Assembly: GCA_029006795.1 (NCBI GenBank)
Contig: JAQXGQ010000122.1
Coordinates: 3,266 to 67,265, forward strand
Length of the DNA stretch: 64,000 nt
DNA from: Clostridiales bacterium
GTDB lineage: Bacteria; Bacillota; Clostridia; Lachnospirales; Lachnospiraceae
Direction of reading: 5' to 3'
A program made the translations under genes and the position numbers. Below are positions 1-64,000 of the stretch, in pieces. The stretch's first letter is position 1. Each line of letters opens with the position of its first letter. The notes beneath the pieces are model-generated. The model was given only the letters and a program-made list of their open reading frames with translations. It had not been told where the DNA came from and searched no databases.

Positions 1-664
1 CAACACTCCTCTCAATTCGCAGATTCACCCCTATATCTCTTATCTGACAGAAACCAGAGAAGGACGGGATGTAGAAGATGAATTGATGGTAAAGTCCAGT
101 CTTTTTGCCATTATTTCCAAGCTCAACCGCTATAGCTGTACTGCAAGTACCTCCGAACTTACGCTGCAGAATACCTATGACAAATTAAAAAAGGTTCTTC
201 TTTATGTAAGGGAAAATTATTCTATGGAAATCCCTGTTTCAACTGCAGCGGATATCTGTGGTTTTTCCCCCAGTTACTTTATGAAATTATTCAAAGAATT
301 GACAGGAAAAAGTTTTTCCCAATACCTGATTCACTATCGTCTTGAAGTCGCAGCAAGACTACTTTCAAAAAATGAACAAAAGATTACCGAAGTTGCAACG
401 GATACGGGTTTTAACAATCTCTCTTATTTTACACGAGCCTTCGTCAGTAAATATGGCATCACACCGTCTGCCGGACAAAGCTACTACCAGCGCATCTACC
501 ATTGCTGTTGCAGCAGTCATGGAATGGTACTCCTGCTCCGTTCCCCGATACACATAATGAGCGTTTTAAAAGAGCGGCGGTTTTTACTTGAAATCCTGCT
601 TCCGGCGCAACTTCAATACTGTACTCCCCGCGCAGCATCGCCTGATACAATGTCTCCACGGTAA
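1..664 (+). CDS. AraC-family transcriptional regulator, 5'-truncated by window edge; aberrant C-terminal read-through
   Basis: Frame is open from position 2. AraC double-HTH signature (AADICGFSPSYFMKLFK...ITEVATDTGFNNLSYFTRAF..KYGITPS). Sequence after ~470 is not AraC-like. Confidence 0.85.
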   Translation, partial: NTPLNSQIHPYISYLTETREGRDVEDELMVKSSLFAIISKLNRYSCTASTSELTLQNTYDKLKKVLLYVRENYSMEIPVSTAADICGFSPSYFMKLFKELTGKSFSQYLIHYRLEVAARLLSKNEQKITEVATDTGFNNLSYFTRAFVSKYGITPSAGQSYYQRIYHCCCSSHGMVLLLRSPIHIMSVLKERRFLLEILLPAQLQYCTPRAASPDTMSPR

Positions 665-796
665 GAAATTCCTCCTCAAACAGGTTTCGGATGCAACCAT
701 ACTGTACTGCCTGATGGGTGTCACTGCCACCCAAAAAAATGAAATGGCGGCAAACAATAAATCATCATAGGTAACCTTTAGCGCCGAAAGTTTCAT
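470..796 (-). pseudogene. decayed MurR/RpiR-family (SIS) regulator remnant
   Basis: Fragments in three frames. YRGTEQEYHSMTAATAMVDALVVALS resembles Firmicutes RpiR SIS C-termini. RBS (AAGGA) and ATG at 796. Confidence 0.45.
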
Positions 797-965
797 TTTC
801 TTTACATCCTTATGTTAAAAATAGCATAGATGAATGTGCCCGCACATCATTCCATCTATGCTACTAATCATATCGGCCTCTATGTAAACTCTCTACCATA
901 TCTATGTAAAATGAAAGAAAATTTTCATTTTTATAGAAAAAGAAAATGTATTTTCATTTTTTATT

Positions 966-1658
966 TTACCAGAAATAAACGTATACCATAGAAAGTATCA
1001 CAGTCACCACTCCGGACACCGCAATGGAAAGCCCACTCATGGCACCTTCTACCTCTCCCATTTCCATTGCTCTTGCCGTACCGATAGCGTGGGATGCCGA
1101 ACCAATTCCTATTCCTTTCGCAATCGGGTCTTTAATTTTAAAAATACGGCAGACATGCTCCGCAATCATATTCCCCATGACTCCGGTAATCACGATGACG
1201 GCTACTGTAATGGTAACAATCCCGCCTAATTCTTCTGAAACTCCCATACCGATTGCTGTGGTAATAGACTTCGGCAGCAGCGTCACATACTCTTCATGAC
1301 TAAGTCCGAATACAATGGACAATAGCAATACACAGGTCATACTCGCCAATGCCCCCGATATAATTCCCACCAGAATCGCCGTCACATTCTTTTTTAAAAG
1401 CTCCACCTGCTCATAAAGCGGCACCGCTAAACAGATAGTTGCCGGTGTCAGCAGATAACTTAAATATTTTGCTCCCTCATTATAAGTCTCATAATCCACC
1501 TTAAATACCAGTAAGACCACAATCACTGCAATGATGGAAATCAGCAACGGATTAAAAATTGCCAATTTCCACTTTCTTTTCATCCACAATCCCAATTCAT
1601 AAGATAAAAGACTGACTACTACTCCAAAAAAGAGTGTTTCCCCTAATAATTCTTTCAT
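966..1658 (-). CDS. lrgB: LrgB/CidB family membrane protein
   Basis: LLTPATICLAVPLY, LLPKSITTAI and GSASHAIGTARA motifs; overlaps the lrgA stop (ATGA). Confidence 0.93.
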   Translation of the reverse strand: MKELLGETLFFGVVVSLLSYELGLWMKRKWKLAIFNPLLISIIAVIVVLLVFKVDYETYNEGAKYLSYLLTPATICLAVPLYEQVELLKKNVTAILVGIISGALASMTCVLLLSIVFGLSHEEYVTLLPKSITTAIGMGVSEELGGIVTITVAVIVITGVMGNMIAEHVCRIFKIKDPIAKGIGIGSASHAIGTARAMEMGEVEGAMSGLSIAVSGVVTVILSMVYVYFW

Positions 1659-2029
1659 TCTTCCGCACCTCTTTCCTTCTTTTTCTTCTTAAGTTGCAAC
1701 ATGCTGTCCGTCACTTTACCTGCTACCGCCATTACTACCACAGTAGAGATAATTGTAATCACGACAATCGGAATGAGTATTTGCTGCAAAGAGCTCCAAG
1801 AGGTTAGAAGTTCTACTCCAGCCGGAATAAACATGACCGGCATAATTTCCACTAAAAATTTTGCTGTTTCCTTTACACTGTCAATCTTTAAAACTTTAAA
1901 CTGCAATGTTAAAAACATCAGTACCAAACCATAAATACTTGCCGGAATCGGCAATGGAATTAAAAATTTTAGTAATTCTCCAATAAAAGAAAAAAACAAT
2001 ATAATGAGAAACTGTCTTACATATTTCAT
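1655..2029 (-). CDS. lrgA: CidA/LrgA family holin-like protein
   Basis: QFLIILFFSFIGE..PLPIPASIYGL..MFIPAGV; start at MKYVRQF with GGAGG RBS. Confidence 0.92.
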   Translation of the reverse strand: MKYVRQFLIILFFSFIGELLKFLIPLPIPASIYGLVLMFLTLQFKVLKIDSVKETAKFLVEIMPVMFIPAGVELLTSWSSLQQILIPIVVITIISTVVVMAVAGKVTDSMLQLKKKKKERGAEE

Positions 2030-2112
2030 TTTGATAAGCCTCCATTCATTTGTGCCCCTCAAATTTCTCATTTTTACTATTCCCTTAAGTTTTTCCCTCT
2101 TCTCCTTCGCTG

Positions 2113-3825
2113 TTATAACGTGTATCTGCTAAGATTTTCATTCATATCAGAAACTGTATGTAATGTCTGATTAATTTCCGTCACCTCCTCTTCCATTGCA
2201 CGATTAAGTTCATTCATTACCTGCGAAATCTGGGTAATCTCATTACTATTTTCTTCTGATGCCTTGCTTATGGAATTCATGGAACTGTGAATCGTCTCTA
2301 TCGATTCAAAATAGCCCTCCATAATCCTGCTGAGTTCTTCCATGTTTTCTGTCATTGTTGCAGTGTTCTTTGAAAATTCATCACTTGCCCCGGAAAACTT
2401 TTGATAGTCTTTAAGTACATTTCCATGAATAAATGCCAGCATATTCTGCGCTGTACTCTGCAATCCCTCAATAGCCTTCATAACATCTTCGCTTACCTGC
2501 TGAATCTGGTTTGCAGCCTCACTGGTATCCGATGCCAACTTGCTAATTTCACCTGCCACCACAGCAAACCCTTTTCCGGCTTCCCCGGCTCTTGCCGCTT
2601 CAATACTGGCATTCAATGCCAACAGATTTGTCTGCTCGGAGATATTAAGAATTGCATCCGATAATTCCTTTATTTTTGCCACATTAGAAGCCTTTTCCTG
2701 TTCTTCTTCTAATCGTCTTCCCATAATAGACACATTTTCAGACACCTCTTTTCCCGAAACATTTGCCATACCGGACAATTCACCGGAAGCATGTTTCATA
2801 TCTTCTACCATTCCGGCATTTTTTTCTGTAATTTCCACCATATGCCGTGTCTGCTCATAAACCTCGTTTGTCTCCTGCTGTGCAGTCAAAATAGATGCTG
2901 TAATCTCTTCTATAGATGCCACCATAGTACACACTACTTGATTGACATTTTTTACATTTTCCTCCGACTGCCCCATATTATTGTTGATAGACACCATTAC
3001 ATTTTCCACCTGATTGTTTCCCTCAGAAAGTTCACGAATGGTATTTCTCGTTTTTTCCAACAATTTATTTAAGTTTTGACCTAAAATCTCTAATTCATCA
3101 CCAGAGTCAATATGCAGTGTCTGTGTCAAATCCCCATTGTCCGACGCCACTTCTACAATAGCATCATTTACGCTTTTTAAATTATGCCCCAATTGTCTTG
3201 CCTTAACGGTTGCAAAAAACAGGGTTAAAATCAATCCCGCAATGACTGCAATGACTATATTTTTCAAAAGTGCATGCAAAGAAGATGCGATTGAGGATAC
3301 CTTACAGTCCACACCTACAATTCCCACAATTTCACCATCTGAATTGTAAATAGGTGCATAAGCACTATATACTGTCCCCCACTCATCTACGGTAGGCTCC
3401 TCCGTCACTGCCGCGGTTCCCTGCCACGCCAGTTCCATTTCATTTTCAGTCTCATACAGTTCCCCTAAGTCTGCCGGTTCTTCTGAATCTGTATCCACTA
3501 CAAACGCAAAATTTTTCTCATCTTCATATGTCATGGAATAAATATAAGCAACCTCTTCGGACTGTTTAAATTTTGAAAGCCTGTCATATACCGCCTGGTA
3601 TTCTTCCGAATCGTCACCCGCTTCCATGATACACTCAAATACATCACCATCCAGATTATTCGCCGCCATTATAGCAACATTTAATGTTTCCTTCCTGCTG
3701 TTTTCCTTCAAATGGTTTTGCAATGTCAGATAAGAAATTCCCCCTGTCAACGATGAAACAAATAATACTGCTATTACAATATACACAAACATCTGTGCTG
3801 ATATACTCAGTTTTCTCGTACGCAT
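2113..3825 (-). CDS. methyl-accepting chemotaxis protein (Cache-like sensor, HAMP, MCP signal domain)
   Basis: Two TM segments, [13 protein letters not shown] sensor motif, [27 protein letters not shown]. Confidence 0.95.
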
Positions 3826-3846
3826 CTTTTTTCCTCCTCCAATGAT

Positions 3847-4272
3847 TTACTTCTTCTTTCGCAAAATATGAATAATTTTTCCCTCATAATACACCACAGT
3901 CACTACCACAAGGATTACAACAATCATACTGTAGCCACTGTTAAGCTGATGACCTAATACATCACAAATACTTGTAAACAGCAACCCTAAAACAAAAATG
4001 AGTTTTACAAGCCGCACCATATGAATTGTGTATTTGCGAACCAATCCACTACAGGCTTCTCTTGTCAGTCCATTTACCTTTTCAGGATAAACAGAGAGCA
4101 ATGTCAGCCCTATATATACTAAAATCAATACCGCACCATTCATCACGATTGTAACAGGATTCACTCCATATATCATGCTGTAATAAATCTGAAGTCCCAT
4201 ATAGACGAGTCCCGATACAATCCCTACTGCTTCTAACAGTAAATCGATTATCGTTACTTCCTCTTTCCGCAT
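3847..4272 (-). CDS. hypothetical membrane protein (~4 TM)
   Basis: Hydrophobic ORF with AGGAGG RBS, in operon between the glycosylase and the MCP. Confidence 0.8.
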   Translation of the reverse strand: MRKEEVTIIDLLLEAVGIVSGLVYMGLQIYYSMIYGVNPVTIVMNGAVLILVYIGLTLLSVYPEKVNGLTREACSGLVRKYTIHMVRLVKLIFVLGLLFTSICDVLGHQLNSGYSMIVVILVVVTVVYYEGKIIHILRKKK

Positions 4273-4287
4273 CTCATCCCTCCTGTA

Positions 4288-4791
4288 CTACATTTCAATC
4301 AGTCCGGCAATCGCCTCTTCCCATGCTGATAACAGTTTTTCCATATTCCATGCTGCATTTGCCGGACTTGTGGAAGGCAGCTTTTCTAAAGGCGGCGGTC
4401 CGTCTTTCTTACAATATTTTAAATATAACTGATATGCCTTATTTCCATTCACAAAAATTTTCTGTATCTTTGCTGCTTTTAAAATAACATCCATATCATT
4501 AGGTACTACATTTCGTATGGAGCTGTCTGACGAACCTATAATATCACAGGATGCTATCACATCCCATAACGCAATGTGATGTCTTTGCAATAATTTTTTC
4601 TTCTCTTCTATCGTTTCCGGCACCTCTTCCCTGCATATCTGTGCTAACACTTTCCAAAAACGGTTTTGAGGATGCCCATAATAAAACTGCTGCTCTCTGG
4701 ATTTCACTGATGGAAAGGAGCCTAAAATCAATACCTTTGATGTATTATCATATACCGGCTCAAATGTGTGTGTTACACGTATCCATTCCAT
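4288..4791 (-). CDS. DNA-deoxyinosine (hypoxanthine) glycosylase, UDG superfamily
   Basis: LILGSFPSVKS..YYGHPQNRFW, LWDV, SSDSSI, LPSTSPANA motifs. Confidence 0.9.
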   Translation of the reverse strand: MEWIRVTHTFEPVYDNTSKVLILGSFPSVKSREQQFYYGHPQNRFWKVLAQICREEVPETIEEKKKLLQRHHIALWDVIASCDIIGSSDSSIRNVVPNDMDVILKAAKIQKIFVNGNKAYQLYLKYCKKDGPPPLEKLPSTSPANAAWNMEKLLSAWEEAIAGLIEM

Positions 4792-4914
4792 TTATTTCTG
4801 TCCTTTCTAACGCTTCTCTACCTCATAAGAATACTACACTTTTTCTTTAGATAAAAGCCTCTTTTTTCGATAACATAAATTCATCGCTTAGCGGCACAAT
4901 CCGATAAAAAGGGA

Positions 4915-4958
4915 AGGCGGAAAAGACAGCCTTTTTAACTGTCTTTTCCGCTTTTTTC
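4915..4958. terminator. intrinsic terminator downstream of the substrate-binding protein gene
   Basis: Inverted repeat GCGGAAAAGACAG...CTGTCTTTTCCGC with flanking T-rich tracts. Confidence 0.75.
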
Positions 4959-4972
4959 CTAAACATACGAGA

Positions 4973-5947
4973 TTACTCATAATTTTTCACATTAGAGCTA
5001 TCTACCCTTTCAAAGGGAACCCAGACATATTTTCCATCCTCTGTCACACCTTCTATATTAGAAGCGCTTCCTCCCGTTGCAAGGGCAATTGCCGTCTTAA
5101 CTGCCGCCTCTCCCTGACCGGTAGCTGATTGATATACGGTAAATGCCATATCTCCGGCTTCAATCGCAGCACAGCCATCTGCTGTGGCATCCACACCAAG
5201 AACCATAATATCATTTCTCCCCGCCTTTTTACAAGATGCAATCACACCTAATGCCATGGAATCATTATTGCACGCCACTACATCACAGGGCTGACCTGTT
5301 TTTAAAAAGATATCAAAATATTTCTCAGCTGTCGCCTGATCCCATGTTGCAAAATCTTCAAAAACATAGTTGATTTTTTCCCCGGATTCTTTTAACCCAC
5401 TCTTTAATCCATCAGTTCTTCCCACAGTACCAGAGTGATTTTTCTCACCTTTAAAAATTGCTACATTAATTTCTTCCTTAGATGCAAATTTCTCTAAAAT
5501 ATATTCTGCCTGATACCCTCCGGCAACTTCCTCACTAGAACCCACATACATATATTTGTCCGCTTTCAGTACACTCTCATCCGGACAGCTATTATAAAAT
5601 ACAACAGGAATATCTCCCGCCAACACAGTGATTTCCTTAGCCGTATCTACATTGACCGGTCCACACATTATCACATCATACCCCTCTGACACTGCCTTTT
5701 TTATATGCGACACCTGATTTTCCAAATTTCCATCTGCATCAAACAAATCCAGTGTTACTCCACTTTCTTTTGCAGTTTGCTGAGCTTGATTTACCAAAAT
5801 ATTCCGAAAGGTATCGGCAGAAGAAAGAGTCATTAGTATCCTCACATCATCCCCCTTTCCATCTTCTGCCGCCTGTTCACTGCCACATCCACAGAGACAA
5901 CAGACCCATAATGCAATCACTAGTAATATGCTTAAACTTTTTTTCAT
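4973..5947 (-). CDS. sugar-binding lipoprotein (RbsB/MglB-like periplasmic binding fold)
   Basis: Lipobox LCGC; [22 protein letters not shown] motifs of type I sugar-binding proteins. Confidence 0.9.
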
Positions 5948-5959
5948 TGTCTTACCCTC

Positions 5960-7951
5960 CTATATCTGGAACTGCTGTACCTGTCCCGCCAGGTTTTCGG
6001 ATGAGGTTGCTAAATTCTTTGCCTCTTCCGCTACCTGCTCACTGTTCTCCGAAATTCCCTTTGCCTGTGCTAACATCGCCTCGGATGTAGCGAGAATTTC
6101 ATCTGAACTTGCCGCCTGTTCCTCAGAAATGGCTGCTACATTGGTTGCCACCTGATCCACCTGGTTGACTTTTTCCACCACGCTTTCAATCAGCTGACTG
6201 GTATCCTGTACATTTTGGAAAATAAGATCAAAGGTATCTACTGCTGTATGTATCAATTCTGTGCTGTCACTAATTTCTCCTACACTGTCTCCTGCCTGTC
6301 TTACCGCATCCTCCACCAATAAATTAATCTGGTTAATCAGACGGGCAATGTTCTCTACAGATTCCGCACTGTTCTGTGCCAGTTTACCGATTTCCGTTGC
6401 CACCACTGCAAATCCCTTTCCTGCCTCTCCTGCTCTTGCAGCTTCAATAGAAGCATTCAAAGAAAGTAAATTTGTTTCCTCTGCAATGTTTCCGATAAAT
6501 TGCACAATCTGTACAATCTCGCCGGATGCCGTACCAACTTTATTTACTGCGGTCTCTAAGTTCTGCACGGAAAGTTTGATATTTTCCAAAGCCTCTCCAA
6601 CGCGCTTCATATCCGTTCTGCCTTTTTCAGATACGTCTACTGTCTCACGCATCTTTTCTTCCACAGCATCACTGTCTGTCTTCGTGTCTGCCACATAGCC
6701 TGCTAACATGGTTGCATTTTCTGCAATCTCATTTACAGAAATAGAAAGCTGGTCTACCGTCATATTTAATTCACTCATAGACTGTGCCTGAATATTTGCC
6801 GCATCATTCATATCATGGGACACATCATCACAGGAGAGTGCCTGTCCTTTTAATTTACCGGAGATATCCCCCATAGACGAAATCATGGAACGCATAGAAG
6901 CAATAAATTTCTCCACGCTGCGGCTCATTACCGCAATCTCATCATTTCCCTTTGTGGATACTGATACCGTAAAGTCACCAGAAGACATTGACGTAATGGT
7001 TTCCGTCAGTTTCTTCACCGGTTTAATAACCATATGTGTCATACGTTCTACCACCACGCAAAGCAGTAAAATGGCAATAATACTGATAATCAGCATAATT
7101 GTACGCAATTTTGCCAGATCTGCAAGTACAACGCCCGTAGGTATGTAGGAAACTAAGATCCAGTTTGTTCCGTTTACTTTTTCAAAAACAGTCATGTTCC
7201 CGTCTAACGTACAGAAATCATAATCCGCTTCCGTAATCTTTGCTGCCACATCTCCGTAGAAAACCGGCTGTCCCTCTCCTCCCAATTTCTGGGAAATTAA
7301 TTCTGAATCACGATGCGCTAAAATAGTACCGGTATTCAAGTCCACCAGAAACGCTTCTGCCCCATCCATTTCAATGAATGAATTTACGATAATGCTGATA
7401 CGTTCCAGTGTCACATCAGCCGATATAACCTTTATCTCGCCTGTTCCGTCATTTAAGATACCAGAGGCACTGATTACATTGATTCCCTCTGCATTCTGAT
7501 ATGCGGAACCATATGCCATGTTGATTCTTGTAAGTCCCTCTTTGTACCAGGTACTATTTAATGGATCTGATTCTTGCTTTGCAGATTCTGTAGCTTTCTG
7601 CATTTTTCCCGTACTGTCTGCAATATAGAGTCCCTCGGGATAATTGGAATTATATCCATAATAACTGTCAAGCATCTTCTGAAGATCTGCCTCCTTCGGC
7701 TGCACATCTTCGATTGTCTCCTTCACAATCTGAAATGCTGCAAGGTTCTCGTTCAGCCACGCCTCGATTCTGGATGCTTGATTTGAAACAGAGGCTTCCA
7801 AAAGATCTCTGGAATCATCTTCAATGATACCGGCACACACATTGTATGCCACCAGTAAAAGTACTACTATCAAAACAATTACTACCGGGATAACAGTTCC
7901 CAGCAATTTTGTCTTAATAGATAAAAACTTATTTTCTTTTGTCTGCTCCAT
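5960..7951 (-). CDS. methyl-accepting chemotaxis protein with dCache-type sensor
   Basis: Two TMs, WYKEG/AY Cache motifs, [31 protein letters not shown]. Confidence 0.95.
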
Positions 7952-8123
7952 AATTTCCTCACTAGCAATTTTTACCTAACATTTACTTTATTATAGAATT
8001 ATTCCTTTCTTCCGTCAATATTTTGTCTTTTTTCCCAAATTCTTATTCTGTTTTTTTCGTTTTTTGTATATTTTGTCAATCGCCGTATACATGTATTATT
8101 TCAAAAAAAACCATTATCTTTTC

Positions 8124-8151
8124 TTGAAAATGAAATATCCTGTGCTATAAT
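8124..8151 (+). promoter_or_regulatory. sigma-A promoter of asnA
   Basis: TTGAAA-16-TATAAT with extended TG. Confidence 0.7.
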
Positions 8152-8192
8152 AAGTAAGGTTAGAATGCGTACACTAGAGAGGAGAACCACGC

Positions 8193-9203
8193 ATGGAAAG
8201 ATTAATCATTCCAAAAGATTATCATTCAGAATTAAATTTACACGATACACAGATTGCAATTAAAACTGTAAAAGATTTTTTTCAGGATTTAATCGCCCAG
8301 AGGCTTCATTTATCCCGTGTATCTGCACCACTTTTTGTAGATCCCCTTTCGGGATTAAACGATAACTTAAACGGCACGGAACGCCCGGTTACTTTTGATA
8401 TCCGTGAGCAGGGGGGACGGGAAGCAGAAGTCGTACAGTCCCTTGCGAAATGGAAACGTTATGCACTGAAAAAGTACGGTTTTTGTGAGGGCGAAGGCAT
8501 TTACGCTGATATGAATGCTATCCGCCGGGACGAGGACACTGACAATATCCACTCCATTTTCGTGGATCAGTGGGATTGGGAAAAGGTCATCCGTAAAGAA
8601 GACCGCAATCTCGAGACCTTAAAGGAAACTGTCCGCACCGTATATAAATGTCTGCGAAAAACAGAAAAGTATATGGCAATCCAGTACGATTACATAGAGG
8701 AAATCCTGCCAAACGACATTTTCTTTATCACCACCCAGGAATTAGAGGAAATGTTCCCGGATTATACTCCAAAGGAGCGGGAATTTTACATTACAAAAAC
8801 CAAGGGTGCTGTCTGCATTATGAAAATCGGCGATACTTTAGGAAACGGAAAACCGCACGACGGACGTGCTCCTGATTATGATGACTGGGAATTAAATGCA
8901 GATATCGTTGTTTACTATCCGGTATTAGACATTGCCCTTGAGCTTTCTTCTATGGGTATCCGCGTAGACAAAAAAGCTCTGCTTTCTCAGCTGAAAAAAG
9001 CAGGTTGCGAAGAGCGCGCCAGTCTTCCGTTCCAGAAAGCCATCATTGACGGAGAACTTCCCTTTACCATCGGTGGTGGTATCGGTCAGTCTCGTATCTG
9101 TATGTTTTTCTTACGAAAAGCTCACATCGGAGAAGTACAGTCCTCCCTGTGGCCGGAAGAAATGGTTACAGAATGTGAAAAGAACGGGATTCAATTATTA
9201 TAA
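8193..9203 (+). CDS. asnA: aspartate--ammonia ligase
   Basis: GLNDNLNG, VQSLAKWKR, VDQWDWE, HDGRAPDYDDW, TIGGGIGQSR. Confidence 0.97.
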   Translation: MERLIIPKDYHSELNLHDTQIAIKTVKDFFQDLIAQRLHLSRVSAPLFVDPLSGLNDNLNGTERPVTFDIREQGGREAEVVQSLAKWKRYALKKYGFCEGEGIYADMNAIRRDEDTDNIHSIFVDQWDWEKVIRKEDRNLETLKETVRTVYKCLRKTEKYMAIQYDYIEEILPNDIFFITTQELEEMFPDYTPKEREFYITKTKGAVCIMKIGDTLGNGKPHDGRAPDYDDWELNADIVVYYPVLDIALELSSMGIRVDKKALLSQLKKAGCEERASLPFQKAIIDGELPFTIGGGIGQSRICMFFLRKAHIGEVQSSLWPEEMVTECEKNGIQLL

Positions 9204-9215
9204 ATCATTTTCATC

Positions 9216-9261
9216 AAACAGGTCGACTAATCCTCAGTTGATTATCCGACCTGTTTCTTTC
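9216..9261. terminator. terminator between convergent asnA and yfhO
   Basis: AAACAGGTCG..AATC / GATT..CGACCTGTTT inverted repeat. Confidence 0.7.
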
Positions 9262-9262
9262 A

Positions 9263-11812
9263 TTATTTCAGTTTTCTTTGATATCTTATCCACAACAATA
9301 CCAAAAATATCGCCACACATCCACAAGAAACCGCTGCTCCTAACATAAACCCCGGTGTCTTGTATTTTAACATAATTTCGTGCTCGCCCTCTTCTAAATG
9401 CACACTGATAAATCCTTCTCCAAACACTTCCGGTTCTGTCTCTTCTCCATCCACATATAATGTCCATCCATCATCATTGGCAACAGAAAAAATCAATCTG
9501 CCTGGATTTATCACATGAACATTTCCTGTAATTTTGGTGTCCGAAAAAGAAGTTATCTTCATCGTCTGCTGATTTAACGTTTTAAACGCCGCATCTACTG
9601 CATCTAAATTCAGCTGATATGCCGTAATCTTCACGCATTCCTCATTGGTATTTTTGATTTTTATCTCGTTTCCCGCCACACAATAACCCAAATCCAGCAT
9701 ATAGCCGTGAGAAACCTTTGTAAAGGACTTTGTCCTTCCGTCACTGATTTCCTCTGTCAGACCTTCCACTGTTGTTTTTTCATAGGTAGCAAAAATGTAG
9801 GCATCCTCCGTCACCGCTATGGCAGAGACTCCTGTTTCCGAAACAGAAGGGATTTCCGTCAGCATCGCATCCTCTGCCCCCAACAAATATGCCAACTGAT
9901 TTTGGGCTTCTATTTCTCCCATATTTTGATAATCCCATGCCTCTATCACATCCTCTGACATCATAAATCCCAACGGAAGTACATATTTATTCTCATAAAG
10001 ATAGGTATCCCCGCTCTGTGCCACCAAAGTACGGATAGGATTTGCCTCTTCCCCGTTATCCGCAAGTACATATTTAATAGAAAGCATGGCGGAAAGCAAA
10101 GGGGTTGCACCGTTTACACAATAGAAATTCTTTCCTCCTTCCATTCCCATTGCCTGATAAAAATGGCTGATATCTAAATTCATTAATGAGGAAAATTGTG
10201 TTGCAGAGTGATACCCGGATAATGCCGCATCATTTTTCGTTTTTCGTTCTAATTCTTCCGTCCGGTAAAATAAAATTCCTTCTTCTGCAGCCAGTTCCTT
10301 TCCATCCGCAAGTACATCCTGATAATTCTCTAAGTCTTTGACATAGGCGGTCCTGCCCACTGTGCCAAGTCCCGTCAGATTAAAATTTAACAGTAGCTCC
10401 GCTAACAAGGCAAAACACGCGGCCCCTAACATATAGCCTTTTACATTTTCTTTTTTCAGATAGTATTTTTTCTTTTTCCTTGCTTTTTTCCCTGTTGGCT
10501 CTTTCAGATAATCCTGCGCCCAGAAATAGACCATCAAAATAATTCCATAGCCCACTAAAAACACCATCGTAACCCATTTCGCTTCCCCACTTATGAGTTC
10601 TTCCTCTGAAAAGTAATATGACACTGCAAAAACAATCACTCCAAGCACTGCAGCAGCAGGGACATGCCATAAACGATTGCCCTTAAAGTATAAAAAAGTC
10701 TCATAGGAAATCACTAATAACAAAAACGCATACAAAAAGCTCTGTCTTCCCGGTAGCGAATCCGGAAAGTGAAACCCATGCCAGATAAAATCCAGCATAT
10801 TATTTGCAAAACTCAAGAGAAAGAAAGCCACAAACAAACCTCTGGTCAATTTCTTTTTCCATGAAATTTCCTTATTCAGAAAGAACATAAAAAGCAAAAC
10901 AACAGCAAAAACTCCGCAGTAAATATTCGGCCAATGGTCTCTTCCGGTATAAACCTCCGTCATTGCCGAGTGTCTTGCCACCTCCGCAGGGATGTTAAAA
11001 TACCATTCCATCGTATCCGGGAAAGAAATATTCTGTGAACCACTGCTGCTTAGAATAATTGCCTCGGGGATAATCAGAACCGCTCCCGTTCCTCCTGCAA
11101 GCAGCGAATATATGGCAAACCGAAACCATGCACCGATACCGCTTTCTCTGTTTTCAAACCAGGTAATAAAAAACCAGATGATAAGAAAAATACATATCAT
11201 AATGGAAATATAGTAGTTACTTAAAATGCAGACAGACAGCGTCACATAATAAAGCAGGGGATTTTTTTCTTTGATTAGTTTTTCCAATCCAAGAATCACA
11301 AGCGGCGCTAACGCAATGCAGTCCATCCACATAATATTCCACGCATAGGCTGCCACAAAAGCCGATAGTGCATAGGCTGTCGCAAAGAGCGAAATTGCAA
11401 AATAATTCGTCCGAAAATGCGACTTCAAATAATACCCAAAGGACAATCCGGCAAACGAAATTTTAAGCACCACCAAAATCGTCATAAATTCAATCACATG
11501 ATTCTGCGGACAAAAAATAAGCAGCCAGTTTAGAGGACTTGCAAGATAATAGGCATACAGGGATACGAAATCCACTCCAAGTCCCACATTCCATGTATAA
11601 AAAATGCTTCCCCCGGTTTTTAACTTGTGCATCAGTTCCGTAAAAAAAGGACAGTATTGATGATACATATCAATATGTAAAATACAGCGGTCTCCGAAAG
11701 GGTATACCTCATGGCTGATACATATCACAATCACTAATAAAAATGGCAGCAAAAAAGATGCCAACAATGGGATGCGTTTCTCCCAGACTTCCTTTTTCTC
11801 ATTTCCACTCAA
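9263..11812 (-). CDS. YfhO-family GT-C membrane glycosyltransferase
   Basis: D.YHQY.PF, YYLASPLN, many TMs; C-terminal DDGWTLYVDG..L..GEHEI.LKY.TPGF. Confidence 0.9.
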   Translation of the reverse strand: MSGNEKKEVWEKRIPLLASFLLPFLLVIVICISHEVYPFGDRCILHIDMYHQYCPFFTELMHKLKTGGSIFYTWNVGLGVDFVSLYAYYLASPLNWLLIFCPQNHVIEFMTILVVLKISFAGLSFGYYLKSHFRTNYFAISLFATAYALSAFVAAYAWNIMWMDCIALAPLVILGLEKLIKEKNPLLYYVTLSVCILSNYYISIMICIFLIIWFFITWFENRESGIGAWFRFAIYSLLAGGTGAVLIIPEAIILSSSGSQNISFPDTMEWYFNIPAEVARHSAMTEVYTGRDHWPNIYCGVFAVVLLFMFFLNKEISWKKKLTRGLFVAFFLLSFANNMLDFIWHGFHFPDSLPGRQSFLYAFLLLVISYETFLYFKGNRLWHVPAAAVLGVIVFAVSYYFSEEELISGEAKWVTMVFLVGYGIILMVYFWAQDYLKEPTGKKARKKKKYYLKKENVKGYMLGAACFALLAELLLNFNLTGLGTVGRTAYVKDLENYQDVLADGKELAAEEGILFYRTEELERKTKNDAALSGYHSATQFSSLMNLDISHFYQAMGMEGGKNFYCVNGATPLLSAMLSIKYVLADNGEEANPIRTLVAQSGDTYLYENKYVLPLGFMMSEDVIEAWDYQNMGEIEAQNQLAYLLGAEDAMLTEIPSVSETGVSAIAVTEDAYIFATYEKTTVEGLTEEISDGRTKSFTKVSHGYMLDLGYCVAGNEIKIKNTNEECVKITAYQLNLDAVDAAFKTLNQQTMKITSFSDTKITGNVHVINPGRLIFSVANDDGWTLYVDGEETEPEVFGEGFISVHLEEGEHEIMLKYKTPGFMLGAAVSCGCVAIFLVLLWIRYQRKLK

Positions 11813-11826
11813 AATCCTTACACCTC

Positions 11827-13674
11827 TTAGTCTTTTTGATATTCAAACAGCTGATAATATTGCAGACGGCGATAAACGTTGAAATCCTTCTGTTCTTCCT
11901 TAACAGTAGTCTCTGTCCCATCCGCTTTTACAGTCCGCATCGCCGAAACAATCGGATAATCCTTCTTTAATTCCATCAGATAAGACTGATATTCATTTAA
12001 CGGAACACCGGCACATTCTAACACTTCTGCCGCCAGATAATTGGCACTGGTATCTGCCCCTGTTTCCTCCTCAATATCATAGTTTGCCCAGATAACATAG
12101 GGCACCTGATAACGCAGTTTTAATTCTTCCTCGCTTAAATTGTTCCATGACATTCCGTTTTTTGAAAGAATGGTGGACGCAACCATATCACTTGGCTGAT
12201 GATCCCCAAAAAAGACGATAACCGTTTTTTCATCCACATCGGAAAAATAAGATACCAGACGTTCTAAGGACGCATCGGAAAGTTTTATCAAGGAAAGATA
12301 CTGATTTAGGGAAAAATTATCAGCATCTTCCACCGTAATATCCGGCGTAAAATTATCATAAGCATCCTGATAGCCACCATGATTCTGCATAGTAACATTA
12401 AAGGCAAACAGGGGCTTTTCTTCTTCTTTTGTCTCATAAAATTCTATCAGCTTTTCCACACAGCTTTCATCACTGATATACCCACGGACATATTGTGGCA
12501 GCAGATAATCCTCTTTAAACACACTGCGTTCAAATCCCAACCACGGATAAACCGTATTTCGTTCCCATCCACCCGCATTGTATGGATGTGTCGCCACTGT
12601 CTCATAGCCAAGTTCCCGCAAGTATTCCGGCAATGCCATCATATCTCCTGTAATATACTGTTGGTAGGGGATACTTCCCTGCGGCAAAAATGCCATCGTA
12701 TTTCCCGTCAAAAACTCAAATTCTGTGTTAGCAGTATTTCCACCACAGACAGAAACATTTAACATTCCTGTTACGGTATTTTCAGCGCCACTTTGCAGGC
12801 TGTGTACAAAAGGCATGTAATCTTCGTTAGTCTCAAACTCTCCTAAGACCGATAAATCGGAAAAGGCCTCATTCATAACTACAATAATATTCGGCAGCTC
12901 CTTAGAAAATTTCTCCTCTTTTTCCACATCAGTGCCATATTCTTCTAACACTGCCTGTGCTTCGCTGCTGTACCCCTGTGGCTTTTCAATAGACATATAG
13001 GCAAGATTCATCACAAAAGTCACCGCTATTCCGTCCACATCTGTCATATATACCGGAGTAAATAGCTTGTTGTACAGTCTGTGGCTGTTCTGAAAATCTT
13101 CCTGCTGCAAGGCATTTGAAAAAATACAGAGTACCAATAGCAGCGCTGCTGCCGGAATCAGTCGTTTCCAGAATGCCAGTGCTTTTATTTCCACTTTTAC
13201 AAAACGAAATAAAAAGATGCAGACCGCAAAAGCAATCGTTACCACCAACATCCTGGCATCAGGCATAAAGTCATAATTGTCCGCTACGCTTACTGCCGTC
13301 TTTAAGGATAGAATATCCCACGGCACAATAGGGTTGGTACGAAAGCGTACCACATAGGCATTGGCAATCCCATAAATCATTGCCACGCTAAACAAAATTC
13401 TGTGTGCTCTCTTTAAAGTTCCTGTCAGACAAAACAGAATTCCTCCTAATAATTCAAATAATATTATATTAAAAAACTGTGCCCAGGGACGAACCTCCGT
13501 AAAAGGATTGTGACTGTAACTTTCCAACAGATAAAAACATCCTACCGGCGGTAAAATGATCAGAAAAAAAGCTGCCACACAGTGCATTATCTTTTTCCCG
13601 TCTGCTTTTTTTATATTTCTATGTTTCCCCTGCTTTTCTGTGGGAACACGCTTTACTTTTCTACTTGCATTCAT
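11827..13674 (-). CDS. LTA synthase family protein (sulfatase fold)
   Basis: N-terminal TMs; PNIIVVMNEAF, GGNTANTEFEFLTG, TMQNHG, FFGDHQP. Start placed at the ATG with AGGAGAG RBS. Confidence 0.9.
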   Translation of the reverse strand: MNASRKVKRVPTEKQGKHRNIKKADGKKIMHCVAAFFLIILPPVGCFYLLESYSHNPFTEVRPWAQFFNIILFELLGGILFCLTGTLKRAHRILFSVAMIYGIANAYVVRFRTNPIVPWDILSLKTAVSVADNYDFMPDARMLVVTIAFAVCIFLFRFVKVEIKALAFWKRLIPAAALLLVLCIFSNALQQEDFQNSHRLYNKLFTPVYMTDVDGIAVTFVMNLAYMSIEKPQGYSSEAQAVLEEYGTDVEKEEKFSKELPNIIVVMNEAFSDLSVLGEFETNEDYMPFVHSLQSGAENTVTGMLNVSVCGGNTANTEFEFLTGNTMAFLPQGSIPYQQYITGDMMALPEYLRELGYETVATHPYNAGGWERNTVYPWLGFERSVFKEDYLLPQYVRGYISDESCVEKLIEFYETKEEEKPLFAFNVTMQNHGGYQDAYDNFTPDITVEDADNFSLNQYLSLIKLSDASLERLVSYFSDVDEKTVIVFFGDHQPSDMVASTILSKNGMSWNNLSEEELKLRYQVPYVIWANYDIEEETGADTSANYLAAEVLECAGVPLNEYQSYLMELKKDYPIVSAMRTVKADGTETTVKEEQKDFNVYRRLQYYQLFEYQKD

Positions 13675-13888
13675 GTCATACTCTCCTGCACCAATGGGTT
13701 CTTTCCCCTTTTTGCCATAGGACATTTTAACATATTCTATCTGTCGTGGAAACGTATTCTCCAAATTTTCACAAATTCTTAAAAATACAGTGTTTATTTT
13801 TTCTTACATATTATGTCGTATTTCGTGTCTTTTTTTGACATTTTATGTGAATAACAACGAATTGTATATTTTTCTGCTAAATGTTATC

Positions 13889-13917
13889 TTGACTTTCTAT
13901 CCAAAATCCCCTAGTAT
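13889..13917 (+). promoter_or_regulatory. sigma-A promoter for the small ORF
   Basis: TTGACT-17-TAGTAT. Confidence 0.6.
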
Positions 13918-13959
13918 TTTTCTTGGACAAACAATTATTATAGAAAAGGGATTTTGAAA

Positions 13960-14115
13960 ATGAACGTTGAAACGGAATTAGTACGTTTAACGAAAGAAAA
14001 TGACAATTTCAAGAAAATCATTGAAACACAGCAGAACACTATCAAAAAGATGGTGGATTACTTTATTTTAGAGAAAAGAGAGGGTAGCACAAAAAATTTT
14101 ACAGTGGATTGTTAG
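13960..14115 (+). CDS. small coiled-coil protein, 51 aa (not in ORF track)
   Basis: MNVETELVRLTKENDNFKKIIETQQNTIKKMVDYFILEKREGSTKNFTVDC; AAAGGGA RBS, own promoter and terminator. Confidence 0.7.
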   Translation: MNVETELVRLTKENDNFKKIIETQQNTIKKMVDYFILEKREGSTKNFTVDC

Positions 14116-14130
14116 AACAGTATAGCAAAA

Positions 14131-14181
14131 AGATGCCGGTATCTATTTACATTACAGTACAATAGATACCGGCATTTTTTT
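14131..14181 (+). terminator. intrinsic terminator
   Basis: ATGCCGGTATCTATT...AATAGATACCGGCAT followed by a T run. Confidence 0.85.
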
Positions 14182-14219
14182 GAAAAAAATAAATCGACTG
14201 ACTGTCGATTTATTTTTAA

Positions 14220-14302
14220 TGCCGGCAATGGGACTTGAACCCATACGATGTTGCCACCGCCAGATTTTGAGTCTGGTGCGTCTGCCATTCCGCCACGCCG
14301 GC
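14220..14302 (-). tRNA. tRNA-Leu(CAA)
   Basis: GCCGGCGTGGCGGAATGGCAGACGC-CCAGA CT CAA AA TCTGG-long variable arm-GGTTCAAGTCC; no encoded CCA. Confidence 0.97.
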
Positions 14303-14400
14303 TTATCTATTATTTTTGCTTAAGTTTTCGCTCAAGCAAAACTTATTTTATCATAACCATTTTCAAATTGCAACCATAAAATAAAATTATTCTTCCTTCA

Positions 14401-14429
14401 TTGACATTAGTTATCATATATGATAACTT
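14401..14429 (+). promoter_or_regulatory. promoter with palindromic operator upstream of XRE gene
   Basis: TTGACA at 14401; perfect palindrome GTTATCATATATGATAAC (14410-14427) over the spacer/-10 region. Confidence 0.7.
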
Positions 14430-14480
14430 TTTATTAGATTGATTTTAAAAGCCGCCTAAGCGGCGGAATTGAGGACGTTA

Positions 14481-14705
14481 ATGAAAGATGTTGACAAACA
14501 GCTTGCTCCCCGTTACGAAGTGGTGGAACAGCTCAAAGAAGTCCGCAAAGCCCAACACGTAACCCAGGAGGTTCTCGCAGAGCGTGTCGGCACAAAGAAA
14601 TCCAATATTTCCCGATTGGAGAGCGGCAATTACAATCCCAGCCTTGATTTTCTGATTAAAGTAGCAGGAAGTCTCGGCAAACAAATACATATCAAAATTC
14701 AATAA
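14481..14705 (+). CDS. XRE/Cro-family HTH regulator
   Basis: VTQEVLAERVGTKKSNISRLESGNYNPSLDFL. Confidence 0.9.
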   Translation: MKDVDKQLAPRYEVVEQLKEVRKAQHVTQEVLAERVGTKKSNISRLESGNYNPSLDFLIKVAGSLGKQIHIKIQ

Positions 14706-14756
14706 CGGGATAATTTATCAACAGACAAAAATCTGACTATCATAAGGAGGCACAAG

Positions 14757-15050
14757 ATGGGACACGGATTATTACTTGGAAAAAATCCACGCCATATTGA
14801 CAAAGATGTGGAACTATGCCGCACCACCAATGAGCGTATCAGCAATCAGGCGGCGAACTTACTGATTGAAAACCGAATACCTTTTACGCGAAACTGGGTC
14901 AAAATACCATTTTTTCAGCGAGAAAAATATGCCGGTGCGGAGCAATTCTATGTGATTTGCACCAACCGAAACCGATACGGACAGGCGCGAAGAACTCTAG
15001 AACAAATGGATGCAGTATTCCGCAAACGATTAATTGTAAGTAATTATTAA
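14757..15050 (+). CDS. hypothetical protein
   Basis: AAGGAGG RBS, 97 aa, followed by a terminator (15054-15084). Confidence 0.75.
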   Translation: MGHGLLLGKNPRHIDKDVELCRTTNERISNQAANLLIENRIPFTRNWVKIPFFQREKYAGAEQFYVICTNRNRYGQARRTLEQMDAVFRKRLIVSNY

Positions 15051-15203
15051 GATAAAGACGGGCTGTAATAGCCTGTTTTTTTGTTTTACACTTTTTCTAA
15101 TTTAGGTTCTTGACAAATCTTTATTCCGTTCTATAATTAAACTCTAAGTTCAATTAATTCATTAAAAATATTAAAGACCAGTTTTTTATGAAGGAGGCTT
15201 CTT

Positions 15204-15851
15204 ATGGGAAGAAGAAAAAAAGAACCTGCCCACATTCATAGGCAACGCATCGCTGTCGCTGCTGAAACTCTTTTTGCTTCCAAAGGTGTTTCGGTTACTT
15301 CTATGGATGATATTGCAAAAGCAGCAGGATACAGCAAGGCTACCCTCTATGTTTACTTTCAAAGCAAGGAGGAAATCATAGGCGTTCTCACCTTAAAAAG
15401 TATGGAGGGTCTCTATGAGTGTCTGTCGCAAGCTCTACAGTCAACCAAAAGTATGCAGGAGAAATATTATCTTCTCTGTCAGGCATTATTGCAATACAGT
15501 GAGGACTATCCTTTTTATTTCAAAACAGTATTGGAACAAATCAATATTGACATGGAACACTCAGACTGCCCAAAGGAAGATTACGAGACCTTTCACATAG
15601 GAGAAAAAATCAACCATCTGCTTTATGATTTTCTTTCAGAAGGCATAAAAAGCGGTATCTTTCGTGATGATTTAGTCATCCTGCCCACTATCTTTTCTTT
15701 CTGGGGCGCTCTCTCTGGTCTGATACAGCTTGCCACCAACAAGGAAACCTATCTTCTTCAGGAATTAAATCAGACAAAACAAGAGTTTCTGAATTATGGA
15801 TTTACGATGTTCTATCGTTCCATTACAAAGGAGGAATACCATGATGAATAA
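15204..15851 (+). CDS. TetR/AcrR-family regulator
   Basis: TSMDDIAKAAGYSKATLYVYFQSKEEI; promoter TTGACA-16-TATAAT at 15110-15137. Confidence 0.93.
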   Translation: MGRRKKEPAHIHRQRIAVAAETLFASKGVSVTSMDDIAKAAGYSKATLYVYFQSKEEIIGVLTLKSMEGLYECLSQALQSTKSMQEKYYLLCQALLQYSEDYPFYFKTVLEQINIDMEHSDCPKEDYETFHIGEKINHLLYDFLSEGIKSGIFRDDLVILPTIFSFWGALSGLIQLATNKETYLLQELNQTKQEFLNYGFTMFYRSITKEEYHDE

Positions 15852-16413
15852 GAAACATCTTCTCGCTATCTTAGGAAGCCCCCACCAGCAAGGTCCTACC
15901 GCACAAATGCTAAATCTCGCTGTCTCAGCGGCGAAATCTGCCGGATATACAATATCGGAAATCAATCTCTACGAAATGGAATTAGCCCCCTGTAAGGGAT
16001 GCCTTGCCTGCCATTCTTCGAGAGAATGTGTATTGGATGATGACATCAAAACAATTACAAAGCTGCTCAAAGAAGCAAATTTGATTCTCCTTGCAGCACC
16101 TGTTTACTGGGCAAATGTCCCTGCTGTGGTAAAAAATATGTTTGACCGTCTCTGTGGTACATCTATGGAGGAAACCGCTACTTTTCCAAAGGGACTTTTC
16201 CCTGGAAAGAAATATATGTTTTTCACTGCATGTCACACCCCTGCACCATTCTGTCATCTTTTCAGGCAAAGTAGTGGTGCCATACGAAATGCAGATGAAT
16301 TTTTTAAAACTGCAGGCATGAAATGTGCCGGACATTTCGTCTGGGACAACACCAAAAAGAAAAAAGAAATGCCTAAAAGACTGGCAAAAAGAATTGAAAG
16401 GAGTTTTTCTTAA
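15841..16413 (+). CDS. flavodoxin family / NADPH-dependent FMN reductase (iron-sulfur flavoprotein-like)
   Basis: LGSPH..GPT, CKGCLACH...C, APVYW..VPA..KNMFDR. Confidence 0.88.
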   Translation: MMNKKHLLAILGSPHQQGPTAQMLNLAVSAAKSAGYTISEINLYEMELAPCKGCLACHSSRECVLDDDIKTITKLLKEANLILLAAPVYWANVPAVVKNMFDRLCGTSMEETATFPKGLFPGKKYMFFTACHTPAPFCHLFRQSSGAIRNADEFFKTAGMKCAGHFVWDNTKKKKEMPKRLAKRIERSFS

Positions 16414-16415
16414 TT

Positions 16416-17093
16416 ATGGGAATTGTTTTAGGATTTGTATGTATTTTTCTTTTTTTACTGCTTTGTGCGAAAGCTCTTACTCGGAAATTTCATTTAAAAC
16501 GGGCAGACGCGTTTCTTTTTAAACTCCACAAACCGGTCTCTGTACTGCTGATACTGGTATGTCTATTCCATATAATAGCTGTACTTCCGGTAATAAAGAC
16601 CCGCCATATTCTGCTTACTGTTTCCGGTATCTGTGTCATTTTCTTCATGATACTGCTTATCATTTTATGTCACAAAGCAAAGCCAAAAGCCCTAAAGCTC
16701 CGCCTTCACCGGATTTTTGCCTTCCTTATGGCACTTGCAATTATTTTTCATATAGGAATTTACTATATAGACTTTGCAGCCTACCAAGATAAAATAGCTA
16801 CAGTTTCAATTGAAGAAATAAATTTTTCGCAAATAAAGGACGGCACATACATCGGTGAATACGATGCCGGATATATCTATGCAAAGGTGCAGGTTACAAT
16901 AGACGACGGGGCAATGACAGACCTCATTCTGCTAGAACATAGAAATGAGCGTGGCAAACCTGCAGAAGCCATCCTGCCTGAAATTATAAACAGACAGAGC
17001 CTCACTGTTGATACCATATCCGGTGCCACTAACTCGAGTCTGGTAATAAAAGCTGCCATCCAAAAGGCTCTTCAAAATTCACAAACCCGGTAG
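16416..17093 (+). CDS. membrane protein with C-terminal FMN-binding (flavinylation) domain
   Basis: Four TMs with His residues (cytochrome-b-like); DGTYIG and VDTISGATNSS ApbE-type flavinylation motif. Confidence 0.85.
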   Translation: MGIVLGFVCIFLFLLLCAKALTRKFHLKRADAFLFKLHKPVSVLLILVCLFHIIAVLPVIKTRHILLTVSGICVIFFMILLIILCHKAKPKALKLRLHRIFAFLMALAIIFHIGIYYIDFAAYQDKIATVSIEEINFSQIKDGTYIGEYDAGYIYAKVQVTIDDGAMTDLILLEHRNERGKPAEAILPEIINRQSLTVDTISGATNSSLVIKAAIQKALQNSQTR

Positions 17094-17818
17094 AGATAGC
17101 TGTTTCCCTGCTTTCCTATCCGCTCCACGATATTTAAATCATTCATAATCAAAAGCACGGTTCCCGCTAACTTAGCGGGAATTTTTGCACATTTAGCAAA
17201 ATCCTTCGTAGTGAACGGCTCTCCTAAATCATAAGGAATGAGTTGCATATAATCTTCTCTACGCTCAATACAGACCTCTTCCACAAACCGGATGGGAATT
17301 CTATCGTAACGCTCACTGCCCTTTTTCTTATCTCTGCTCCAACCGTTTAGCAGACGATACTCCTCCATATCAAGGAGCGCAAGCCGAAATTTCAAATTTT
17401 CATTTTTTAAAAAAGGACGTATTTTATATAGCTCAATAAATGCCTGATAGGGATTTCCATGTTTCGGAGATTTACGCTTCGGGGAGGTTTCTCCGCTCTC
17501 CTCATCAATCCAGCTAAGCCATTTTTCATTGGGAATCGGGTAGACAATGGTAACCGGATACTGTTTTAAAAATACCTCCAATTTTCTTCTCATCGCATGA
17601 AATGCACGGGTCTGTATCTCAATAATCTCCGTCCCCGTAAAAATATCAGCCACAAAATTTTCGATGGGAATCTCATGCATATCCGCATCTGGGGCATAAT
17701 AGTTCTTTAGAACCGCATGCACTGTTTTTTCCGAAAGAGTTCCAATGCCCTGCCGCTCCCGGTCTCTGCCGATAACTAAGTTCTTTGCTGCTTCAAATCT
17801 ACCCTCATCGATACACAT
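17072..17818 (-). CDS. hypothetical protein, putative PD-(D/E)XK nuclease-like with C-terminal winged helix
   Basis: E..H..LK...E......AD.......IEIQT pattern; C-terminal FTTKDFAK...ERIGKQGNSYLY. Confidence 0.75.
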   Translation of the reverse strand: MCIDEGRFEAAKNLVIGRDRERQGIGTLSEKTVHAVLKNYYAPDADMHEIPIENFVADIFTGTEIIEIQTRAFHAMRRKLEVFLKQYPVTIVYPIPNEKWLSWIDEESGETSPKRKSPKHGNPYQAFIELYKIRPFLKNENLKFRLALLDMEEYRLLNGWSRDKKKGSERYDRIPIRFVEEVCIERREDYMQLIPYDLGEPFTTKDFAKCAKIPAKLAGTVLLIMNDLNIVERIGKQGNSYLYRVCEF

Positions 17819-17849
17819 ACCCTACTCCTGTCAGATAAGAAATCTACTC

Positions 17850-17990
17850 TAAAACAAAGTGGGAAAGCCCACGTCAACTCCCTTCCCCTCAATCTTTGAG
17901 GGGCTTGTTCACTTTGCGCGCCGGTTGTGGTATGCGTAGCATATCTTTCCTCTCCACAACCGTGCGCATCTTGCACGGAGTGCTTTATGT
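17850..17990. repeat. GC-rich multi-hairpin intergenic element (REP-like or structured RNA)
   Basis: GCGC.CGGTTGTGG...CCACAACCG.GCGC, TATGCGTAGCATA and CCCCTCAA..TTGAGGGG stems. Confidence 0.55.
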
Positions 17991-17997
17991 AAAAAAT

Positions 17998-19281
17998 TTA
18001 CTGTTTCTCCGGATGTTTCATGTTCTTTAAAATATCAAAACAATCAAAGGTTCTGAAATAATCATCCGGGGTCTCCGCACGACGGATTAATTGGGTGGAA
18101 CCATCCTCTTTTAGCAATACCTCTGCAGAACGGAGCTTTCCGTTATAGTTATATCCCATAGAAAATCCGTGGGCGCCGGTGTCATGGATGACTAACAAGT
18201 CTCCCATCTCAATCTCCGGCAACATGCGGTCTACCGCAAATTTATCACAGTTTTCACAAAGAGATCCGGTTACGTCATATTTGTGGTCGCATGGTGCATC
18301 TTCTTTTCCCATAACGGTAATATGATGATATGCGCCATAGATGGCCGGACGCATTAAGTTTACGGCACAGGCATCCACACCGATGTACTCTTTATGAGTG
18401 TGTTTCTCATGGATTGCTCTAGTCACCAGACATCCATAAGGAGCTAACATAAAGCGTCCCATCTCGGTAAAGATAGAAATGTGACCTAATCCGGCAGGAA
18501 CTAACACTTCTTCAAATGCTTTTCTTACCCCTTCCCCGATAACATGAATATCATTCGGTGTCTGGTCAGGGCTGTATGGCACTCCCACACCGCCGGAAAG
18601 ATTGACAAACTGAATGTCACATCCTGTCTTTTCTTTTAATTCCACCACCAGTTCAAAAAGCTGCCTTGCCAACTTCGGGTAGTATTCATTGGTAACGGTA
18701 TTGCTTGCTAAAAATGCGTGAATACCAAAATGTTTTGCACCTTTCTCCTTTAGTACTTTAAATCCCTCAATGATCTGGTCGTGGGTAAATCCGTATTTTG
18801 CATCCCCCGGGTTATCCATGATACCATTGCTCATTTTAAATACACCACCCGGATTGTAACGGCAGCTGATGGTCTCAGGAATTTTTCCGATGGTCTTCTC
18901 TAAGAAATCAATATGGGTAAAATCATCTAAATTGATGATAGCCCCTAACTCTGCTGCAAATTTAAACTCTTCTGCCGGTGTATCATTCGAGGAAAACATA
19001 ATATGTTTTCCATCAAACCCCTGAGAATCTGCTAACATCAACTCTGTTAAGGAAGCACAATCACATCCACAGTCATAATCTTTTAAAATATCTAAAATAT
19101 ATGGATTTGGAGTTGCTTTCACAGCAAAGTACTCACGAAATCCCGGGTTCCAGGAAAACGCCTCTTTGACTGCCTTTGCATTCTCACGGATACCTTTCTC
19201 GTCGTATAAATGAAACGGGGTTGGAAATTTTTTTGTAATTTCCTCAAGCTGTTCTTTGGTAACAAATGGTTGTTTTTTCAT
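17998..19281 (-). CDS. lysA: diaminopimelate decarboxylase
   Basis: PTPFHLYDE, YFAVKATPN (PLP lysine), EMGR, RPAIYGAYH, GSLCEN.D, MGYNYN. Confidence 0.93.
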   Translation of the reverse strand: MKKQPFVTKEQLEEITKKFPTPFHLYDEKGIRENAKAVKEAFSWNPGFREYFAVKATPNPYILDILKDYDCGCDCASLTELMLADSQGFDGKHIMFSSNDTPAEEFKFAAELGAIINLDDFTHIDFLEKTIGKIPETISCRYNPGGVFKMSNGIMDNPGDAKYGFTHDQIIEGFKVLKEKGAKHFGIHAFLASNTVTNEYYPKLARQLFELVVELKEKTGCDIQFVNLSGGVGVPYSPDQTPNDIHVIGEGVRKAFEEVLVPAGLGHISIFTEMGRFMLAPYGCLVTRAIHEKHTHKEYIGVDACAVNLMRPAIYGAYHHITVMGKEDAPCDHKYDVTGSLCENCDKFAVDRMLPEIEMGDLLVIHDTGAHGFSMGYNYNGKLRSAEVLLKEDGSTQLIRRAETPDDYFRTFDCFDILKNMKHPEKQ

Positions 19282-19305
19282 TTTTATTCCTCCTTTGATA
19301 TACGC

Positions 19306-19638
19306 CTAAAATACGGCTTGAACTAAAAACATATATAATACGGTGCCAACACCGATACTTAACAAATTATTCCTCTTCCATAAATGAAGAAGAATGACCA
19401 CGATAACTGCAACTGCCTCCGGTATCCCATATGGATAAGCCGTAAGTCTGACATCTTTCAAACAATAAATAATCAACATTCCGATGACCGCCGGCGGCAA
19501 CACTTTTCCTAAATATTGCACAGTAGGCGGGATTTCCTTTCCCGGTGGAAAAAATAAAAACGGAAACAGTCTCGTAAAAAATATGGTTCCCGCAACAACT
19601 GCAATTATGACAAGAGAACGAAATACGCTAATCTGCAT
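19306..19638 (-). CDS. azlD: branched-chain amino acid exporter small subunit
   Basis: TRLFPF, LGKVLPPAVIGML, LLSIGVGT. Confidence 0.9.
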   Translation of the reverse strand: MQISVFRSLVIIAVVAGTIFFTRLFPFLFFPPGKEIPPTVQYLGKVLPPAVIGMLIIYCLKDVRLTAYPYGIPEAVAVIVVILLHLWKRNNLLSIGVGTVLYMFLVQAVF

Positions 19639-20365
19639 GTTCTTCCTCCTTCTTCTCCATCCATATTCTTTTTCCTGAAAGCAGAACCACCATCATCACA
19701 ATCATGGTCGGCAATATAAAATTCTCTGCCCCGAAAATCAACAGACAAAGCAGTGCACAACCTAATCCCACGCACGCAGAGGGACGTTTTTTTTCATCCA
19801 TCCACTGTTCTACCATAATGACTACAAACAATGCGGTCATGGCAAAATCTATTCCTGTAGCTTCTATCGGAAGCCACCTGCCGAGCAATGCACCAATACC
19901 AGACCCTAAAATCCAGTAAAACTGGTCTAACATTGCAATGGCAAACAAAAATTTTGACTCATCCACTGCCTCGGGAGTCTTTGTAATAAAAAGAAGCGAA
20001 TAGGTTTCATCCGTCAAAGAAAAAATCATGTACCACCGTTTTCTTCCCATTTTTGAGAAACGCTCTAACAAAGATAACCCATAAAAAATATGGCGGACAT
20101 TCACCATAAATTCCATAAAAATTATTTCTAACAAACTCACACCCGGCACAAAAAAATTGACTGCCAGATACTGACCGCTTCCTGCATAGCAAACCAGACT
20201 CATAAACATTGCCCACAGGAAATTGTATCCTTTTTCCTGTATCATTACTCCAAAAGCCATACCGATAAACAGATATCCCGTCAAAACCGGAATCGTATAT
20301 GGAAATGCTGCCCGAAAGGCTTTGGCATATCCAAAACTCCCTTTTTTCTTTACTTTTTCTGACAT
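19628..20365 (-). CDS. azlC: branched-chain amino acid exporter AzlC
   Basis: YAGSGQY, VNVRHIFYG, LTDETYS, GIDFAMTALF. Confidence 0.93.
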   Translation of the reverse strand: MSEKVKKKGSFGYAKAFRAAFPYTIPVLTGYLFIGMAFGVMIQEKGYNFLWAMFMSLVCYAGSGQYLAVNFFVPGVSLLEIIFMEFMVNVRHIFYGLSLLERFSKMGRKRWYMIFSLTDETYSLLFITKTPEAVDESKFLFAIAMLDQFYWILGSGIGALLGRWLPIEATGIDFAMTALFVVIMVEQWMDEKKRPSACVGLGCALLCLLIFGAENFILPTMIVMMVVLLSGKRIWMEKKEEEHAD

Positions 20366-20526
20366 TTCCTAATCCCCTGCATTTTTCTCTATTGCAATTT
20401 GTACTCTACAATATTTTCCTGTATACATCAAGATAACTTCCGTTTTTTTTCAACAAAATCTTTGCTTTTTCTGTGACTTATGATATACTTTTTATAGTTA
20501 TGTTTGTATGACTGAAGGAGTTATGA

Positions 20527-21588
20527 ATGAGTATTACAGTATTAAACTATCTTGATCAGGAACTGGTAAACAGCATTACACAGCAGGCTGCCATGCGTGC
20601 AAACGCAGCTGCCACCACTACGGAGGGCAGTGATTTTGCCACTTCTTTGAGCGAAAGTTCAAAGGCCCTTGCTTCTAATGACAGCAGCACCGGTTCCCAG
20701 ACAAACACCACAGCTGCCTCTAGCACCACAGTTTCCTGTCCGGAAAATTATGAGTCTTATTTTAAAGAGGCTTCTGACGCTTACGGTGTTTCTACCACAC
20801 TTTTAAAATCTATTGCAAAAGCAGAATCAAGCTTTGATGCCTCTGCGGTAAGCAGTGCCGGTGCCGTCGGTATCATGCAGTTAATGCCCGCTACTGCCGC
20901 TTCTCTTGGTGTCTCTAATTCTTATGATGCCAGAGAAAATATCATGGGCGGAGCAAAATATATCAGCCAGTTGTTGTCTAAATATGAGGGAAACATTTCA
21001 CTCGCTTTAGCGGCTTACAATGCAGGCAGCAATAATGTGGACAAGTATGGCGGTATCCCTCCTTTTACGGAGACACAAAATTATGTAAAAAAAGTTCTTT
21101 CTTATATGAATGGAACTTTTTCCACGGAGAGTTTTTCTAATACTGCTTCTTCTTACAACTCCGGTATCTTCGGTCTGACCGGAGAAGAACGGGATGCTGC
21201 AAATGAGATGCTCGGCAAATTTTTTGCTGCTAATAATATTACAAAATCAACCTTAGATACACTCGTAGCATTATTAAAAAATCTGTCTACTGCCGTAGGA
21301 AATACTTCCACTAGTACAAGCAGTTCCATTGCTAATACATCTGCCGCAGACAGTTCCGCATATCCGGCTGCTTCCACCACTGCACCGGTGTTACCGGAAA
21401 CTCCAGCTGCTGCAATTACCGGAACCGCTATTCCGGCACCTGCCATTCCGACCGTTGACCCTGTGGTTACAGAAGATGACAGTTCTGCAGAAGAAACGAT
21501 CTCTTCTCCTGATGGAGATAATGCTATGGACACTGCCGTCACTCCTGACAGCAGCACCGGAGACGCAATTGCCGCTCCTTCCATATAA
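20527..21588 (+). CDS. SLT-domain lytic transglycosylase with low-complexity S/T/A/P/D flanks
   Basis: AESSF, GAVGIMQLMPATA, ALAAYNAG, GGIPPFTETQNYV. Confidence 0.92.
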   Translation: MSITVLNYLDQELVNSITQQAAMRANAAATTTEGSDFATSLSESSKALASNDSSTGSQTNTTAASSTTVSCPENYESYFKEASDAYGVSTTLLKSIAKAESSFDASAVSSAGAVGIMQLMPATAASLGVSNSYDARENIMGGAKYISQLLSKYEGNISLALAAYNAGSNNVDKYGGIPPFTETQNYVKKVLSYMNGTFSTESFSNTASSYNSGIFGLTGEERDAANEMLGKFFAANNITKSTLDTLVALLKNLSTAVGNTSTSTSSSIANTSAADSSAYPAASTTAPVLPETPAAAITGTAIPAPAIPTVDPVVTEDDSSAEETISSPDGDNAMDTAVTPDSSTGDAIAAPSI

Positions 21589-21682
21589 CAAAATGTGTAT
21601 ATTTTTGCCCGGTATGTTTCAAGCATACAGGGCATTTCTTTTCTTTCGTAATATGCGCAATATTCTAATCGAAAATATTGTA

Positions 21683-22138
21683 CTAGGAAAGTTCTTCAAT
21701 CTGCTGCTCTAAATAACCATTAAATTCTTTCATAAACTTATAAAGCACATCCACTTCCTCTTTTCCATATTTTTCCAAAAATTCCATGTCACGCTTTTCC
21801 CACATTCTATGCCGCTTAGCATGCTCATCAAAAAGCATCTTTCCCTGATCTGTCAGTTTAAAATAAATCTCTTTTTTATTGGTCTCTAAAGTGTATTTCT
21901 CAATCAACCCCTTTGCTAACAACTTCTTCGTCATTTTACTGATGGCGCCTCTTGTCATTCCCATATGCTCTGCAATCTTTGTAACATTCGGAAGCTCTAA
22001 ACGCCCGATAAAATCAATGCAATGCGTCTCGGAATAACCGTACTCATCTAAGCAGGAGCTTTCCGTCAGCTTTGAAAGCATGTCCTGCCGCTCTAGCATG
22101 AGAGAAATTTCTTTTAATAAAAGTTCCTGTTCTTTCAT
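21683..22138 (-). CDS. MarR-family regulator
   Basis: NVTKIAEHMGMTRGAISKMTKKL, NKKEIYFKLT. Confidence 0.92.
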   Translation of the reverse strand: MKEQELLLKEISLMLERQDMLSKLTESSCLDEYGYSETHCIDFIGRLELPNVTKIAEHMGMTRGAISKMTKKLLAKGLIEKYTLETNKKEIYFKLTDQGKMLFDEHAKRHRMWEKRDMEFLEKYGKEEVDVLYKFMKEFNGYLEQQIEELS

Positions 22139-22157
22139 AAGACAGGCTCCTTTCTGA

Positions 22158-22219
22158 TTGTTTCCTCGTCAACAATCTTTGTATTTTTACTATAGCTTAT
22201 TTTTGTTTCCCTGTCAACA
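22158..22219 (-). promoter_or_regulatory. MarR promoter with two operator copies
   Basis: TTGTTTCCYYGTCAACA at 22158 and 22203; TTGACA-17-TATAGT on the minus strand (22217-22189). Confidence 0.7.
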
Positions 22220-22297
22220 TTTTTTCTAATAACGATGGAAACTTAAAAATGGACGTGCAGTTTATGTTGCACGCCCATTAAAAAACTGATGATTCAC

Positions 22298-23200
22298 TTA
22301 ATCAAATTTGAATTTGGATAATAAATCACCAAGACTGGTTCCTGTGGTTTCCTTATCCGTGTACGCCTCTAAATCCTCCACGCCTTCCGTATCCACCATC
22401 TCTTCCTCTAAGGCTTTCATACTGAGGCTTATTTTGTTATCGTTGGTATTTAAAACCTTTGCCTTTACCTTCTGTCCCACCTTCAAGACTTCAGACGGCT
22501 TACCAATTCTGCGCTCGCAAATCTGGGAAATGTGGACAAGTCCACTCAGTCCGTTTCCAAGACTGATAAATGCACCATAAGGCATCAAGGTCTCTACCGT
22601 TCCCTCTAATACGGTTCCCGGAACAATCATGGAAATCTTGTGATTTCTTTCCTCTTCCTCTGCGGCTTTTGCCACAACCTTACCGGATAACACCAGTTTT
22701 TCTTTCTCTGCATCCACTGTGATAACCTTTGCCTCAATTTCTTTTCCAATCCAGGCATCCGTATCTTCCACATAATCTAATGTAATCTGGGAAGCCGGGA
22801 TAAATGCCCGAATCCCCTCTAAATAGGTTACAACACCGCTTGGCACACTCTCTTTAATACGTACCTTTACTGTAGTTTCTTCCTCTAGCATCTGCTGCAA
22901 TTTCTCCCAGGCTAACACATCATTTGCTTCTTTTTTGGAAAGAAGGATATTTCCCTCTCCATCATCGGTTTTTACCACTGTTGCCTCTATCACATCACCG
23001 ATATGCACCTGCTCTGTAGCAGAAAAATCCGGGTCATTGCTTAAATCTTCTACTTTGATAATCCCCTGTGCATAATATTTTAAATCTAAGGTCACTTCCT
23101 CCTCATTCACGTCAATGACAGTACCAGAAATGATATCTCCCTCTTTGATTTTCCGAAAAGATGCCTCTAATTCCTCTTTGAAATCGTCCATAGTTTCCAT
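22298..23200 (-). CDS. S1 RNA-binding domain protein (three S1 repeats, RpsA-like)
   Basis: GDIISGTV, RAFIPASQ, PYGAFI..GLVHISQI; own TTGCAT-17-TATAAT promoter upstream. Confidence 0.88.
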   Translation of the reverse strand: METMDDFKEELEASFRKIKEGDIISGTVIDVNEEEVTLDLKYYAQGIIKVEDLSNDPDFSATEQVHIGDVIEATVVKTDDGEGNILLSKKEANDVLAWEKLQQMLEEETTVKVRIKESVPSGVVTYLEGIRAFIPASQITLDYVEDTDAWIGKEIEAKVITVDAEKEKLVLSGKVVAKAAEEEERNHKISMIVPGTVLEGTVETLMPYGAFISLGNGLSGLVHISQICERRIGKPSEVLKVGQKVKAKVLNTNDNKISLSMKALEEEMVDTEGVEDLEAYTDKETTGTSLGDLLSKFKFD

Positions 23201-23254
23201 AATAGTTATCCTCCAAACCTTTCAATTACCCCCATTATAGGGTACAATGGACAA

Positions 23255-25519
23255 CTATGCAAGTGGAAACTCTAGAACTGCCTTAAATAAATCTCCATCT
23301 ACTTCGATATGGAACTTTCCGCCCTGTGCTTCGGTAAAACTTTTGGCAATGGCAAGTCCAAGACCTGAACCCTCTGTATTTCTTGAGCTGTCTCCCCTGA
23401 CAAAACGCTCCGTAATTTCCTCTGCATTGATGTTTAGTTCCTCAGCGGACATATTCTTCATGACAATTTCTACCATATTCTCCGTAGTCTTCACCTCAAC
23501 ATAGACTCTCGAATTTGGCATAGCATATTTCTGTACATTTCCGAAAAGATTCTCAAAAATACGATAGGTTTTCTGGTTATCTAATTTTACAATGACCTTT
23601 TCCTCCGCTACTATCCAGCGAAGTTCCATTCCCTTTTCATGGATTTTATCCACATGCTCGATACTGACCTGTTTCATCAGATTTACTACATCTAGCTCAA
23701 TGGGATTTAACACAATATTATTACTAGAAGCCTTGCTGACTTCAAATAAATCTTCAATTAGCATCTTAAGTCTCAATGATTTCTTCTCTAAGGTTTCAAT
23801 GTAGGAGCGGCGTTCCTCCTCCGTAATATCCTCTTTTTTCAAAAGCTCCACATAGGTGGTAATCGCTGTCAATGGTGTCTTTAAATCATGGGAAACATTC
23901 GTAATCAGCTCCGTTTTCATTCTCTGGCTCTTTACCTCTTCATCCACCGCCTTTTTAAATCCGCTTCTGATTTTCACTAATTCCCCACGGAAAGGCTCAA
24001 ATACTCCTAAATCCTCCGTGATAACGGTATTCAAGTCTCCCTCTGCGATACGGTTTACGCCTTGCAGCAATGTCTGGTAATCTTTTCTGATCTTTTCATA
24101 ATTCTTTTTTAGCAGATAAAACAGCACCACTGAATAAATTCCCAGTGCAATGATGCCAAAAGCCCACAAAAATGACAGCAATGACAATACAATAAAGTTC
24201 AAAACCACTATTTTTACAATGGTTTTGGTCGATTTTTCACTAAAGTCCACATGATGTATCTCATCCATAAATTTTTTCCACTTCTTTTTTAGCCACGGAA
24301 AAATCTGATAAATAAAGCTGTACTCTCTGACATATTGTTTCATTCCTAATGAAAAAAACGGCCGAAGAAAATACACAGAAACATACCATGCGGCATATAC
24401 GCAAAACAAAAAGCAGGCACAGCCAAACAATGATGAAAGCACCTCGTAAGTTCCCTTCGTATGAGTGGCATTACTGATTTCTGCAAAGCTCCGGTAATTT
24501 TGTTGCCAGATAAGTTCCACCAAAGTATCCTGCATACATAACACGATAAAAACACCTATTAAGGCAGCTTCCATCAGATAACATTTTCCCGGTCTGTGCA
24601 CCATCACATCATCTTTCCAAATTTTTCTACTGCTCATAAAAAACGCAAATGCCGTTAAATAGATTGCCACTGCAGCATATAAAAATTTTGCTCCTGCATT
24701 AGAATAAGCATTCAAATAACTCCCGTACTGATTATAAAAATCATTATTTCCATCATACATCGCATCGGCATAAATGCTGTTTGCCGGAATAGCAAATACA
24801 ACCTGAAAATCTTTTGGTTTTTCCAGCCTCAACTGATAGCTTTCTCCAAAATTATCTGTGTAAGTGGTTTCCAGTAAATTTTTTCGATCTATCTGACCTA
24901 ATTTTTTAATGATTTCGTCTCCTCTGGTACTTACTCTGCTAAAATATGGTTTTACCTCCATGACTCCATTTTCATCAAATCGGATACCAAAAATTTCTAC
25001 ATAATTACCGGATAGTTCCTCAATAGAAGACGTATACTCTGTTACTTCTTCTAAAGGATTACCAGTATTTGTATTAGACGCTGTTTTGTCATCCTCCCCA
25101 ATCACACAGTAATCCACACCGGAACGGTATTCCTCAAATATCCTACTCCATTCCTCTATTACTTCATCTATAAATGAATCTGCCGCGTCCTTTGTATCCC
25201 CTTCTGTTTCTGCCAATTCTTCCTTACCGGGATATGATTCAATAAATAGTTCGGAACCTGTTACCTGTTCTCCACTTTTCCTCTCAACTTCTTCCTGATA
25301 CAGTACATAGCATCCTTTATACAAGTTTTCCATAAAGTCTTCATCGACTGTTTCCTTACTGTATGCCTCCTCAGAATCAAGCTTCACCTCTTCTAGATTT
25401 GCCTGTCCTATGCAGTTAATACTTGGAAAAAATGCCATAGTTATCAACACACATACCAGCAACACCAGAATTGTTATCACTATTTTTTTACGGTTGTTTT
25501 TCCATTTTATATCCAACAC
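23255..25519 (-). CDS. multi-TM sensor histidine kinase
   Basis: ITNVSHDLKTPLT H-box, N-box, RFVRGD..RNTEGSGLGL. Confidence 0.95.
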   Translation of the reverse strand: MLDIKWKNNRKKIVITILVLLVCVLITMAFFPSINCIGQANLEEVKLDSEEAYSKETVDEDFMENLYKGCYVLYQEEVERKSGEQVTGSELFIESYPGKEELAETEGDTKDAADSFIDEVIEEWSRIFEEYRSGVDYCVIGEDDKTASNTNTGNPLEEVTEYTSSIEELSGNYVEIFGIRFDENGVMEVKPYFSRVSTRGDEIIKKLGQIDRKNLLETTYTDNFGESYQLRLEKPKDFQVVFAIPANSIYADAMYDGNNDFYNQYGSYLNAYSNAGAKFLYAAVAIYLTAFAFFMSSRKIWKDDVMVHRPGKCYLMEAALIGVFIVLCMQDTLVELIWQQNYRSFAEISNATHTKGTYEVLSSLFGCACFLFCVYAAWYVSVYFLRPFFSLGMKQYVREYSFIYQIFPWLKKKWKKFMDEIHHVDFSEKSTKTIVKIVVLNFIVLSLLSFLWAFGIIALGIYSVVLFYLLKKNYEKIRKDYQTLLQGVNRIAEGDLNTVITEDLGVFEPFRGELVKIRSGFKKAVDEEVKSQRMKTELITNVSHDLKTPLTAITTYVELLKKEDITEEERRSYIETLEKKSLRLKMLIEDLFEVSKASSNNIVLNPIELDVVNLMKQVSIEHVDKIHEKGMELRWIVAEEKVIVKLDNQKTYRIFENLFGNVQKYAMPNSRVYVEVKTTENMVEIVMKNMSAEELNINAEEITERFVRGDSSRNTEGSGLGLAIAKSFTEAQGGKFHIEVDGDLFKAVLEFPLA

Positions 25520-26195
25520 CCCACACCACCTTTAAATATTTTGGTTCCTTCGGGTTAATTTCAATTTTGTCCCGAATGTTTCTTACATGTACCATAATGG
25601 TATCCGTATTAATTGCTTTCTCGTTCCACACCCTCTCATAAATCTCTTCCGCAGAATAGACTCTGCCCGGATTTTTCATCAGAAGAGTTAAAATCTTAAA
25701 TTCAATCGGTGTCAGCTTCACCTGTTTTCCATCCACAAACACCTCCACGGTATCTTCATTCAACTCAATGCCACCTATGATATGTACCCTGTCACTTTTC
25801 TCCGTCACCGCTGACTTGCTGGCAAATTTGGTATATCTGCGCAGTTGGGAGTTTACTCTAGCCATCAGTTCTAATGGCGTAAAGGGCTTTGTCACATAAT
25901 CATCCGCACCAATATTTAATCCAATGACCTTATCCGTTTCCTCTGATTTTGCAGAAAGCATAATCACCGGAAATTCGTATTTCTCCCGCAGCTTTAATGT
26001 CATGGTCACTCCGTCCATCCGCGGCATCATAATGTCTACAATTGCAAGATGGATTTCCTGTTTTTCAATCATTTCTAATCCCTCCACCCCGTCTGCCGCC
26101 TTAAACACGTTATAATTCTGACTCTTTAAAAAAATTTCGATTCCGTCACGGATTTCTTTATCGTCTTCTACGATTAGTATGTTGTACTGTTCCAT
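25488..26195 (-). CDS. OmpR-family response regulator
   Basis: VEDD, DIMMP, GADDYVTKPF, VWGVGYK. Confidence 0.96.
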   Translation of the reverse strand: MEQYNILIVEDDKEIRDGIEIFLKSQNYNVFKAADGVEGLEMIEKQEIHLAIVDIMMPRMDGVTMTLKLREKYEFPVIMLSAKSEETDKVIGLNIGADDYVTKPFTPLELMARVNSQLRRYTKFASKSAVTEKSDRVHIIGGIELNEDTVEVFVDGKQVKLTPIEFKILTLLMKNPGRVYSAEEIYERVWNEKAINTDTIMVHVRNIRDKIEINPKEPKYLKVVWGVGYKMEKQP

Positions 26196-26236
26196 TGCTA
26201 AACTCCTGTTCTGTCAGTTCTCTCCTGTTATACTCC

Positions 26237-26353
26237 GCAGTGCACATTCGAGAGCCTGTAGCTCTCTCATTCACGGGCGTTCGCCCTATCAAAACTGATA
26301 GAAATAAATTTGTCTGCAAGCAGCCAATTTCTTTCTGTCAGTTTTGGCACTGC
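26237..26353 (-). other. multi-stem structured element in the response-regulator 5' leader
   Basis: Closing stem GCAGTGC/GCACTGC, long AAAACTGAYAGAAA.AAATT inverted repeat, GGGCGAACGCCC and GAGAGC..GCTCTC hairpins. Confidence 0.55.
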
Positions 26354-27546
26354 TCATTGCCTACGCGTACATTATAACATTTATATTGATACTTTGACAG
26401 AAGTTGTAAATATAATCGCTCTGCCCGACGGGCAATTTCTGTTTCTGCATATTCTGCGGCAGTCTTTTTTGCATGGTCCCGCAATCTTGTATAAAGCCCC
26501 GGACTGCATAATGCCTGCTCGATAGCTGCCGCAAAACAATCTGCATCCTCTGTCGTCAACATACCGTTTTCTTTTGCCCTTACCACATCTCTCACACCGG
26601 TTGCATCTACCGCCACCACCGGTGTACCTGCCGCCATCGCCTCTAACACCACAATTCCCTGTGTTTCTGACTTTGAGGTAAACAGGAATAAGTCGCAGGC
26701 TGCCTGATAATTTTTTATCTGACGGTTATCTACATTTCCCAGAAAAATGACTTGCCCTTCTAACCCCAGTTCTAAACATTTCTGCTCTAAATGTTCTCTC
26801 TCTAACCCCTCACCAATCATCAAATGATGAAACGTTTGTCCTTGAAATGCCAACGCCTCCTTTGTCTTTTTTAGTGCGTCCAGTAAAAAATCTAAGTTTT
26901 TTTCCTTTGCCAGTCTCGCAACCGTGCAAAACAGGTAATCTGCTCCCTGCAAGTATCGTTTTCTGATTTCACAAACCATATTTTTTTCGGGATAAAAGTT
27001 CTCCTCTAAAATTCCGGTAGGCAAAATTTCCACCGGTGTCTCCACCCCCTTTTCATATATTAAATGTTTCTCTATCCCAGGCGTAGGCGCTAACAGCAAA
27101 TCACAGTGATTACAAAAATATGTTAAATAACTCTTTATGACTCCGGTGCACCGCTCCACCTGTTGTAATGATTTCACATAATACAGGTATTCTTCATAAC
27201 GGGTATGATAGGTAAATACCACCGGAATTCCCAATTGTCTGCGCAGCGCAAGCGCCACATTTCCCACAATTGCCGGATGGTGTACATGTATCAGGTCTAT
27301 CTGTAATTCTCTCATTTTCCGCTGAAACATACCTGTCAAAATATTTGGCACCGGTGCCCCCGCAATTGCCATCGGAAAGGATGGATATCGAATCACATAA
27401 GGCTCGTCTTCCTGTTTACCGTAACTCGGTGCAAAAACATATACGGTATGACCTATTTTTCGTAATTCTTCTGCTAAGTGTTCAATGGATATCGGAACAC
27501 CTCCCACATAGGGTTTATAATTATTTGTCAGCATTGCAATCCTCAT
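26338..27546 (-). CDS. GT4-family glycosyltransferase
   Basis: MRIAMLTNNYKPYVGGV, TYHTRYEEY, VARLAKEKN, SKSETQGIVVLEAMAAG. Confidence 0.93.
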   Translation of the reverse strand: MRIAMLTNNYKPYVGGVPISIEHLAEELRKIGHTVYVFAPSYGKQEDEPYVIRYPSFPMAIAGAPVPNILTGMFQRKMRELQIDLIHVHHPAIVGNVALALRRQLGIPVVFTYHTRYEEYLYYVKSLQQVERCTGVIKSYLTYFCNHCDLLLAPTPGIEKHLIYEKGVETPVEILPTGILEENFYPEKNMVCEIRKRYLQGADYLFCTVARLAKEKNLDFLLDALKKTKEALAFQGQTFHHLMIGEGLEREHLEQKCLELGLEGQVIFLGNVDNRQIKNYQAACDLFLFTSKSETQGIVVLEAMAAGTPVVAVDATGVRDVVRAKENGMLTTEDADCFAAAIEQALCSPGLYTRLRDHAKKTAAEYAETEIARRAERLYLQLLSKYQYKCYNVRVGNEQCQN

Positions 27547-27567
27547 TTTTTCACTTCCTTCCAAAAT

Positions 27568-28074
27568 TTAAAGCAGTGCAAACACTGCATCTCCAAAGAG
27601 ATAACCGGCTCCCACAAATACCAGGTTCCACACCGCCACTCCTAATGCAGAGCTTACTACATAACTCCCGAAATTCATTTTCATAACACCGGCAGGAATC
27701 GAAATCAATGTCCGAACCATTGGGATTAATTTGCTGACAAAAATTCCCACACAGCCCTTTTCCCTAAGATAATCGATTTTTTCCTCTATCATTTTTTGAT
27801 GTTTTGGAAAATGTTTATAATACCTTTTTAAGAAAAGATCTCCGCCACCTCTGCCTAACCCGTAAAGGATAACACTTCCCGTTACCCCCGCTGCAATAGT
27901 AATAAATATGGTGACAAAAAAATTCATTTCCCCTCTTGCCGCCCATATCCCTGCTACCGGCATAATAATTCCTGCCGGAAATCCGGGCAAGTTTAAATAT
28001 TCCAACAATACAATGATAAATATTGCAATGGGACCATAGTCTACAAAATATTGCATAATGATTTCTGCATCCAT
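27568..28074 (-). CDS. DedA-family membrane protein
   Basis: LEYLNLPGFPAG, GSVILYGLGR, KLIPMVRTLISIPAG. Confidence 0.92.
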   Translation of the reverse strand: MDAEIIMQYFVDYGPIAIFIIVLLEYLNLPGFPAGIIMPVAGIWAARGEMNFFVTIFITIAAGVTGSVILYGLGRGGGDLFLKRYYKHFPKHQKMIEEKIDYLREKGCVGIFVSKLIPMVRTLISIPAGVMKMNFGSYVVSSALGVAVWNLVFVGAGYLFGDAVFALL

Positions 28075-28103
28075 ATCTTTTCCCCTCTCATTTTGTTGGT
28101 TTT

Positions 28104-28165
28104 ATCTTACCGTAAGAATTTGAAAACTCCCTGCAGAAAAATCCAAAGAATTTCTAAAGAAACCC
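28104..28165 (-). promoter_or_regulatory. dedA-GT4 promoter with OmpR-type direct repeat
   Basis: Minus strand TTCTTTAGAAA TTCTTTGGA (11-bp period) upstream of TAAGAT -10. Confidence 0.5.
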
Positions 28166-28257
28166 TTTGGATTTTGTGTATCATTTTTTTCTTTTCTTTC
28201 TATATAAAAAATGGTATGATGTAAACGTTACAGATTTTTTATTTTAGGAGGTACGTT

Positions 28258-28548
28258 ATGGACAAGAAAGCAACCAGTATTATTTCTTATATCACCTTAA
28301 TCGGTTGGTTAATTGCCTTTTGTGCAGGTGACAAGGAAGGTGCAAAGTTTCATCTGAATCAGTCGTTGGTGCTGCTGTTAGCAAATCTTATCGCTAGCTT
28401 CTGTACTTATATCCCTGTAATTGGTGGCATTGTAAGCTCAATTTTAAACATTGTTATTTTTGTTTTCTGGGTAATGGGACTGGTATATGCTTGTGAAGGC
28501 AAAGATAAGGAAGTTCCTTTATTTGGAAGTATTAAGATTTTGAATTAG
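28258..28548 (+). CDS. small membrane protein (DUF4870/Tic20-like)
   Basis: ISYITLIGW..AKFHLNQSLVL..IPVIG..VPLFG; AGGAGG RBS. Confidence 0.85.
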   Translation: MDKKATSIISYITLIGWLIAFCAGDKEGAKFHLNQSLVLLLANLIASFCTYIPVIGGIVSSILNIVIFVFWVMGLVYACEGKDKEVPLFGSIKILN

Positions 28549-28585
28549 AGATAAAAAGTTTTTCTTATTTTTTTGATTTTGCATC

Positions 28586-28614
28586 TTGACATCTGCGCAA
28601 TCCTATAGTATAGT
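28586..28614 (+). promoter_or_regulatory. sigma-A promoter of tRNA-Thr
   Basis: TTGACA-17-TATAGT. Confidence 0.8.
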
Positions 28615-28642
28615 AGTACAGGTGTTGAGGTGCTCAACAAAT

Positions 28643-28715
28643 GCTGCTGTGGCTCAGTCGGTAGAGCGTCGCATTGGTAGTGCGGAGGTCACGGGTCCGA
28701 TTCCCGTCAGCAGCT
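28643..28715 (+). tRNA. tRNA-Thr(GGT)
   Basis: Acceptor GCTGCTG/CAGCAGC; anticodon arm TCGCA TT GGT AG TGCGG; T-loop TCCGATT. Confidence 0.93.
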
Positions 28716-28942
28716 TTCTTTAAAAAACAGCGCAAGCCTAGAGAAATAAAGGGTTTGCGCTGTTTTGATTCTATTTTTTGTCACACCTCCCCCTTCTTTT
28801 GTCAAATTCCGTACGGACTTTTCCGATAAACATTTCCATGACATTGACAGCCCTACCTATTTTAAACACAAATAACTGCAAAAGACCTGTTAGAGTACCC
28901 TGGCTTCTTTCAGGGTACTCTCTGAAACAGACTTTCCGCTTC

Positions 28943-29089
28943 CTATCGTTTCTGATTTATCGGCTGTATTCCCTCTTTTCGAACATTATGTGTCTGATTC
29001 TGGTTTTCGGGCTTTACCTTTTGCGTCACACTATTAAATTTGTTGTGATTTATCTGCCTTTCTATGCGTTCCTCATTTTTTTGATCCAT
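28943..29089 (-). CDS. small hydrophilic protein, 48 aa, probable forespore gene (not in ORF track)
   Basis: MDQKNEERIERQINHNKFNSVTQKVKPENQNQTHNVRKEGIQPINQKR; GAGAGGTG RBS; sigma-G-like promoter; hairpin at 28885-28930 downstream. Confidence 0.75.
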   Translation of the reverse strand: MDQKNEERIERQINHNKFNSVTQKVKPENQNQTHNVRKEGIQPINQKR

Positions 29090-29106
29090 GATTATCACCT
29101 CTCAGA

Positions 29107-29136
29107 TAATATGCCCTCAAAATACAAGTAACATAC
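29107..29136 (-). promoter_or_regulatory. sigma-G(/F)-type promoter
   Basis: GTATG-N18-CATATTA on the minus strand, matching the GHATR-N18-CATAHTA consensus. Confidence 0.65.
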
Positions 29137-29309
29137 ACTACTTTTTTCCGGAACGACTTCCTCCCTTTTGAATAAATTGTTTCTTATCTGCACACTCTAC
29201 AATTGTCACTTTGCGGCTCATCCAAACCTGTCAGCAACTAAAGTTACTGTTTCATCAAAATGGAGACGTCCTGCGATACAAATCTAATAATATATAGAAG
29301 GAGATGCAT

Positions 29310-29468
29310 ATGCCAGATAAAAAAACATCCAATATCTACGATGACGGAAACATTCCAGACGTAGACCTGCCACAAAATAACGCTAAAAATTCTGCCAAGC
29401 CTGACTATGAGGTAGAGCCATTGCCGGAATCTTCACGCCCGAGAAAAGCCGGGCCGGGAGGAGATTAA
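29310..29468 (+). CDS. small protein, 52 aa (not in ORF track)
   Basis: MPDKKTSNIYDDGNIPDVDLPQNNAKNSAKPDYEVEPLPESSRPRKAGPGGD; AGAAGGAG RBS. Confidence 0.7.
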   Translation: MPDKKTSNIYDDGNIPDVDLPQNNAKNSAKPDYEVEPLPESSRPRKAGPGGD

Positions 29469-29606
29469 TTGTTCCCGCATGCAAATCTGCAGAGTGCCTG
29501 TCTGACGATGAGCTTTCCGTTCTTGCTACAGAACTGACTACTTTAGGCGACATACTTAAAGTCTTAATTGCACAACAGGCTGCATGTGAGAAAGAATGAT
29601 TCTTTC

Positions 29607-31541
29607 TCACAGCAGCCTGCACTTGTCACACACCCTCTTTTCATACCCGACGGGTAAGGTCTTACCGCAATAACGGCATTTTCTGATGTAATCTTTCTTG
29701 CCCTTCGCAAGATAACGCATAATGTTTTCTTCTGTTTTTTCCCGCGCTTCCTCTAAGCGTTCTCCCTCTAAATTCTTTCCAAGACGAGTGGAAAACTGAT
29801 GATATAAGTCTAACATCTTATAATAAGTTTCATATTTTACCAATCCGGTATCACTGCACATCGTAAGCGTTGGAAAAGATAAAGACACATCTGCGGAATA
29901 AGTCTTGCAATAATATAACCACAGGGAAACAATGTCCTTATTTTTGATATCAATCGAACAGGTCAACATCCGGTAAAGCGTATGCTTATCCTCAAATCCA
30001 TCAATTTCTTTTCTGTCCTTATAAGCTCTCTCATACAAAAATAAAATTTCATCAATGCTGATTTTTTCAAAAGGTACGGATGTCTCCACAGATTTCCAGA
30101 TTTTTAAAATAACATCCAACGGCTCATTCATATCAAGCAGCACCCGTGGGAAGCCAAGACTCACCGTATCAATCTCCGGTTCCTCTTCAAAGACATTTTT
30201 CCTGATAAAATGAAGGTTTCCCTCACCCATAGCATTGATATATCCCGTATCATACATACCAAATCGTCCGGCACGTCCTGCAATCTGCCGGATTTCCGGC
30301 ACTGTCAGTGCCCGCACGCTCGTACCGTCAAATTTCTCCGTCTGAATAAAGACGATCCGTTTTACCGGGAGATTTAATCCCATTCCGATAGCATCCGTAG
30401 AAACTACCACCCGACTCTCCTTTTGGGCAAACTGGTGTATCTGCCTGCGGCGAATTTCCGGCGGCAGACTTCCATAAATTACACTGGTTTTCACACCCTC
30501 TTTCTCCAGTCTTCCCGCAATATCAAGTACGGCACGCTTAGTAAATAAAATTAGGGCATCTCCTTCCCTCACGTCCTCAGGGAAAGAAAATGGTGTCTCT
30601 TCACAGACTAAAGCTGTCTTTCGCTCATATTGATGAATTTCATAAGTATCCCCCGTAAGTTCTATCAAATGAAGAACCACTTTTGATGCTGCCGGGCTCA
30701 TACAAATATGAATCTCCGATGCCTGCACACCAAGTATCGCTCTTGTCCAGGAATGTCCCCTGTCGGAAGAAACAATCATCTGTGCTTCGTCAATCACTGC
30801 AATATCATAACGCTGGTCTATGTCTAACATTTCAATCGTGGAAGAAGTGATGCGGCTGTTCTCCTCCGAAATACACTCCTCTCCGGTGAGCATAGTACAG
30901 GGAATCCCCGCCTCCCTCATCTTTTCATAGACTTCAAGCGCCAAAAGACGCAAGGGACCTAAATAAATGCCGTTTTGTGCTGTCTTTAAACGCTCTAGCG
31001 CATGAAACGTCTTTCCGCAGTTGGTCGGCCCCACATGCAGGATAAAATTACGCTTCATTTCAAGCGCTTCGGGAAATTCCAGTTCCGGATTTGCAGGTAC
31101 CATAGTGATAATCTGTTTTCTCACATCCAGTTCCAGATAGTTTCTGCTTAAATCCTTTAAGGTTCTCTTGCAGATTTCGTAAGGCATTTCCGTCCGCAGC
31201 CCCTCTAATAGCTTTGCTGTCACAAGGTCTTTCTCATCCGGTTTCATAGCTTCTAAATCCATCCGTACCAGTTCTGGAATCAGCACTTGCCGAACCTGCA
31301 TCATGGCAACCGGATTATTCTGTCTGAAAGCATAATAAGACAGATTTCGGATTTGTCTGTGATAATCCTCTAACCGAACCTGATTTGTGGGGGACAAATG
31401 AGTATGCTGCATCATTTTTCCAAGCGTAAATATCCTTTTCTCGTAATTGCCCCGTTTATCGTTATATTTTTTCTTGAATTTCTTTGCACTTTCACTGTAC
31501 TGTGAATAATAAAACTGTATTAATTTCTCTTTTTGTATCAT
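29607..31541 (-). CDS. Suv3-like SF2 RNA helicase with C-terminal Zn ribbon
   Basis: HVGPTNCGKT, GPLRLLALE, IDEAQ, STDAIGMGLN, QIAGRAGR; CxxC...CxxC tail. Confidence 0.9.
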   Translation of the reverse strand: MIQKEKLIQFYYSQYSESAKKFKKKYNDKRGNYEKRIFTLGKMMQHTHLSPTNQVRLEDYHRQIRNLSYYAFRQNNPVAMMQVRQVLIPELVRMDLEAMKPDEKDLVTAKLLEGLRTEMPYEICKRTLKDLSRNYLELDVRKQIITMVPANPELEFPEALEMKRNFILHVGPTNCGKTFHALERLKTAQNGIYLGPLRLLALEVYEKMREAGIPCTMLTGEECISEENSRITSSTIEMLDIDQRYDIAVIDEAQMIVSSDRGHSWTRAILGVQASEIHICMSPAASKVVLHLIELTGDTYEIHQYERKTALVCEETPFSFPEDVREGDALILFTKRAVLDIAGRLEKEGVKTSVIYGSLPPEIRRRQIHQFAQKESRVVVSTDAIGMGLNLPVKRIVFIQTEKFDGTSVRALTVPEIRQIAGRAGRFGMYDTGYINAMGEGNLHFIRKNVFEEEPEIDTVSLGFPRVLLDMNEPLDVILKIWKSVETSVPFEKISIDEILFLYERAYKDRKEIDGFEDKHTLYRMLTCSIDIKNKDIVSLWLYYCKTYSADVSLSFPTLTMCSDTGLVKYETYYKMLDLYHQFSTRLGKNLEGERLEEAREKTEENIMRYLAKGKKDYIRKCRYCGKTLPVGYEKRVCDKCRLL

Positions 31542-31553
31542 AGTTGTAAATCA

Positions 31554-32858
31554 TTACAGGATGTCAATATATTCTCCTGCCAACGCCTTATTCATGCTGC
31601 GGACAGCACAGAATTTTCCGCACATAGAACAGGTGTCATCATGCTCCGGTTTTCTGTCGTCACGAATCTGTTTTGCTGTTTCCGGGTCAATGGCACATTC
31701 CCACTGCGCCTCCCAGTCAAGCGCACGTCGCGCATCCGCCATCTTGTCGTCGATCTCTCTTGCACCACGCACACCTTTTGCGATATCTGCCGCATGAGCC
31801 GCAATTTTAGAAGCAATAATTCCCTGCTTTACATCATCCACATTCGGCAATGCCAGATGCTCTGCCGGAGTTACATAGCATAAAAAGGCTGCCCCATTCT
31901 GTGCAGCAATTGCTCCGCCGATTGCTGAAGTAATGTGATCATATCCCGGTGCAATGTCCGTTACCAATGGTCCCAATACATAGAACGGTGCTCCCATACA
32001 GATGGTCTGCTGAATTTTCATATTTGCTGCAATCTGATCCATTGGCATGTGTCCCGGTCCCTCTACCATAACCTGTACATCCTTTGCCCATGCACGTTTT
32101 GTCAATTCACCCAGACGTACCAGCTCTTCAATCTGACACACATCAGAAGCATCTGCTAGACATCCCGGACGGCAGGCATCTCCTAAAGAAATGGTAACAT
32201 CATATTCTCTACAAATATCTAAAATTTCATCATAGTACTCATAGAACGGATTTTCTTCTCCTGTCATGCACATCCATGCAAATACCAGAGAACCTCCCCT
32301 TGATACAATGTTCATTTTCCGTTTGTGTTTCTTAATCTGCTCAATGGTTTTTCTGGTGATACCACAGTGGAGCGTTACAAAGTCCACGCCATCTTCTGCA
32401 TGAAGGCGAACCACATCTATAAAATCCTTTGCCGTCAAAGTCGCCAAATCTCTCTGATAATGTATCACGGAATCATACACCGGTACAGTTCCAATCATGG
32501 CAGGACACTCGGAAGTCAGTTTTCTACGAAATGGAATAGTGTTTCCGTGAGAAGATAAATCCATAATGGCATGAGCTCCCATGTTAACTGCCGCCATGAC
32601 CTTTTCCATCTCCACATCATAGTCTTTACAGTCTCTTGAAATTCCCAGATTTACATTGATTTTGGTGCGAAGCATGGAACCTACACCCTCCGGGTCAATA
32701 CATTTATGATTCTTGTTGGCACAGATGACAACCTTACCTTCTGCTACGAGAGGCATCAACTCTTCTACCGTCATCCGTTCCTTTTCTGCTACTTTTTTTA
32801 GTTCTTCCGTTACAATTCCCTTGCGGGCTGCTTCCATCTGTGTTGCATACTGCTGCAT
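31554..32858 (-). CDS. thiC: phosphomethylpyrimidine synthase
   Basis: [41 protein letters not shown]; TPP riboswitch upstream. Confidence 0.97.
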
Positions 32859-32914
32859 ATTTTCCTCATTTCTGCAGAGGTCAGTGCCTATATAAAGTAT
32901 TTCCTATGAAATCA

Positions 32915-33058
32915 CAAAAGCCCAGTCACAGAGACCGGGCATATCATCTAATTGATGTCACTTCCGCTCCCTACGACAGTTTTAACTGACAGGTTCAAAG
33001 AGTCAGGTTTTACCTTCTCAACCGTTTGTGTCTCCACGCACAGTCCCTCTGCGATAGT
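32915..33058 (-). promoter_or_regulatory. TPP riboswitch with terminator expression platform
   Basis: GGGA..GTTGAGAAG..CTCTTTGAACCTGTCAGTTAAAACTGTCGTAGGGAG; terminator GCCCGGTC..GACTGGGC-TTTT at 32915-32940. Confidence 0.93.
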
Positions 33059-33130
33059 TTTTATTTTGTATACATCATACATTAGACTAATTTGCCCTGT
33101 CTGTCAATCCCTGTTCCCGTTTTTGAACAT

Positions 33131-33229
33131 AAAAAAAGACAGCCAACGTCAGGCTGTCTTTTTAGGAGAAGGTATTTTTACTATGGGGTATAGCAAAAAT
33201 TATATATAATGTATTGGGGGGTTTTTACA
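33131..33229 (-). ncRNA. candidate ~100-nt C-rich small RNA
   Basis: Extended -10 TGCTATTAT (33244-33236); body with CCCCCC, CCCCAU and CCUUCUCCU; terminator AAAAAGACAGCC..GGCTGTCTTTTTTT. Confidence 0.55.
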
Positions 33230-33405
33230 GATATTATAATAGCATGACTGGCAACATAAGTGTTCACAAAGTCTACAAAATTTCCACTCATTATTTGTCT
33301 ATTTTGTACAGTACCTTTGGCACATTTTTAATTTTTAACCTTAAAAAACGTACAAAAAATGTTCCATTTTTTTGTATCTTTTTGAGTGTCAACCTTTTTC
33401 CCATT

Positions 33406-33993
33406 TTACCGTATCTTTGCTTTGATACGCTGCAGGGCATTATCAATGGTTTTTGGAGACTTTCCCATTTTTTCCGCTATCTGTTGGTAATTAAGCCCTG
33501 ACAGGTAGTTATCTAACACCTCTCGCTCCATTTTACTTAAACGCTCTTTTAATCTCTCCCAGAAGATTTTCAAGTTCTCCTGGTCTATGACAATCTGCTC
33601 CGGGTCACCCATACCTCCGGTTGTCAAGGTTTCCGCTAAAGAATGTCCTTCTTCTCCGGTTTCCGAATAGAAAGAGACATAGGTATTTAATGGGGCGTGT
33701 TTCTTCCGGTTTGACGCCTCCACCGCTTTATAGAGCTGCCTTGTAATGCAAAGCTCGGCAAAGGAAAAAAAAGACGCCTCCTTTGTTTCATCATAGTCTC
33801 TGACTGCCTTAAACAGTCCTATCATTCCCTCCTGTATCAAATCGTCCGTATCACCACCGATTAAAAAAACTGCATTGGCCTTTTTTCGAACCAATGGTTT
33901 ATATTTATCCAGAATATAATCCATCAGCCTCGTATCTCCAGCCCGTAGCTTTTCTATGAGCTGTTCGTCCGATAACTCCCGATAATCCTCCAC
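33406..33993 (-). CDS. sigH: RNA polymerase sigma-H factor
   Basis: DDLIQEGMIGLFKAVRDY, SFAELCITRQ, RKKHAPLN, KTIDNALQRIK; GTG start behind AGGAGG; position downstream of rlmB. Confidence 0.92.
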   Translation of the reverse strand: MEDYRELSDEQLIEKLRAGDTRLMDYILDKYKPLVRKKANAVFLIGGDTDDLIQEGMIGLFKAVRDYDETKEASFFSFAELCITRQLYKAVEASNRKKHAPLNTYVSFYSETGEEGHSLAETLTTGGMGDPEQIVIDQENLKIFWERLKERLSKMEREVLDNYLSGLNYQQIAEKMGKSPKTIDNALQRIKAKIR

Positions 33994-34072
33994 AATCTCC
34001 TCCTGCAAAATCTGATTGATTTGTACCTTTCATATCCTTCCATGAAAAAATTAGGAACAGTGAAACTTCTTC

Positions 34073-34813
34073 TTACATTTTCCGCTGTCTCACTATCTCA
34101 TAAGCCAAAACGCCTGCTGCCACCGACGCATTTAAGGAATCAATATCCCCCTTCATCGGAATTGATGCAACAAAATCGCAGTTTTCTCTCACCAGTTTGC
34201 TAACACCCTCACCTTCGCTTCCAATCACAAGTCCGATAGGTCCTTTTAAATCCAGGTCATACATTTCTGTGCCGCCCATATCCGCACAGACAAACCAGAT
34301 GCCTTTTTCTTTTAGCTCCTTGATGGTAGCGCTAAGATTTGTCACCTTTGCCACCGGAGTATAATTAATAGCACCGGCAGAAGTCTTTGCCACGGTAGCA
34401 GTAAGACCTACGGCTCTGCGTTTTGGAATAATGACACCATGCGCTCCTGCTAAATTTGCGGTACGAATAATGGCACCTAAATTATGAGGATCTTCAATAT
34501 TGTCTAACAGAAAAATAAAAGGCGGTTCTCCTTTTTCCTCCGCAATTTTTAAGATGTCCTCTACCTCGGCATATTCATAAGCCGCTGCCGACGCAATCAC
34601 ACCCTGATGCTTCTTTGTCTCGGAAAGCTGGTCTAACCGCTCTTTTTCCACAAATTGGATAATGGTGTCATGCTTTCTTGCCTCCCGCACAATCGTGCGC
34701 ACCGGACCATCCTGACAGCCATCTAAAACATACAATTTATCAATCGTTTTTCCGGAACGAAATGCCTCTAACACCGCATTGCGTCCCTCTATTTTCAATT
34801 CTTCGTATCCCAT
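34073..34813 (-). CDS. rlmB: 23S rRNA (G2251-2'-O)-methyltransferase
   Basis: EGRNAVLEA, HQGV, DPHNLGAIIR, IGSEGEG, DSLNASVA. Confidence 0.96.
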   Translation of the reverse strand: MGYEELKIEGRNAVLEAFRSGKTIDKLYVLDGCQDGPVRTIVREARKHDTIIQFVEKERLDQLSETKKHQGVIASAAAYEYAEVEDILKIAEEKGEPPFIFLLDNIEDPHNLGAIIRTANLAGAHGVIIPKRRAVGLTATVAKTSAGAINYTPVAKVTNLSATIKELKEKGIWFVCADMGGTEMYDLDLKGPIGLVIGSEGEGVSKLVRENCDFVASIPMKGDIDSLNASVAAGVLAYEIVRQRKM

Positions 34814-34942
34814 ATATACTCCTTATTTTTATGTATCCTATTCCAATTAACCATCTGCCTGTCCAATCCCGCTCACAACTAAATCTCTAACCACAAAACA
34901 GTTTTTCTGCAGAATGTTTTACTTTGAATAGTTACGCCCTTA

Positions 34943-35377
34943 CTACAGTTTTAAATTCAATCCGTCCACTCCTGCCCTCACGAGCTCCACGATACGCTCA
35001 AATTTATCCTGCAAATACAGATATCCCATCAGTGCTTCAAAGCCGGTAGCTTTCCGGTAATCAGCCATAGTGGCATTCTTTGCCATAGTATAAGATTTGG
35101 CATTTCTACCTCGACGGTAAATCCCCTCTTCCTCCTCTGTCAGAAGAGGAAGCAGGATTTCCATCATTTCTGCCTGAGTATGTGCCTTTACAATCTGGCT
35201 GGTACGCTTGTGCAGTTCGCTGGCTTTGGTATTTCCCTTCGCCACCACCACGGAACGTATCACCAGATCATAAATCCCGTCGCCGATATAGGCTAACGTC
35301 AGCGGCGAATAGGTACGAATGTCCACATCTGGTATCTGAAACTGTTCTTTTAAATAGCGGTCAATTCCCATTTCCAT
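34943..35377 (-). CDS. mrnC: Mini-ribonuclease III
   Basis: LAYIGDGIYDL, RRGRNAK, YRKATGFEALMGYL. Confidence 0.95.
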   Translation of the reverse strand: MEMGIDRYLKEQFQIPDVDIRTYSPLTLAYIGDGIYDLVIRSVVVAKGNTKASELHKRTSQIVKAHTQAEMMEILLPLLTEEEEGIYRRGRNAKSYTMAKNATMADYRKATGFEALMGYLYLQDKFERIVELVRAGVDGLNLKL

Positions 35378-35403
35378 TCAAACATCCTCCTATCCGCATG
35401 TTC

Positions 35404-36822
35404 TTATGCCTTGTGCCATACAACGCCCTCTCTGGTATCCTTTAAAACAATGCCTTTTTCTAACAGTTCATCACGAATAGCATCTGCTTTCGCAAAGTCT
35501 TTCTCTTTCTTAGCAGCTTTCCGCTCCTCGATTTTTGCCAACACATAGCTCTCTAGCTCTGCATCAACGCCCTCTTTACTCTCTCCCACCTCCGCTGTGG
35601 TAAGATTTAAAGAAAGTACTTTATCAAAATCTTTCAAAAGCTCTAGTTTTGTCTTATCGTTCATATCTGCCTTCAACAAATCGTATACAATGGTAATCGC
35701 CATAGAAGTGTTCAAATCATTACAGATGGCATCTTCAAATTTCTCTTTGTATAAATCAAACTGTGCCTGTTCTACCGTTCCCTCGTCCTTTAATTCTGCA
35801 ATCTTCTTCACCAGTTTTTTGTAAGCAGCGCTCATGTTGTCTAATACTTCGTAAGAAAATTCCAATGGTTTCCGGTAATGGGACTGCAAACAGAACATCC
35901 GGTATACCACCGGGTCATATCCTTTTTCCTGTAACAGGGACACTGTCAGGAAATCCCCTTTTGACTTACTCATTTTACCGGATTTGTCATTTAAATGCTG
36001 TACATGGAACCAGTATTTACACCACTCATGTCCCAGGTAACTTTCAGACTGGGCAATTTCGTTGGTATGGTGAGGAAAAATATTGTCCACACCGCCGCAA
36101 TGGATATCCATATATTCTCCTAAATGCTTCATACTGATACAGGAGCACTCGATATGCCAGCCCGGATAACCGACACCCCACGGGCTATCCCATTTTAATG
36201 CCTGATCTTCGAATTTGGATTTCGTAAACCAGAGGACGAAGTCATTTTTATTCTTCTTATTAGCATCCTCCTCCACATCATCCCGGACACCCACTAACAG
36301 CTCTTTTTCGCTCTGGGAAGAAAATACATAATAATCCTTCAATTTGGAAGTATCAAAATAAACATTTCCACCTGCCACATAAGCATAACCTTTTTCAATC
36401 AGCACTTCCACCATATGAATAAATTCAGGGATACAGTTGGTAGCAGGTTCTACCACATCCGGTGTCTTGATGTTTAATTTTTTGCAGTCATCAAAAAAAG
36501 CATCCGTATAGAATTTTGCAATTTCCATGACAGTTTTATGCTCTCTCTGGGCACCCTTTAGCATCTTATCCTCTCCGGTGTCTGCATCGGAAGATAAATG
36601 TCCTACGTCAGTGATGTTCATAACACGCTTCACATCATATCCCACGTAACGGAGAGCTTTTTCTAACACATCCTCCATAATATAACTTCTCAGATTGCCG
36701 ATGTGGGCAAAATGGTATACGGTAGGCCCACAGGTATACATGGCAATCTTACCGTCTTCATGTGGAATAACTGTTTCCACCTTTCTTGTCAATGTGTTAT
36801 AAAATTTGAACTTATTTTCCAT
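35404..36822 (-). CDS. cysS: cysteine--tRNA ligase
   Basis: YTCGPTVY, HIGN, PGWHIEC, FPHH.NE, KMSKS. Confidence 0.97.
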   Translation of the reverse strand: MENKFKFYNTLTRKVETVIPHEDGKIAMYTCGPTVYHFAHIGNLRSYIMEDVLEKALRYVGYDVKRVMNITDVGHLSSDADTGEDKMLKGAQREHKTVMEIAKFYTDAFFDDCKKLNIKTPDVVEPATNCIPEFIHMVEVLIEKGYAYVAGGNVYFDTSKLKDYYVFSSQSEKELLVGVRDDVEEDANKKNKNDFVLWFTKSKFEDQALKWDSPWGVGYPGWHIECSCISMKHLGEYMDIHCGGVDNIFPHHTNEIAQSESYLGHEWCKYWFHVQHLNDKSGKMSKSKGDFLTVSLLQEKGYDPVVYRMFCLQSHYRKPLEFSYEVLDNMSAAYKKLVKKIAELKDEGTVEQAQFDLYKEKFEDAICNDLNTSMAITIVYDLLKADMNDKTKLELLKDFDKVLSLNLTTAEVGESKEGVDAELESYVLAKIEERKAAKKEKDFAKADAIRDELLEKGIVLKDTREGVVWHKA

Positions 36823-36897
36823 CTGTAATCTCCATTTCTCTTATCTCGTTTTAAAATTATGAAACACCGGCTATGCTTCAGCTTCAATGCCTGTTTC

Positions 36898-37572
36898 CTA
36901 CACGCTCATATCATTTGTCAGTGCACGCACGGCTTTCTCTAAATCCAGTACACGGTTAATTAGCTCACTGTTTTCCTTCTGGAGTATATTGATATCCTCC
37001 TGCACCGGGTCAGGCAAATGACACTGATCCATATCACTGCGCGGAATCTTCATATTATCACGTTTTACAATTCTTCCCGGTACGCCCACCACGGTACAGT
37101 TTGGCGGAACCTCCTCTATGACAACGCTGCCTGCGCCGATTTTGGAATTTTCTCCCACGGTAAAGGAACCAATAATCTTTGCTCCTGCGCTAATCATAAC
37201 ATTATCGCCGATGGTAGGATGACGTTTTCCAGTTTCTTTTCCGGTTCCTCCTAAGGTGACACCCTGATACATGGTTACATTGTCCCCCACAACTGCAGTC
37301 TCACCAATAATAACACCGCTTCCGTGGTCAATAAAAAAGCCCTTTCCAATGGTAGCTCCCGGATGTATCTCTATTCCGGTTTTCCGCGCTGCCTTCTGTG
37401 ATATATAACGTGCTCTGAAATAGTGTCCTTTTAAATATTGTTTATGTGCACGCCTGTAACTTAGCATAACACGAAAACTCGGATAAAGCAAAACTTCCAT
37501 TGGAGATTTTATCGCCGGGTCACGCTCTTTGATTACCTGAAATTCTTCTTTGATGTGATTTATAATACCCAT
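36898..37572 (-). CDS. cysE: serine O-acetyltransferase
   Basis: RDPA, TGIEIHPGA, FIDHG.GVIIGET, GKRHPT. Confidence 0.96.
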   Translation of the reverse strand: MGIINHIKEEFQVIKERDPAIKSPMEVLLYPSFRVMLSYRRAHKQYLKGHYFRARYISQKAARKTGIEIHPGATIGKGFFIDHGSGVIIGETAVVGDNVTMYQGVTLGGTGKETGKRHPTIGDNVMISAGAKIIGSFTVGENSKIGAGSVVIEEVPPNCTVVGVPGRIVKRDNMKIPRSDMDQCHLPDPVQEDINILQKENSELINRVLDLEKAVRALTNDMSV

Positions 37573-37654
37573 CTTTACAAATCCCCTTTCCTATAATTGA
37601 ACAAAGTGTGGTCTGCCACTCCCTCGAACTTACTTTTTTCAGTAAGGTTTTTCC

Positions 37655-37905
37655 CATGAAACAAAAAACGGATAACCCCATCTCCTTAGAGACGAAATTA
37701 TCCGCGGTTCCACTCTATTAAAAATCCAATGATTTTCACTCAATACACGTAACGTGTGTAAAACGTATCAGGCTACTAAATTCGCCCAATCAGCTCCCGG
37801 AGGCACTTCAAAAATCTCTTCCCTAAGACTGCTTTCAGCCGATGACAGCCTCTCTCTTTCGGATGTCTGATTTCCTACTCTTTCCGTTCTGTGCCTTTGT
37901 TTTAT
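37655..37905 (-). promoter_or_regulatory. T-box riboswitch, Cys specifier (UGC)
   Basis: AGAGA and GCTGAAA stem I motifs; GAAG-TGC specifier (37805-37803); AGAGTGGAACCGCG T-box; terminator; promoter TTGACA-17-TAAACT. Confidence 0.93.
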
Positions 37906-38012
37906 AAAATTCATATTATAGTTTATGCACTTTCCCCGGATTTGTCAACGTTTTCATCTGATTTTTTTATGTGATTGTAACGACGTTAGCCTTCCTGTTT
38001 TTAGGAAACATC

Positions 38013-38570
38013 TTATTCCTCTAATTTACTGCATCCACCACAGGAACCACATGGTCTGACCGCAGAATCTGCTACCGTAACACTGCTCTCATAAATTGTG
38101 GTTAAGGCACAAATCGCCTGGGAAGAAATTCCCTCTTCCGTTCCCGTAAAGCCTAATCCCTCCTCGGTAGTGGCTTTCACATTTATCTGGTCAGTGCTGA
38201 TATTCAACGCCGCTGCAATGTTTTTTTCCATCTCCTCAATATGGGGCCGCATTTTCGGCTTCTGGGCAATAATCGTGGCATCAATGTTTTCCACAACATA
38301 CCCTTTTTCTTCTATCAGCTTTGCCACATGCTCTAGTAATTTGATGCTTGAAATCCCTTTGTACTGCTGGTCCGTGTCCGGGAAATGTTTTCCGATATCC
38401 CCAAGTGCCGCTGCCCCAAGCAGGGCATCCATAATAGCGTGCAACAGCACGTCCGCATCAGAATGTCCCAACAATCCTAATGTATGAGGTATTTTTACCC
38501 CACCTAAAATCAAGTCTCTTCCCTCTACTAATTTATGCACATCATAGCCCATTCCTACTCTCATATTCAT
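38013..38570 (-). CDS. ispF: 2-C-methyl-D-erythritol 2,4-cyclodiphosphate synthase
   Basis: [32 protein letters not shown]. Confidence 0.97.
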
Positions 38571-38780
38571 GTTTCCTTTCTATCTATTATTTTTCGATTT
38601 TCAATTCTTTTCAATCATTTCTTATCACACACATTGTACCATGCCTGCCCCAAAAGTAACAATCCGTTTTTTTATCGTTCCCAGCTCATCCGTGGGGAAT
38701 TTCAAAAATAAAAGTCCTGAAATGTTCTTCTTATGAAATAAAAAATTTGAACACTTCAGAACCTATATTTAAAAATTATA

Positions 38781-39839
38781 TTATCCTTTGATTGCGAATA
38801 AAAATCTCGTCACTTTAAATCGTCTGCATATCTGATACAAAAGATAAGTAACAATAAATGATAAAACAACAATCAAAAAATATTGCATATAAACAGATTC
38901 CACTCTTGGTATCAGCAAATATCCTATCAAAATTACCACTGTCTGATGGAAAAGATAAATAGAAAACTCCGCCTTTACAAAATGCCTCGTAAACTTCCAG
39001 TCATGATTAAGAAACCGTTTTCCCAGTCCCAACATAGCCAGAATTCCTATCCAGGTTAAGCACAGATATAACAGTTCATCCACCCACTCCGGTGAACCTC
39101 CGATTGCATGATTACCGCAGCGCACAATAATCAAGACAAGCCATGCAATTCCCAATGGTGTACTCCTCTTTTCCAGTCGTTCCAACACTTCCTCATTGCT
39201 CAAGAAAAAATATCCAATCAGAAAACATGCTCCAAACTGTGCAAAGCTCTTGCCGCCAACATTTAATATATCACCCGATAACACAACCGGAAGACCAAGC
39301 AACAATAAAATTGGCATCGTTAAGCGGCTTCCATCAATTTTCTTCTCTCTCTTTTTATACCAGATTAAAATTGGCAGTGTAACCATTGATATGATGAATA
39401 AGTACAGTATAAACCATGCATGCCCCGGTGTAAAATGACCATCATACCCGCCAAAATCCGTAACTGTCATATAGATTTTAAGATGTTCAAAATAATTTCC
39501 CTGGTATCCATTGTGAAAACGATCTGCTATGTAAGTTTGCATCGGTACCACAAACACGAGGCAGGAAATGAGTGGTATGAATAGTTTGAAAAACCGTTCT
39601 TTGACATATTGCCTGCCTGTTCGATAGGAAAACGCATACATCGTTGACATTCCTGCTAATACGAAAAGACCAGTCATCCACCATGCATAAACTCCGATAT
39701 TCACAAATGTCAGGCTTTCCGTCGGGGTTCCATTCACATAAAACACCTCGCCAAATGTATTGTAGATCATCGTTGTATGAAACGGTATCAGTAAAAAAAT
39801 ACATAAAATTCTCAAGTTATCAATATAATGTTTTCTCAT
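38781..39839 (-). CDS. acyltransferase family 3 (OpgC/MdoC-like)
   Basis: R.HYIDNLR, M.GLF..AG, HAWFILYLF, IYLFHQ; ~10 TMs. Confidence 0.9.
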   Translation of the reverse strand: MRKHYIDNLRILCIFLLIPFHTTMIYNTFGEVFYVNGTPTESLTFVNIGVYAWWMTGLFVLAGMSTMYAFSYRTGRQYVKERFFKLFIPLISCLVFVVPMQTYIADRFHNGYQGNYFEHLKIYMTVTDFGGYDGHFTPGHAWFILYLFIISMVTLPILIWYKKREKKIDGSRLTMPILLLLGLPVVLSGDILNVGGKSFAQFGACFLIGYFFLSNEEVLERLEKRSTPLGIAWLVLIIVRCGNHAIGGSPEWVDELLYLCLTWIGILAMLGLGKRFLNHDWKFTRHFVKAEFSIYLFHQTVVILIGYLLIPRVESVYMQYFLIVVLSFIVTYLLYQICRRFKVTRFLFAIKG

Positions 39840-39848
39840 AACTTTCTC

Positions 39849-40412
39849 CTATGACAGTTCATCAATAAGTTGTCTCACGTACATCTCCATAAAAGAATCC
39901 ACATCACCAACCAATGGCATCGCTACTTCATTCCAATATGCCGGCAAGCACAAAGCGGAAAGTAATGCAATCTCTTTTGCCAGAATGACGGACTCATCCT
40001 CTGATTTATGAAAGAATGTAATTACAATTTTATGAAATGCTTCAAACTGAACCTTCAGACGATTTCCTGTATTGACATCAATTTCGTAGTTCTGATACAT
40101 AATCTGTTCAGAACGTATGATGCCGGTTGAGTTCATCTGCTTTTTCATAAATTGCAGGCAAAATTGACAACTGTCTTCTTTTGTAATTTCCTGTTTCGCT
40201 AATAATTCGTTACAAAGCTCAATCAAATCTGCCCAATGCAATTCCATAAGGTACGAAAATAACTGCACCTTTCCACCAAAGTAATAACTGATGGTAGCCA
40301 TGTTTACATCTGCTTTCGCTGCAATCTCACGAATGGAAATTGAATTCATATCTTTGTGTTTTAATAATTCAAATGTTGCTTTTATAATTGCTTCTTTTGT
40401 CTTTTCCTCCAT
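39849..40412 (-). CDS. TetR-family regulator
   Basis: ISIREIAAKADVNMATISYYFGGK; alternative start at 40436. Confidence 0.92.
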   Translation of the reverse strand: MEEKTKEAIIKATFELLKHKDMNSISIREIAAKADVNMATISYYFGGKVQLFSYLMELHWADLIELCNELLAKQEITKEDSCQFCLQFMKKQMNSTGIIRSEQIMYQNYEIDVNTGNRLKVQFEAFHKIVITFFHKSEDESVILAKEIALLSALCLPAYWNEVAMPLVGDVDSFMEMYVRQLIDELS

Positions 40413-40442
40413 AATTGTTCTGTTTCCTCTTTTCATACGCGT

Positions 40443-40477
40443 GTTTTAAACGTTCGTTTTAAACACCTGTTTAAAAC
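40443..40477. promoter_or_regulatory. tandem palindromic operator array
   Basis: GTTTWAAAC at 40443, 40456 and 40469 (13-bp period). Confidence 0.6.
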
Positions 40478-40554
40478 AATATCATATATTATCAACTTTT
40501 TCAAGTAAAAATGCTACTTTTTTGAATTCTTCCTCTATAGGATTTTATCTCTGT

Positions 40555-41733
40555 TCACTCTGGTGGAGCACATTTTTTACAAGGTTCATACCCCGCCTTC
40601 TTTGCCTCCGACAAGCTGGTTTCTATCTTACTGTCTTTCAAAGAAGAACACTCTTCCCTGTGGTATTTTTCTCCTGTCTCCGTGATATATACAACCACAT
40701 CCTCATTTTCAGCAGAACTCTTAAAGTCATCTTTGCCGGAAGTTCCCTCCTGCTTTACAGAGCTTCCTTTCGGCTCTCCCGCCTGCCAGCTTTCAGAAGG
40801 AGTACAATTCCATACAATCTCTTCTCCATCCGAAACTGCCACAATGGTTCCCTGCTCATCTGTGCGGAATACGTCTATTCCCATACTGCGAAAACGATTC
40901 AATACTTCCGCATGGGGATGTCCATAGGAATTTCCCTCTCCACAGCTTATCACTGCATAAGCAGGATTTACTTCTTGTAGAAATTCTTCTGTGGAGGCGG
41001 TATTACTTCCATGATGCCCTGCTTTATAGACATCCGCAGAAATATCCTGCCCGTTTGCCAGAATATCTGCTTCTGCTGTTTCCTCCGCATCTCCGGTAAA
41101 CAGAAAGCGGTTACTTCCATGCTCTACCAGAATGCCCACCGAAGCGTCATTCAAGTCGGAGCCATAATCTCTGTTTGGTGCTATGATGGTAAAGGATGCC
41201 TCGCCTAAAGAATAGGTTTCACCCACGATTGGCATTGTCACCGGATAATCCTTTTCCTTCATTACCTGTACCACATCCTCGTAGGTTCTGGTGTCATTGT
41301 ATGCATCCGGCATAAAAACGGTTCCGCAGTTAAATTTATAAAGAACCACATCCATTCCTCCGATATGGTCTGCGTCCGGGTGCGTTCCGATGACATAATC
41401 TAAACGCTCTACCCCCTGTTCTTTTAAATAACTCCAGACCGTTGTTCCCTTATCATTATTTCCCGCATCAATTAGCATCGAATATCCGTCACAGAAAAGA
41501 AAGGTTGCATCTCCCTGACCCACATCTAAGAAATGAACCTCTAAGCGGCTTGACATATCATCGTTCTTTTCTTCAAGAGTAGCTTCTTCTGTCACTGTCT
41601 CCAAATCAGAATTTATCTCTGCCCTGTTTTCTTCATTCATGCTGTCTTGGGCACATCCCTCTAAAAAAGTGCCGCAAAGAAACATCCCAAGCAGTATCAG
41701 CCATATCCTGTATTTCTTTTGTCTTTGTCTCAT
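40555..41733 (-). CDS. ComEC/Rec2-like MBL-fold lipoprotein with C-terminal Ada-like metal-binding domain
   Basis: Lipobox LEGC; FLDVGQGD, THPDADHIGG, GHHGS, FRTDEQG; VYITETGEKYH..C...GYEPCKKC. Confidence 0.9.
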   Translation of the reverse strand: MRQRQKKYRIWLILLGMFLCGTFLEGCAQDSMNEENRAEINSDLETVTEEATLEEKNDDMSSRLEVHFLDVGQGDATFLFCDGYSMLIDAGNNDKGTTVWSYLKEQGVERLDYVIGTHPDADHIGGMDVVLYKFNCGTVFMPDAYNDTRTYEDVVQVMKEKDYPVTMPIVGETYSLGEASFTIIAPNRDYGSDLNDASVGILVEHGSNRFLFTGDAEETAEADILANGQDISADVYKAGHHGSNTASTEEFLQEVNPAYAVISCGEGNSYGHPHAEVLNRFRSMGIDVFRTDEQGTIVAVSDGEEIVWNCTPSESWQAGEPKGSSVKQEGTSGKDDFKSSAENEDVVVYITETGEKYHREECSSLKDSKIETSLSEAKKAGYEPCKKCAPPE

Positions 41734-41816
41734 AAAACCTCCTGCAAAATGTTTTGTTTCATAAGAAAGAAAAGAATCAAAAACCCCGGAAACATCTGTT
41801 TTCCGAGGTTATTTAG

Positions 41817-41890
41817 TAGCGGAAGGGAGACTTGAACTCTCGACACCACGGGTATGAACCGTGTGCTCTAGCCAGCTGAGCTATTCCGCC
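41817..41890 (-). tRNA. tRNA-Met(CAT), elongator type
   Basis: GGCGGAATAGCTCAGCTGGCTAGAGCACACGG TT CAT AC CCGTG; paired 1:72. Confidence 0.93.
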
Positions 41891-41936
41891 ATATTTAATT
41901 TTACACAGCCTGTCTTCTAAAAGACTGCCATATAAA

Positions 41937-42009
41937 TGGGACCTATAGGGCTCGAACCTATGACCCTCTGCTTGTAAGGCAGATGCTCTCCCAGCTGAGC
42001 TAAGATCCC
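41937..42009 (-). tRNA. tRNA-Val(TAC)
   Basis: GGGATCTTAGCTCAGCTGGGAGAGCA TCTGC CT TAC AA GCAGA; promoter TTGACA-17-TATACT at 42074-42046. Confidence 0.97.
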
Positions 42010-42136
42010 ATTTCGCGTCGGTCGCTCACCGCAACCGACTTGATTAGTATACTATCCAGATGCAAAAATGTCAACACCTTTTTTCACTTTTTTTGCATTT
42101 TTTTCATTTGCATTTTTTCTATCAGCTTTGATTTTC

Positions 42137-44581
42137 CTACGCCAACAGCCGCTCCACTAATTTGACGCAGTCTGCCGCATCTTTAGAATATCCGTCTGCA
42201 CCGATTTCCTCCGCAAAGCTCTCGGTAATCGCTGCGCCACCGATAACAATTTTACAGGTACAGCCTTTTTCTTTTGACAACTCCACCACGTCCTTCATGC
42301 GCATCATCGTGGTAGTCATAAGTGCTGACAAACCGATAACCTTCGCATCTTCTTTCATAGCCGTATCTACAATCACTTCAGCCGGCACATCTTTTCCTAA
42401 ATCAATGACATTGTAGCCATAATTTTTTAGCATCAGCACAACTAAATTTTTCCCGATGTCATGGATATCTCCCTCCACAGTTGCCACCACAATGGTCGCC
42501 ATTGCTTCGCCGCTGCTGCGTTCGAGCATAGGCTCTAAGTATTCAATCGCAATTTTCATGGTATTAGCAGAAGAAATTAACTGGGGCAGGAAATATTTTT
42601 TCTTATCAAATAGTTCTCCCACCTCGTTGATTGCCGGTATCAAGTGACCGTTTATAATTGCATCCGGCTTTTCTCCCTGCTCTAACAAAACCTTCACTTC
42701 ATCTAAAATATGTTCCTTATTCCCCTTTAAAACCGCCTGAAAAACACCGCTTCCCGTTTTCTCCTGCCCTTTTTCTCCGGCAGGAGCTACATTTGCAGCA
42801 CCGGAGGGAACCATCACACGTTCCATTCCTGCATATTTTTCTGCCAAAAAATTCATCCGTTCAATATAACGGATATCACTCTCCGGTTTATTCAGCAGCA
42901 TATCCGAAGCAAAGGCAGCATTCATTAAAAGTTCCTGAGACGGATTTGCGATTGCCATCGTAAGTCCGTTTGCGATTGCCATCGTAAGAAATGCCGTATT
43001 TACATAGGTTCTCTCCGGCAGTCCGAAGGAGATATTTGAAAGTCCACAGGCAGTAGGCAGTTCCAATTCATTTTTACAATAGGAGAAGGTTTCAAAACAC
43101 TCCAATGCAGCTTTGGGATTTGCTCCTATGGTTGCCACTAAACCATCCACAATAATATCCTCTTTGGTCATGCCAATGCGGATTGCTTCCTCTAAAATGG
43201 TCCGAATGATACTATGTTTTTCCTCAGAATCCTTTGGGAGTCCTTCATCTGATAAGGGAAGTAAAATGAACATAGCTCCGTATTTTTTTGCAATCGGAAG
43301 CAGTTTTTCAAACTTTTCTTTCTCTAAGGAAATGGAATTAATGAGAGCACGTCCCGGATAAATCCGCAGTGCCGCTTCAATGATATCCACATGACTCGAG
43401 TCAATACATAGCGGACAATCCACGGTGGAAGTCACCTCGTAAATGGTACGAAGCATCATCTCTTTTTCATCAATACCGTTCATTCCCATATTGATGTCTA
43501 AAATCTGTGCACCGTTCTCCTCCTGCTCTAATGCCATTGTGCGCACCAGATTTAAAGAACCTTCTTTTAACTCCGCCTGCAATTTCTTTTTTCCTGTCGG
43601 ATTGATACGTTCCCCAATTACCATAAAATTGCCGTCTAACTTAATTTCCACCGATTTTCTCTCAGAAGTGAGCACTCTTCTTTTTCTCTCTAACGGTTTT
43701 CTGACAGGAATCCCTTTTACCGCTTCTTTTAGAGCGCAGATATGTTCCGGTGTCGTACCACAGCACCCTCCGAGTATCGTTGCTCCTGCCTCAGCTAATT
43801 TTCTTCCAGCCTCAGCAAATTCTTCCGGTCCCACATTAAAGACTGTCCTGCCGTCTACTAACTCCGGCATCCCAGCATTGGGTTTTGCCAGAAGTGGGAT
43901 TGTGGCATATTCCGCCATCTCTGCCACAGGAGAAAGCATGGCATCCGGCCCGGTGGAGCAGTTCATTCCCACTGCATCTGCCCCCAAGCTCTGTAGTACC
44001 ACCACCGCAGTAGCCGGATCTGTACCGTAAAGAGTTCTTCCATCCTCATTATAGGTAAGAGATACCATCACAGGCAAATCACAAAGCTCCCGTATCGCCA
44101 ACACTGCCGCACGGCATTCCTGTAAACTCATCATGGTTTCCACCACAAATAAATCCACACCTGCCTCTAAGAGTACCTGCACCTGTTCCTTATATACTTC
44201 CACTAATTCCTCAAACTGTAACTCTCCTAGCGGATACAGCTGCTCTCCTGTCATGGTAAGGTCGCCTGCTATCAGTGCCTTTCCCCCTGCTGCTTCCTTT
44301 GACAACTCCACCAGTTTACGATTCATCTCTTCTAATTTGTCTTGCAAACCATACTCTTCTAGTTTGATGCGGTTCGCAGTAAAAGTTGGCGCAAACAAAA
44401 TATCTGTTCCCGCCTCCACATAACGTTTCTGCAAATCTATAAGCACTTTGGGATTTTCCAATATCCACTGTTCCGGGCAAACACCTACCGGCATTCCCGC
44501 TTTCTGTAAATTCGTTCCCGTTGCTCCGTCTAAAAATATAATACGTTCCTCAGCAAGTGTTCTAAACTCTTCTCTTGTCAT
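42137..44581 (-). CDS. metH: cobalamin-dependent methionine synthase (Hcy-binding, pterin-binding and B12-binding domains; no AdoMet reactivation domain)
   Basis: LDGATGT, GMNCS, GGCCGTTP, IGERINPTG, GDIHDIGKN, SALMTTT; start at MTREEF with GGGAGG. Confidence 0.92.
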   Translation of the reverse strand: MTREEFRTLAEERIIFLDGATGTNLQKAGMPVGVCPEQWILENPKVLIDLQKRYVEAGTDILFAPTFTANRIKLEEYGLQDKLEEMNRKLVELSKEAAGGKALIAGDLTMTGEQLYPLGELQFEELVEVYKEQVQVLLEAGVDLFVVETMMSLQECRAAVLAIRELCDLPVMVSLTYNEDGRTLYGTDPATAVVVLQSLGADAVGMNCSTGPDAMLSPVAEMAEYATIPLLAKPNAGMPELVDGRTVFNVGPEEFAEAGRKLAEAGATILGGCCGTTPEHICALKEAVKGIPVRKPLERKRRVLTSERKSVEIKLDGNFMVIGERINPTGKKKLQAELKEGSLNLVRTMALEQEENGAQILDINMGMNGIDEKEMMLRTIYEVTSTVDCPLCIDSSHVDIIEAALRIYPGRALINSISLEKEKFEKLLPIAKKYGAMFILLPLSDEGLPKDSEEKHSIIRTILEEAIRIGMTKEDIIVDGLVATIGANPKAALECFETFSYCKNELELPTACGLSNISFGLPERTYVNTAFLTMAIANGLTMAIANPSQELLMNAAFASDMLLNKPESDIRYIERMNFLAEKYAGMERVMVPSGAANVAPAGEKGQEKTGSGVFQAVLKGNKEHILDEVKVLLEQGEKPDAIINGHLIPAINEVGELFDKKKYFLPQLISSANTMKIAIEYLEPMLERSSGEAMATIVVATVEGDIHDIGKNLVVLMLKNYGYNVIDLGKDVPAEVIVDTAMKEDAKVIGLSALMTTTMMRMKDVVELSKEKGCTCKIVIGGAAITESFAEEIGADGYSKDAADCVKLVERLLA

Positions 44582-44594
44582 CTTTTCCTCCCAA

Positions 44595-45677
44595 CTAGCG
44601 GATGATAATCCCACCGCCTGCCACATAGTCTCCGTCATACAGCACCACTGCCTGCCCCGGTGTCACAGCACGCACCGGCTCTAAAAAGCAACAATGTATC
44701 TCATCTGCTCCCGTCCGCGTCACCTTACAGAGACTTCCCTCATGGGAATATCTGATTTTTGCCTTTAAAAGGGTTCCGTCTTTGATATCCGGCAATGCCA
44801 TAAAATTCAAATGGTCTGCATAAAGCTCTGTAGTAAATACATCCTCATTGCTCCCCAACACTACCTCATTGGTTTCCGGTCTGATTTCTGTCACAAACAC
44901 CGGGTATCCTAGTGCAATGCCTAATCCTTTTCTCTGTCCGACAGTATAATGCGTGATTCCCTTATGCGTTCCTAATATTTCTCCGTTCACCGACACAAAA
45001 TTTCCCGGAGGAGGCACCTGTTTTCCACATTCTCTGTCAATGAATCCGGCGTAATCATTATCGGGAATAAAACAGATTTCCTGGCTGTCCTTTTTATGAG
45101 CCACCATCAGACCAATCTCTTCCGCAATCTTTCGTATTTCATCTTTGGTATATGCTCCCACCGGCATTAATGTGTGGGAAAGCTGCTCCTGAGTCAGATT
45201 ATAAAGAGCATAAGTCTGATCTTTTACCGCCGTCACAGAATTTTTGATGGCATATCTGCCATTTTCTAATTGCTCTACCCGCGCATAGTGCCCGGTGGCA
45301 ATATAATCCGCACCAATTTCCAAGCTGCGGTTTAACAATGCTTCCCACTTCACATATCTGTTGCAGGCAATGCAGGGGTTCGGTGTCCTTCCCCGCAGAT
45401 ATTCCGCTGCGAAATAATCCATAACATTCTTTTTAAATTCCTGCTTAAAATTCATCACATAATAAGGTATCTCTAAACGCTCTGCCACTCTTCTTGCATC
45501 ATCTACGGCGCTTAATCCACAACAGCCGCCATTCTCTTCCTGCGTAAACTCATCCTCATCCTGCCATATCTGCATGGTAACTCCAATGACCTCATATCCC
45601 TGCTTTTTTAAAAGATACGCTGCCACCGAAGAGTCTACACCGCCGGACATTCCAACTACCACTTTCTTTGCTGCCAT
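44595..45677 (-). CDS. mnmA: tRNA 2-thiouridine(34) synthase
   Basis: MSGGVDSS, TPNPC, ATGHY, KDSQEICF, YTVGQRKG, TPGQ. Confidence 0.97.
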   Translation of the reverse strand: MAAKKVVVGMSGGVDSSVAAYLLKKQGYEVIGVTMQIWQDEDEFTQEENGGCCGLSAVDDARRVAERLEIPYYVMNFKQEFKKNVMDYFAAEYLRGRTPNPCIACNRYVKWEALLNRSLEIGADYIATGHYARVEQLENGRYAIKNSVTAVKDQTYALYNLTQEQLSHTLMPVGAYTKDEIRKIAEEIGLMVAHKKDSQEICFIPDNDYAGFIDRECGKQVPPPGNFVSVNGEILGTHKGITHYTVGQRKGLGIALGYPVFVTEIRPETNEVVLGSNEDVFTTELYADHLNFMALPDIKDGTLLKAKIRYSHEGSLCKVTRTGADEIHCCFLEPVRAVTPGQAVVLYDGDYVAGGGIIIR

Positions 45678-45811
45678 TGATATCTCCTTAAAAATTCACT
45701 TTTCTATTACACAAAGAGGATGTCCCGCAAAAATTTGGGGGACACCCTCATCATTACATGCAATATCATCGCATTTTTTATTCGTTTTGACAAGCCCTTA
45801 CCTATCATACC

Positions 45812-47080
45812 TTATATAAGCGAACTGTACAAGTCTCCTGAATTATAGTTATAGGTATAAGTTCCGTCGTCACTGTATGTATTCGACTTCGATGCTTCCA
45901 ACTCCGCATAAGTATCAATCTTAGAGATTTGTTCCTCTATCTCCGCGCCAAAACTGTTCGTATTCTGAAACAGAGATTTCACTTTTGACATATCTGCTTC
46001 TTTGAATTTCTCTTCATCAATAGAGAGATTATCATCAGAGTCAATCGTGATTCCCACAGCAGCAAGAGCAGCCTTATTCGCCAGTGTATAATTTATCATT
46101 GTCTTTCGTGCCTGATGAATGTTCTTTGTATCTGAATCCTCAGTCTTATCCACCAACGTATTATAATCCTTAGCAAAACTTTTGACTGCCTTATAAATAG
46201 CGTCTATATCATAGCCAGTGACACTGTTGCCCTCTTCATCCGTTTTGGTAACCTGATTGAACAGAGACTTGCTGCCGGTAGTGCGCAATGCAGTAAGCGT
46301 TTTCTTTGCATCCTCTGCTGCCTCTTCAATGGCTCCTAATGTTTTAGTCGTATCCTTTGAGGTAGACGTAGATTTCAAGCTGGATTTATAACTCTCGTTT
46401 GTATCATTACCTGCTTTTTTCGCTTCCATGCTGGCATAACTATTGATACTGGTTGCCTTCGCATTCACCTGATAAGCATAGCCGCCCGTCGACTGGAACA
46501 GAGATTGTACCCTTGCCTTACTTGCATTCTTAAACTTATCCTCATCAATGGAAAGCTTATTGTCCGAACCTACCGTGATGCCCACCTCAGAAAGAGCCTT
46601 CTCATTTGCCGACGTATATTTTACCATGCTTGCAGCTGTCCGTAAAATACTGGCAGTATCAGATTCTGCTGCGGCATCAACCAGATTATTATAATCACTG
46701 ATAAAGTTCTTGACTGCCTTATAAACAGCATCCGTATCATACTCGACATAGCTGTTGCCCTTCTCATCCGTTTTCATCTGAAACAGATTGTCCTTACCCT
46801 TTGTCAGCAGTGCAGATGCCGAATCTTTCACATCGCTTGCAGCCTCCTTAATAGAGGTCAATGTCTGCTTACTATCCATCGTAGCAGACGAAGACGAGCC
46901 ATTTTCTACTTTGGTATAATATGCAGATACCAGTTTACGATAACTGCCATTTTTAAGACTTGCATAATCAGTGTAACTAATTCCCAGCAAATCTGATGAA
47001 TTCGAATTTTTTTCTGTGTTTCCGACACTGGAAAATAACATACCTAATGAAGATGAATCATATCCCGAAATACCTGCCAT
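45812..47080 (-). CDS. FliD-C-like (flagellar cap-like) protein with two internal repeats
   Basis: Repeat AVK.F..DYN.LVD...L..VGIT..SD..LSIDE.KFK.A....V.SLF occurs twice; no signal peptide; sigma-D-type promoter. Confidence 0.75.
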   Translation of the reverse strand: MAGISGYDSSSLGMLFSSVGNTEKNSNSSDLLGISYTDYASLKNGSYRKLVSAYYTKVENGSSSSATMDSKQTLTSIKEAASDVKDSASALLTKGKDNLFQMKTDEKGNSYVEYDTDAVYKAVKNFISDYNNLVDAAAESDTASILRTAASMVKYTSANEKALSEVGITVGSDNKLSIDEDKFKNASKARVQSLFQSTGGYAYQVNAKATSINSYASMEAKKAGNDTNESYKSSLKSTSTSKDTTKTLGAIEEAAEDAKKTLTALRTTGSKSLFNQVTKTDEEGNSVTGYDIDAIYKAVKSFAKDYNTLVDKTEDSDTKNIHQARKTMINYTLANKAALAAVGITIDSDDNLSIDEEKFKEADMSKVKSLFQNTNSFGAEIEEQISKIDTYAELEASKSNTYSDDGTYTYNYNSGDLYSSLI

Positions 47081-47160
47081 AATATCACTCCTTTGAAAAT
47101 AATTGCCTCTCTGTGGCTCACTTATGACTTCCCTGTCATATTACTTCTCTCTTTCTCTTT

Positions 47161-47187
47161 ATATCGTCATTTTATCCCGAAATATTA
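47161..47187 (-). promoter_or_regulatory. sigma-D (sigma-28) promoter
   Basis: TAAT-N15-GACGATAT versus consensus TAAA-N15-GCCGATAT. Confidence 0.65.
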
Positions 47188-47349
47188 GGATTTTCAAGTA
47201 CTTCCATTCATTTTGTACAGTTTATACAATGTATTTTTCACAAAAAAATGTATACATTTATCCCATTATACTGTGATTATGTACAAAAAAATCGAAAAAG
47301 TTCAACACTTGTTCATATTTTATTCATATATTATTGCTATACTAACTAT

Positions 47350-47450
47350 AGTAAATAAATCACAGGACAATTCGTTATAATATACTTGATAGATTTTTTC
47401 ATAATAGCCCGGATATCTGCGAAGGTATTCGGGCACTCCTCATTTTTTAG
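47350..47450 (+). ncRNA. candidate anti-SD/anti-AUG small RNA
   Basis: Extended -10 TGCTATACT (47335-47343); 12-bp hairpin with GCGA tetraloop and two G-U pairs (47407-47434) flanked by UUUUUUCAUAAUA and ACUCCUC. Confidence 0.55.
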
Positions 47451-47516
47451 GGAAAATTTTTCTACAAAAAAACTGCCGCTTAAGAGATTACGACACCTCT
47501 CTGCGACAGTTTTTAT

Positions 47517-48194
47517 TTATACATTTTCAATCTGCCAGTCAATCGGTTCCACCCCATGACTCTTCAAAAAATCATTTGCCTGACTAAAATGCTTGCATCC
47601 AAAGAAGCCACGGTATGCTGACAGCGGACTTGGATGAGGCGCTTTCAAAATCAGATGCTTTGGATTTGTCAGCATCGGTATCTTGCTCTGTGCCGGTCTG
47701 CCCCAAAGCATATACACAATCGGTCTGTCCTGAGCATTTACTGCCTGAATAATGGCATCCGTAAACTGTTCCCATCCTCTTCCCTGGTGAGAATTTGCCT
47801 GATGTGCCCGCACGGTAAGCACAGTGTTTAGCAGCAGTACTCCCTGATCTGCCCACTTTTTCAGATAACCATTGTTTGGAATTTCACATCCCAAATCATC
47901 CTGCAGTTCTTTGTAAATGTTCTGCAAAGACGGCGGTATCTCCTTCTGTGACGGAGGTACAGAAAAACTCAGTCCATGTGCCTGATTGACGTTATGATAG
48001 GGATCCTGCCCTAAGATTAATACCTTTACCTCACTAAGCGGTGTAAAGTGCATGGCATTAAAAATATCGTCTGCCGGCGGATAAATAACTGCTCTGCTGT
48101 ATTCTTCTTTTACAAATTGAAATAATTCTCTGTAATATGGCTTTCTAAACTCATCCTGTAATGCCGGAAGCCAGTCATTTGTAATCATTGCCAT
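47517..48194 (-). CDS. ung: uracil-DNA glycosylase
   Basis: GQDPYH, AHGLSFSV, PPSL.N, GVLLLN, HPSPLS. Confidence 0.97.
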   Translation of the reverse strand: MAMITNDWLPALQDEFRKPYYRELFQFVKEEYSRAVIYPPADDIFNAMHFTPLSEVKVLILGQDPYHNVNQAHGLSFSVPPSQKEIPPSLQNIYKELQDDLGCEIPNNGYLKKWADQGVLLLNTVLTVRAHQANSHQGRGWEQFTDAIIQAVNAQDRPIVYMLWGRPAQSKIPMLTNPKHLILKAPHPSPLSAYRGFFGCKHFSQANDFLKSHGVEPIDWQIENV

Positions 48195-48201
48195 AAATTC
48201 A

Positions 48202-48963
48202 TTACCTTCTGACGGAAACACCACGTCCTGCCAAATAATCTTTCAAGTCATTAATTTCTAGTTCCTTGTAATGGAACAAGGATGCCGCTAATGCTGCATC
48301 TGCGCATCCCTCTGTCAAAGCGTCATAAAAATGTTCTTTTGTACCTGCACCACCGGAAGCAATCACTGGAATAGACACATTCTCCGCAATCTGCTTTGTC
48401 AGTTCCACATCATATCCTGCTTTTGTTCCGTCACAGTCCATACTGGTGAGAAGGATTTCTCCCGCACCGAGTTTATCTGCCTTCATCGCCCATTCAACTG
48501 CATCAATTCCAACGTCCACTCTTCCGCCATTTTTATAAATGTTCCAACCGGATCCATCGGCGCGTCTTCTCGCATCAATCGCCACTACCACACACTGACT
48601 GCCGAATTTATCTGCTGCTTCGCTGATAAGTTCCGGCCGGTTAATCGCAGAAGAATTGATGGAAATCTTATCTGCGCCCTCCCGAAGCAATACCTTAAAA
48701 TCTTCCACGGTACGGATACCCCCCCCTACCGTAAAAGGAATAAATACCTTTTCTGCCACTTTCCGCACCATATCCACTACCGTATTTCTCTGGTCAGAGG
48801 TGGCTGTAATATCCAAAAAAACCAGCTCATCCGCACCTGCTTTATCGTAGGCTGCTGCAATTTCCACCGGATCACCGGCATCCCGTAGGTTAACAAAATT
48901 GACCCCTTTTACCACTCGTCCGTTATTAACATCAAGACAGGGTATAATTCTCTTGGTAAACAT
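48202..48963 (-). CDS. hisF: imidazole glycerol phosphate synthase cyclase subunit
   Basis: [35 protein letters not shown]. Confidence 0.97.
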
Positions 48964-48975
48964 ATCTGTTCCTCC

Positions 48976-49581
48976 TTAAATTCCGGCAAAATTCTTTAGT
49001 ATCTGTAATCCAACCGTACTGCTTTTCTCTGGATGGAACTGACATGCAAATATATTCCCCTTCTCTACGGAAGCATGAATATGAGCACTATACTCCGTGG
49101 TTGCCTTCACAATCGACTCATCCTCTGCTTTCAAATAATAAGAATGTACAAAATATACATATGGCTGCTTAGACAATCCTGCAAATAATCTGCCATTATT
49201 CTGTAAATCTAATGAGTTCCAGCCGATATGCGGTATCTTTAATCCCTCTTTATCCGGGATACGGAGAATACGCCCCTTCAAAAGGTTCAAGCCCTCCACA
49301 CCGCTGCTTTCTTCACTTCCTTCAAAAAGCAGCTGCAGTCCGAGACAAATTCCAAGAAAGGGTGTTCCTTTCTCTGTCACTTCCGCAATAACCCTATGCA
49401 AATCATATTTTTTGAGTTGCTCCATTGCCTCACCAAAGGAACCCACTCCTGGCAAAATCACCTTATCGGCAGTTTCAATTTCCCGCATATTTCTAGTTAC
49501 AATACACTCCTGCCCCAATGAAACTAATGCCTTTTCAACGCTCTTTAAATTGCCTGCATCATAATCAATGATTGCTATCAT
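48976..49581 (-). CDS. hisH: imidazole glycerol phosphate synthase glutaminase subunit
   Basis: LPGVGSF, GICLGLQ, YFVHSY, QFHPEKS. Confidence 0.97.
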   Translation of the reverse strand: MIAIIDYDAGNLKSVEKALVSLGQECIVTRNMREIETADKVILPGVGSFGEAMEQLKKYDLHRVIAEVTEKGTPFLGICLGLQLLFEGSEESSGVEGLNLLKGRILRIPDKEGLKIPHIGWNSLDLQNNGRLFAGLSKQPYVYFVHSYYLKAEDESIVKATTEYSAHIHASVEKGNIFACQFHPEKSSTVGLQILKNFAGI

Positions 49582-51095
49582 TCTTCTGTCACCTTTTCTA
49601 AACCTGCTGCCTTTATAATACGATAAACTTCTTTTGAATACTCACTGCGATCGTCCATATTGTACAGAGTCATCGCTTCCTCTTCACCAATGCCAAATGT
49701 AGACAATGCACCAACCGCTTCGGCTTTCACATTCTCCACATTTCCTGCACATCCATACCTCTTTGCATCAGAAGCATACTTTTCACACCTTCCAATGGTG
49801 CGGAGCAGTGAATCCAATGCCATGTCATAAAGTTCCTGCTGCATCAGACTTTCATATGCAGAATACTCTGCATAAACAGTTGCCATAACCTTATATTTCT
49901 CATACTGCTCTAAATCAGCCTCTTTAATCTCCATACCTGAAACCTGCTGATAAGCCAGTTCATAATTACCATCATTATAAGCATCCTCTGCATCAATAAA
50001 GCTGTTTGAATATCCCATAAGATTTGTGGCAATCATCACCAATGCAAAAAAAGACCCAGCCATAATGAAAATCAGTATTACCGGTACTTTTGGTAAAGGC
50101 GGCGTATTATCCGGCACCTTAGGCGGCTTTTCTTTTTTCGGTTTTTCCTTCTTCGGCTTTGCTGCCTTCTGTGCCTGTTTTTCCTTTTTCTTCTTTTCCT
50201 TTTCCTCTTTCTTTTTGGCTTTTTTTGCTTTTTTCTCTTCTTTTTCTCTTGCTTTCTTTTCTTCTTCGGTTTCTACCTTTGGTTCGTCCTGTACAACCTC
50301 AGCATCACCACCGTCTAATTCCTGTAATATCTGAAGATTTTCATCGGAAAGTTCCTCAATATCCGGCATTTCTGTATGGGACATGGAAACCTTCTCTGTC
50401 GGCTTTTTCTCCTCATTTTCTTCTTCATCCTCACCAAAGAGGATTCTTCCGAGTTTTGCAAAAAAGCCTTCTTTTTTCTTCTCCGGCTCTTCCTCGTTCA
50501 GATTTTCCATCTCCGCTTCAGCAAAATTCCCAATTCCTGTATCATCAAGAGGTTCGTTATTTTCATCCGCATTCAGCATATCCCCGATATCAGAAAGCCC
50601 CTCTTCCGACTGAAGCAAATCCATCAAATCCTGATCATTATCCACAAGACTTTCCTCCTCTGCTGCTTCTCCTGTTGCCGATACCTCTTTCACCAAAGCG
50701 TCTAATGAATCTAGTCCATCTGATGAGTTGTCTTCCTCCTTGGCACCCTCATCTGTTTCTGAAACATTTTCTAACATATCTGCCAGAGCATCCTCGTTAT
50801 TCCCCTCTTGTTGTTTGGTGTCCATTTCCTGTTTTACGCTATTTACGATGCCGTCAATATTTTCAAAAAACAAATCGTCTCCTGCCGCACCCTCTGTTTC
50901 CGCATCTCCCTGCAATTCCTGTTCGAAGGCTTTTAAAAATTCTTCTTCTCCCCCTTCGGAAAGCATGTCATTTTCAAAATCTTTCATAAAATCTTTTTCT
51001 GACCGCATGGCATCTCCTTTATTATCCACATCTTCATTTTTCCCACTCGCCACAGAATCCAGCAAGCCATCTAAATACTCTTCTGATTCGCTCAT
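49578..51095 (-). CDS. very acidic single-pass membrane protein with K/E-rich linker and helical TPR-like C-terminus
   Basis: D/E-rich N-terminal ~280 aa, KEK/KPK run, one TM (VILIFIMAGSFFALVMIA); GGAGG RBS at MSESEE. Confidence 0.85.
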   Translation of the reverse strand: MSESEEYLDGLLDSVASGKNEDVDNKGDAMRSEKDFMKDFENDMLSEGGEEEFLKAFEQELQGDAETEGAAGDDLFFENIDGIVNSVKQEMDTKQQEGNNEDALADMLENVSETDEGAKEEDNSSDGLDSLDALVKEVSATGEAAEEESLVDNDQDLMDLLQSEEGLSDIGDMLNADENNEPLDDTGIGNFAEAEMENLNEEEPEKKKEGFFAKLGRILFGEDEEENEEKKPTEKVSMSHTEMPDIEELSDENLQILQELDGGDAEVVQDEPKVETEEEKKAREKEEKKAKKAKKKEEKEKKKKEKQAQKAAKPKKEKPKKEKPPKVPDNTPPLPKVPVILIFIMAGSFFALVMIATNLMGYSNSFIDAEDAYNDGNYELAYQQVSGMEIKEADLEQYEKYKVMATVYAEYSAYESLMQQELYDMALDSLLRTIGRCEKYASDAKRYGCAGNVENVKAEAVGALSTFGIGEEEAMTLYNMDDRSEYSKEVYRIIKAAGLEKVTEE

Positions 51096-51124
51096 CCTGC
51101 ACCTCCACACCTATAACTTAATTT

Positions 51125-51151
51125 GGGGATGTGATAAGTTATCACATCCCC
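51125..51151. repeat. perfect 27-bp palindrome
   Basis: GGGGATGTGATAA-G-TTATCACATCCCC. Confidence 0.8.
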
Positions 51152-51166
51152 TTCTTTCTCTCAACC

Positions 51167-52075
51167 TTAATCCATGCTATTATCAATTAATTCATCAATT
51201 GCTTCTACAAGATTGCCGATTTCCGGTTTTGTCAACTGTGCATCCGCTCCTAATTTTTCGCCCTTGATCCTCATTTCCTCATTTACTAAAGAAGAGAAGA
51301 TAATCAATGGTATTTTTTTCATAACATCATCTGTCTTTACCAGTTTTGTTAAGCGATGTCCGTCCATCAACGGCATTTCAATATCCGTAATAATACAGTG
51401 TACTTTATCCTGCACGGTTCCCTCTCTTTTTAGTTTTGACAATTCATCCCATGCTTCCTGTCCATTCATAGTCACAATGAGGTTTGTATAACCTGCTTTC
51501 TTAAGACAGTCAGTAATCAACTTGCTAAGCAACGGTGAATCCTCTGCAATCAATATCGGAGAATCACATCTCTGGCGGCTAGGCATATTGTCTACATCTG
51601 AAACCTTTAACCCTGTCTCCGGACTGATATCTGTCACAATCTTCTCAAAGTCGAGAATGATAATTAATTTATCATCTAATTTGATGACACCGGTAGACGC
51701 ACTGTTGTCCTCTGTGTTAATAGTAGAATCCGGTTTGATGATGGACTCCCATGACACACGATGAATTCCAATGACTGCATCTACATGAAATGCAATATTT
51801 AATTTATTAAAATTAGTAATGATAAATAGTCCCTCTCCGGTTCCATCTTCCGGCATTCCTAAACATCTCTTTAAATTTACCACTGTTATCATCGTATCAC
51901 GCGGCATAAAGATACCTTCTACACTCGGATGTGAATTTGGCACCGGTGTAATCGGCTGATAAGTTAAAATTTCTCTGATTTTTGCAACATTAATTCCGTA
52001 GTGATTATTTCCAAGAGTAAATTCCAAAACCTCCAGCTCATTCGTTCCTGACTCTAAAAGTATATTCGTATCCAT
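51167..52075 (-). CDS. cheV: chemotaxis protein CheV (CheW + receiver)
   Basis: ILLESGTNELE, YGINVAKIREI, AEDS, TDIEMP.MDG. Confidence 0.96.
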   Translation of the reverse strand: MDTNILLESGTNELEVLEFTLGNNHYGINVAKIREILTYQPITPVPNSHPSVEGIFMPRDTMITVVNLKRCLGMPEDGTGEGLFIITNFNKLNIAFHVDAVIGIHRVSWESIIKPDSTINTEDNSASTGVIKLDDKLIIILDFEKIVTDISPETGLKVSDVDNMPSRQRCDSPILIAEDSPLLSKLITDCLKKAGYTNLIVTMNGQEAWDELSKLKREGTVQDKVHCIITDIEMPLMDGHRLTKLVKTDDVMKKIPLIIFSSLVNEEMRIKGEKLGADAQLTKPEIGNLVEAIDELIDNSMD

Positions 52076-52161
52076 CGATATCTCTCCTCCCGTGTATCAT
52101 ATATACAATGTATTTTCTTAAGACGTTGTATTTTTAATATTATAGCACAATGGTACTATTT

Positions 52162-52875
52162 TTACAAAGCAATTTGATAACTTGTCCCACCTATATTCAC
52201 ATTCAAAGTGAAATCCGGTACCTCCGTGACGGTATCCGGCACCTGAAACAATAAAACCGTCCTCTGTGTTTCTCCTGCCGGAATGGTTCCCTGGTAAGTA
52301 GAAAAATCCTCTAACAGTACCGTAAACTCTGCAGCCGTATTCACGCCATCTGCCGTATTGACTCTAAAAGCCGGTGCTAATGCAAAATTATCAATCTCTG
52401 CGTCCTCTGCTCCATTGTTGGTAATATCAAACCCCAATACCAGATAGGTTTTTCCTTTTTCTGCATCTACGGAATAGTAGGCATCCTCAATATAGTTCGG
52501 TGTAAGCGATGCGCCTGTATATGTAACACTAATCGTTTCACTTCCGAAAATATCGTTTAACCCAGCCGCCTGTGCAGTGGTGCTCTCATCCTCTCCAGAG
52601 GCAGCCGTCATATCCACACCTGCATCCGCTACGTTTTCCGTTTCTTCCGGTATCTCAGGCTCCTGCACCTGTTCCGCTTCTTCTACAGCATCCATATTTA
52701 CATAAGTCAGCCCTTGTTTCTGATCCGTGTTAAATTTCGATACCACATGAGCAGAGTAGTTGACAATAACGTCCTCCTCGCTCTCTGTCAGTTGATAAGG
52801 TGCTTCACCGCATCCCCCTAACAGCATTGCCACTGCTGACAATGCAGCCATTGTTTTGATTTTTGATATCTTCAT
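52162..52875 (-). CDS. lipoprotein with DUF4352-like Ig domain
   Basis: Lipobox LGGC; YLVLGFDITN..., TIPAGET..VLLFQVP. Confidence 0.8.
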   Translation of the reverse strand: MKISKIKTMAALSAVAMLLGGCGEAPYQLTESEEDVIVNYSAHVVSKFNTDQKQGLTYVNMDAVEEAEQVQEPEIPEETENVADAGVDMTAASGEDESTTAQAAGLNDIFGSETISVTYTGASLTPNYIEDAYYSVDAEKGKTYLVLGFDITNNGAEDAEIDNFALAPAFRVNTADGVNTAAEFTVLLEDFSTYQGTIPAGETQRTVLLFQVPDTVTEVPDFTLNVNIGGTSYQIAL

Positions 52876-52969
52876 AGGTTTCCTCGCAAAATATCTGTAA
52901 ACTATATATTATGTTAGCATTTTTGGGAAAATATAGCAACCCAAAATTACGTTTCTAAATATATTTCTG

Positions 52970-54511
52970 TCAATGATTTCCTGTTTCTAATTCGAACCAG
53001 AATTCCACTCCGTTTTCATAATTGATAACACCGCATTGCTGGTGAAAAGATTCCATAATCGCTTTTACAATAGAAAGGCCTATGCCGCTCCCGCCATATT
53101 CCCTCGTTCTCGCTTTATCCACTTTGTAGAATTTAATCCAGATATTGTCAATATCTTCCTGCGGTATCGGCTTTCCTGTATTAAACACACTAACACGTAC
53201 CTTATCTTCCGCCTGCACACAGCTAATGTCAATTTTCTTTTCTCCATCTGTATGATGAATTGCGTTGCTTAGATAGTTCGTTACTACTTCCTCGACTTTA
53301 AATTCATCCGCCCATACAAATATCGGCTTATTTTCAGAAAAAGTGAGTGTTATTTTATTTTGATTCAAAAGAATTGCAGAAGCATTCACAACTCCACGTA
53401 TCAGTTCTGTCAAATCAAAGCGTTCCATCGTAATGGTCTCATTCCCAAATTCCAACTGATTCAGCGTCAAAAGTTTTTTTACCATTCGATTCATTTTATC
53501 CGCTTCATCCATGATGACTTCGCAATAAAATTCCCGGCTCTGCTCATCCTCATTGATACATTCTTTCAGTCCTTCTGCATACCCCTGAATTAGGGCAAGC
53601 GGGGTTTTCAACTCATGAGATACGTTAGACAGAAACTCTTTTCGCATCTCGTCAATCTGCGTCTTTTTGTCAATATCTATCTGTAGCTGGTTATTTGCAC
53701 TTTTCAGTTCAGAGATTGTTCTCTCAAGAGTGCGGGAAAGCTCATTCATATGCTCTCCTAACTCGTCGATTTCATTCTTTCGTTTTGTTCTCGGCTGATA
53801 TTTTGCCTCAAAATCAAGTTCTGTCATGCGTTTAGAAATATTGGTAAGTTCTAACAGCGGCATGGTAATTTCCCGGGAAACAAGCACAATCACAACCGCA
53901 CTGACAATAACAGAGAACACACCTACCCATCCTAAAAAGCGGTTGCTGATTTTCACACTTTCCCGGATGCTCTCTAATGCCGAACGCATCAAAATAAGGT
54001 TTCCATCAGACAGCGCCCCATAAAGCACTAAATATTCAGAATCTAAGCGGGTATCCCTCTGTCTTTGTATTACATAATCCTCATTTTGCATTAATATGGT
54101 AGTCTCATTTTGCCGCTCTCCAAAAATAATGTCCATAAACTCTATCAACATCTTCTGGGTATTGTTGACAGAGGATCTTAAAATTCTGCGGTCAGAACTG
54201 ATAATCATAACAGTAATATTTCCGTTAGCGCAAAGATTGTCAAATGCCACATCAAAATCACTGTCATATAACGCTCCCGTCTGGCTTGCCGCATCCATAA
54301 TCTCAAAACCGTCCAACAAAGTATTCTGTTGATTATGCACATAATATTTTTCCAGGAAAGCAGTGTTTAACACCCAGCATAAAATCAACGTACCTGCCAC
54401 TAAACAGCTGATAATCGTTACGATTTTTCTTGTCAAAGAACCGGGATAGGTTTTTCCTTCTTTTTTTGTTTTTTCTTTATCTATTAAAATTTTATGCCTG
54501 TTAACTTTCAT
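52970..54511 (-). CDS. HAMP sensor histidine kinase (start uncertain)
   Basis: Two TMs, SHELKTPL, FYKVDKARTREYGGSGIGL. Confidence 0.93.
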   Translation of the reverse strand: MKVNRHKILIDKEKTKKEGKTYPGSLTRKIVTIISCLVAGTLILCWVLNTAFLEKYYVHNQQNTLLDGFEIMDAASQTGALYDSDFDVAFDNLCANGNITVMIISSDRRILRSSVNNTQKMLIEFMDIIFGERQNETTILMQNEDYVIQRQRDTRLDSEYLVLYGALSDGNLILMRSALESIRESVKISNRFLGWVGVFSVIVSAVVIVLVSREITMPLLELTNISKRMTELDFEAKYQPRTKRKNEIDELGEHMNELSRTLERTISELKSANNQLQIDIDKKTQIDEMRKEFLSNVSHELKTPLALIQGYAEGLKECINEDEQSREFYCEVIMDEADKMNRMVKKLLTLNQLEFGNETITMERFDLTELIRGVVNASAILLNQNKITLTFSENKPIFVWADEFKVEEVVTNYLSNAIHHTDGEKKIDISCVQAEDKVRVSVFNTGKPIPQEDIDNIWIKFYKVDKARTREYGGSGIGLSIVKAIMESFHQQCGVINYENGVEFWFELETGNH

Positions 54512-54537
54512 TGTCAATATTTTTTAGGATTTTAGTA

Positions 54538-55224
54538 CTACTGGTGGGTTACTTCAAATTTATACCCCATACCCCAGATGGTTTTTATATAATCTCCCTT
54601 TTCTCCTATCTTTGCACGCAATTTTTTCACATGGGTATCAATGGTTCGCGCATCTCCAAAATAATCATAGTTCCAGACATGATTTAAAATTTTTTCTCTG
54701 GATAACGCAATTCCCTGATTTTCCAGAAAATATGTCAGAAGTTCAAATTCCTTGAAACTTAAATCAATACTCTCTCCATCGACCGTCACCATATGCGCCG
54801 TCTGGTCAACCACAATTCCACCTGCCGAAAGAACGTTTCCTTCTGCTTCTGTCTTTCCGCTCCGACGCAGAATTGCTCCAATTCTTGCCACCAAAATCTT
54901 CGGTGAAAAAGGCTTGGAAATATATTCATCCACACCCAGGTCAAAACCGTTCAGTTCATCCTCCTCTTCCCCTTTTGCAGTCAGCATAATAATAGGCACT
55001 TTAGATGTCTCACGTATCTCACGGCATACATCCCAGCCGTTGATTTTAGGCATCATAACATCCAGCAAAATAAGAGCGATATCCTTTTCTGCATAAAAAA
55101 TATTTAAGGCCTCTTCACCGTCACCGGCTTCTAGCACCTCATAATTTTCCCGCACCAGAAAGTCTTTTACCAGCTTTCTCATCCTGCTTTCATCATCCAC
55201 TACCAAAATTTTTATCTTTTCCAT
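54538..55224 (-). CDS. OmpR-family response regulator
   Basis: VVDDE, DVMMP, KPFS, RTIDTHVKKLR, WGMGYKF. Confidence 0.96.
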   Translation of the reverse strand: MEKIKILVVDDESRMRKLVKDFLVRENYEVLEAGDGEEALNIFYAEKDIALILLDVMMPKINGWDVCREIRETSKVPIIMLTAKGEEEDELNGFDLGVDEYISKPFSPKILVARIGAILRRSGKTEAEGNVLSAGGIVVDQTAHMVTVDGESIDLSFKEFELLTYFLENQGIALSREKILNHVWNYDYFGDARTIDTHVKKLRAKIGEKGDYIKTIWGMGYKFEVTHQ

Positions 55225-55323
55225 AAAAAATCATATCCTTCCATTTGTTGTCTGCCAAGATAGCCGTCAAATCTTATGTTATATTTCTTATTTTAGCAGG
55301 CATTTATGAAATATCTGTGACTT

Positions 55324-55914
55324 CTATTCCCCATATGTAATGCCAAGTTCTTTCTCCCGCATTTTGACTGCCTCTTCCCTCTCTTGAAGCTGTTTTTCCC
55401 AACCGGCATATTTATCAATAATCTTATTTTCATAGTTTAAAATGTTCAAATTGTTGCTGCTCGCTGTAATAATAAACATTCCTGCCATACTCACTGCCAT
55501 AATTACCGCTAAAAACAGTGTGACACGATATTTCATCCGATATCCCGCATCCCGTTTTTCCACTACTTTTTTTGGTTTTTCGCAAACCGTTTTCACGGGT
55601 ATTTTCATTTTTTTGCGAATACTTATTTCTAATGCCTTATGTCTGACCGGTATCGGCAGTACAGCATCTTTTGCCACATAAGGCACGGAAATCAGGTAAT
55701 CCTGTAAATCTTTCAGATAAGCAAACCCCACTGCCGTTTCAAATAGCTGCTGCTGTATGATTTTATTGTAAATCTGCAGCACCATTTCGGGATTATCCAT
55801 TTCCATTTTAGATTTGATATGCTTGATACCCTCTGCCTCTTTTGCCGCCTGCACTGCCTCTGCTTCATTTTCAAATATAAATCCGTCAATGACGGTACTG
55901 TTCTTGTCTGACAT
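55324..55914 (-). CDS. hypothetical protein with one C-proximal TM
   Basis: 196-aa ORF, one hydrophobic segment followed by a coiled coil. Confidence 0.8.
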   Translation of the reverse strand: MSDKNSTVIDGFIFENEAEAVQAAKEAEGIKHIKSKMEMDNPEMVLQIYNKIIQQQLFETAVGFAYLKDLQDYLISVPYVAKDAVLPIPVRHKALEISIRKKMKIPVKTVCEKPKKVVEKRDAGYRMKYRVTLFLAVIMAVSMAGMFIITASSNNLNILNYENKIIDKYAGWEKQLQEREEAVKMREKELGITYGE

Positions 55915-56104
55915 ATGTTTTTAAACCCCATTTTATCTCTAAGTCCGGTATCTTAGCCGAACCTAACATATCGTTTTTCAATATCTATTATAAAAAAGTG
56001 ACATATGAAATACAACACTAATATTCTTCCTAAGGATATAAAATAAGTGTCGAAAACCATCGATTGTTCTAGCCAATCACGCATTTCCGGCACTTTCCTT
56101 TGAG

Positions 56105-56462
56105 TGGACCTGACGGGAGTCGAACCCGTGTCCAAAAACCAATCCCCTGTCCTTCTACGAGCGTAGCTTATGGATTAACATTCCCTCTGCCGGACTTGCA
56201 TAAGCACAATTCCGGTTTCAGTAGCTTCATCATACGCCTGCGGGCTCAAAGCTTTGCCCGTATCGTTTCCTACATAGTCGAAGCCTGAGTCCTAAAGTGT
56301 AGGTGCTCTAGGTCAGACTGCTGCCATTAGGGCAGCCAAGTTGCAGCTTAGGCTGCAACCGCTAAATTATCTTCAGCGTTTAATTTTAAGTTTGGAATTT
56401 AACGCATCCCCTGCGACTCGCTTCTCCAGCTTCATGATCCCTGTCGAAACCATTACAAGCCC
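56105..56462 (-). ncRNA. ssrA: tmRNA; tag (A)AEDNLAVAA*
   Basis: 5' GGGCTTGTAATGGTTTCGAC; 3' GGGTTCGACTCCCGTCAGGTCCA; G3-U70 pair; resume ORF GCT GAA GAT AAT TTA GCG GTT GCA GCC TAA; downstream of smpB. Confidence 0.96.
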
Positions 56463-56535
56463 ATATTATTTTATAAGCCCACAACCTTCCTGCTAATCCG
56501 AAGAGTTGTGTACTTTTCTTACTAAATTGACACCG

Positions 56536-57000
56536 CTACAGGTTTCTCACTTTAAAGTCACGTTCTGCTTCTCTGCGCATATCCTTCTTTGCGATATCCT
56601 GTCTCTTATCGTAGAGTTTCTTACCTCTGGCAAGGGCAATTTCTACTTTTACCAGACTCCCTTTAAAGTATACCTCAACTGGCACTAAAGTGTAACCCTT
56701 TTCTGCAATTTTTCCCACTAATTTGCGGATTTCCGTCTTGTGCATCAGTAATTTCTTCGGACGGAGTGGGTCTTTGTTGAAAATATTTCCTTTTTCATAG
56801 GGAGAAATGTGCATTCCATAGATAATCACTTCCCCATTTTCGATGCGGATGAAGGCCTCTTTGATACTGCATTTTCCCATGCGCAGGGACTTGACCTCCG
56901 TCCCGTGCAGTTCAATACCCGCCTCATAGCGTTCTTCTAAGAAGTAGTCGTGGTAAGCTTTTTTATTGTTCGCAATCATTCTTTTTTCCACTTTTGCCAT
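56536..57000 (-). CDS. smpB: SsrA-binding protein
   Basis: [30 protein letters not shown]. Confidence 0.98.
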
Positions 57001-57104
57001 TACGACCACCCCTCTCTAAAATCAATCTTTTTTGTGCCACTTTAAGACACAAATCTAACTTTATCATTATAGCCCGAAACTCTTTTTTCTGCAAGAAACT
57101 TCTG

Positions 57105-59267
57105 TCATTTTTCTTCGACAATTTCTTCCTCAAGTTTCTCATTCTCTTTTACTACCCGAAAATCAATGGTGCGCATTACCTTATCCGTGTTCATCACCAT
57201 AACATGAACCTTCTGCCCTAATTTGTAACGAATATTTGTCACATCGCCAATCAGTTCATAGGTGTTCTCACTGTAATGGAAATAATCATCCACTAAAGAT
57301 GTCACATGGACTAAGCCCTCAATAGTATTCGGCAGTTCTACATAAAATCCCCACTCCGTCACACCAGAAATGACTCCCTCGAACACCTCACCGATATGTT
57401 CAGACATATACTCCACTTTTTTGAGTTTTTCTGTTTCTCTCTCTGCCTCGTCGGCACGACGTTCCATCTCGCTCGAATGTTTCGCCACTTCCGGCAGGAT
57501 TTTTTCGTAATGCTCTATTTTCTTTGCATTCATCCTGCCCCGCAGATTATCCTTGATAATCCGATGTATCTGCAGATCCGGGTAACGGCGGATTGGAGAA
57601 GTGAAATGACAATAATAATGAGTTGCCAGTCCGAAATGTCCAGTGCTCATAGTAGCATATTTTGCCTGCTTCATGGAACGTAAGGTAAGACGACTGATCA
57701 AAGCCTCTTCCTGTGTCCCCTCGATTTTTTGCAGCAATTTCTGCAACTCTTTCGGATGGATCTCATCCTGCCCTAATTTGATAGTATAACCAAAATTATT
57801 AATAAACGTGCCCAGTTTTTTGATTTTTTCCGTATCCGGGTTGTCGTGAGTACGATAAACAAAGGGAAGCTCCTGCCAGAAATAATCCTGCGCCACAGTC
57901 TCATTGGCAATCAACATGAAATCCTCAATAATCTTTGTTGCCACATTCCGCTCATAGGGTTTAATTTCCACCGGTTTTCCTTTTTCATCCAAGATAATTT
58001 TTGTCTCAGGAAAATCAAAATCAATAGAACCTCTGCCCATACGTTTTTTTCGCAGAATAGCTGCTAACTCTTTCATCAACTCAAACATAGGCACCAGTTC
58101 TTCATATTCCCGAATTTCCGCTTCGTCCCTGTCCTCTAATATCTTCTTTACGCTGGTATAGCTCATGCGGCGGTCTACCTTGATGACGGTCTCCGCAATG
58201 GTATGGTCGATGACATTTCCTTTCTTGTCAATCGTCATAATGCAGCTTAGCGCCAGACGATTCTCCCCCGCATTCAAAGAACAGATACCATTAGATAACT
58301 TATGAGGCAGCATTGGTATTACTCTGTCTACTAAGTACACGGAGGTTCCCCTCTTTAACGCTTCTACATCTAAGGCACTGTGTTCCTGCACATAATTGGT
58401 GACATCCGCAATATGCACGCCGAGACGGTAATGCTCTCCCTCTCTAGTGAGAGTGATGGCATCATCTAAGTCCTTCGCATCCTCCCCGTCAATGGTGACG
58501 GTCTGCCACTCTCTCAAATCCATACGCCCCGCCATATCAGCAGTGCTGACCTCGTTTGATACATTTTCCACCTGTTTCATAATTTTATCAGAAAATTCCA
58601 TCGGCAGGTCATAGGCTTTTACGATAGATAAAATGTCTGTTCCGGGGTCATTGATATGCCCTAAAATCTCTATTACCTTTCCCTCGGGCTTTTTTCCCTC
58701 TCTTCCAAAATCCGTAATTTCCACCACAACCTTATGCCCGGTCACCGCACCTTTTGAGCGCTCCTGAGATATAAAAATATCTGTACCGAATTTCGGATTA
58801 TCCGGCACTGCAAAGCCAAAGGTTTTGCTTTTTTCAAAGGTGCAGACAATATTTGTGGTTCCTCTGGAAAGAATCTTTATGACAGTTCCCTCCCTGCGTT
58901 TTCCGCTGTTTTCGGAGACAATTGCCACCTGTACGGTATCCATATGAAATGCACCGTGCACCTGGCTCTCCGGGATAAAGATATCCTCTTCTTCCCCCTC
59001 TACCGACACAAAACCAAATCCTCTCGGATGAGCGGTAAAGATTCCGGTAAGATACTTTCCCTCAGACTTTATATATTTTCCTTTGGAAGTAACCTCAATT
59101 TTTCCCTCCGCCACTAAGGCATCTAATACCTCCTGTAACTCTTTCCGTATCTCTTTCGGCACCGAGAGAACAGCAGCTATTTCCTTTGCCTTCATGGGCA
59201 CATATAAATCATCACAGATAAACTGATAGATTGTTTTTTTTCGTTCCTGTAAAAGTTCTTTTTCCAT
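57105..59267 (-). CDS. rnr: ribonuclease R
   Basis: TIDGEDAKDLDDA, HIADV, HFTSPIRRYPDL, C-terminal S1 domain. Confidence 0.97.
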   Translation of the reverse strand: MEKELLQERKKTIYQFICDDLYVPMKAKEIAAVLSVPKEIRKELQEVLDALVAEGKIEVTSKGKYIKSEGKYLTGIFTAHPRGFGFVSVEGEEEDIFIPESQVHGAFHMDTVQVAIVSENSGKRREGTVIKILSRGTTNIVCTFEKSKTFGFAVPDNPKFGTDIFISQERSKGAVTGHKVVVEITDFGREGKKPEGKVIEILGHINDPGTDILSIVKAYDLPMEFSDKIMKQVENVSNEVSTADMAGRMDLREWQTVTIDGEDAKDLDDAITLTREGEHYRLGVHIADVTNYVQEHSALDVEALKRGTSVYLVDRVIPMLPHKLSNGICSLNAGENRLALSCIMTIDKKGNVIDHTIAETVIKVDRRMSYTSVKKILEDRDEAEIREYEELVPMFELMKELAAILRKKRMGRGSIDFDFPETKIILDEKGKPVEIKPYERNVATKIIEDFMLIANETVAQDYFWQELPFVYRTHDNPDTEKIKKLGTFINNFGYTIKLGQDEIHPKELQKLLQKIEGTQEEALISRLTLRSMKQAKYATMSTGHFGLATHYYCHFTSPIRRYPDLQIHRIIKDNLRGRMNAKKIEHYEKILPEVAKHSSEMERRADEAERETEKLKKVEYMSEHIGEVFEGVISGVTEWGFYVELPNTIEGLVHVTSLVDDYFHYSENTYELIGDVTNIRYKLGQKVHVMVMNTDKVMRTIDFRVVKENEKLEEEIVEEK

Positions 59268-59285
59268 TCATTTTCCTCATCTTTA

Positions 59286-59343
59286 TTTCATAGGAAAGGC
59301 AAATACTTTCATACGGTAATTAAACAAAGTCTTTCCTATGAAA
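59286..59343. repeat. 58-bp element with terminal inverted repeats
   Basis: TTTCATAGGAAAGGC...GTCTTTCCTATGAAA. Confidence 0.6.
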
Positions 59344-59382
59344 CAAAAAAAGCTGCCGCATGAAATACGACAGCCTCTCACT

Positions 59383-59622
59383 CTAAAAAATTCCCATATT
59401 CAATACTGCAGCAATCACAATAAACAACACCACACAGAGGGTTGTCAGTTTCACTAATATTCCCTCCATAGAACGTCCTTTATTCTTTCCCCAATAGGTA
59501 TCTGCCGCACCTGCGATAGCACCTAAACCTGCGGATTTCCCTTCCTGCATCAGAATGATGACTGTTAATGCTAAACAAACCAATATGAAAATAACGGTTA
59601 AAATCGTCTTTAAAATTTCCAA
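59383..59622 (-). CDS. secG: preprotein translocase subunit SecG
   Basis: LMQEGKSAGLGAIAG, two TMs; TTG start; promoter TTGAAA-17-TACAAT. Confidence 0.95.
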   Translation of the reverse strand: MEILKTILTVIFILVCLALTVIILMQEGKSAGLGAIAGAADTYWGKNKGRSMEGILVKLTTLCVVLFIVIAAVLNMGIF

Positions 59623-59756
59623 AATCGTTTCCTCCTACGGTCACTAACTCACAACTTTTGTTATTGTACCATAGCCTTTTCGATTTTTCAACCACTTTTT
59701 TATTTTATCTTCAGAAAAAACTTATCAAACCGGAAACAGGAAAAAGTAAACCTGTT

Positions 59757-61187
<1,431 letters not shown>

Positions 61188-61191
61188 TCAT

Positions 61192-61221
61192 CAGTATGCG
61201 TAAACCGGGAATTTTTTATAC
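61192..61221 (-). promoter_or_regulatory. sigma-G-type promoter upstream of eno
   Basis: GTATA-N18-CATACTG. Confidence 0.6.
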
Positions 61222-61240
61222 CAGTGTTTCTAACACAATA

Positions 61241-63622
61241 TCACAAAAATTTGTCTAACGTTTCATAGAGAAGCTGGGGATCAATGGGCTTTGCTAAATG
61301 GGCCACCATTCCTGCCTTTCTGGTCTGTTTTCTATCATCCTCATAAGCATTGGCTGTCATGGCAATCACGGGCACAAATTTTGCATCCATCCGATTTAAT
61401 GCGCGGATTTTCTTCGTTGCTTCCATCCCATCCATCACCGGCATACGAATATCCATGAGAATGGCATCGAAATAATTTGGTTCACTTTCCTCAAAGCATG
61501 TCACTGCCTCTTTTCCGTTTTGCGCATGCACTACTTTCATGCCACGCTTTTCTAATAATCTGGTAGCTACCATCGTATTTAACGGATGGTCTTCCACTAA
61601 AAGAACCCTCTTTCCTGCAAAATTCACTTCCTTTTTTCTGGCACTTCTCCTGTCTTTCGGCTGGCTTCTCTGGTCAGTATCTAACACCACTTCCACCGTA
61701 AAAGTGGTTCCTTCCCCCTCCTTACTCTGAACCGTAATATCACCGTTCATCATTCTCGCGTAGTTTCTGGCAATGGAAAGTCCTAAGCCGCTGCCTCCGT
61801 ACGCCATCGTATTTCCCTCATGCTGCTGTGTAAATGCTTCAAAGACATTTGGCAGAAACTCTTTGGAAATTCCGATACCGGTATCTGAAACAGAAACCGT
61901 CAGTTTCAACTGTTTCTCTATCTCTTCCTCTAATACTCTTACATTCACGTTGCCGCCGTTTGAAGTAAATTTGATGGCATTATTAATGAGATTTATCATA
62001 ATCTGCTCTAAGCGTGTGGCATCTCCGATATAAGTCCTTGCCTCATCATTTACCCGTTCAAACTGATAATTGACAGCCGCCGGTATTGCCTGTGCTTTGG
62101 CAATCATATTGACATTATCCCAGAATTTTTTGGAATCAAAAAGCTGATGCATCAGCACCACATTTCCGCTCTCAATACGCGACATGTCTAAAATGTCATT
62201 CAACAGTGCCAACAGATACTTTGATGCTGAATCAAGTTTTTCCGTACAGTCTAACACCTGGGCACGATTATCTATCTCCTCCCGGATAATGGAGTTTAAC
62301 CCGATGATGGCATTCATCGGAGTACGAATTTCATGGCTCATATTGGCTAAGAAACTGGTTTTTGCCTGATTGGCAATCTCTGCCATCTCAAGTGCCTCCG
62401 ATAACTGCCGCTGCTTTTCTTTCCCTTCCTTTACCACATCCTCAATGTCAGAAAGCGTGATTAAAATCGTTTCTATCTGCTCATTTAAGTACATACAACG
62501 TATCTGCTTCAGCCGCCAGTTTCCATTTCTAGAAACTAAGGATATCTCTATCTCATAGGCGTTTTCCTTCAAAAGATGTTCCTTAATACTTGTTAAGGAA
62601 AGTTCTTTCCTAATTCGATCTTTATCCTCTGCTGTGCCGGCACGTTCTATCAGACACTGCAATTCTTCCTCATATTTTCCCTGGGATATCTGGTTATCTA
62701 AGGCATACTGACCAATTACTACTGCATCAAATTGTCCCGTACCACCGTCGACCGTATAAATTTCATCGTATTCAAAAGCCATCACCCGCTCTAAAATATG
62801 CTTTAACTTACTTTCCGTTGTAACGTCATGGTTGTACAGGAATGCCACAATCTCTCCTGTACCCGGTCGTTTTAACAGATTCACTTCTACCTTTACCCAT
62901 AAATGACGCCCCTCATAGGTTTCTGCAATATACTCTTCCGAAAAACTGTTAATACCTTCCCGGAACAACCGCAGTAATCCCCCCGGAGAAAGCCGCTGTT
63001 TCTGCTCCTCTGTCAGCCATATTCTTCTTGCATACGCCTGCATTCGCTCTTCAAAATCTAAGATGTGACGATACTGTTTTTCAAACCCTTCCTTTGCCCC
63101 GACTCTCATCTCCTCCACAATCCAGTAGGTGAGGTTCAGACGGCTCATGGTAAGAATGTTTTCCGACACATTCTTCTCACGATAGATCATTTCATCCTGA
63201 TATTTTTTCCTTATCTCTTCTTTTGTCTGTTTTAATTGTTCCGAGACTTTTTTCTTCTCCGTCACATCCGTGTAATAAATGGCACAAGCCTCCTGCCCGC
63301 TCCAGTTTATCTCTCTTCCCTTAACAGAGTAATATTTTTTATGGTAATAAACTTCTCTCTCCCATTTTCTCTTTGTCTTAGGCAGTATAGCCGGACAATC
63401 TTCACAACTATCCTGTCTATGATACAAAGCCTGATAACAGCACTTTCCGGAAAGTTTTCCCTCTATCTGAAATATTTCCTTTGCTTTGCGATTTACATAC
63501 AATACCTCATGGGTATTCATGTCCTTTACATATACTGCTGTCTCACTTCTGTCAAGCAGCTCCCTGTAAAGTTCCGATATATCTGCTGCCTGCCCATCAT
63601 TTCTTGCTTTTGCATCTTCCAT
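61241..63622 (-). CDS. cytoplasmic hybrid histidine kinase (PAS-like, HisKA, HATPase, receiver)
   Basis: FLANMSHEIRTPMN, NAIKFT, DTGIG, GSGLGL, LMDIRMP; no TM. Confidence 0.95.
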   Translation of the reverse strand: MEDAKARNDGQAADISELYRELLDRSETAVYVKDMNTHEVLYVNRKAKEIFQIEGKLSGKCCYQALYHRQDSCEDCPAILPKTKRKWEREVYYHKKYYSVKGREINWSGQEACAIYYTDVTEKKKVSEQLKQTKEEIRKKYQDEMIYREKNVSENILTMSRLNLTYWIVEEMRVGAKEGFEKQYRHILDFEERMQAYARRIWLTEEQKQRLSPGGLLRLFREGINSFSEEYIAETYEGRHLWVKVEVNLLKRPGTGEIVAFLYNHDVTTESKLKHILERVMAFEYDEIYTVDGGTGQFDAVVIGQYALDNQISQGKYEEELQCLIERAGTAEDKDRIRKELSLTSIKEHLLKENAYEIEISLVSRNGNWRLKQIRCMYLNEQIETILITLSDIEDVVKEGKEKQRQLSEALEMAEIANQAKTSFLANMSHEIRTPMNAIIGLNSIIREEIDNRAQVLDCTEKLDSASKYLLALLNDILDMSRIESGNVVLMHQLFDSKKFWDNVNMIAKAQAIPAAVNYQFERVNDEARTYIGDATRLEQIMINLINNAIKFTSNGGNVNVRVLEEEIEKQLKLTVSVSDTGIGISKEFLPNVFEAFTQQHEGNTMAYGGSGLGLSIARNYARMMNGDITVQSKEGEGTTFTVEVVLDTDQRSQPKDRRSARKKEVNFAGKRVLLVEDHPLNTMVATRLLEKRGMKVVHAQNGKEAVTCFEESEPNYFDAILMDIRMPVMDGMEATKKIRALNRMDAKFVPVIAMTANAYEDDRKQTRKAGMVAHLAKPIDPQLLYETLDKFL

Positions 63623-63626
63623 CTTT

Positions 63627-64000
63627 TCATTCCGCTTCCTTAATTCCCTTTGTTTTTAAGAAATCTACCCAGATGTCATACTTCGAACCGTATAGATGTA
63701 GATTATCAAAAGTCAGGCTTTCTTTCAAGCCACCATTTTCATCACAAACCACTTCATTGACATCAATAAAAAAAACTCTCTCACCGTCTGCCAATTTCTG
63801 AATTTCTTCATTTCTCGCCTGAATCCCTGTATTATTAAAAATGGCATCCGAATCCGATTTTTCCTTCGTCACTTTCATAATTGCCTGAACATACACAATC
63901 GCTTCCGGCTGTAACTGTTTCATCATTTCTACCGACTGGGCATACTTTTCCATAAATCCCTCTAAGGTTCCTCTGCCCATCTCATTGATACCAATCTGAA
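63627..64000 (-). CDS. SGNH/GDSL hydrolase C-terminal part (5'-truncated)
   Basis: IGINEMG block III and D.LHL block V; frame open to the window end. Confidence 0.85.
   Translation of the reverse strand, partial: QIGINEMGRGTLEGFMEKYAQSVEMMKQLQPEAIVYVQAIMKVTKEKSDSDAIFNNTGIQARNEEIQKLADGERVFFIDVNEVVCDENGGLKESLTFDNLHLYGSKYDIWVDFLKTKGIKEAE

Follow-up and report, generated by a model that had tools for sequence, protein, structure and literature searches.

A predicted small RNA gene conserved across Lachnospiraceae, with single-stranded arms complementary to translation start regions

The window analysed here, a stretch of 64,000 nucleotides of Lachnospiraceae DNA, contains a run of genes that all lie on the minus strand, in the order hisH, hisF, ung, a 436-nt gap, a gene for a protein with a FliD_C domain, mnmA and metH. 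An earlier note on this DNA had placed in the gap an undescribed small RNA (sRNA) gene, read from the plus strand, with its own promoter, a strand-specific hairpin, and flanks complementary to the start codon (anti-AUG) and the Shine-Dalgarno (SD) sequence (anti-SD) of mRNAs. Comparative data agree with this part of the reading; documented here are the distribution and synteny of the RNA, its conservation and structure, the strand from which it is read and the architecture of its promoter. The features of the locus are the following:

45812..47080, minus strand: gene of the FliD_C-domain (FliD-like) protein, 422 aa (Pfam PF07195, E 8e-17).
47078..47092, minus strand: proposed target site in the FliD-like gene, made up of its SD, AGGAGUG, and its start, UAUUAUG (sequence, start-region counts, RNAcofold).
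47161..47188, minus strand: sigma-28/SigD-like promoter of the FliD-like gene (CTAAT, 15 nt, GACGATAT), read from the sequence.
47300..47328, plus strand: three direct 7-mer repeats in 11-bp phase, GTTCAAC (47300-47306), GTTCATA (47311-47317) and ATTCATA (47322-47328), from sequence and conservation.
47335..47343, plus strand: extended -10 element TGCTATACT, 9 nt past the last repeat; the genus and the wider family both keep TGnTAnAnT at this spacing.
47350..47461, plus strand: predicted small RNA of ~100-115 nt (covariance model R1, fold), its 5' end placed from the -10 element.
47350..47382, plus strand: variable 5' part of the RNA, of low conservation and with indels whose lengths are no multiples of three.
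47383..47406, plus strand: left single-stranded arm, which contains the anti-AUG (alignments A2, A3 and A4; unpaired in the minimum-energy fold).
47407..47434, plus strand: hairpin P2, 12 bp with a GCGA loop (47407-47418 with 47423-47434), from covariation.
47435..47448, plus strand: right single-stranded arm ACUCCUCAUUUUUU, with the anti-SD CUCCUC, which is invariant family-wide (alignments).
47437..47461, plus strand: weak stem (UCCU/GGGA) followed by a U-run, a candidate weak terminator, partially conserved.
47473..47514, no strand assigned: hairpin preceded by an A-run and followed by a T-run, the likely bidirectional terminator of ung, read from the sequence.
47517..48224, minus strand: ung, the uracil-DNA glycosylase gene, convergent with the RNA (Pfam PF03167, E 1e-19).

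The extended -10 element and the CATAATA (47400-47406) pointed out earlier are both present on the plus strand, as is the 12-bp GCGA hairpin with two G-U pairs that form on this strand only, the minus strand giving A-C mismatches in their place. Over the start of the FliD-like gene, the plus strand indeed reads CATAATA-T-CACTCCT, the match from which repression of that gene had been deduced. The second 7-nt block in the RNA, CACTCCT (47434-47440), is present too, but C47434 is the closing base of the stem, so that only 6 nt (ACUCCU) are free without opening it. The FliD-like gene had been called divergent, which is correct with respect to the RNA; it shares the minus strand with ung, however. 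Upstream of this gene lies what we take, by the consensus of Bacillus subtilis SigD, to be a SigD-like promoter; the motif is present in all five relatives inspected, in one of them as TAAA-N15-GCCGAACT.

A search at the DNA level found the RNA in 52 of the 157 genomes of the source genus, and 30 of these matches were used to build the covariance model. In one of these genomes, the single-contig genome G043, the RNA lies at C1:2442804-2442950. With it, one match is obtained in the present genome, at the locus itself (E 6e-14); the unit is thus single copy, which rules out a repeat element within the genome. Of 150 further Lachnospiraceae genera sampled, 48, about a third, likewise have exactly one match each, and ~147 genomes of other families of Clostridia have none; in the class-wide sample of 150 genomes, the only matches came from two of the three that belong to Lachnospiraceae. 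Rfam 15, searched at gathering score and at E up to 10, contains no relevant family for the locus, the best match in the region being an unrelated viral family at 20.5 bits against a threshold of 80, and no description of such an sRNA from Lachnospiraceae or Roseburia was found in the literature, full text included. Taken at the level of sequence comparison, the gap appears to hold a real, previously uncatalogued, single-copy small RNA gene that is conserved across Lachnospiraceae.

Both the hairpin and its flanks proved to be conserved in relatives to a degree far beyond chance, and the hairpin covaries. In 59 aligned homologues 99.2% of its cells are paired and seven of nine pairs have changes on both sides; 82 double-change cells are observed versus 11 in shuffles, none of 500 shuffles reaches the observed values, and pairing falls to ~40% when the partner is slid by one column. 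The strand is evident as well. In about 16% of the stem cells, the G-U pair of the plus strand would turn into A-C on the other strand; the plus-strand hairpin is the more stable one in 57 of 60 homologues, and in 38 of the 60 its loop, read on this strand, is GNRA or UUCG. At the locus, the plus strand folds with -23.9 kcal/mol (z -2.4) and the minus strand with -15.7 kcal/mol (z -0.3).

It might nevertheless be argued that the minus strand is the functional one, where the hairpin would join the SD and the start of a tiny leader ORF (MKKFI...) or would only terminate the convergent gene. That strand does read GAGGAGU, hairpin, UAUUAUG AAA AAA, an ATG-initiated ORF is always present, and in many cases 5-25 nt with no other hairpin separate the element from the end of the convergent gene, which is ung here and an alarmone synthetase elsewhere. 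We consider this very improbable: apart from the strand bias of the G-U pairs and of hairpin stability, the conserved promoter points in the plus direction, the tail that follows the hairpin on the minus strand is A-rich and has no U-tract, and the ORF is conserved no further than MKK(F)(I). A small conserved peptide is ruled out because the ORF ranges from 3 to 40 codons and suffers frame-breaking indels. That there is no RNA function whatsoever, the hairpin being due to chance or being a protein-binding site in the DNA, is hardly credible in view of compensatory changes, strand-specific G-U pairs, stable tetraloops and an oriented promoter, all conserved together across 49 genera.

While the sequence of the hairpin varies freely among homologues, the arms that flank it stay fixed. 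UUUUUUCAUAAUA (47394-47406) in the left arm and ACUCCUCAUUU on the 3' flank of the hairpin are essentially invariant across the 49 genera, and both arms are unpaired in the minimum-energy fold. The ends of the molecule are less constant. In the 5' part, some other genera have a hairpin of the type GUAAUG...CAUUAC, a motif seen in 8 of 60 loci. At the 3' end, many homologues have a short stem of the CUCC(U)/(A)GGGG type with a U-rich tail, which ranges from 0 to -11 kcal/mol and is absent from about five of 60; a pattern scan found no canonical intrinsic terminator there. The stronger hairpin at 47473..47514, shared with ung, could provide an alternative 3' end; it pairs better on the minus strand, and most relatives lack it, the distance between the end of ung and the RNA core being 10-25 nt in them. 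Given the weak 3' stem and this alternative hairpin, the length of the RNA is uncertain within a range of ~100 to 165 nt.

The RNA keeps its own promoter at a fixed distance, although the neighbouring genes change. About 57 of 60 homologous loci, which represent 49 genera, have the repeats and the extended -10 element upstream of the RNA at fixed spacing; (G/A)TTCATA is the sequence of both proximal repeats, TTTACA or TTTAAC is common in the distal one, the distance from the repeats to TGnTAnAnT is 8-10 nt, and the repeats lie a median of 54 nt upstream of the invariant block. From this architecture we infer that the repeats are the box of an OmpR/PhoB-type response regulator which stands in for a -35 element. 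A second -10-like element, at 47376-47381, is closer to the conserved core; it varies among relatives and is not accompanied by a -35 element.

When a position weight matrix built from the sites upstream of the RNA homologues was run over the present genome, the promoter of the RNA scored 38.7 bits and only one other strong box was found (27 bits), the next best score being 15 bits. The 27-bit box lies ~210 nt upstream of a gene for a 729-aa membrane protein of the sulfatase/LtaS family, and it is kept upstream of the LtaS-family orthologue in all five relatives checked. As the same box precedes this gene, the RNA probably belongs to a small two-component regulon that may be related to the cell envelope, and it is the LtaS-family gene, a single co-regulated gene, that makes an envelope link possible. 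PhoP was considered as the regulator and is not an obvious choice, as the region upstream of pstS carries a different, classic repeat (TTTACT/TTTACA) which gives no score with the matrix of the RNA box. Upstream of one htrA-like gene, which would be reminiscent of CssR or CiaR, there is a weak resemblance (TTCACA-N5-AACACA).

The reading proposed at first for this RNA was that of a dedicated repressor, which would clamp the SD and the start codon of the adjacent FliD-like gene by two 7-nt blocks. Within this genome the match is indeed unusual: of 2476 start regions, called crudely, 24 contain AGGAGTG and 52 contain TATTATG, and the two coincide in the FliD-like gene alone, against ~0.5 joint occurrences expected genome-wide. 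Further, the proposed three-way junction is exactly the minimum-energy dimer predicted by RNAcofold, with the hairpin kept and both blocks paired, and the FliD-like gene is the divergent neighbour of the RNA in 25 of the 31 source-genus loci examined. Its SD is of the AGGAGUG type in 25 of 25 start regions (GGGAGUG in two), and UAUU precedes its AUG in 5 of 25 species versus 2% of genes genome-wide.

The 7+7-nt match is thus unique in the genome; the pairing energy, however, is unremarkable. By duplex energy, the FliD-like start ranks 282 of 2476 (~11th percentile), by cofold gain it lies at the 27th percentile, and over 25 species its median percentile is 0.25. Part of block 1 has been lost in 20 of the 25 FliD-like start regions, the full 7+7 match being kept in only five, and yet the CAUAAUA of the RNA never changes. 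At five source-genus loci, a FliD-type start region is missing up to 700 nt from the RNA, and at four of them mnmA directly adjoins the RNA; the genomes G110, G115 and G121 (82%, 100% and 99% complete) have the RNA but neither a flagellin nor a FliD-like match. Outside the source genus, the neighbours are different and unrelated in 28 of 29 loci, where the arms are still invariant. There, the convergent gene most often encodes a RelA_SpoT small alarmone synthetase of ~220 aa and the divergent one a coiled-coil protein, for which no similarity to the FliD-like protein was found.

Changed neighbours, carriers that lack flagellin, the loss of block 1 and an ordinary pairing energy together argue that the conserved function of the RNA is not flagellar. 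As a conserved function, repression of the FliD-like gene is largely refuted, and a dedicated repressor is very improbable. By all the sequence comparisons, the match appears to be local to the source genus and not the conserved job of the RNA; at most, the FliD-like gene may be one opportunistic side target in some species of that genus.

What, then, could the arms be for? Joined, they are the exact reverse complement of GAGGAGU-UAUU-AUG-AAA-AAA, an idealised start region of a Firmicute gene, and they are arranged as antiparallel pairing requires, so that the SD would face the 3' arm and the start codon the 5' arm. UUUUUUCAUAAUA in the left arm is complementary to AUG AAA AAA starts, which bears out the earlier remark that the flanks would fit generic starts of this kind. 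Real start regions give a mean cofold gain of -8.4 kcal/mol compared to -5.8 kcal/mol for intragenic windows (p 4e-16), and the gain is also larger than that of RNAs with shuffled flanks, but this preference is weak evidence, as it is largely built into the pyrimidine- and U-rich composition of the arms. A strict bipartite target motif has 39 matches in 33 of the 157 source-genus genomes versus nine for the reversed control; compared as motif matches, these show no sign of a common site. There is no antisense match longer than 14 nt elsewhere in the present genome, and no conserved, well-paired target mRNA was found in the searches of this genome and of the genus. The top target by duplex energy, a hybrid histidine kinase on contig C151 (-30.8 kcal/mol, ~22 nt), has no orthologue in five relatives and is therefore not a conserved target.

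It is possible that the RNA is real and conserved but that what binds its arms is a conserved protein or the ribosome, as in a sponge, a decoy or an RNP component, and not the starts of mRNAs. Such a partner would account for every base of the arms being fixed across 49 genera while the hairpin is free to vary; invariance over 13 + 11 nt is stricter than would be expected of a seed that tolerates imperfect targets, a conserved perfect target did not come up, and the weak 3' terminator may indicate dependence on a factor. Against this, it would be a large coincidence that the arms exactly complement SD, AU spacer, AUG and AAA AAA in this order and orientation; predicted pairing favours true start regions, and the plus strand shows neither a GGA loop (CsrA-type) nor any other known protein motif. 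We regard a protein- or ribosome-binding role as unlikely though by no means negligible; owing to the strictness of arm invariance, it stays the main rival to pairing with mRNA starts.

The analogy to the csRNAs of Streptococcus, drawn in the earlier note, is apt and extends to the promoter, where the direct repeats of a response-regulator box stand in for a -35 element. Promoters of csRNAs, which are controlled by CiaR, have a direct-repeat box 10 nt before the -10 element, and the RNAs made from them contain anti-SD and anti-AUG stretches (PMC3091779). The promoter of the Lachnospiraceae RNA likewise has a response-regulator direct repeat for a -35 element, 9-10 nt before the -10 element. 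Like the csRNAs, the RNA is short (~100 nt), has unpaired stretches complementary to SD and AUG, and is a predicted member of a small, envelope-linked two-component regulon. The box differs, however: it is (G/A)TTCATA-N4-(G/A)TTCATA, 9 nt before TATACT and with a third upstream copy of the repeat, whereas the CiaR box is TTTAAG-N5-TTTAAG. Also different are the copy number (one per genome, compared to five csRNAs in pneumococcus), the range (only Lachnospiraceae among the Clostridia sampled, as opposed to streptococci), the weakness of the terminator and the geometry, the anti-AUG and anti-SD stretches being split by a hairpin of 9-13 bp while those of csRNAs lie in one unpaired linker between two stem-loops. 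No match to the csRNA model was obtained, neither for 46900-47700 at E up to 10 nor for the window at gathering score. Judged by these sequence features, the RNA appears to be csRNA-like without being a member of the csRNA family.

Two other groups of sRNAs are more distantly comparable. RoxS/RsaE of Bacillales is conserved beyond a single genus, is controlled by ResDE/SrrAB and masks several SD sequences by means of unpaired, pyrimidine-rich motifs. As a multi-genus Firmicutes sRNA under two-component control it resembles the RNA described here, yet it is a looser analogue than the csRNAs: where RoxS/RsaE repeats CCCC motifs in its loops, the RNA has one CUCCUC and a separate anti-AUG arm, and its taxonomic range and promoter box are different and it has no match in Rfam. 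MicA and RybB of enterobacteria, sRNAs of the sigma-E envelope stress response, use Hfq-dependent 5' seeds to lower the synthesis of exported proteins. Here the analogy would be one of function, as an arm able to pair with AUG AAA AAA would have a preference for MKK-type starts, which resemble those of signal peptides, and the gene co-regulated with the RNA encodes an envelope enzyme of the LtaS family; there is no homology, and a response regulator, not sigma-E, is proposed for the RNA.

In our preferred reading, to which we assign a probability of roughly 0.55, the locus is an independent sRNA gene of ~100-115 nt on the plus strand, controlled by a response regulator and acting in a csRNA-like, anti-SD/anti-AUG manner on many possible targets. 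Transcription would start from the promoter in which three 11-bp-phased (G/A)TTCATA repeats, probably bound by a regulator of the OmpR/PhoB type, replace the -35 element 9 nt before the extended -10 element. The predicted transcript would consist of a variable 5' part followed by the two invariant single-stranded arms around the covarying hairpin. Shine-Dalgarno sequences would then be paired to the 3' arm, while the 5' arm would cover the start codon together with the A-rich codons after it, the hairpin being extruded, and binding of the 30S subunit would be blocked on several mRNAs as it is with csRNAs.

A bolder version can be imagined, which we put forward tentatively and at clearly worse than even odds. 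In it, the RNA would be, throughout Lachnospiraceae, the mirror image of an ideal ribosome-binding site, with a hairpin keeping its anti-SD arm apart from the arm directed against AUG and Lys codons, clamping starts as a three-way junction and globally damping initiation on MKK-type (exported-protein) mRNAs whenever a dedicated, envelope-sensing two-component system fires. If this were true, Gram-positive commensals would have their own counterpart of the sigma-E sRNAs, and the geometry of binding would be new.

Lachnospiraceae, among them Roseburia and its relatives, are dominant butyrate-producing commensals of the gut, and, to our knowledge, almost nothing is known about their RNA regulators. 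The view that the present RNA is a flagellar regulator, tempting but wrong and based on a local match in one genome, is corrected here. In its place, the locus offers a family-wide, single-copy sRNA ready for testing, with a sharply defined promoter box, a second member of the regulon and two invariant arms, the latter giving clear predictions for mutagenesis. An anti-start-region mechanism is plausible; should the split anti-SD/anti-AUG clamp prove true, it would extend the csRNA principle, in a different geometry, to a distant lineage of Firmicutes and would provide a handle on an uncharacterised two-component regulon.

In other genera (loci L076-L104), the usual convergent neighbour of the RNA, the predicted plus-strand small RNA that in our genome lies between the FliD-like gene and ung, is a ~220-aa RelA_SpoT small alarmone synthetase; the stop codon of its gene is 5-100 nt away from the RNA core. 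The usual divergent neighbour in these loci is an unknown coiled-coil protein with the N-terminus MDNFMDKLAQKF; its place upstream of the RNA is taken, in four genera, by the gene of a multi-S1-domain protein that runs in the same direction as the RNA.

The following further elements were located in the window:

47473-47514, better paired on the minus strand: hairpin between the RNA and ung, with an A-run and a T-run on its sides
47161-47188, minus strand: Sigma-28/SigD-like promoter of the orphan FliD-like gene (CTAAT, 15 nt, GACGATAT)
56102-56462, minus strand: tmRNA, at Rfam gathering score
37685-37900, minus strand: T-box leader, at Rfam gathering score
32951-33060, minus strand: TPP riboswitch, at Rfam gathering score

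Judged by its sequence, the hairpin is likely a bidirectional terminator; most relatives are without it. The Sigma-28/SigD-like motif is retained in the five relatives inspected, and three genomes of the genus possess neither flagellin nor a FliD-like gene. When the FliD-like protein (422 aa, window 45812-47080) is compared with relatives (L027-L051), in most of them two overlapping segments of it align to one ~260-aa gene, so the copy in our genome looks internally duplicated.

Among 2476 crudely called start regions of the same genome, that of a 917-aa hybrid histidine kinase (C151:12877; locus L072 1378) ranks at the top, with a predicted duplex energy of -30.8 kcal/mol; the predicted pairing comprises ~22 nt on the genus-specific portion of the left, single-stranded arm of the RNA, and an orthologue of the kinase is absent from five relatives.

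Promoter-like repeats also occur elsewhere in the genome. Upstream of pstS (contig C30, ~400-470), TTTACT-N5-TTTACT-N5-TTTACA reads as a textbook PhoP-type Pho box, different from the three-repeat box of the RNA. On contig C41, ~60 nt upstream of 33516, TTCACA-N5-AACACA-N9-TAGACT precedes an htrA-like protease gene in an arrangement similar to the RNA promoter, yet its score with the matrix (PWM) built from homologues of the RNA's box is under the cut-off. Another strong three-repeat box is found outside the window, on contig C75 (~7088-7125; locus L052 ~3089-3126), ~210 nt upstream of the gene for a 729-aa sulfatase/LtaS-family membrane protein; this box is conserved ahead of the orthologous gene in five relatives (L122-L126), and the membrane protein gene is likely co-regulated with the RNA.
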